19,855 nt of DNA from a virus. The stretch is from the IMG/VR virus record IMGVR_UViG_3300028835_000475. One strand, given 5' to 3'. A program made the translations under genes and the position numbers. Shown piece after piece: positions 1 to 19,855 of this stretch. The notes under the pieces are model-generated. The model was not told where the DNA came from. It was given only the letters and a program-made list of their open reading frames with translations, and did not search any database. Each line of letters starts with the position of its first letter. Positions within the stretch are counted from its first letter, which is position 1.

Positions 1-144
1 TAATAGAAACTAATCTTAATCGGATACTACAACAAGGCACTAATGATGCTAGGATACTTAATACCGCAATCTCATTCTCAGATAAAACAAGTAAATTTAT
101 AGTAAAAGAGGAATCAGAAAATAAGGGTTTTGTAGATTATCTAA
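1..144. repeat. Left copy of an exact 144-bp terminal direct repeat (identical to 19712-19855)
   Basis: Read directly: taatagaaactaatcttaatcgg...ggttttgtagattatctaa is present at both contig ends. Unit genome length is 19,711 bp. Confidence 0.95.
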
Positions 145-1304
145 CTATTACGGAAAAATTTACGGATAAACAATTAAATATATTTAATGAAATGATTCGA
201 GATGGTTGGGTTTCATTACTTGGTTCACGTAAGACCGGTAAGACATTCCTAATATCATCTGCAGCTAGTTATTTAGGCTCAAGAAAGACTCTTGAGATTC
301 ATGTTCTTTCAAGCAAAAAGGATACTGCAAGTCATATTATCACTCAAGTCATACAAATTGATGCAGAACATAAACTTAATCTTTTTAAAAGACCTGCAAA
401 AGAGCAAATTATTTTTAATAATAAGACCAGGATAAAAGTTCATTCCAATACTCTAGCGGATACTGGTACGTATGAGGCTGATATTCTTATAATTGATGAG
501 GCTCAAGAAGTCGATGAGTTAGTATGGAGTAAGATCATTCCACAGTTAGCCTCTGGGCGTAAGATGAGAGTATGGATATTTGGTACAGCAAAAGCTGGAA
601 CTCCATTCTATAATTTCTGGTTTGGCCTAAATCCTAAATTTAAGAAATTTGAGTTAGGAATGGAAGATGCTACTTGGGTTAAGGAAGAATCATGGGATGC
701 AATTAAATCCCTAATGTCTGATAGAATGGTTAGACAAGAATTAAGGATGGAATGGATAGAACCAGAGGGTGCATTCTTTAGATCCGAGGATATAGAGGCT
801 GCTTTCGAAGAGTATCCCGAAGGATTTAAAAGAGATTATTTAGAGATTGTTTGTGGTGTAGATTTTGGACTAGGACATGAAACAGTTATGGGAAATATTG
901 CTTATAGAAAAGAACAGATATATGAAATTGAGTCATGGGGTATGTTTAACCCTACAAGTGACATGATTATATCAAAAGTTATAGAATATGGTAATAAATA
1001 TAGTTCTTTATTTATTATGGAAGGATCACCGTTAGGAGGTTTTGTAAGAAGGGATGTAGCGGATTTACATGTTAGATTTAAAACCTCTAACTTTTCGGTT
1101 CATAAAGACAAGTATTGGTTTGCTTTAAGTTTTCTCTTAAATAATCATCTAATACATTTAAAGACTCAGAAATTGAAACAACAACTACTTCAATATGACG
1201 GAACTAAAATTGATGATGATTGGGTTGATATGTTATTACATGCAGCCTATTACTATTTTAATAAATATTATAAAAATAATGAGAAGTGGGTATTTAATAG
1301 ATGA
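1..1304 (+). CDS. terL: Terminase large subunit, C-terminal 434 codons of an ORF that opens at 19405 and crosses the contig junction
   Basis: First full codon starts at base 3, with no in-frame stop from 3 to the TGA at 1302-1304. Walker A LLGSRKTGKT, Walker B DILIIDEAQE, and RNaseH-like nuclease acidic motifs VCGVDFG and DDDWVDMLLHA. The track ORF 192..1304 is only the part after an internal Met. Confidence 0.85.
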   Translation, partial: IETNLNRILQQGTNDARILNTAISFSDKTSKFIVKEESENKGFVDYLTITEKFTDKQLNIFNEMIRDGWVSLLGSRKTGKTFLISSAASYLGSRKTLEIHVLSSKKDTASHIITQVIQIDAEHKLNLFKRPAKEQIIFNNKTRIKVHSNTLADTGTYEADILIIDEAQEVDELVWSKIIPQLASGRKMRVWIFGTAKAGTPFYNFWFGLNPKFKKFELGMEDATWVKEESWDAIKSLMSDRMVRQELRMEWIEPEGAFFRSEDIEAAFEEYPEGFKRDYLEIVCGVDFGLGHETVMGNIAYRKEQIYEIESWGMFNPTSDMIISKVIEYGNKYSSLFIMEGSPLGGFVRRDVADLHVRFKTSNFSVHKDKYWFALSFLLNNHLIHLKTQKLKQQLLQYDGTKIDDDWVDMLLHAAYYYFNKYYKNNEKWVFNR

Positions 1305-1672
1305 GTGAATTTAACGGACCATGGGTTAATACACCGGAATCATCAAATGTACTTAGATTCTGCTATGCTATGGCTAAGTTAATAGTGGACTTCCAAAATG
1401 GGAGTGAATACGCTTATTTCGTTCCTCCTTCTTATTATAAAGGTATGATAATGGCTTCAAGTAAGGGAAGATTTATATGGAATTATTTAAGAAAGGCTAA
1501 TAAACCATATAGATTAATAAGAGGTCCCTTTAAGAAACCTATTGGAGAGGTTCGAAGAGAAGTACCTTATAGGACTGAACCTGGAAGACCGAGAAGAAAG
1601 CTTGAGGAGGAAGTAATGCGGGGCCCCTTTAAAGAAAAGAAAGTTAAATGGGAAGGAGGCGAAGAATGGTAA
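1301..1672 (+). CDS. KTSC-domain protein with a basic, Pro/Arg/Lys-rich C-terminal tail
   Basis: ATGA overlap with the terL stop. SSNVLRFCYAMAKLIVDFQNGSEYAYFVPPSYYKGMIMASSKGRFIWNYLR fits the KTSC pattern (central YxY, SKG, aromatic). Recognised by eye only. Confidence 0.6.
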   Translation: MSEFNGPWVNTPESSNVLRFCYAMAKLIVDFQNGSEYAYFVPPSYYKGMIMASSKGRFIWNYLRKANKPYRLIRGPFKKPIGEVRREVPYRTEPGRPRRKLEEEVMRGPFKEKKVKWEGGEEW

Positions 1673-1858
1673 ATGGGTAAAATAGAAGGTAAGTTCCAAA
1701 TCACTTTAATCGTAAAGGAGTTTGTTGATACTAGTGAAAATATAGAGATACAACCAATAGCAGACTATCAAGAATTTTGTTGGGGTTGGGATGATGCCAA
1801 AGAATCTATTAATTTCTTAATTAAAAGAATAGAGGATAAGCTTAATGGGATTTCTTAA
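1673..1858 (+). CDS. Hypothetical 61-aa protein
   Basis: ATG directly abuts the upstream TAA, the gene is co-oriented within the late operon, and its end overlaps the portal start. Confidence 0.5.
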   Translation: MGKIEGKFQITLIVKEFVDTSENIEIQPIADYQEFCWGWDDAKESINFLIKRIEDKLNGIS

Positions 1859-2990
1859 TCGAGATAAAACGGGTAAATATGCTGAGAATAAATATATACC
1901 ATCTCTATTAAAGATGGGTGCGGTTGATTATTCTAAGCCTGAGCATAGGGTAGCGAGACTTGATGAAGACCCAATTGCCGGCAATCTAGTTCTAAAGACC
2001 GCAGAATTGATTACAGCAAGACCTCCTATATTTCTTGATGAGAATGATAATGAACTCGATGAAACAAGGAATACATGGGAGGATAATCAATATAATAAGT
2101 TATTGAAGGAAGGTATTGAATCAACCCGAACACACGGTTATATTGTCTTAGAGCCTCTTAAAAAGCCTATAGATGATAGGGCCTGGATAATCCATGATTC
2201 ATCCGATATTCAAAAAATAAGATATAAGGACCTGAAAATAGAATCCTATACTATCTTGCCTAAACTTGAGGGGGGAATTGAGACTTCAATTGTCAGTGCA
2301 CCAGTTACAAGGGAATTATCACCTGAAGAAATTATTCATTATTATGTCGGTAGATATGATAGATCACTACAAGGATTGGGGATTATAAGAAGATGTTGGC
2401 ATGCTTTAGTTAGATTTACAGAAATATTTGAGTCTATGGCCATGTATGATTCAAGGATAGGAAATGGGATCTTATTAATTATTGTAGATCCAGAGCAATA
2501 TACTGCAGAATTAAATTCATTACATACCGCTGTGCGAAACCTTAACAATCGTAGGTATATGATTCTAAAGACCAGTGCAGAAGGGAACCCCCCAGACATG
2601 AAGTTCTTAGGCTCTACTGCTCCAATTGATTTCTCTACAGATTTAGAGACTTGCCTAAAGATTATTGCCGGTGCGAGTGGTTTTCCAGTTAGGTATCTTA
2701 TTGGAGATCCTAAGGGTGCCCTAAGTGCCGCAGGAGAGGATACAATTGCAGTATGGGAGAATCTTAAATCTATATTTGGAGAGTATAAAGATTTTATTAG
2801 AAAAGTTATTTCTTGGCAAGAAGATGGAGAAGCCTTAAATGAAAAGATTGCCAAGATTGAATTTGACGATGGCGGGCACCTTCCCGAAGCGGGAGAATTG
2901 CCCAAATCAGAAGAAGAGGGGGATGAATTAGACTCCCTTACTCCTATTGATATTATTAGACAACAAAAACAATTAAGAGGGATAAAATAA
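1845..2990 (+). CDS. Putative portal protein (381 aa)
   Basis: Canonical position between terminase and scaffold/capsid genes, suitable size, acidic C-terminus. No motif-level confirmation is possible by eye. Confidence 0.6.
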   Translation: MGFLNRDKTGKYAENKYIPSLLKMGAVDYSKPEHRVARLDEDPIAGNLVLKTAELITARPPIFLDENDNELDETRNTWEDNQYNKLLKEGIESTRTHGYIVLEPLKKPIDDRAWIIHDSSDIQKIRYKDLKIESYTILPKLEGGIETSIVSAPVTRELSPEEIIHYYVGRYDRSLQGLGIIRRCWHALVRFTEIFESMAMYDSRIGNGILLIIVDPEQYTAELNSLHTAVRNLNNRRYMILKTSAEGNPPDMKFLGSTAPIDFSTDLETCLKIIAGASGFPVRYLIGDPKGALSAAGEDTIAVWENLKSIFGEYKDFIRKVISWQEDGEALNEKIAKIEFDDGGHLPEAGELPKSEEEGDELDSLTPIDIIRQQKQLRGIK

Positions 2991-2992
2991 GA

Positions 2993-3403
2993 ATGAGTGA
3001 AGATAAAATTGAGCCGGATAAGACCAAGCCAGAACCGCCACCTGAGGCGGAGAGGGATGATAAAGGCAAGTTCAAGAAGAAAGAACCGACACCTCCAGAG
3101 GAGCCCGAAAAGAAGGAGGAACCCGAAGTCCCTAAAGCCCCTAGTGATGAGGATTATAAAAAACAAATCGAAACTTTAAATAAAGAATTGACGGGATTAA
3201 GAAACTTTAAGGCAAATAGAATGAAGGAGATTGATGATTATGAGGCAAGACTAAAGGCACAGCGAACTAAAGAGGATCAGAAACTAAAGGGGTTTAAAGA
3301 AGAAAAGAAATCCGAAGGCGATCAAACTGTAATCCCGCCATTATATAAAAAAATGTCTTTTGGAAATCTAACAGAAACATCTAAAAAAATGAGGAAAAAA
3401 TAA
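2993..3403 (+). CDS. Putative scaffolding protein (136 aa)
   Basis: Lies between portal and capsid genes. Pro/Glu/Lys-rich disordered N-terminus followed by a charged coiled-coil-like segment (IETLNKELTGLRNFKANRMKEIDDYEARLKAQR). Confidence 0.55.
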   Translation: MSEDKIEPDKTKPEPPPEAERDDKGKFKKKEPTPPEEPEKKEEPEVPKAPSDEDYKKQIETLNKELTGLRNFKANRMKEIDDYEARLKAQRTKEDQKLKGFKEEKKSEGDQTVIPPLYKKMSFGNLTETSKKMRKK

Positions 3404-3473
3404 TGAGTATTAATTATAGGGAGACGACAGCCCTTAAACCCACGATGGGAGCAAAATATAAAAGAGAATTATT

Positions 3474-3887
3474 ATGGCAAACACAAAAATCAAAGATGTA
3501 GCTAATAAAATACCGTTAGGAGGTAATATGTTCGCAGAAGGATTAATACTTGGCGAAGCTATGAAAGCCGGAACCGGAGTCTATAAGTCCAATGCTACGA
3601 CAATTATGAAATGTGACGATCCAGAGATTTGTCTTGGAGTCTTAAAAGAGCATGAAGAATTTGATCTTGATACGGAAATAACAGCGGGAAAAAGAGGAGA
3701 TGTAGTTACTAAAGGAAATGTTGCAGCATTTATATTTCAAGATGGCGTTCATTATGCGGGATCTAATTACATGGCAGCTCAATTCGCAGCAGGTAAGTTT
3801 AGAGCTTCCGGAGGTGTTGGTTCGACGGCAAAACTCCTTAAAGACATTGCTGCTGATGATGATGTTGCCATTCTAAGAATTCTCTAA
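3474..3887 (+). CDS. Putative capsid decoration/cement protein, paralog 1 (DUF2190-like, 137 aa)
   Basis: Immediately upstream of the capsid gene. Shares GV[LM]KEHEEFDLDT[ED]ITA[GA]K.GD[VI]V..G and the 5' leader with the next gene. Gly/Ala/Val-rich small beta-protein pattern. Confidence 0.5.
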   Translation: MANTKIKDVANKIPLGGNMFAEGLILGEAMKAGTGVYKSNATTIMKCDDPEICLGVLKEHEEFDLDTEITAGKRGDVVTKGNVAAFIFQDGVHYAGSNYMAAQFAAGKFRASGGVGSTAKLLKDIAADDDVAILRIL

Positions 3888-3902
3888 TGAGATGAGATTA
3901 TT

Positions 3903-4316
3903 ATGGCAAATACAAGTATTAGTGTTATATCTGAGGGAGGAGTAGCATTAGGAGAAAATAAGTTCAAAGAATCCCTATTATTACATGAAGCTATTAAGGC
4001 GGGAGAGGTTGTAAAAATAACTGCAAACGGATTAGAATTAGTTAATCTTGATGCGAATTTCTCGGGTGTAATGAAAGAACATGAGGAATTCGATTTGGAT
4101 ACTGATATTACAGCTGCAAAATATGGAGATATAGTCTCGGAAGGATATTGTGCAATATTTATTGAAAATCCTGCCGGTACTTATTATCCTGGTACATTTC
4201 TTTATAAAGGATTAGGAGGACGTATGTGTGTTACAGCAATGGGATCTCCATGGGCAATATTGGAGAGAACAATAGTTACTGGGGATCTCGTAGCCATAGT
4301 TAAACTCTTGAGGTAA
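3903..4316 (+). CDS. Putative capsid decoration/cement protein, paralog 2 (137 aa)
   Basis: Same length as 3474..3887, with a conserved core and a conserved start region (gaRattattATGGCAAAYACAA). Confidence 0.5.
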   Translation: MANTSISVISEGGVALGENKFKESLLLHEAIKAGEVVKITANGLELVNLDANFSGVMKEHEEFDLDTDITAAKYGDIVSEGYCAIFIENPAGTYYPGTFLYKGLGGRMCVTAMGSPWAILERTIVTGDLVAIVKLLR

Positions 4317-4321
4317 TCATC

Positions 4322-5269
4322 ATGGTAGAAATTAAAGGTGTAACAGAAAGAGAATGGAAAGGGATCGATAAACAAGTAGCTCAATTAATGCGGGAGCCTA
4401 TTGTATATCAAAATCTTCCAAGTGGTATGCAAGTAGGCAAGGGTAAAAACAAAGCAGAGTATTATCAAGCAACCGATGTCTTTTATGTAAATGAGGGTAA
4501 AAGATTTGCGTATGAAGATAGAAATGTCGGATCAAGAAAAGTAAGGGATAATGCAATTACTTATTTAACACTACCAATTCATATTGATGAGAAGGATATT
4601 GATGCCACAAGTGGTGAGGGTATCACTCCTCTATTAGTCACACATGAGATTGAATGTAGAGCTAAGATGCAAGAGAGAATCCAACACATTATCCTTCATG
4701 GAAGTGATCATTCTGGTGGTCGTGGTATCTGTACTTTTCAACAAGATGAGGAAGATGCCTATGAATTTGATGCTACTTTAACATGGACGACTACTGGTCA
4801 ATTTAGTTTAGAAGTAGACATAGCAAGAGGTCTTTTAAGAGCAGCCCATATAATGCCCCCATATAAATTATGGATGACTCCAGGTATTCAGCCAGAATTA
4901 AGAGGACTCTTCAATGCAGTAAGCGGAGCTTCTGATTGGAAAACCCTTTTAATGGATTGGATGAATTTTGGTGTAGTTACTGGTGAGAAAGGAGCAGAAC
5001 CATTTATTCCGACAATTGATCAGATTGTAGAAACCGATGCACTTTATGACGGAACTTTATCCACTTCGGAACAAGCCTTTCTATTATGGAAGGATGATGT
5101 TAATTGTAATTATGTGGCAGAAGCCTATCCTATCCACAGAGCAAATATTCCAAATAAACCATTTGAAGGTGATATCGATTATGCACTTCGATGGGCGGGA
5201 TGTTTCATTCCTAAAAATCCTAAGGGTGCAGTCTGTGTCGGCTCAGGTGATACAACTACAGCATACTAA
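4322..5269 (+). CDS. Major capsid protein, HK97-fold type (315 aa)
   Basis: Position after scaffold and decoration genes, SD GAGGTAATCATC before the ATG, and a strong terminator after it. The N-terminal TEREWKGIDKQVAQLMREPIVYQNL resembles the encapsulin/HK97-family N-terminal pattern, from memory only. Confidence 0.65.
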   Translation: MVEIKGVTEREWKGIDKQVAQLMREPIVYQNLPSGMQVGKGKNKAEYYQATDVFYVNEGKRFAYEDRNVGSRKVRDNAITYLTLPIHIDEKDIDATSGEGITPLLVTHEIECRAKMQERIQHIILHGSDHSGGRGICTFQQDEEDAYEFDATLTWTTTGQFSLEVDIARGLLRAAHIMPPYKLWMTPGIQPELRGLFNAVSGASDWKTLLMDWMNFGVVTGEKGAEPFIPTIDQIVETDALYDGTLSTSEQAFLLWKDDVNCNYVAEAYPIHRANIPNKPFEGDIDYALRWAGCFIPKNPKGAVCVGSGDTTTAY

Positions 5270-5282
5270 GAGTACTAATTAA

Positions 5283-5316
5283 ATAGTGGTTTGAGAGCCA
5301 CTATAAATTTTTTTTT
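5283..5316 (+). terminator. Hairpin plus T9 terminator after the capsid gene
   Basis: 7-bp stem atagtgg (5283-5289) / ccactat (5298-5304), 8-nt loop, then aaa and ttttttttt (5308-5316). Confidence 0.7.
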
Positions 5317-5372
5317 AATTCTCAAATTTTAATTAAAAATTAATTCAAATAAAAAAGATGTGATAAAAAAAA

Positions 5373-5834
5373 ATGACAAATAGATCAGATTTAGATAAAT
5401 GTTGTGCCCAAATTGAACTTGTGAAACAATTACTTGGACCTGAGACTTTTAATCTTGATAAAATATTAATAGAACTTGAAACCAAGAAAAAACTTTTAAT
5501 GACATTTAAACCAAGAAGTTATCATAATATCCTTGAAGATTTAGAATCTGGTGCAATTATACATCCTGGAGATTGGGTAAAAGAACCTGAGGCGACTGAA
5601 TCACCAGAAGAGATTAAGAAACTTTTAGAGACAAGACAGGCTAAAGCTGAAGAAATACGATTAGCAAAAGAGGTTCCAGAAGAACCTAAGATTACCGCAA
5701 AAGCCAAGAAAGAAATCGAAGAGAAAGCACTAGCAGAGAAGGAACTTCAAGATGCAAAAGACAAATTAGCAGAATTAGAAGCCTTAAAAGAGTTGGAGAA
5801 AGAAGAGGTACCTATAGAAGAAAAAGGTGAGTAG
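5373..5834 (+). CDS. Hypothetical Glu/Lys-rich coiled-coil protein (153 aa)
   Basis: SD GTGAT plus an A-run before the ATG. The C-terminal half is heptad-like and charged (AKAEEIRLAKE...LAELEALKELEKEE). Confidence 0.6.
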   Translation: MTNRSDLDKCCAQIELVKQLLGPETFNLDKILIELETKKKLLMTFKPRSYHNILEDLESGAIIHPGDWVKEPEATESPEEIKKLLETRQAKAEEIRLAKEVPEEPKITAKAKKEIEEKALAEKELQDAKDKLAELEALKELEKEEVPIEEKGE

Positions 5835-6226
5835 TTATAGCATCAGGTGGCTATGGGCATGAGACAACTTGGGAGAGCATTTGGAAGATAGAGGCTTCTG
5901 AGGTAGATTCTACTAGGTTTGGGCATATAAATGCCTATATAGGAGAGCAATTTAATTTCTATATTACAGGTGATGGTGGGACTGATATTACAGATACAAA
6001 AATCACAGGTATGTTAAAATCTCAAACTCATGCTCTTATATTCGAATTATATCTTACCTCGAAAGCGGGTAAGTTTCATTCATGGGATAATATATTTATC
6101 CACTTATTACAAATTGATTTTAAAGATCGTTATTTTAACTTAATTAAACAAGCTAGAGAAATCTTATCCGGAAATTTAAGAGTTATATCCGGAGAGTGGG
6201 AATCAAAAAAATTCGATTATGGGTGA
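5834..6226 (+). CDS. Hypothetical structural protein (~130 aa) with a probable non-canonical start (GTT 5834 or ATA 5837)
   Basis: The frame is open from 5831, but the first ATG/GTG/TTG is at 6011. SD GGTGA at 5826-5830 sits 3-6 nt before GTT/ATA. The 60 upstream codons look coding (VIASGGYGHETTWESIWKIEASEVDSTRFGHINAYIGEQFNFYITGDGGTDITDTKITG). Confidence 0.5.
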   Translation, partial: VIASGGYGHETTWESIWKIEASEVDSTRFGHINAYIGEQFNFYITGDGGTDITDTKITGMLKSQTHALIFELYLTSKAGKFHSWDNIFIHLLQIDFKDRYFNLIKQAREILSGNLRVISGEWESKKFDYG

Positions 6227-6230
6227 TTGA

Positions 6231-7238
6231 ATGGTTAATGACTTCTATACTGCCGATAAAGCTCATTTGCTTAAAGCCCTTAAGATGGCTACTTGGAGAC
6301 ATACTAATGCTAAACTACAAGCAGCGGAAGTCCAAGGCATAGACGAATATATAGCCGGAAGGTTATTTGAACCTATAGGCTTAACAGCCCCTTTAGCTAC
6401 GGGAGCAAGTTATTTACCAAAATTTAAAACTACCCAATATTTACCAGGTACTTGGGACGAATATTTATATTTCCAAACAGCTATGAATTTATATCCCGCA
6501 ATGGGAATATGCTCTACTACAGAAGCAACTCCGAATATTCATGATATAACTTTAAGAACTGGTCAAACCCCTACTAATCAAGGAAGACATTGGGAGAGGG
6601 AGAATCCCGTTAGTGCAGAAAGTGAAAGAATTGATATACTTGGAATGATGTTGAATTCATTGCATATTGAATGTTCAGAAGCATCCCAAATCGCAGTTCA
6701 GCATAATAAATGGGGTTGTTCTTATACCAAAAATACTGGTACTGATGATATTGCTGCTGCCACACTAACGGATAGACCTTTTAGATGGGAAGATTTCGCA
6801 TTTCCCACATTCACATACAATGGTGAGACGATAGAAGCCACTATTATAGGCTGGGCTTATGATGTAGTGAATACATTATATTTTACGGGATTAGATACAA
6901 CTAAGCGTTATTCTATAGGAAAGATTATTCCTTTAACTTATATAGTAACTACTCTCGAGACTACACCATTTGGCCATAATGTATATGAGTTAATAAGAAC
7001 CGATCTTGAAGATTATCTTACTGATGTAGATTTGGTAGTTAAAACCTCACGTAATACCACTACAGATTATGTTCAATGGACTCATGATAAAGTTTATTGC
7101 CAACCATTCGTTATTACTGCCGAGAAGGCTCCTGGGAGGGTGGAGAAATATTTACTTGTATTGAGTCAATTGAGTACGGGATCTATTGCTATTCAGGCAA
7201 AGGATCAATATAATAATAATTATTACGAGAATCCCTAG
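6231..7238 (+). CDS. Putative tail structural protein, possibly tail tube or adaptor (335 aa)
   Basis: SD GGGTGATTGA before the ATG and a position downstream of the head genes. No diagnostic motif. Confidence 0.4.
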   Translation: MVNDFYTADKAHLLKALKMATWRHTNAKLQAAEVQGIDEYIAGRLFEPIGLTAPLATGASYLPKFKTTQYLPGTWDEYLYFQTAMNLYPAMGICSTTEATPNIHDITLRTGQTPTNQGRHWERENPVSAESERIDILGMMLNSLHIECSEASQIAVQHNKWGCSYTKNTGTDDIAAATLTDRPFRWEDFAFPTFTYNGETIEATIIGWAYDVVNTLYFTGLDTTKRYSIGKIIPLTYIVTTLETTPFGHNVYELIRTDLEDYLTDVDLVVKTSRNTTTDYVQWTHDKVYCQPFVITAEKAPGRVEKYLLVLSQLSTGSIAIQAKDQYNNNYYENP

Positions 7239-7246
7239 GTGATAAT

Positions 7247-8017
7247 ATGTTTAGAAGAGAAGCTGATATTGAGGGAGGAAGGACTATTTATGGAAGAGAG
7301 TATATTAGTGCCCTTCAAAATAGGAATAAGACTAATCTCTTGGAGACATTAGGATCTGCACCCCTTATTGTAGAGGAGCTTATTCCGGAGGATTCTGAGT
7401 CTAGATATATAAGGGACCAAATGACTAAATCTCTTAGAAGAGGCGGAGCCTGGTTAATGGGTATGAGTGGCCTTAATAGAATTGCCGGTGGTTTATTACA
7501 GATAGCTCAACAATCTCAGAATAGATTTATGAGTAGAATTGAATATGAATTGCAATCTCTTTTTCTTCCACTGCAAGGATTTACTAGGGATATATTATTT
7601 CAATATGAATCATTTACTACTCAATATCGGACAGGCTCAGGACTCGGGGGTTTTGTTGGTTCCGTAATTGGATACTATTATCTAGGTCCAGTAGGAGCTC
7701 AATTATTGGGAGGACTCGGGTCTTTGGTTGGGGGTGCATTTGAGAGAGAAATCACGAGGGGAGGGGACCCAAGAGACCCAATATCGGGAGCCCCTTACGA
7801 AGCTGATTGGATTGAAGATTTGTTAGGACCCCCTCCTGATGGAAGGGATGAACGCGATCCAACTGGAGGCTTACCAGATATTACATTTGTAAGAGGAACT
7901 ATAACAATTCCGGGAGAGGTCATTGGAAGTGAGCATCGAAGACAGAGGAGGTTAGGTTTGAGAGTCATGGGGGAAATAAGTAGAACAGAAGGAACTATAT
8001 CGAGGAGGATAATATAA
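7247..8017 (+). CDS. Putative tape-measure-like or ejection protein with a glycine-zipper hydrophobic segment (256 aa)
   Basis: SD AGGTGATAAT before the ATG. GSGLGGFVGSVIGYYYLGPVGAQLLGGLGSLVGGAF contains GxxxG repeats. Locally higher GC. Confidence 0.4.
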   Translation: MFRREADIEGGRTIYGREYISALQNRNKTNLLETLGSAPLIVEELIPEDSESRYIRDQMTKSLRRGGAWLMGMSGLNRIAGGLLQIAQQSQNRFMSRIEYELQSLFLPLQGFTRDILFQYESFTTQYRTGSGLGGFVGSVIGYYYLGPVGAQLLGGLGSLVGGAFEREITRGGDPRDPISGAPYEADWIEDLLGPPPDGRDERDPTGGLPDITFVRGTITIPGEVIGSEHRRQRRLGLRVMGEISRTEGTISRRII

Positions 8018-8568
8018 TGGCCGGAGAAGTATTACTGAAGAATAATAGTAGTACAGGCTTCTATCTCTGTATTGAGAATAATAATGGTATTGCCAATAAT
8101 ACCCCTGGAGAAATTAAATTAGGTGGAGATACTGGTTTAGTATTAGGTACCGGATATATGTATTTTGATGATTTTATTAGTTTAGAATCATATGCTAGCA
8201 CTCCTACGAATGATGCTATGATAGGGTGGTCTTTTATTCAACATGGAACCATTTATCTAAAAACAAATGCTCAAACAGGTCAAGCCAAATTCACAAGTCT
8301 TTTATTAGCAGTTCACGCAACTGCGACACAGCAACAAAACTTTGAGAGATTCTTTGATGCACATCAAGCAGTTTCCACGTATCAATTATACGCTATTAGG
8401 CAATGGGCTTCCGAGACATTTAGGCAATTCTCTTATAATGCTACTTTATATAAATATATTGCCGTGATATTGAACGGTTATACTGTCATAGAGACAAATA
8501 GAGAAGGAAAGGATGTACAAACCTTAAAGGTTCAAATGATTCATTCATATAGAACAAATACACCATAG
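8017..8568 (+). CDS. Putative distal tail or baseplate protein (183 aa)
   Basis: TAATG overlap with the upstream gene. Its position before the large fibre gene matches the siphovirus TMP-Dit-Tal order. Positional evidence only. Confidence 0.35.
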   Translation: MAGEVLLKNNSSTGFYLCIENNNGIANNTPGEIKLGGDTGLVLGTGYMYFDDFISLESYASTPTNDAMIGWSFIQHGTIYLKTNAQTGQAKFTSLLLAVHATATQQQNFERFFDAHQAVSTYQLYAIRQWASETFRQFSYNATLYKYIAVILNGYTVIETNREGKDVQTLKVQMIHSYRTNTP

Positions 8569-8576
8569 GTGATTAA

Positions 8577-11336
8577 ATGGGAGATAGTATGATATATAAG
8601 GTTCTAAAGGAAGGGTATCCCGCTACGTATAACTTCAAGGATGAGGCTGACGGTACGAGTGGAAATGATATAGGAGGTCTTTCGAGCTTTACTACAGATG
8701 ACACAAATGGAGCTCTCACTATTGTTTCTTCTCAGGGAGACCATAAAAAAGTGGCGAAGATTTCGGGAGATGGTGATAATGGAGCAGATACTTCTTTTCG
8801 TATTGATTTCGTTAATCAAACAAGCGGAGATATTGAATATCATTGGAAATATATAGATAATGGAGTAGGATATACTCGTTTATATCTTTATGATGAGGGT
8901 TGGGAACAATGTGTTTATTTATATCTTAATCATGATAATAATAGATTATATTGGTTTTATGGGGATGGATTAGGAGGAGCGGGATCTACCTCAGGCTTCA
9001 TGAGTATGGCAACAGATACATATATGCTTATAAGAATTCATTTTGATTGTGCAACCGATACATATTCTTTATGGGTTGATGGTATTCTTAAAGTAGATGA
9101 TGAACCATTTTATGCAAATCATACAGCAACAACTATAAATCTTGGGCGTTTTAATCTGAATGGAGGAGGAGGGGCTAATGCTTTAGAATCATATATAGAT
9201 GCGATAGGTTATTCATGGGATACTAATTATAATGTCGGGGATAATATTCACTGGCGTAATTATAAAGATTCTATGGCACAAGCTAATTTTGAAGGGGAAG
9301 ATTGTGGCACTACATCAACATCTATAACTTTTATTGATTCGGACAATAATGGTGAGGGCTGCTCTGTAGAGATCATTCCCTCATTTGATGAGCATAAAAA
9401 AATAATGGATTGTTATGATAATGGTGCCGGAGCGATAGATATTAGAAATACCCTCTCAGCTGTTCAGACCTCAGGCGTAATGGAATATAAACTAAAAAGT
9501 TCTAATATTAATTACTATAGTTGGGTAACTATCTGGTCTGGAGAAGCAGAAGCAATCCAGGTGGGTTTTCACCTTGGTCAAATTTATGTTTATCAGTCTG
9601 GAATAGGAATTACTAATATTATTGCCGCAACGCATAATACCTGGTATGATTTCAAATTAGAATTTGAATGTGGTGCGGAAGGTTTTAAGGGACTTGCCGC
9701 AGACACTCTATATGTGTGGATTGATAATGTTCGTTATGGACCTTATTTGTTTCAAACAGCAGTTGCGAATATTGATACGTTTTCGATATTAACTGATGCT
9801 ACACAATCAGGATACCATGTATATTTGGACGCTGTAGGATATTCATGGGAGACTGATTATGAGATAGCAGATAATAGACTCTTAGAATATCATTCTCTCA
9901 GCAAAACTGATATAACAAGTAAATGTAGTAAATGCACCATTACTAAGGCTGTCACTTTATATTCTACCGCTTCCCTTGAGACTATAGAAATATTTGGGGA
10001 TGAACATTATCTGCAAATCTTTGATGAGAATTCTGATCTTCGTTTTATCGGAAATCGTTTTAAGGATATTGATATTGGAATATCTATTAATGGTTATACT
10101 TTTCAGACTCTTAATAAAGTTGATTTAGAAGGAGAAAATAGTTATTCGGCTTCAGCTGCGGAAGATGTAAATGCTTCCTTACTGGGTATTCTAACAAACG
10201 TAGGACAAGCCGACGGAAGGCTTATATATTATACAGAGGATGATCCCGCCGGTAATCTTAAACCAAATTATAGAAATAAACCACGTCACATGATTACAAG
10301 AATCTTGGCGATTCGAGGGGGGAAGAAATGTATTATTAAAGCTTCTGGAAAAGTATTTCTTGACGATGATGCAAATCCAGATAATGGTGCTGCCACGATT
10401 ACGGGAACCTCTTCCGAACTAATGGGAATTCCTCTAATAGATAGGTCTTCCCATCAAATAAACTATGTGGAAGTACGAGGCGGAATTGATCCAAGTACGG
10501 GTAAGCCTTTTAGTGGGGTCTCTCAGGATGCTTCTGCTCAAACAGATGGAACGGGTCTTATCCCATATTATAAAAGATTGCGAGAATTACAGAGTGATGC
10601 TGATTGTCTGAGTGTGGCAACAGCTATTCGAACCGGTACTAATTTCACTCCCCAGATTATTAGAGTTCGTCTCAGGGGTATTTATGCTGATCCAGGAGAA
10701 ATTATCAATTTTGCCTATTCCAATAAATCTTTTACCGCTACAAATTGTTATGTAGATAGTGTTAGAATGAATGTTCTTAATAATGTCTGTAATTATTCAT
10801 TAAATACGGGGATATCTGATCCGATAACATTTAATTCTCCCGGCTATACCATGGCTGATGAGACCGCAGATGATATTGCCGAGATTCTTTATAACACGGA
10901 TATTAATACTGTTTATCTTAGGATAGTTCCCTCAGTTGGAGCCACTGAGGAGGCGGGAGGGGTTAAATTAGATGCGGTTAATGAAATGGCTATAGTCTTT
11001 TGGTATACTCCCCCTAATATAGATACTTCAAGGGTAATAAATATTTATGTTCAATTTTATAGAGTTGATGCGAATGCAGATACCATTACTATAGCCAAGG
11101 ATCTGACCGGTCAAATAGCAGATGGAGGAACTGATACTGTAAGCCAATGGGCGGCAGAACCTGATACTTTGGATGCCTGTGCAGGCAATAGAGAGATGGC
11201 TCAGTTATTCATCCTTACAGCCGCTAATAACTATGCTAATTATCGTTATACATTTTCTATACTCATGAATGAAGCAGGGCGAAGTATTTATATCCGTTCC
11301 ATTGCTATAGTATATTATATAAAAAGGAGCATATAA
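8577..11336 (+). CDS. Tail fibre / receptor-binding protein with two tandem concanavalin-A/LamG-like domains (919 aa)
   Basis: SD AGGTGATTAA before the ATG. Internal ~210-aa duplication: NFKDEADGTSG...GDHKKV...YIDAIGYSWDTNYNVGDN versus NFEGEDCGTTS...DEHKKI...YLDAVGYSWETDYEIADN. Confidence 0.6.
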   Translation: MGDSMIYKVLKEGYPATYNFKDEADGTSGNDIGGLSSFTTDDTNGALTIVSSQGDHKKVAKISGDGDNGADTSFRIDFVNQTSGDIEYHWKYIDNGVGYTRLYLYDEGWEQCVYLYLNHDNNRLYWFYGDGLGGAGSTSGFMSMATDTYMLIRIHFDCATDTYSLWVDGILKVDDEPFYANHTATTINLGRFNLNGGGGANALESYIDAIGYSWDTNYNVGDNIHWRNYKDSMAQANFEGEDCGTTSTSITFIDSDNNGEGCSVEIIPSFDEHKKIMDCYDNGAGAIDIRNTLSAVQTSGVMEYKLKSSNINYYSWVTIWSGEAEAIQVGFHLGQIYVYQSGIGITNIIAATHNTWYDFKLEFECGAEGFKGLAADTLYVWIDNVRYGPYLFQTAVANIDTFSILTDATQSGYHVYLDAVGYSWETDYEIADNRLLEYHSLSKTDITSKCSKCTITKAVTLYSTASLETIEIFGDEHYLQIFDENSDLRFIGNRFKDIDIGISINGYTFQTLNKVDLEGENSYSASAAEDVNASLLGILTNVGQADGRLIYYTEDDPAGNLKPNYRNKPRHMITRILAIRGGKKCIIKASGKVFLDDDANPDNGAATITGTSSELMGIPLIDRSSHQINYVEVRGGIDPSTGKPFSGVSQDASAQTDGTGLIPYYKRLRELQSDADCLSVATAIRTGTNFTPQIIRVRLRGIYADPGEIINFAYSNKSFTATNCYVDSVRMNVLNNVCNYSLNTGISDPITFNSPGYTMADETADDIAEILYNTDINTVYLRIVPSVGATEEAGGVKLDAVNEMAIVFWYTPPNIDTSRVINIYVQFYRVDANADTITIAKDLTGQIADGGTDTVSQWAAEPDTLDACAGNREMAQLFILTAANNYANYRYTFSILMNEAGRSIYIRSIAIVYYIKRSI

Positions 11337-11337
11337 T

Positions 11338-11577
11338 ATGAATATAAGACGTATATTTTTAAGTTTCTGTTTAGGTTTATGGGCAATTTGTGGATGGTTT
11401 ATGGTATTAATGTTCTTTTGGGTTTTGTTAATTAATAATGGAAGGGTTATATTTGATGCAACATTATGGAATGAATTTTATTTTGAATTTATAGGAGTCC
11501 ATATTTGCTTTATTTTAGTCATATTGGCTTTTATTTTAGAATTAAGGGAGATTTTCAATGAGAAGAGACGGAGGTGA
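11338..11577 (+). CDS. Small membrane protein, holin-like topology (79 aa)
   Basis: Two hydrophobic helices (IFLSFCLGLWAICGWFMVLMFFWVLLI and FIGVHICFILVILAFIL) and a basic C-terminus EKRRR. Confidence 0.5.
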   Translation: MNIRRIFLSFCLGLWAICGWFMVLMFFWVLLINNGRVIFDATLWNEFYFEFIGVHICFILVILAFILELREIFNEKRRR

Positions 11578-11583
11578 TAAAAA

Positions 11584-12006
11584 ATGGGAGCAAAAGCAGA
11601 AGCAACCTATAATTGGTTAAAATCTACTAAATTGACACCAATTCAGTTAATCTATGTATTTATAGCTATATTTGCCTTTATATTTATGGCAACCGATATT
11701 TTTGAGGCTTTACCTGATATAGTCAAAGTATCTATATATGGTTCTACGGTTCTTGTAGGCATGTTATTAGGAGTATCTATTTTTGATATTAAACAACTAG
11801 CTCAAGATATGAAAGCTATATATGAAGATAAAACGATGACTTTAGAACAGAAAATTAATGCTTATGGTAATATAGCTTTGAATGTATTGAATAAGATGGG
11901 AGCTGCATGGGAATTATACCATGATGAGCAATTCGAAAACGTAAAACAAGCTGAAATAGATGAGCTTAAAGCTGAGATTAAAGCACTCGAAAACAAATTA
12001 AAATAA
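11584..12006 (+). CDS. Membrane protein with a C-terminal coiled coil (140 aa)
   Basis: SD GGAGGTGATAAAAA before the ATG. Two hydrophobic helices (LIYVFIAIFAFIFMA and IYGSTVLVGMLLGVSIF) and a C-terminal EIDELKAEIKALENKLK. Confidence 0.55.
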   Translation: MGAKAEATYNWLKSTKLTPIQLIYVFIAIFAFIFMATDIFEALPDIVKVSIYGSTVLVGMLLGVSIFDIKQLAQDMKAIYEDKTMTLEQKINAYGNIALNVLNKMGAAWELYHDEQFENVKQAEIDELKAEIKALENKLK

Positions 12007-12038
12007 AAAAAAATAATTAATTTTAAACTTTCTTTTTT
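12005..12038. terminator. Convergent-operon boundary with oligo-A/T tracts on both strands
   Basis: A9 at 12005-12013 gives a T9 on the minus strand 10 nt after the minus-strand stop. T4 and T6 runs at 12021-12038 lie downstream of the plus-strand stop. Confidence 0.4.
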
Positions 12039-12334
12039 ATTCTTTCTAATTCCTTAACAAATTTCTCTATTTTTCCATCCCTATCTTTTACTTCTAATTC
12101 TAATTGCCTTTTCTCAATATCCAATACCTTAATAAAATAAAGACTAAATACCTCAGCTCCAATAAGACCAGTTAATAGACCATAACCGATACCTTCTGCT
12201 TGGAGTTGAGTAACTGTATCTTGTACTATTAAAGCATTTAGATATAAAGCTAGACCAATTACAATTAAAACTAAAATATAAGGGACACTCTCTACAAATG
12301 CTAGTTTATATTTACTTTTCATTTTCATCCTCAC
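12023..12334 (-). CDS. Membrane protein with a C-terminal coiled coil (about 101-103 aa)
   Basis: Two hydrophobic helices (VPYILVLIVIGLALYLNALIV and YGLLTGLIGAEVFSLYFI), then KRQLELEVKDRDGKIEKFVKELERIKKK. GTG at 12334 or ATG at 12328. Confidence 0.55.
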   Translation of the reverse strand: MRMKMKSKYKLAFVESVPYILVLIVIGLALYLNALIVQDTVTQLQAEGIGYGLLTGLIGAEVFSLYFIKVLDIEKRQLELEVKDRDGKIEKFVKELERIKKKV

Positions 12335-12505
12335 TCATTTCTTAATTTTCTCCAAATCTATTTTTATATGAAACCATCCATCATCTAATGCGTTTATACT
12401 TAACCCATAATCATCTAATGAAGCATGTTCTACACCCTCAATTTTGTATTGATAATTTTCATCATGTTTCATATAAAATTCTATTGTTCTTTCATTCTTT
12501 TTCAT
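12335..12505 (-). CDS. Hypothetical 56-aa protein (not in the track)
   Basis: Hand translation: MKKNERTIEFYMKHDENYQYKIEGVEHASLDDYGLSINALDDGWFHIKIDLEKIKK. TAATG overlap with the upstream gene fills an otherwise empty gap. Confidence 0.5.
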   Translation of the reverse strand: MKKNERTIEFYMKHDENYQYKIEGVEHASLDDYGLSINALDDGWFHIKIDLEKIKK

Positions 12506-12693
12506 TATTTACCCTCTGCTTTTTTTCTAAATTCAATTAACTCTTTTGGAATTGGTATTGAAGAATCTCTACAAAACTTGCATTTTTTTAGATTAATAGG
12601 GACAAACATAAATAATCTAAATTCCACATTATTCTCTCCAACTAAATACCAATATAAGTTACATTCAGGACAATAATTTATTTCTTCGCTCAT
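12505..12693 (-). CDS. Zn-ribbon protein (62 aa)
   Basis: Paired Cys motifs CPEC ... CKFC. Overlapping stop/start with its neighbours. Confidence 0.6.
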   Translation of the reverse strand: MSEEINYCPECNLYWYLVGENNVEFRLFMFVPINLKKCKFCRDSSIPIPKELIEFRKKAEGK

Positions 12694-13103
12694 TTCAATT
12701 TCTCCAACTTTTCTAAATATTCGGCCATAACATTTTTATAATTGCGCGCATTTTGATCAAAACTTTTTATTTTATGCGCAGCTTCTTTTCGTTTTTGCAT
12801 AAATACTTTATTCATCTCTTCTTTAGAAAATCGATGATATTTTCCTTCAAATCCAGGCATAACTTTTTTCACAAATTCAATTAACCATCTTCGAAAAGAA
12901 GAATTTTGCGCGCACCATTCAAACATTTCATCTAAATTTAGATCTTCATCTATAACTGGTTTCGAGTCGATTGGTGTATTAGCTAATACCTTTCCAGATT
13001 GCCGTGGACTCGAACCACCGTGTCCAACCGATTTCTCGCCAATTATAGGTATAGGGGCTTTCGGAGGATGTAAGATATCCTCAATCTCTTTTTTAAGTGT
13101 CAT
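12690..13103 (-). CDS. Hypothetical protein (137 aa)
   Basis: 4-nt overlaps at both ends within the minus operon. No recognisable motif. Confidence 0.55.
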   Translation of the reverse strand: MTLKKEIEDILHPPKAPIPIIGEKSVGHGGSSPRQSGKVLANTPIDSKPVIDEDLNLDEMFEWCAQNSSFRRWLIEFVKKVMPGFEGKYHRFSKEEMNKVFMQKRKEAAHKIKSFDQNARNYKNVMAEYLEKLEKLK

Positions 13104-13327
13104 CTTCTTTTAAAACTTCTTTTATATATCCAAGAACACCCATCAATCCAGTTCACATAAACTAAAATATCATGTGCTCTATTAGGTGTAAAATAAATTT
13201 TCTCATCACAATCTCCAAAAAAAATGTTAAATCCTAATGATTCTAACTCCTTTTCAATATCATCCCGATAATTATATCTTTCAAAAATCTCAATTACTAT
13301 TTTTTCTAAATCATCTTTCTCACTCAT
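13100..13327 (-). CDS. Hypothetical protein (75 aa)
   Basis: ATGA-type overlaps with both neighbours. Confidence 0.5.
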   Translation of the reverse strand: MSEKDDLEKIVIEIFERYNYRDDIEKELESLGFNIFFGDCDEKIYFTPNRAHDILVYVNWIDGCSWIYKRSFKRR

Positions 13328-13770
13328 TTCAGATAATCCTCCAATATAATCCTGATCATTTCAGAATATGGTAGATCCATAACTTTTACTACTTTATCTA
13401 GATTTTCTTTTGTCTTATGACTAATCCTTACCGTTATAACTACCGGATAATGCATTTTTCTATTTGAGCAATCTCCTTCATAATACTCAAAATCATTTTT
13501 ATAGAATCTTCTATTACAACTCTCACAAACCAAAGCAATATACTCCCCAGTAGAATGGTTATGATGGAATACTAGATGTTCATTCTCTTTTTCACATTTA
13601 GAACATACTAATTTCCCTTTAATAAACTTTAAAGGAATCCTTAACATCCTAGCTTTCCCAACAATTTGGGATACATAACTTTCGGATACGTTAAGGGAAT
13701 CAGCTATCTGCTTTTGGGTTTTATTATTCTGATAGATTTCTTCCAAAATTGTATTTTGTTTTGACTTCAT
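13324..13770 (-). CDS. Three-domain protein: N-terminal HTH, endonuclease-VII-like HNH zinc module, C-terminal ribbon-helix-helix
   Basis: HTH KTQKQIADSLNVSESYVSQIVGKA. CSKCEKENEHLVFHHNHSTGEYIALVCESCN matches the CxxC...hxhDHDHxTGxhRGLLCxxCN endonuclease VII pattern. RHH-like VITVRISHKTKENLDKVVKVMDLPYSEMIRIILEDYL. I prefer the ATG at 13770 to the GTG at 13782. Confidence 0.6.
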   Translation of the reverse strand: MKSKQNTILEEIYQNNKTQKQIADSLNVSESYVSQIVGKARMLRIPLKFIKGKLVCSKCEKENEHLVFHHNHSTGEYIALVCESCNRRFYKNDFEYYEGDCSNRKMHYPVVITVRISHKTKENLDKVVKVMDLPYSEMIRIILEDYLK

Positions 13771-13815
13771 ATAAAGATTCACTTAAGTTAAGTAAAGGTA
13801 CATCAAATATAAATT

Positions 13816-13823
13816 TATTTAAA
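13816..13823 (-). promoter_or_regulatory. TATA-like box TTTAAATA (minus strand) in the 54-bp gap upstream of the HTH/EndoVII/RHH gene
   Basis: The plus strand reads tatttaaa. This is one of only two sizeable gaps in the minus operon. Such an octamer can occur by chance in AT-rich DNA. Confidence 0.3.
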
Positions 13824-13836
13824 CCATCTACTTCCT

Positions 13837-14019
13837 CTACTCCTCATTTATTGGTTTATTAGACCCAAATATTATTTCTTGTATGGTGATTAAATAGGTA
13901 GTGTTGGCTTTCATAGTAAAAGAATTTGCCCTTGCCCGTCGGTTAATATTTATTGAATCAGGTCCCTCTTTTCTGTTTTTAGTTCTGTACATAAACTCAG
14001 CGACGGGTATTAGTTTCAT
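13837..14019 (-). CDS. Hypothetical 60-aa protein
   Basis: The ATG abuts the upstream TAG and is preceded by a strong SD, GGAGGAGCGGAGGAAG. Confidence 0.5.
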   Translation of the reverse strand: MKLIPVAEFMYRTKNRKEGPDSININRRARANSFTMKANTTYLITIQEIIFGSNKPINEE

Positions 14020-14679
14020 CTACTTCCTCCGCTCCTCCTTCAGATATTCCTCTTTCATTTCATTACCAAATGTGGTCTGTCTTTTGAGTATAAGAACATT
14101 AATCATATTTTCGAGGTCTGCCTTTTTAATTTTTAACTCGTCTTTACCCATATTCATACAATCCTTACAAGTTATTCCCCGTGGTGGAATGTATTTTTCT
14201 ATCAATTCAAACTCCGTCTGCCGGGCGGAACCGGCCTCTGTCGGCTCTTTTTCTCCCTCATATATCTCTCTTGCAATCTGTTGCTCTCCAGTAATCATCC
14301 CAGTATAAGGCTCGGATGGTTTCTCGCCATCTTTACCCTCGACCCTGTCTAATAGATCCTTTTTAAGATGATTGGGAACTGTTAAAGAGATTATATCCTG
14401 CAGGACTTCTCTATCTTGATCTTCTAATTCTATGACGGCATTATTCATTTGGTATAATTCAGAAATATGTTCTTTTAGTTCCGAGATTTCCTTAATAACA
14501 TCACCAATATCATAAGCATTTGCCTCATTATTATCTAAAGCTTGTTGATTCCACTTTTCCAGCTCCGAGATCTTATCCATTCCTGAATCGTGTGCAATTT
14601 GCCACGTTGGTTTTAAACATATAGTACAATAAGTCTCTTCATAATTAAACACATGATTACATTTATCGTCTTCGGGCAT
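14020..14679 (-). CDS. Hypothetical protein with an N-terminal Cys/His cluster and central coiled coil (219 aa)
   Basis: CNH...CTIC at the N-terminus, coiled-coil-like ISELKEHISELYQMNNAVIELED, and a second CKDC pair. Confidence 0.55.
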   Translation of the reverse strand: MPEDDKCNHVFNYEETYCTICLKPTWQIAHDSGMDKISELEKWNQQALDNNEANAYDIGDVIKEISELKEHISELYQMNNAVIELEDQDREVLQDIISLTVPNHLKKDLLDRVEGKDGEKPSEPYTGMITGEQQIAREIYEGEKEPTEAGSARQTEFELIEKYIPPRGITCKDCMNMGKDELKIKKADLENMINVLILKRQTTFGNEMKEEYLKEERRK

Positions 14680-14792
14680 TAGCCATCAACCTCCTCCATA
14701 GGCAACAGGGGATATGGCTCCTCAACCCTATAAGCAAAGGTAATACCAAATGCTTTTTCGAATGCTTGTTCTATAAACTCATAGAAGCTCAT
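14679..14792 (-). CDS. Hypothetical 37-aa microprotein (not in the track)
   Basis: Hand translation: MSFYEFIEQAFEKAFGITFAYRVEEPYPLLPMEEVDG. ATGA overlap upstream and TAATG overlap downstream. Confidence 0.4.
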   Translation of the reverse strand: MSFYEFIEQAFEKAFGITFAYRVEEPYPLLPMEEVDG

Positions 14793-14923
14793 CCTTGATT
14801 CATCACCTTTATCTGTAGTTTCTTAAATTTAGCTCTAATCCTATTGATGTGAACGTCCTCGTTATCCCACTCTGCCAACTCTTCCCAAATAGAGTTGAAT
14901 AGAGATCCTAATTCTTTATCCAC
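14789..14923 (-). CDS. Hypothetical 44-aa microprotein with a GTG start (not in the track)
   Basis: Hand translation: (V/M)DKELGSLFNSIWEELAEWDNEDVHINRIRAKFKKLQIKVMNQG. TAGTG 1-nt overlap with the upstream gene. Confidence 0.4.
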   Translation of the reverse strand: MDKELGSLFNSIWEELAEWDNEDVHINRIRAKFKKLQIKVMNQG

Positions 14924-15225
14924 TATTTAAGTCTCCTCTTTTTGAAGAATCCTAATAATTCTAATTCCTTATATTCTTTTTGTAAAAACTGTCTGATAGC
15001 TGTTCTAATTGCTTCACTTCGAGAAGGATAAATTCCTAAAAATACCAAATCCTTTATACATTCATCATATAAATTTGGATAATTAAGACTAATATTTTTA
15101 AGATGCTTTTTTCTGTCAGGTTTAACCTTTATTATAGTTTCAAGACTTTTTTTTAAGTGTTCTTTCTCTTCCCTTATGTCGGGAGGGTCTTCATTAATAT
15201 ATATATCTCTTGTCAATACCTTCAT
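14923..15225 (-). CDS. Ribbon-helix-helix (CopG/NikR-N-like) transcription regulator (100 aa)
   Basis: ISLNYPNLYDECIKDLVFLGIYPSRSEAIRTAIRQFLQKE matches the RHH strand-helix-helix pattern, including SRSEAIR. Confidence 0.65.
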   Translation of the reverse strand: MKVLTRDIYINEDPPDIREEKEHLKKSLETIIKVKPDRKKHLKNISLNYPNLYDECIKDLVFLGIYPSRSEAIRTAIRQFLQKEYKELELLGFFKKRRLK

Positions 15226-15231
15226 TAGCTC

Positions 15232-15789
15232 TCATCCTCCCTTCCCAATTGGTCTCCACTCTAAATTTGGAGTACCATCCTTCTTAGTTTTTAATATCCA
15301 CTTTCGATCTTCATGGAGATCATCATTAAGATTACCTTGAAATCCTTTTACTATACTATCACCAGATTTTAGATGAGAATAAGCTACAATTGCAGTATAG
15401 CCTCCTTTAGCTACAAGATAAGACCTTGGTAATTTATCTAGGACCATTATCCCATCCAAATCTTGAATGATATTTTTAGGAGGGGATATGGAAGCCCCCT
15501 CCGTTGTCTCCGTATCGTTTTTTAGGTTAGATTTGGGTAATTTCTTAGGAACATCAAAAATAATATCCTTTCCATCCATTGCGGCGTTAACAGCCTTAAC
15601 AACCTTTTCCTCAACCCTAGTATTATATTCTAAAGATGGTTGCTTCGCTTCTATCCATGCTATAAGACTTCTTAAAGTATCGCATTCTTTATGTAAACCT
15701 TTAATTTGTCTATTTATTAAGACTAATTTTGCAAATTGATATGGATCTAAATTCTTTTTTAAATCCTCCCAATCCAATTCTTCACTCAT
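15232..15789 (-). CDS. Hypothetical protein (185 aa from MSEELDW)
   Basis: The track start at 15846 overlaps a better-supported Zn-ribbon gene. The ATG at 15789 forms an ATGA overlap with that gene's stop. Confidence 0.55.
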   Translation of the reverse strand: MSEELDWEDLKKNLDPYQFAKLVLINRQIKGLHKECDTLRSLIAWIEAKQPSLEYNTRVEEKVVKAVNAAMDGKDIIFDVPKKLPKSNLKNDTETTEGASISPPKNIIQDLDGIMVLDKLPRSYLVAKGGYTAIVAYSHLKSGDSIVKGFQGNLNDDLHEDRKWILKTKKDGTPNLEWRPIGKGG

Positions 15790-15926
15790 ATACCGCACCT
15801 CTCTCTTATATCTTCTTCTGTATAATGTTTCCCACATTCTGAACATTTCCAGATTCTTGATACCATCGGGTATTTTCTTTTAAGCATTCCTCCACATTCA
15901 GGACATTGTATTTCTACTTCACTCAT
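15786..15926 (-). CDS. Zn-ribbon microprotein (46 aa, not in the track)
   Basis: Hand translation: MSEVEIQCPECGGMLKRKYPMVSRIWKCSECGKHYTEEDIRERCGI, with CPEC ... CSEC. Confidence 0.55.
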   Translation of the reverse strand: MSEVEIQCPECGGMLKRKYPMVSRIWKCSECGKHYTEEDIRERCGI

Positions 15927-16125
15927 TTTCCTTTATCTCCTCCACAAATTGTATAATCTCACACTTAGGACACCAATAAGGATTCCCAAATTGATTATAA
16001 TTCTCTCCCCAATTATTGTTATGTATTTCCCAATCATTAGGTGATCTCCCTAATGCTTCTTCAAACTCTTGAAGGGTTTTATATCTTTTTTCCATTTTAG
16101 TATTACACTTTTTACATTCACTCAT
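15919..16125 (-). CDS. Zn-ribbon protein (68 aa from MSECKKCN)
   Basis: CKKC ... CPKC. The ATG at 16125 forms an ATGAGTGA overlap with the upstream microprotein's stop. Confidence 0.55.
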   Translation of the reverse strand: MSECKKCNTKMEKRYKTLQEFEEALGRSPNDWEIHNNNWGENYNQFGNPYWCPKCEIIQFVEEIKENE

Positions 16126-16243
16126 TAATTTCATCCTCCATTATTTTTTTATATTCTAAATATTGATAGTAATGCTCCCTGATTTCCTTAATATTCTCAG
16201 GGATTTTTTGTTTAAAATCCTTAAACTCTTTAAGACTAATCAT
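16118..16243 (-). CDS. Hypothetical 41-aa microprotein (not in the track)
   Basis: Hand translation: MISLKEFKDFKQKIPENIKEIREHYYQYLEYKKIMEDEINE. Its first six codons repeat those of the upstream PAPS-reductase-like gene. Confidence 0.4.
   Translation of the reverse strand: MISLKEFKDFKQKIPENIKEIREHYYQYLEYKKIMEDEINE
16221..16242 (-). repeat. Downstream copy of the 22-bp direct repeat TGATTAGYCTTAAAGAGTWTAA
   Basis: Matches 16744-16765 at 20 of 22 positions, 523 bp away. Both copies cover a stop/start junction. Confidence 0.7.
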
Positions 16244-16766
16244 TCTTAATCCACTCCTCTAATGTTAATATTTTTTCAAATTTTATACCTTTATTATATT
16301 TACAGATGGTACAACCCGATCTTAATGGTACAAATCCCAGATTATTAAGTAAATATGTTTGACAATCCTTCCGAGTCATTTTCATTCTAATAAGAGGATA
16401 TTCATGCTTTATCCATTTAATAGAATTCTCTCTAACTCTATTCTTTTCTTCATAAGTAAAACCCAGATACTTAATCGCTTTCTCTACTCCAATACTTCTA
16501 AGATATCTCCTTATTGGTTCGACCTTATATTTTTTAGTACATATTGGAGGGTGATGATTAATATCTCCTGGCATATTGGTTTTAATATGAACAAACTTTT
16601 CAGAAAATAACTTTTTTACAACTTCTATCCATTCATACGTTAAAGGATGCTCCCATCCCGTATCTGCAAATATAATACTATCATAATCGTTAATAATAAA
16701 GGGTAATACTGATGAGCATTGACCCGCACCAAACGCTATGAATTTATACTCTTTAAGGCTAATCAA
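16236..16766 (-). CDS. PAPS-reductase-like / PP-loop superfamily enzyme (176 aa, TTG start)
   Basis: The ordered motifs fit the PAPS_reduct family: IAFGAGQCSSVL, IIFADTGWEHPLTYEW, CTKKYKVEPIRRYL, GFTYEEKNRVRE, YPLIRMKMTRKDCQTYL and RSGCTICKY. Confidence 0.65.
   Translation of the reverse strand: MISLKEYKFIAFGAGQCSSVLPFIINDYDSIIFADTGWEHPLTYEWIEVVKKLFSEKFVHIKTNMPGDINHHPPICTKKYKVEPIRRYLRSIGVEKAIKYLGFTYEEKNRVRENSIKWIKHEYPLIRMKMTRKDCQTYLLNNLGFVPLRSGCTICKYNKGIKFEKILTLEEWIKND
16744..16765 (-). repeat. Upstream copy of the 22-bp direct repeat TGATTAGYCTTAAAGAGTWTAA
   Basis: See 16221-16242. Together the two copies bracket the PAPS-reductase-like gene. Confidence 0.7.
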
Positions 16767-16975
16767 ATCCGGGACTCCTCTTCTATAATCTTATTTCCTA
16801 GTGTTTTGTACCAATCTTTTTTAGGATGTAATTTATTTTTACATATAGGACATTCATACCACAAATCCCCTATTTCATCGTATTCTTTAATTAGATTCTG
16901 AGTGACTAAATAGCTTTGACAGATATCGCAATAAATTACAATATAACCCTCTGAATATCGTTTTCTTTCTTTCAT
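16763..16975 (-). CDS. Zn-ribbon protein (70 aa)
   Basis: CDIC ... CPIC. Overlapping junctions on both sides. Confidence 0.6.
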   Translation of the reverse strand: MKERKRYSEGYIVIYCDICQSYLVTQNLIKEYDEIGDLWYECPICKNKLHPKKDWYKTLGNKIIEEESRI

Positions 16976-17115
16976 TCTTCCTTCTCTCTCTCCATTTCTA
17001 ATCTATGAATCTGATTTATTATTTTCCCTCCCTCTCCTCCCAAATTATAACGTCTATTTTCAGGAATCCTATTAAGTTTTTTCCGCAATTTTGCTATCTC
17101 TGTTATATAATCCAT
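16972..17115 (-). CDS. Hypothetical 47-aa microprotein (not in the track)
   Basis: Hand translation: MDYITEIAKLRKKLNRIPENRRYNLGGEGGKIINQIHRLEMEREKEE. TAATG overlap upstream and ATGA overlap downstream. Confidence 0.45.
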   Translation of the reverse strand: MDYITEIAKLRKKLNRIPENRRYNLGGEGGKIINQIHRLEMEREKEE

Positions 17116-17309
17116 TATTTTCCCTCCCAGAGCAATTTTAGTACAATATCAGTTTGTTTTAGTTTGAACATGAATATACTAATTTTCACTCCCCTTCTTA
17201 ATACCAGGTACTTTTTTAACTTTTCAGGATCGTAATTATTAGTAAATTCATAATTATGAACTCTAGAGTTTGTTATTCCATTACCTCTAGTAGTTTTTTT
17301 AAAAGTCAT
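17115..17309 (-). CDS. Hypothetical 64-aa protein
   Basis: Track ORF with TAATG overlaps at both ends. Confidence 0.5.
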   Translation of the reverse strand: MTFKKTTRGNGITNSRVHNYEFTNNYDPEKLKKYLVLRRGVKISIFMFKLKQTDIVLKLLWEGK

Positions 17310-17479
17310 TATTCCCCCTCCTTACTTTCAAAATCATTACAAATAATTAATTCAGGATTTCCATAGATCCTAATAGCGTTAATATCACACATAAAATATA
17401 CGAGGTATCCGCATATAGTATTAGATTCTATCTTATCAAGATTCCTACAACCTAAACAATTCGGTGTAATTTTTACCAT
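17309..17479 (-). CDS. Cys-rich 56-aa microprotein (not in the track)
   Basis: Hand translation: MVKITPNCLGCRNLDKIESNTICGYLVYFMCDINAIRIYGNPELIICNDFESKEGE. Contains CLGC plus further Cys residues. Confidence 0.45.
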   Translation of the reverse strand: MVKITPNCLGCRNLDKIESNTICGYLVYFMCDINAIRIYGNPELIICNDFESKEGE

Positions 17480-17482
17480 TTC

Positions 17483-17629
17483 TCACGCCTCCAAAATTGG
17501 TGGATTACAATCATCACAGACTAAATCATTTGTAGAAAAAACATAGGTTTCTAAATCAACCTCAGCCCAAGTCTTTTTACCACATTTGGAGCAGTTAAAC
17601 CAAATTCTTTGCCAGTTTTTATCAGCCAT
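17483..17629 (-). CDS. Zn-ribbon microprotein (48 aa, not in the track)
   Basis: Hand translation: MADKNWQRIWFNCSKCGKKTWAEVDLETYVFSTNDLVCDDCNPPILEA. SD GGAGTGATAAAAA before the ATG. Confidence 0.55.
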   Translation of the reverse strand: MADKNWQRIWFNCSKCGKKTWAEVDLETYVFSTNDLVCDDCNPPILEA

Positions 17630-17642
17630 TTTTTATCACTCC

Positions 17643-17789
17643 TTATCTTGCTCTTAGAACTTGAATTAATACATTATATTTTATAAATTGATTATGGGCA
17701 TCTTCTGGATAACCAGTACGTTTATATCTCATAGCATTATTACCATAAAATCTTAAATCTTTTAACAGATTTTTTTTAATTCGATCCAT
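17643..17789 (-). CDS. Hypothetical 48-aa microprotein (not in the track)
   Basis: Hand translation: MDRIKKNLLKDLRFYGNNAMRYKRTGYPEDAHNQFIKYNVLIQVLRAR. Has the same SD and spacer (GAGTGATAAAAAATGG) as the next gene. Confidence 0.45.
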   Translation of the reverse strand: MDRIKKNLLKDLRFYGNNAMRYKRTGYPEDAHNQFIKYNVLIQVLRAR

Positions 17790-17834
17790 TTTTTATCACT
17801 CTTTTTTATTATTTATTCCTTAATATTAATAATG

Positions 17835-17859
17835 ATGTCGGACATTTATAGTCTGACAT
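17835..17859. promoter_or_regulatory. Imperfect inverted repeat in the 107-bp gap inside the minus operon
   Basis: atgtcggac (17835-17843) and gtctgacat (17851-17859) pair at 8 of 9 positions with a 7-nt loop atttata. No T-run follows on either strand. Confidence 0.35.
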
Positions 17860-17896
17860 TAAATCACTTGTTCGTTCTCACCACACGTAATAAGGA

Positions 17897-18223
17897 TCAA
17901 AAAATATCTAAATCTTTCATCTTACTATATTCCCGGATACTAATACCCTTAGGTTCATATTCCTTTTGATATTCAGTTAATTGATTAACAGACAATTTTC
18001 CCGCTAAGGTCCATTCTTCAGAATCCTTTTTGAGGGGGTTTTCTTGAAATTCAAGATCCATATTATCTGTATCAATCTTAAGTTTTAATTCTTTTTTAAT
18101 AAGATCTAATCCCCATCTAACAACCTGACTGAAATTCTTATAATCAGTTTGATTAATTGCTTTTTGGACTATAAACTCATAAGGAACACTTAATCTAACA
18201 CTATAACGTCTCATTTCTGGCAT
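17897..18223 (-). CDS. Ribbon-helix-helix regulator (108 aa from MPEMRRYS)
   Basis: YSVRLSVPYEFIVQKAINQTDYKNFSQVVRWGLDLIKKEL fits the RHH pattern. The ATG at 18223 follows the upstream gene's stop (18228) without overlap. Confidence 0.6.
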   Translation of the reverse strand: MPEMRRYSVRLSVPYEFIVQKAINQTDYKNFSQVVRWGLDLIKKELKLKIDTDNMDLEFQENPLKKDSEEWTLAGKLSVNQLTEYQKEYEPKGISIREYSKMKDLDIF

Positions 18224-18227
18224 AATT

Positions 18228-18398
18228 TCACACTCCAAGTTCTTTTTTTAGTAATCTCAATAGTTCTACAGCATTCATTAGATCAGATATTTTGGTTTTC
18301 CATTTAACAATTAGGATATCTATTTGTTCGATTTTATCTAATCTAATCCACTCTTTGGTGAGTGGACATTTTAAACTATAAATAAATTCTATAGACAT
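18228..18398 (-). CDS. First gene of the early operon, hypothetical 56-aa protein (not in the track)
   Basis: Hand translation: MSIEFIYSLKCPLTKEWIRLDKIEQIDILIVKWKTKISDLMNAVELLRLLKKELGV. Confidence 0.45.
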   Translation of the reverse strand: MSIEFIYSLKCPLTKEWIRLDKIEQIDILIVKWKTKISDLMNAVELLRLLKKELGV

Positions 18399-18415
18399 AT
18401 TTCATCAATCCTTGT

Positions 18416-18435
18416 ATGACAATATGACGCATGAC
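18416..18435. promoter_or_regulatory. Three closely spaced ATGAC (minus strand GTCAT) repeats between an AT-rich TATA-like element and the early-operon start
   Basis: ATGAC at 18416-18420, 18424-18428 and 18431-18435. ATATTATAA (minus strand) lies just upstream at about 18438-18446. Confidence 0.4.
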
Positions 18436-18525
18436 TTATAATATTTTCTACCTTAAAATATTCTTTATATAATAAATTAGTTCGTACTGATAAAACAACA
18501 AATGAAATAATAATAATTATTATAT

Positions 18526-18592
18526 ACTAGACCTTCATCCACTGTTGTAAGGGGCTAACAATAAGACTAGACCTAGAAGGGGCTAATTTTTT
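18526..18592. repeat. Non-coding block with a duplicated bipartite motif ACTAGACCT ... AAGGGGCTAA, ending in T6
   Basis: ACTAGACCT at 18526-18534 and 18566-18574. AAGGGGCTAA at 18549-18558 and 18577-18586. T6 at 18587-18592. Locally GC-richer than the flanks. Confidence 0.6.
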
Positions 18593-18669
18593 CACGCTGA
18601 GGAAAATCAAAAGTCAGACCGCACACGAAATGATGCAGTCAATATTCCTATATTAATCTACACCGTATA

Positions 18670-18677
18670 TTTAAATA
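18670..18677 (+). promoter_or_regulatory. TATA box TTTAAATA for a leaderless transcript starting at about 18701
   Basis: Matches the archaeal TTTAWATA consensus, lies 23 nt before the ATG at 18701, and there is no SD. Confidence 0.45.
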
Positions 18678-18700
18678 CTCTATCATATATACTATATATA

Positions 18701-18871
18701 ATGATGTCTGAAAATATGGCCTATGAATTTATAGATGCTAAAGAGAAATTCCGCTTATTAGGATATGAGCTGGTAGGCACTAAAGACATTAATGAAGAGA
18801 TTATTTATATGGTAAAGAATTCATCTATTCAGTGCAAAAAAATTGCACTGGACAACAATATAAAAATATAA
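18701..18871 (+). CDS. Hypothetical 56-aa protein (not in the track)
   Basis: Hand translation: MMSENMAYEFIDAKEKFRLLGYELVGTKDINEEIIYMVKNSSIQCKKIALDNNIKI. Appropriately spaced TATA box upstream. Confidence 0.4.
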   Translation: MMSENMAYEFIDAKEKFRLLGYELVGTKDINEEIIYMVKNSSIQCKKIALDNNIKI

Positions 18872-18905
18872 TTCCTGGTAAAAGAAAAAAATATCAATGA
18901 TTGAA

Positions 18906-19091
18906 TTAAAAATCTTGATTAAGTGTCCCACAATCTGGGCAAAACCAACCCAACGTAACCCATCGACTTGAATATCTTGGTTTCCCATCAGACCCCCTCT
19001 TAATTAATGGTTCCCGATAATATGCTCTACGCATAAACGTAGGAATATATTTCGAACTACAATTGTGACATTCCTGTTTTCTAATTGACAT
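18906..19091 (-). CDS. Zn-ribbon protein (61 aa from MSIRKQECHNC)
   Basis: CHNC ... CPDC. The track's N-terminal extension to 19157 covers promoter and operator sequence and is hydrophobic and low-complexity. Confidence 0.55.
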   Translation of the reverse strand: MSIRKQECHNCSSKYIPTFMRRAYYREPLIKRGSDGKPRYSSRWVTLGWFCPDCGTLNQDF

Positions 19092-19116
19092 AATTATAAT
19101 ATTGAAATTTAGACAA

Positions 19117-19124
19117 ATATTTAA
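19117..19124 (-). promoter_or_regulatory. TATA-like box TTAAATAT (minus strand), 25 nt before the ATG at 19091
   Basis: The plus strand reads atatttaa. No SD before the ATG. Confidence 0.4.
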
Positions 19125-19126
19125 GG

Positions 19127-19157
19127 TTATCGTATACAATAGGATTATCGTATACAA
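19127..19157. promoter_or_regulatory. Two 13-bp direct repeats TTATCGTATACAA (18-bp period), each with the palindrome GTATAC
   Basis: Copies at 19127-19139 and 19145-19157. On the minus strand they lie immediately upstream of the TATA-like box at 19117-19124. Confidence 0.6.
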
Positions 19158-19210
19158 ATCAATAGGAAAAATAACTAGAATTTCAAATTTATAGTGATAA
19201 TTATTAACAA

Positions 19211-19306
19211 ATTACTAATTACTAATCTATTTTAGATCTTAAAAGTTATACTACTATATTTTGGTTCGCAAAAGTTGTAATAGAATTTGGATCGGAAAAT
19301 TACTAA
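19211..19306. repeat. AT-rich intergenic segment with short iterated motifs
   Basis: ATTACTA in tandem at 19211-19224 and ATTACTAA again at 19299-19306. TTGGWTCGSAAAA at 19261-19273 and 19288-19300. Confidence 0.45.
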
Positions 19307-19320
19307 ATTATCATACCCTT

Positions 19321-19368
19321 AATACTCGGAATAGTATTATTCAATAATCATACTTATAAGAGTATGAT
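19321..19368. promoter_or_regulatory. Two palindromic operators with core ATACT-N6-AGTAT upstream of the late-operon TATA-like box
   Basis: aatact cggaat agtatt at 19321-19338. atcatact tataag agtatgat at 19347-19368, with perfect 8-bp arms. Confidence 0.55.
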
Positions 19369-19372
19369 CCAT

Positions 19373-19380
19373 ATTATAAT
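19373..19380 (+). promoter_or_regulatory. TATA-like box ATTATAAT, 24 nt before the terminase ATG
   Basis: No SD before the ATG at 19405. The same ATATTATAA string occurs upstream of the early operon. Confidence 0.4.
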
Positions 19381-19404
19381 CATAAGAAATTAATATTGTC
19401 TAAT

Positions 19405-19855
19405 ATGGCTAGAAAATCTTTTACACCCCTCATAAAGACCACACTAGAAACATTTCCAAACCTTAAGGACAATTACAAGAAATTAGCTGAAAAGGTTGGA
19501 TGTTGTGTTAAAACAATAAAAAGATATTTTAAGAGTTTAGAATTAAAAGTCCAATTGGACAATCAAGGTAATCTTTTTAGCCAGGAGGGAGGTTCAGTCT
19601 CTCCTTCCTCCATTACTAATCAAGACATTTCTAATATTATAGAACTTCCCGATCAGCAAGCTCTTCTATTAGATAAGTCAATTTCCCCTAAATTATTAAA
19701 TATGGTTGGGCTAATAGAAACTAATCTTAATCGGATACTACAACAAGGCACTAATGATGCTAGGATACTTAATACCGCAATCTCATTCTCAGATAAAACA
19801 AGTAAATTTATAGTAAAAGAGGAATCAGAAAATAAGGGTTTTGTAGATTATCTAA
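19405..19855 (+). CDS. terL: Terminase large subunit, N-terminal portion with HTH domain (continues at base 1 through the terminal repeat)
   Basis: ATG at 19405, open to the contig end, and in frame with 3..1304 through the 144-bp overlap, giving 536 aa in total. HTH-like NYKKLAEKVGCCVKTIKRYFKSL. Confidence 0.8.
   Translation, partial: MARKSFTPLIKTTLETFPNLKDNYKKLAEKVGCCVKTIKRYFKSLELKVQLDNQGNLFSQEGGSVSPSSITNQDISNIIELPDQQALLLDKSISPKLLNMVGLIETNLNRILQQGTNDARILNTAISFSDKTSKFIVKEESENKGFVDYL
19712..19855. repeat. Right copy of the exact 144-bp terminal direct repeat
   Basis: Identical to 1-144 when read base by base. Confidence 0.95.

Follow-up and report, generated by a model that had tools for sequence, protein, structure and literature searches.

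Initiation at codons other than AUG, GUG and UUG has been studied in several cellular systems. In E. coli, the near-cognate codons AUA, AUC, AUU and CUG give measurable initiation at 1-2% of the AUG level (10.1101/063800), and in S. aureus AUA starts placed behind strong, extended Shine-Dalgarno (SD) sequences have been shown experimentally to reach 10-30% of AUG, the rare starts of that species being AUA in infC, ccpN and citZ and AUU in cvfC1 (PMC13009471). For archaea, review articles on initiation list no start codons besides AUG, GUG and UUG (PMC7531240); ribosome profiling of Haloferax found about 30% of novel start sites to be near-cognate, which were set aside in that work, and the Asgard tubulin gene atubA likely starts with ATT (PMC13394414). 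Translational coupling of archaeal genes over overlaps or very short distances has also been documented (PMC6728339, PMC10666635). The published verdandivirus annotation leaves the gene studied here unannotated (10.1101/2021.07.29.453957), and neither of two papers naming verdandiviruses, that study (main text) being one of them, mentions start codons.

Here we describe one gene of a viral DNA of 19,855 nucleotides (IMG/VR record IMGVR_UViG_3300028835_000475), the whole of which we call the window. A near-cognate start codon is a known kind of feature, and an Asgard-archaeal virus is an unusual setting for it. An earlier note on this DNA had drawn attention to a coding-looking frame with a strong SD and no canonical start codon at its 5' end, and had pointed to GTT 5834 as the possible start. 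The comparisons reported below make it highly probable that initiation would occur instead at the near-cognate codon ATA 5837, directed by the SD six bases upstream.

Genome, gene neighbourhood and predicted host

The window is a complete, verdandivirus-like genome, terminally redundant or circularly assembled: its ends overlap exactly over 144 bp (1-144 = 19712-19855), which leaves 19,711 unique bases at 34% GC, and a TerL and a portal-like protein are recognisable in it. A CRISPR spacer match points to Lokiarchaeia as the host. The protospacer, at 1379-1410 in the small gene just after terL, matches spacer_16 of 10H_NODE_88689 at 30 of 32 positions, and the array of that spacer, which shares its exact repeat with an Asgard MAG, has been assigned to Lokiarchaeia (10.1101/2021.07.29.453957, Table S4). 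Each of the other two VerdaV1 spacers, of three in all, differs from the window at six positions; the window is therefore a relative of VerdaV1 and not VerdaV1 itself.

The gene order fits the one listed for VerdaV2, VerdaV3 and VerdaV4, namely MCP, two unannotated genes, major tail protein and tape measure (10.1101/2021.07.29.453957, Table S5), the corresponding genes of the window being the one at 4322-5269 (MCP), a 153-aa gene, the target gene, a 335-aa gene and a 256-aa gene. The target is the second of the two genes between the presumed MCP and the presumed tail tube, both of which were identified by gene order against Table S5 alone, no search having named either; the AF2 model of the 335-aa protein has a pLDDT of 32. 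Directly after the stop of the capsid gene, a 9-bp hairpin is followed by a T-run of about ten bases (5283-5313), and a 60-nt AT-rich spacer separates them from position 5373. This element probably acts as a terminator or attenuator between the abundant transcript of the capsid gene and the genes for neck and tail.

A weak fold hint and the gene position together suggest a probable role of the target product as a head-tail adaptor or neck protein, present in few copies. In VIA-align comparisons its AF2 model reached Z scores of 5.8 with the Douge and Bxb1 connector chains, 5.5 with the SaPI1 neck and 4.7 with the Mu neck, all below the level that is meaningful for helical proteins; these chains are similar in length to the target and were among the best VIA-align matches. 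Foldseek against PDB and BFVD gave no match below E = 1, and the search of the ESM Atlas gave no match. Likewise, Pfam and PHROGs had no match for the target protein or any of 37 family members, a sequence-profile search of the PDB returned only noise, and blastn and tblastn searches of the GenBank phage collection found no match. In siphovirus necks, the head-tail adaptor is typically present in about 12 copies per virion.

The junction and the coding stretch before Met59

Table 1. Features around the start of the target gene in the window.
Feature	Coordinates	Strand	Remarks
Upstream gene	5373..5834	+	153 aa; Glu/Lys-rich, coiled-coil-like C-terminal half; stop TAG 5832-5834
Shine-Dalgarno-like AGGTGA	5825..5830	+	six bases 5' of ATA 5837
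TAG stop of upstream gene	5832..5834	+	two bases 5' of the proposed start; geometry expected for termination-reinitiation coupling
Proposed start codon ATA, near-cognate of ATG	5837..5839	+	aligned with ATG, ATA or CTG in homologues
Full target CDS (proposed)	5837..6226	+	129 residues + TGA; product predicted all-alpha
First canonical start ATG (Met59), internal Met	6011..6013	+	kept as M in 'TGML'; gene calls start here, giving 71 aa
Downstream gene	6231..7238	+	335 aa; own GGGTGAT SD and ATG; major tail protein by synteny with published verdandivirus annotation

The junction reads ...GAA AAA GGT GAG TAG TT ATA GCA TCA GGT GGC TAT GGG... (Table 1). The target frame is closed on its 5' side by TGA 5828-5830 and runs through GTA 5831, GTT 5834, ATA 5837 and GCA 5840 to the TGA at 6224-6226, and translation from 5834 gives the peptide VIASGGYGHETTWESIWK. 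The earlier note had described a frame open from 5831 to 6226, with its earliest ATG, GTG or TTG at 6011 and an ATA at 5837, and we found all of these in place. It had also placed a GGTGA (5826-5830) inside the end of the upstream gene, at the spacing used by other genes. This was borne out too: the last codons of the upstream gene contain the SD of the target gene, which extends to AGGTGA from 5825, and its distance of 6 nt to ATA compares with 4-6 nt before the ATGs of other late genes. GGTGA(T) is the SD motif of these genes, GGTGAT being found 4-6 nt before the ATGs at 6231, 7247, 8577 and 11584; no SD precedes ATG 6011. ATG is the start codon of all 15 other late genes and of 17 of the 21 early genes of this genome.

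The earlier note had further regarded the codons before 6011 as protein-like, and codon usage, substitution pattern and full-length homology agree that the 58 codons counted from ATA are real coding sequence. A stretch of 58 codons free of in-frame ATG, GTG and TTG has a probability of about 0.16 at the in-frame frequency of this genome (3.2%) and is not rare alone; it is the coding signal and the homology of the stretch, not its length, that are beyond chance. Scored by codon usage, positions 5837-6010 reach +0.62 bits per codon in frame, compared with -0.77 and -1.01 off frame, and windows of known genes in the same genome score 0.56 +/- 0.15. In comparison with a closely related copy (L002, see below), the N-terminal 58 codons have a dN/dS of 0.31 and the remaining codons one of 0.34. 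Furthermore, 11 of the 22 invariant columns of an 11-sequence alignment lie before Met59 (I35, G36, F39, N40, F41, Y42, I43, D46, T49, D50 and T57), and residues 25-44 make up the first long helix in the AF2 model of the target protein (pLDDT 74). A word-index search returned five homologues, three of them with 129-132 aa and aligned over the whole frame, and an HMM search of 1.8 billion representatives returned 30 family members, the full-length ones beginning with M-A-x-x-G-Y.

An all-against-all search for genes of this type found homology upstream of the first canonical start only in the target gene, the remaining flags being antisense shadows or edge effects. The presence of the feature in only one of about 37 genes points to gene-specific tolerance or low-dosage selection and not to a general viral habit.

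Start codons across related loci and the family tree

Table 2. Start region of the target gene in the window and five related loci.
Locus	SD region	Spacer	Aligned start	Next codon	Remarks
Window	AGGTGA	gtagtt	ATA	GCA	
L002	AGGTGA	gtagtt	ATA	GCA	
L001	AGGTGA	gtaatc	ATA	GCA	
L003	AGGTGATC	tag	CTG	GCA	CTG directly after in-frame TAG
L004	GAGTGA	gtaa	ATG	GCT	
L005	...	gcatt	ATG	GCT	

Start codons were compared between the window and five related loci for which DNA is available (L001-L005; Table 2). L002, a Ga0114925 contig from another metagenome, carries a 92%-identical copy and has 86% nucleotide identity overall, and L001 is an IMG/VR locus with a target protein 45% identical to that of the window. 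The codon aligned with the N-terminal Met of the family is ATA in three of the six loci, CTG in one and ATG in two, and an Ala codon (GCN) follows it directly in all six. The M-A-x-x-G-Y of the homologues sits over I-A-S-G-G-Y of the window, that is, over ATA-GCA, and L001, L002 and L003 likewise have no canonical start between the upstream in-frame stop and the conserved N-terminal sequence. These alignments speak for the non-canonical or reinitiation-type initiation of a longer protein that the earlier note had suggested. Where it had asked which codon homologous genomes carry at the start site, the answer is ATG (L004, L005), ATA or CTG at the equivalent of 5837, and full-length homologues start over ATA-GCA and not at the Met equivalent to 6011. 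A start at that Met was one outcome it had set against its own reading; neither this nor the other, reads with GTG at 5834, was seen.

A perfect SD of 6-8 nt (AGGTGA or AGGTGATC) is located 5-6 nt upstream of the aligned codon in all four loci with a non-canonical start, whereas it is weaker or absent in the two ATG loci, L004 and L005; with so few loci, this pairing of strong SDs with non-canonical starts and of weaker SDs with ATG is suggestive only. Wherever the upstream ORF ends at the junction, the SD lies inside the upstream gene, with the stop of the latter 0-5 nt from the downstream start. In L001 a homologue of the upstream gene ends likewise in ...GGT GAG TAA.

The neighbourhoods of the gene differ among these loci. 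In L003, a very basic ORF of 40 aa (MAKKGYNWDKALKRH..., 5873-5995) stands between the upstream gene and the CTG-started gene, and its TGA stop lies inside the AGGTGATC SD. In L001, two small ORFs of 57 and 70 aa (6318-6703) without counterpart in the window separate the target gene from a 348-aa tail gene. These genomes are also strongly mosaic: TerL is 90% identical between the window and L001 and the target gene only 45%, and in comparisons of the window with L003-L005 the capsid gene reaches 15-20% identity and the target gene 44-56%. In addition, a 274-codon ORF antisense to the portal gene (2342-3166, minus strand) is open in L001 as well (74% identity); most likely the ORF only shadows the conserved gene on the other strand and is not a gene of its own.

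In the maximum-likelihood tree of the family, the window belongs to a clade of six sequences (SH-aLRT 99) that has no canonically started member and includes sequences down to 60% identical to the window. The nearest relatives of the window, on three further contigs, have gene calls shortened to 99, 71 and 99 aa. At least seven switches between canonical and non-canonical starts are required on the tree; DNA sequence verifies three of the seven, in the clades of the window and of L001 and in L003, and four come from shortened gene calls that begin at an internal M, some of which are possibly contig-edge fragments. The homologues with shortened calls, represented here by their protein sequences, are P0003, P0006, P0010, P0013, P0019, P0020 and P0029. 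By this reconstruction, the start codon of the gene appears to have changed repeatedly in related viruses, alternating between ATG and two codons one base away from it, ATA and CTG. In four other members (P0021, P0022, P0028 and P0035), the gene call begins at 'MTEAD/MDEA/MTYE', six residues into the M-A-x-x-G-Y-M-T-E N-terminus that is usual in the family; these may be further non-canonical starts at which the gene finder took the next Met.

These starts have consequences for annotation. Roughly a fifth of the cluster representatives of the family have gene calls cut to 71-100 residues, and the shortened calls lose IG..FNFYI..D..TD, the most conserved motif of the family. For the window, public gene calls cut the target protein almost in half, and the ESM Atlas holds only the 71-aa version.

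Proposed initiation at ATA 5837, alternative readings and known systems

We infer that the target gene is intact and expressed, with AUA as its initiation codon. In the proposed mechanism, the AGGTGA SD would position the small ribosomal subunit of the host six bases 5' of the AUA, and the initiator Met-tRNA would pair with AUA with a mismatch at the third position, yielding a product of 129 residues with the N-terminus M-A-S-G-G-Y; CUG would likewise be read by the initiator tRNA with a single mismatch. Ribosomes ending the upstream gene at TAG 5832-5834 would halt two bases before the AUA and, because this stop is so close, termination-reinitiation probably supplies part of the initiation. 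An AUA start is expected to be weak, with a protein yield below that of AUG, and low output of this kind would be fitting if each virion requires few copies of the protein.

Several other explanations of the junction were weighed against this one. That only the 71-residue protein from ATG 6011 is made, with the upstream 58 codons untranslated, agrees with the choice of gene finders, with the version held in the ESM Atlas, with the conservation of Met59 and with ATG 6011 being the sole canonical start of the frame. We nevertheless regard it as very improbable, since this ATG lacks an SD, the stretch before it contains half of the invariant residues and the first long helix, codon usage and dN/dS there equal those of the remaining gene, and the ATG-bearing relatives start at the position of ATA 5837. 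To initiation at GTT 5834, through the TAGTT overlap, or at GTA 5831, we give the same very low probability: both codons are in the open frame after the SD and 1-nt stop/start overlaps are common in this genome, but each differs from ATG at two positions, their spacing from GGTGA would be 0-3 nt against the 4-6 nt of other genes, and neither is conserved. Since the position of GTT is taken by ATC in L001 and by a stop in L003, and the Met of the homologues aligns with ATA, the proposal of GTT as the start gives way to ATA 5837. The changes from ATG to ATA or CTG are single-base changes of the inactivating kind, and it might be asked whether these genomes have lost the start codon and carry an inactive or decaying gene. 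This is very unlikely, if marginally less so than the two preceding readings. All four loci without a canonical start keep an intact ORF of about 130 codons, the state is common to the clade of the window with its members down to 60% identity, dN/dS is 0.31, the target gene is 44-56% identical where the capsid gene of the same genomes is 15-20% identical, and both the window and L001 represent complete genomes that carry terminal repeats. The start-codon mutation considered in the earlier note stands only as an evolutionary change from ATG to ATA, one kept through the whole clade.

More improbable still is that the ORF forms a C-terminal extension of the upstream protein, reached by programmed frameshifting or hopping as in the gpG/gpGT tail chaperones. 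In the window, L002 and L001 the ORF does lie in frame -1 relative to the upstream gene, it has no canonical start of its own, and an A-run (GAAAAAGG) is located 5' of the junction in the window. However, TGA 5828-5830 closes the -1 frame, so that ribosomes slipping on the A-run would terminate one codon later; L002 does not have the A-run (GAAGAAGG), and no tRNA can re-pair at GAG-TAG. Moreover, z-scores for junction folding (+0.17 to +1.7 in three non-canonical loci and -0.35 in the ATG locus L004) give no structure beyond shuffled controls, and the relation of the frames is not kept, being in frame in L004, with an unrelated upstream gene in L005 and only the short 40-aa ORF upstream in L003; the ATG-bearing relatives show that the gene stands alone. 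As for a sequencing or assembly error, a single-base difference from ATG would suffice to produce the ATA, yet L002, a contig from another metagenome with 86% nucleotide identity overall, has exactly the same junction GGTGAGTAGTTATAGCATCA, and ATA is found again in L001, a third assembly. The same ATA in independent assemblies excludes the base-call error that had been suggested, and we give an error of this type practically no weight. An alternative genetic code was rejected, as TGA, TAG and TAA all terminate genes in the window, and no virus-encoded tRNA was found in the window.

Initiation at ATA 5837 would also have implications for the host. The same gene appears to have been switched repeatedly among ATG, ATA and CTG, and therefore the host, Lokiarchaeia by the spacer match, evidently tolerates AUA and CUG starts, as far as can be judged from the virus data. 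A wider proposal would be that Lokiarchaeial ribosomes routinely accept AUA and CUG, and that verdandiviruses swapped the ATG of one neck gene at least three and perhaps seven times as a stable dial keeping a low-copy virion protein scarce; we put this forward tentatively, as possible and somewhat less than probable. If true, the gene would provide an evolutionarily replicated natural experiment on start-codon stringency in Asgard archaea, whose Lokiarchaeial ribosomes are among the closest prokaryotic relatives of the eukaryotic machinery. The alternation of ATG, ATA and CTG in a gene whose protein remains under selection is comparative evidence for near-cognate initiation in an Asgard host and bears on how stringency evolved toward eukaryotes. 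In addition, the SD followed by ATA, CTG or ATG in its natural context could serve as a compact test construct for archaeal initiation assays in vitro or in vivo.

Compared with the verdandiviruses, which are Caudoviricetes of Asgard archaea, the window has a similar size of about 20 kb, terminal redundancy, a spacer match and the same order of TerL, portal, three genes, MCP, two unannotated genes, tail tube, tape measure and adhesin, and a close relative comes from the same JGI metagenome as VerdaV5. The gpG/gpGT frameshift offers a poorer parallel, given that the window has no slippery heptamer in an open -1 frame, no conserved frame relation and no stimulatory RNA structure. Archaeal termination-reinitiation shares with this locus an upstream stop 0-5 nt from the start and an SD located within the preceding gene; start codons in the published cases are canonical, whereas the codons here would be AUA and CUG. 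The atubA gene likewise belongs to an Asgard lineage and its rare start was found from upstream sequence and RBS spacing, but it is cellular and stands as one isolated case with ATT, while ATA and CTG are seen here in several independent lineages with evidence at the DNA level. Lastly, the bacterial AUA and AUU starts resemble the present case in having a codon one base from ATG, a well-placed SD, a lowered expected yield and conservation across relatives. They differ in that the host here would be an Asgard archaeon with initiation of the aIF1/aIF2 type in place of IF3, and in that the gene, known from its sequence alone, is a viral structural gene in which ATG, ATA and CTG alternate within one family.

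Follow-up and report, generated by a model that had tools for sequence, protein, structure and literature searches.

Predicted promoter and ribosome-binding-site layout in the complete genome of a new verdandivirus

INTRODUCTION

Small tailed viruses are known from methanogens and haloarchaea, for example psiM2-like viruses with genomes of about 26 kb. The verdandivirus family and its genome size of about 20 kb are already published (bioRxiv 10.1101/2021.07.29.453957), with Lokiarchaeia viruses VerdaV1, VerdaV4, and VerdaV5 and Thorarchaeia viruses VerdaV2 and VerdaV3 as named members. The words promoter, TATA, Shine-Dalgarno, and leaderless are absent from that founding preprint, and the present work appears to be the first explicit account of promoter and ribosome-binding-site layout in verdandiviruses. 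For Sulfolobus, first cistrons are leaderless and distal cistrons carry Shine-Dalgarno (SD) sequences (PMC7531240). The archaeal 16S rRNA 3' end used here, AUCACCUCCU, is a consensus from the same source and may not be the host's own. Reviews describe SDs as "not prevalent" in Lokiarchaea. The DNA analysed was IMG/VR record IMGVR_UViG_3300028835_000475, and the whole stretch of 19,855 nt is referred to as the window.

RESULTS AND DISCUSSION

Genome and family membership

The record is the complete genome of a new verdandivirus, a siphovirus-like member of the Caudoviricetes of Asgard archaea. Positions 1..144 are identical to 19712-19855, as expected of a circular or terminally redundant assembly, leaving a unique genome of 19,711 bp with a 144-nt overlap, within the 19.5-20.6 kb of verdandiviruses, which are likewise circular or terminally redundant. 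The large terminase subunit (TerL) gene starts at 19405..19855(+) and continues over the circular junction to 145..1304(+), giving 536 aa in all (phrog_2, 9e-25). TerL is 92% identical to that of VerdaV4, 78% to VerdaV1, and 75% to VerdaV2; among named viruses, Lokiarchaeia virus VerdaV4 is the closest. Against VerdaV4, VerdaV1, VerdaV2, and VerdaV5 (loci L009, L010, L011, and L005, respectively), identity was 80-94% for the portal and 77-84% for the major capsid protein (MCP), which is homologous to the HK97-type MCP whose fold was reported for the family (bioRxiv 10.1101/2021.07.29.453957). Across L001-L011, head-module proteins share 75-94% of their residues. Tail and early modules, in contrast, are divergent, as the family description has it, and essentially without detectable similarity to the relatives compared.

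The gene order is that of verdandiviruses: TerL, KTSC-domain protein, portal, scaffold, capsid-stabilisation protein, HK97 MCP, tail tube, short tape measure, and adhesin. Also shared are arrays of small Zn-finger/HTH genes, a PAPS reductase, and the lack of encoded replication or transcription enzymes; comparison of the 21 largest ORFs with Pfam and PHROGs revealed no domain of a polymerase, primase, or RNA polymerase. The gene at 7247-8017 (256 aa; family median for the tape measure protein, 259 aa) lies in the tape measure position, with a weak match to a tape measure PHROG (E = 0.007). As in relatives, a capsid-stabilisation gene lies directly upstream of the MCP gene (4322-5269); unlike in relatives, it is a tandem duplicate, with paralogues of 137 aa each at 3474-3887 and 3903-4316, the second being 55-89% identical to its counterparts. 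An extra 61-aa ORF between the KTSC and portal genes also sets the genome apart. A putative frameshift at about 5855-5865 may be genuine or due to an indel in the assembly. None of the described verdandivirus genomes is identical to it; identity with VerdaV5 or VerdaV6 was rejected, VerdaV5 being L005 and the gene order being unlike that of VerdaV6. With the psiM2-like viruses of methanogens and haloarchaea, the genome shares an HK97 MCP, portal, and TerL head module, a siphovirus-like tail, and reliance on host transcription, but those viruses have larger genomes and hosts of another phylum, and no similarity to them was detectable in the phage collection. The best match of TerL among deposited phages (INPHARED) was at most 28% identical over a third of the protein. 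Scans of the whole window yielded no tRNA and no Rfam match at E ≤ 1.

A sequence-only reading of the window had inferred a small tailed archaeal virus from promoter and ribosome-binding signals, low GC, AGA/AGG arginine codons, and a Zn-ribbon- and RHH-rich proteome. The verdandivirus homology, the Asgard spacers described below, and the lack of any bacterial relative found uphold this identification. Its size of 19.7 kb was accurate, G+C is 34.0%, and AGA/AGG make up 77% of Arg codons. Eight small proteins have two CxxC pairs, and RHH matches were weak (7e-4 and 5e-3, one gene each). It had proposed spacer matching, structural-gene comparison, and searches for bacterial prophages and sigma70 promoters as checks. 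Each came out on the archaeal side, with TerL, portal, and MCP 75-94% identical to those of VerdaV1, VerdaV2, VerdaV4, and VerdaV5.

Host assignment

The genome is targeted by CRISPR arrays of Asgard type, the same type I-E array family that targets other verdandiviruses. The published Asgard spacer 10H_NODE_88689 CRISPR_13 spacer_16 matches 30/32 positions (2 mismatches) of a protospacer in the KTSC-domain gene (1379..1410, +), and shuffled versions of the spacer had at least 9 mismatches at best. Four further spacers have 4-5/32 mismatches to the genome, against a background of at least 7; they come from type I-E arrays that share the repeat of the published spacer's array. Two protospacers overlap in the portal gene at 2665..2720(-) (L038_sp2, 5 mismatches; L029_sp2, 4 mismatches), one lies at 1492..1523(+) (L027_sp26, 5/32 mismatches, from an array of the LCGC14 marine-sediment metagenome), and a spacer match inside the 3' part of TerL covers 708-739. 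The repeat of the matching arrays is identical to that of arrays in Asgard MAGs. One of the arrays, L017, is carried by a 314-kb contig that also has cas1e and cas2e. Among named sequences, the best homologues of this Cas2e belong to Promethearchaeota, Helarchaeota, Odinarchaeota, and Lokiarchaeota. Spacer L017_sp25 is a 32/32 match to VerdaV1. No perfect spacer match to the present genome was found, all having 2-5 mismatches. The matches are imperfect and fall within conserved head genes; the link they make to the host is firmer for the family than for the strain.

Bacterial and archaeal species of GTDB, 185,579 in all with one genome apiece, were also scanned. The scan gave no bacterial match and a single archaeal one, a 3.3-kb contig in a Bathyarchaeota MAG (L008). 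PAPS reductase homologues, followed as a route to host contigs, were all on small virus-sized contigs.

Control region and TATA-like octamers

The control region (18399-19404) separates a leftward early operon, from 18398 to 12023, from a rightward structural operon that runs from TerL at 19405 over the junction to 12006, and holds two small stand-alone genes. TerL is the first gene of this structural operon of about 12 kb; what the sequence-only reading had listed simply as a gene at 19405(+) is the TerL start, wrapping past the window end to 1304. The region is 72-79% A+T, rising to 80-82% in the 60 nt upstream of the genes starting at 18701, 19091, and 19405.

The first stand-alone gene, at 18701..18871(+), encodes 56 aa (MMSENM...), with homologues in L005 (46% identity) and L007 (33%). 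The TATA-box candidate TTTAAATA (18670..18677, +), with 0 mismatches to TTTAWATA, ends 23 nt before its ATG. In the L007 orthologue, the octamer and the 23-nt gap are identical and the spacer is different, and VerdaV5 has ACTTATAA at 24 nt. The second, at 18906..19091(-), encodes a Zn-ribbon protein of 61 aa, its start being backed by the L005 homologue. Its candidate, (C)TTAAATAT at 19117..19125(-), has 1 mismatch to TTTAWATA and lies 25-26 nt before the ATG: TTAAATAT itself (19124..19117) has a gap of 25 nt, and the shifted octamer CTTAAATA (19125..19118) is closer to the consensus with a gap of 26 nt. In the VerdaV5 homologue, the gap from GTTTATAT to the ATG is 23 nt. For TerL, the TATA-like palindromic octamer ATTATAAT (19373..19380, +) lies 24 nt before ATG 19405 and is the weakest of the three because it has 3 mismatches to TTTAWATA. 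ATTATAA(A/T) precedes the TerL ATG by 20-25 nt in L001, L004/L007, and L009 and by 33 nt in L002, and the 9 nt abutting the ATG (TTGTCTAAT) are conserved among relatives. This conserved stretch, together with the shifting octamer, could mark a leader or an operator. TTG 19396 was rejected as the TerL start, since in both L004 and L007 it falls out of frame.

The sequence-only reading had placed these octamers correctly (23, 25, and 24 nt before 18701, 19091, and 19405) and was also right that the three genes lack an SD, no 4-mer of GGAGGTGAT being present at -22..-3. It overlooked GTG 13782(-), the start of an HTH-EndoVII-RHH gene that follows a 54-nt gap and lacks an SD, where a fourth candidate, TTTATATT (13806..13813, -), lies 23 nt upstream. 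The geometry it described does not extend to 18398(-), first gene of the long leftward operon. There, TATA-like TATTATAA (18436..18443, -), the probable promoter of this operon, is 37 nt before the ATG and is followed by SD-like GGATTGATG in a short leader.

Taken alone, the octamers are only modestly better than chance in DNA of 72-82% A+T. Of real noncoding positions, 16% have an all-A/T octamer ending at one of the three set positions, and the share among shuffles is 21-25%, so that the joint P for three genes is about 0.004-0.016, with a criterion that was chosen after the data were seen. In orthologues of the 18701 and 19091 genes, the octamers are conserved in position. About 10 non-homologous unit-start genes without an SD in relatives have TTTAWATA (≤1 mismatch) at 21-23 nt, and the family-wide TATA profile peaks at gaps of 21-26 nt. 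The positional enrichment across the family is modest (P = 0.015-0.03), for sequences that are related by descent. A 37-nt peak in a TATA histogram made without a gene caller was traced to the 3' part of the TerL coding sequence, which is conserved between the related genomes, an example of how relatedness inflates such counts. No clear shared BRE, the A-rich or purine-rich element expected just ahead of a TATA box, was seen beside the octamers; by inspection, "ATA" or "GTA" often stands before them. The motif TTGTCTAA occurs 13 times in the window, which is no enrichment over the 11 ± 3.4 expected.

Two further elements lie in the control region. A pair of exact 13-nt direct repeats of TTATCGTATACAA, 18 nt apart (19127..19157), lies immediately upstream of the 19091(-) TATA box and forms a candidate operator; no other 0-mismatch copy occurs in the window. 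A conserved noncoding unit at 18517..18592(+) consists of TATA-like TTATATAC, 22 nt, AAGGGGCTAA, 18 nt, GAAGGGGCTAA, and T6. The unit had no Rfam match, and its folding on both strands was no better than that of shuffles. A loose AAGGGGYT-repeat pattern gave 65 matches in IMG/VR, mostly unrelated, and none was a new copy from a verdandivirus. At 28 nt, the period of the unit is too short for a mini-CRISPR, and that reading was discarded.

Shine-Dalgarno sequences

SD sequences, expected 3-13 nt upstream of a start codon, are enriched in the genome: a 5-mer or longer of GGAGGTGAT precedes 18/41 genes, compared with a frequency of 6.2% in coding-strand windows (binomial P = 9e-12). The three GGTGAT-type SDs quoted in the sequence-only reading are real: AGGTGAT (+AAT-ATG) at 7237..7243(+), 3 nt before ATG 7247 of the putative tape measure protein; AGGTGAT (+TAA-ATG) at 8567..8573(+), 3 nt before ATG 8577 of a 919-aa adhesin/hub-like protein; and the full 9-nt SD GGAGGTGAT (+AAAAA-ATG) at 11570..11578(+), 5 nt before ATG 11584. 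GTGAT-containing SDs precede 7 genes, and SDs of the GGAGG type, with 10-11 genes, are no less frequent. Across the family, 50% of internal genes have an SD, and the share among unit-start genes is 20% (Fisher P = 1.7e-5).

The layout resembles that of Sulfolobus/Saccharolobus (PMC7531240) in having a TATA octamer about 22-25 nt from the start of SD-less unit-first genes and SDs complementary to AUCACCUCC on internal, often overlapping cistrons. It differs in using the full GGAGGTGAT range, with GGAGG as frequent as GTGAT, where Sulfolobus/Saccharolobus has GGTGA-type SDs, and in its Asgard host. On contig L127 of a Lokiarchaeota genome, TTTAAATA, TTTATAAA, and TTTAATTA stand 21-22 nt before the ATGs of operon-first genes 3172, 3469, and 16111, respectively, and internal genes have GGAGG or GAGGTGA; contigs L128 and L017 show the same TATA/SD layout.

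Proposed expression and alternative explanations

Quite probably, the genome is that of a verdandivirus transcribed from TATA promoters by host TBP/TFB, with leaderless first genes and SD-led internal cistrons. As the virus is without an RNA polymerase of its own, host TBP/TFB and RNA polymerase would have to use its A/T-rich TATA boxes. An archaeal TATA box spans 7-8 bp, with its centre some 26-27 nt ahead of the transcription start. With octamers ending 21-26 nt before the starts of the 18701, 19091, 19405, and 13782 genes, transcription would begin at or a few nt from the start codon, and their mRNAs are predicted to be leaderless, with a 5' UTR of at most 5 nt, given the octamer geometry and the absence of an SD. 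The downstream cistrons, tightly packed or overlapping, would be translated via pairing of GGAGGTGAT-derived SDs with the 16S 3' end. For a few promoter-proximal genes (18398, 17789, and 5373), the layout is instead that of a short SD-bearing leader. A hairpin with T9 (5284..5316, +), immediately downstream of the MCP gene, is a candidate terminator or attenuator, T9 being the only sense-strand T run of ≥6 in the whole 12-kb structural operon.

It is also conceivable, though unlikely, that the octamers are mere A/T-rich intergenic DNA of an archaeal verdandivirus, with promoters elsewhere and the three genes translated from SD-less leaders. The 16-25% chance per gene, the mismatches in ATTATAAT, the TerL motif that moves by up to 13 nt among relatives next to a conserved TTGTCTAAT, and the clear SD-bearing leaders of genes 18398, 17789, and 5373 would all agree with this. 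Such an origin does not, however, readily account for orthologues of the 18701 and 19091 genes that retain an octamer 23-24 nt from the ATG while their spacers have diverged, for the non-homologous unit-start genes of relatives with TTTAWATA at 21-23 nt, or for the same spacing before Lokiarchaeota operon-first genes. The TATA/SD grammar is generic to archaea, and an archaeal host outside the Asgard group, such as Bathyarchaeia from the same sediments, would fit it equally, as well as the L008 match and the lack of a perfect spacer. A non-Asgard host is nevertheless very improbable: a 3-kb contig is easily mis-binned, the spacer arrays carry the repeat of Asgard MAG arrays, the Cas2e adjoining one of them has its best named homologues in Asgard lineages, and L017_sp25 matches VerdaV1 perfectly. 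That the virus is a bacteriophage, its octamers being sigma70 -10 boxes before leaders without an SD, is effectively refuted. ATTATAAT does include TATAAT (19375-19380), and a weak sigma70-like site (9/12) ends 14 nt before ATG 18701, but sigma70-like sites, with -35 and -10 hexamers 16-18 nt apart, are not enriched (14 observed against 9.1 ± 3.6 expected from shuffles) and none is well placed, the best being directed away from TerL with none on the + strand before it. GGAGG-type SDs and AGR codons are common in low-GC bacteria too and do not discriminate archaea from them; the CRISPR and homology evidence favours Asgard archaea, with no deposited phage above 28% identity over a third of TerL and no bacterial genome matched. 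On its own, the promoter and ribosome-binding-site argument is weak in A+T-rich DNA. Signal grammar read by eye can indicate the right host domain, and in such DNA homology or CRISPR evidence is needed to convince.

Implications

With this genome, the family gains a complete member whose tail and early-gene modules are both new. With four or five candidate promoters, the control region (18399-19404) would offer a convenient in vitro substrate for Asgard TBP, TFB, and RNA polymerase. We tentatively suggest, at somewhat less than even confidence, that verdandiviruses and their Lokiarchaeial hosts share a grammar of leaderless first genes and GGAGGTGAT-type SDs on internal genes, and that 18517-18592 could be either a small RNA peculiar to the virus or a site of packaging or replication. 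If so, this unit of two AAGGGGYT direct repeats preceded by a TATA-like sequence would be an element undescribed for Asgard viruses, and Asgard ribosomes would regularly use SD pairing, despite the reviews that call SDs rare in Lokiarchaea.

Genome organization and family

The window is a new genome of an already published virus family, the verdandiviruses, and its archaeal signals are ordinary. The window begins and ends with the same sequence (1-144 and 19712-19855) and is thus a circular or terminally redundant assembly of 19,711 bp. The gene at 19405(+) crosses the junction, ends at 1304, and encodes a 536-aa large terminase (TerL; phrog_2, 9e-25); read over the junction, it thus opens a structural operon of ~12 kb ending at 12006. 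Small genes make up a second, leftward operon (18398 to 12023), and the control region between both operons (18399-19404) contains the three reported A/T octamers and two small stand-alone genes.

TerL is 92% identical to that of the Lokiarchaeia virus VerdaV4, 78% to that of VerdaV1, and 75% to that of the Thorarchaeia virus VerdaV2. The portal, scaffold, KTSC protein, and major capsid protein (MCP) show 71-94% identity across eleven related loci, and essentially no relationship to these loci is seen for the tail and early genes. This modular conservation has been described for verdandiviruses, as have a genome size of ~20 kb, a capsid-stabilisation gene upstream of the MCP, a short tape measure protein (of 256 aa in this genome), a PAPS reductase, numerous Zn-finger/HTH genes, and the lack of replication or transcription enzymes (here among the 21 largest ORFs), all likewise found in the window (bioRxiv 10.1101/2021.07.29.453957). 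No deposited phage in the phage collection searched with TerL exceeded 28% identity. Two named members were ruled out as the source of the window: VerdaV5 is a separate 20,002-bp genome, and the gene order listed for VerdaV6 does not match.

Several features of individual genes were recorded. TerL has an N-terminal extension of ~165 aa (19405-19855 plus 145-191) with an HTH-like segment preceding the Walker A motif. This extension may represent a DNA-recognition domain fused to TerL, and the window has no recognised gene for a separate small terminase. The capsid-stabilisation (decoration) gene is a tandem duplicate (3474-3887 and 3903-4316) encoding two 137-aa paralogues with the common start context ATTATT-ATGGCAAA. 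Identity to relatives is 55-89% for the second copy but only 36-40% for the first, and the described relatives compared have one copy. Directly past the MCP gene, a hairpin (TAGTGG...CCACTA) followed by T9 (5284-5316) suggests a terminator or attenuator raising head-gene transcripts, because this is the sole sense-strand T run of ≥6 in the entire 12-kb structural operon. A homologue of a 124-aa VerdaV4 protein (5837-6226) is alignable from 5861 (tblastn, 3e-28) and has no in-frame ATG, GTG, or TTG before 6011; in the -1 frame, at ~5855, there is an ATG preceded by an AGGTGG Shine-Dalgarno motif (SD), and the start problem may reflect an assembly error of 1 nt, a frameshift, or a non-canonical start. 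On the minus strand, 13324-13782 encodes one 152-aa protein combining HTH (Sigma70_r4, 6.7e-8), endonuclease VII-type Zn (1.1e-5), and C-terminal RHH (7e-4) modules. The gene starts with GTG and has a TATA candidate of its own.

CRISPR spacers and host

Asgard spacers are listed in Table S4 of the verdandivirus study, where spacer_16 of array 10H_NODE_88689, which shares its exact repeat with an Asgard MAG, was used in assigning VerdaV1 to Lokiarchaeia (bioRxiv 10.1101/2021.07.29.453957). This spacer matched 1379-1410 of the window with 2/32 mismatches; shuffled spacers reached at best 9. A metagenome scan with the same repeat gave 48 loci, from which 540 spacers were extracted. Four of these, from four arrays, matched TerL, the KTSC gene, and the portal with 4-5/32 mismatches, and the distribution for the remaining spacers begins at 7 and is centred at 10-15. 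One of the four matches VerdaV1 at 32/32 and belongs to an array adjacent to cas1e and cas2e on a 314-kb contig (L017), the Cas2e having named homologues in Promethearchaeota, Helarchaeota, Odinarchaeota, and Lokiarchaeota. The archaeal virus proposed by the sequence-only reading, which had also suggested a spacer comparison, is supported by both verdandivirus homology and Asgard spacers. In the Asgard type I-E loci (L017, 12532-13683, minus strand), the 383-aa Cas2e carries an RNase H-like (PF13482) domain as a fusion that is kept in the Promethearchaeota, Helarchaeota, and Odinarchaeota homologues.

A scan of 185,579 GTDB species genomes returned a single match, a 3.3-kb contig (L008; JAUWWH010000199.1, 3,266 bp) carrying a verdandivirus TerL-KTSC-portal fragment with 84% TerL identity, binned in a ‘Candidatus Bathyarchaeota’ MAG. 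Taken at face value, the binning would hint at a wider host range; it is probably a mis-binning.

Promoters and ribosome-binding sites

The octamers reported for three genes were exact on re-extraction: TTTAAATA (18670-18677, plus strand) 23 nt before ATG 18701, TTAAATAT (19124..19117, minus strand) 25 nt before ATG 19091, and the TATA-like ATTATAAT (19373-19380, plus strand) 24 nt before ATG 19405. The absence of SDs at these genes also held, with not even a 4-mer of the full motif GGAGGTGAT within 20 nt before the start. A fourth case, TTTATATT on the minus strand 23 nt before GTG 13782, had not been listed. A+T is 72-79% in the control region and 80-82% in the 60 nt upstream of the three genes. 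The frequency of an all-A/T octamer ending at one of three set positions is 16% across real noncoding positions and 21-25% in shuffles, giving a joint chance of ~0.004-0.016 under a criterion picked post hoc. Sigma70-like sites were neither enriched nor well placed in the window.

Comparison with relatives adds weight to these putative promoters beyond the window's own chance figures. The 18701 orthologue in L007, a related locus, has an identical TTTAAATA and 23-nt gap with a different spacer, and VerdaV5 has ACTTATAA at 24 nt before its 18701 orthologue and GTTTATAT at 23 nt before its 19091 homologue. The archaeal consensus TTTAWATA (≤1 mismatch) lies 21-23 nt from the start in about ten non-homologous SD-less unit-start genes of relatives, and positional profiles have a modest maximum at gaps of 21-26 nt (P = 0.03 and 0.015). 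A 37-nt peak was an artefact of conserved coding sequence, showing the risk that relatedness poses to such profiles. Mismatches to the consensus number 0 at 18701, 1 at 19091 (one-base shift), and 3 at 19405, and TerL is the weakest of the three cases. ATTATAA(A/T) stands 20-25 nt before the TerL ATG in four related loci (L001, L004/L007, L009) and at 33 nt in L002, and TTGTCTAAT adjoining this ATG is conserved among relatives. Also missing from the sequence-only reading was the case of 18398(-), which opens the leftward operon: a TATA-like motif lies 37 nt before its start, with SD-like GGATTGATG after it, and this points to a short leader.

The SD signal of the window is strong. A ≥5-mer of GGAGGTGAT precedes 18/41 genes versus 6.2% of coding-strand windows (P = 9e-12), and family-wide, SDs occur at 50% of internal versus 20% of unit-start genes (Fisher P = 1.7e-5). 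The three SDs quoted previously are present (AGGTGAT at 7237-7243 and 8567-8573, GGAGGTGAT at 11570-11578); the accompanying label “GGTGAT-type” covers only part of the SDs, because motifs of the GGAGG type are no less frequent than GTGAT-type ones. Internal cistrons often overlap (gaps of -1, -4, and -8 nt).

The octamers are most likely used by host TBP/TFB and RNA polymerase. With octamers 21-26 nt before the start codon, transcription would start at the ATG or a few nucleotides away, and leaderless mRNAs are predicted from this geometry for the octamer-proximal genes. Internal, often overlapping cistrons would be translated by SD pairing with the 16S rRNA 3' end, AUCACCUCCU.

Two further elements lie in the control region. 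TTATCGTATACAA occurs twice, exactly, 18 nt apart (19127-19157), immediately upstream of the TATA candidate that precedes the Zn-ribbon gene 19091(-), and is a likely binding site of one of the small viral DNA-binding proteins. A conserved noncoding unit (18517-18592) consists of TATA-like TTATATAC, 22 nt including ATCCACTGTTGT, AAGGGGCTAA, 18 nt, GAAGGGGCTAA, and T6. It recurs on the reverse strand in VerdaV4 (L009, ~26-108) and VerdaV5 (L005, 6181-6243), in both oppositely oriented relative to TerL compared with the window, and both GGGGCT copies are GGGGTT in VerdaV5. The unit has no ATG, Rfam match, or significant fold; candidate roles are a small RNA, an operator or iterons, and a pac site.

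The same layout was found in fragments of Lokiarchaeota genomes. In L127, operon-first genes 3172, 3469, and 16111 have TTTAAATA, TTTATAAA, and TTTAATTA, respectively, 21-22 nt before the ATG, with no SD at 3172 and 16111 and only the 4-mer GAGG at 3469; internal genes 4140, 4478, 5420, and 17157 have GGAGG, GAGGTGA, or GGAGGT. TATA octamers 20-26 nt from the ATG of SD-less first genes, with internal GGAGG/GGTGA(T) SDs, are seen in L127 (3172-6409 and 16111-18458), L128, and L017. SDs of ≥5 nt precede 10/44 genes in the Lokiarchaeota fragments versus 18/41 in the virus, whose higher share fits its denser operons. Drawing on a logo of every annotated start, reviews have described SDs as not prevalent in Lokiarchaea; the layout in these three contigs, from a small sample of 44 genes, qualifies such statements and eases the apparent conflict with them.
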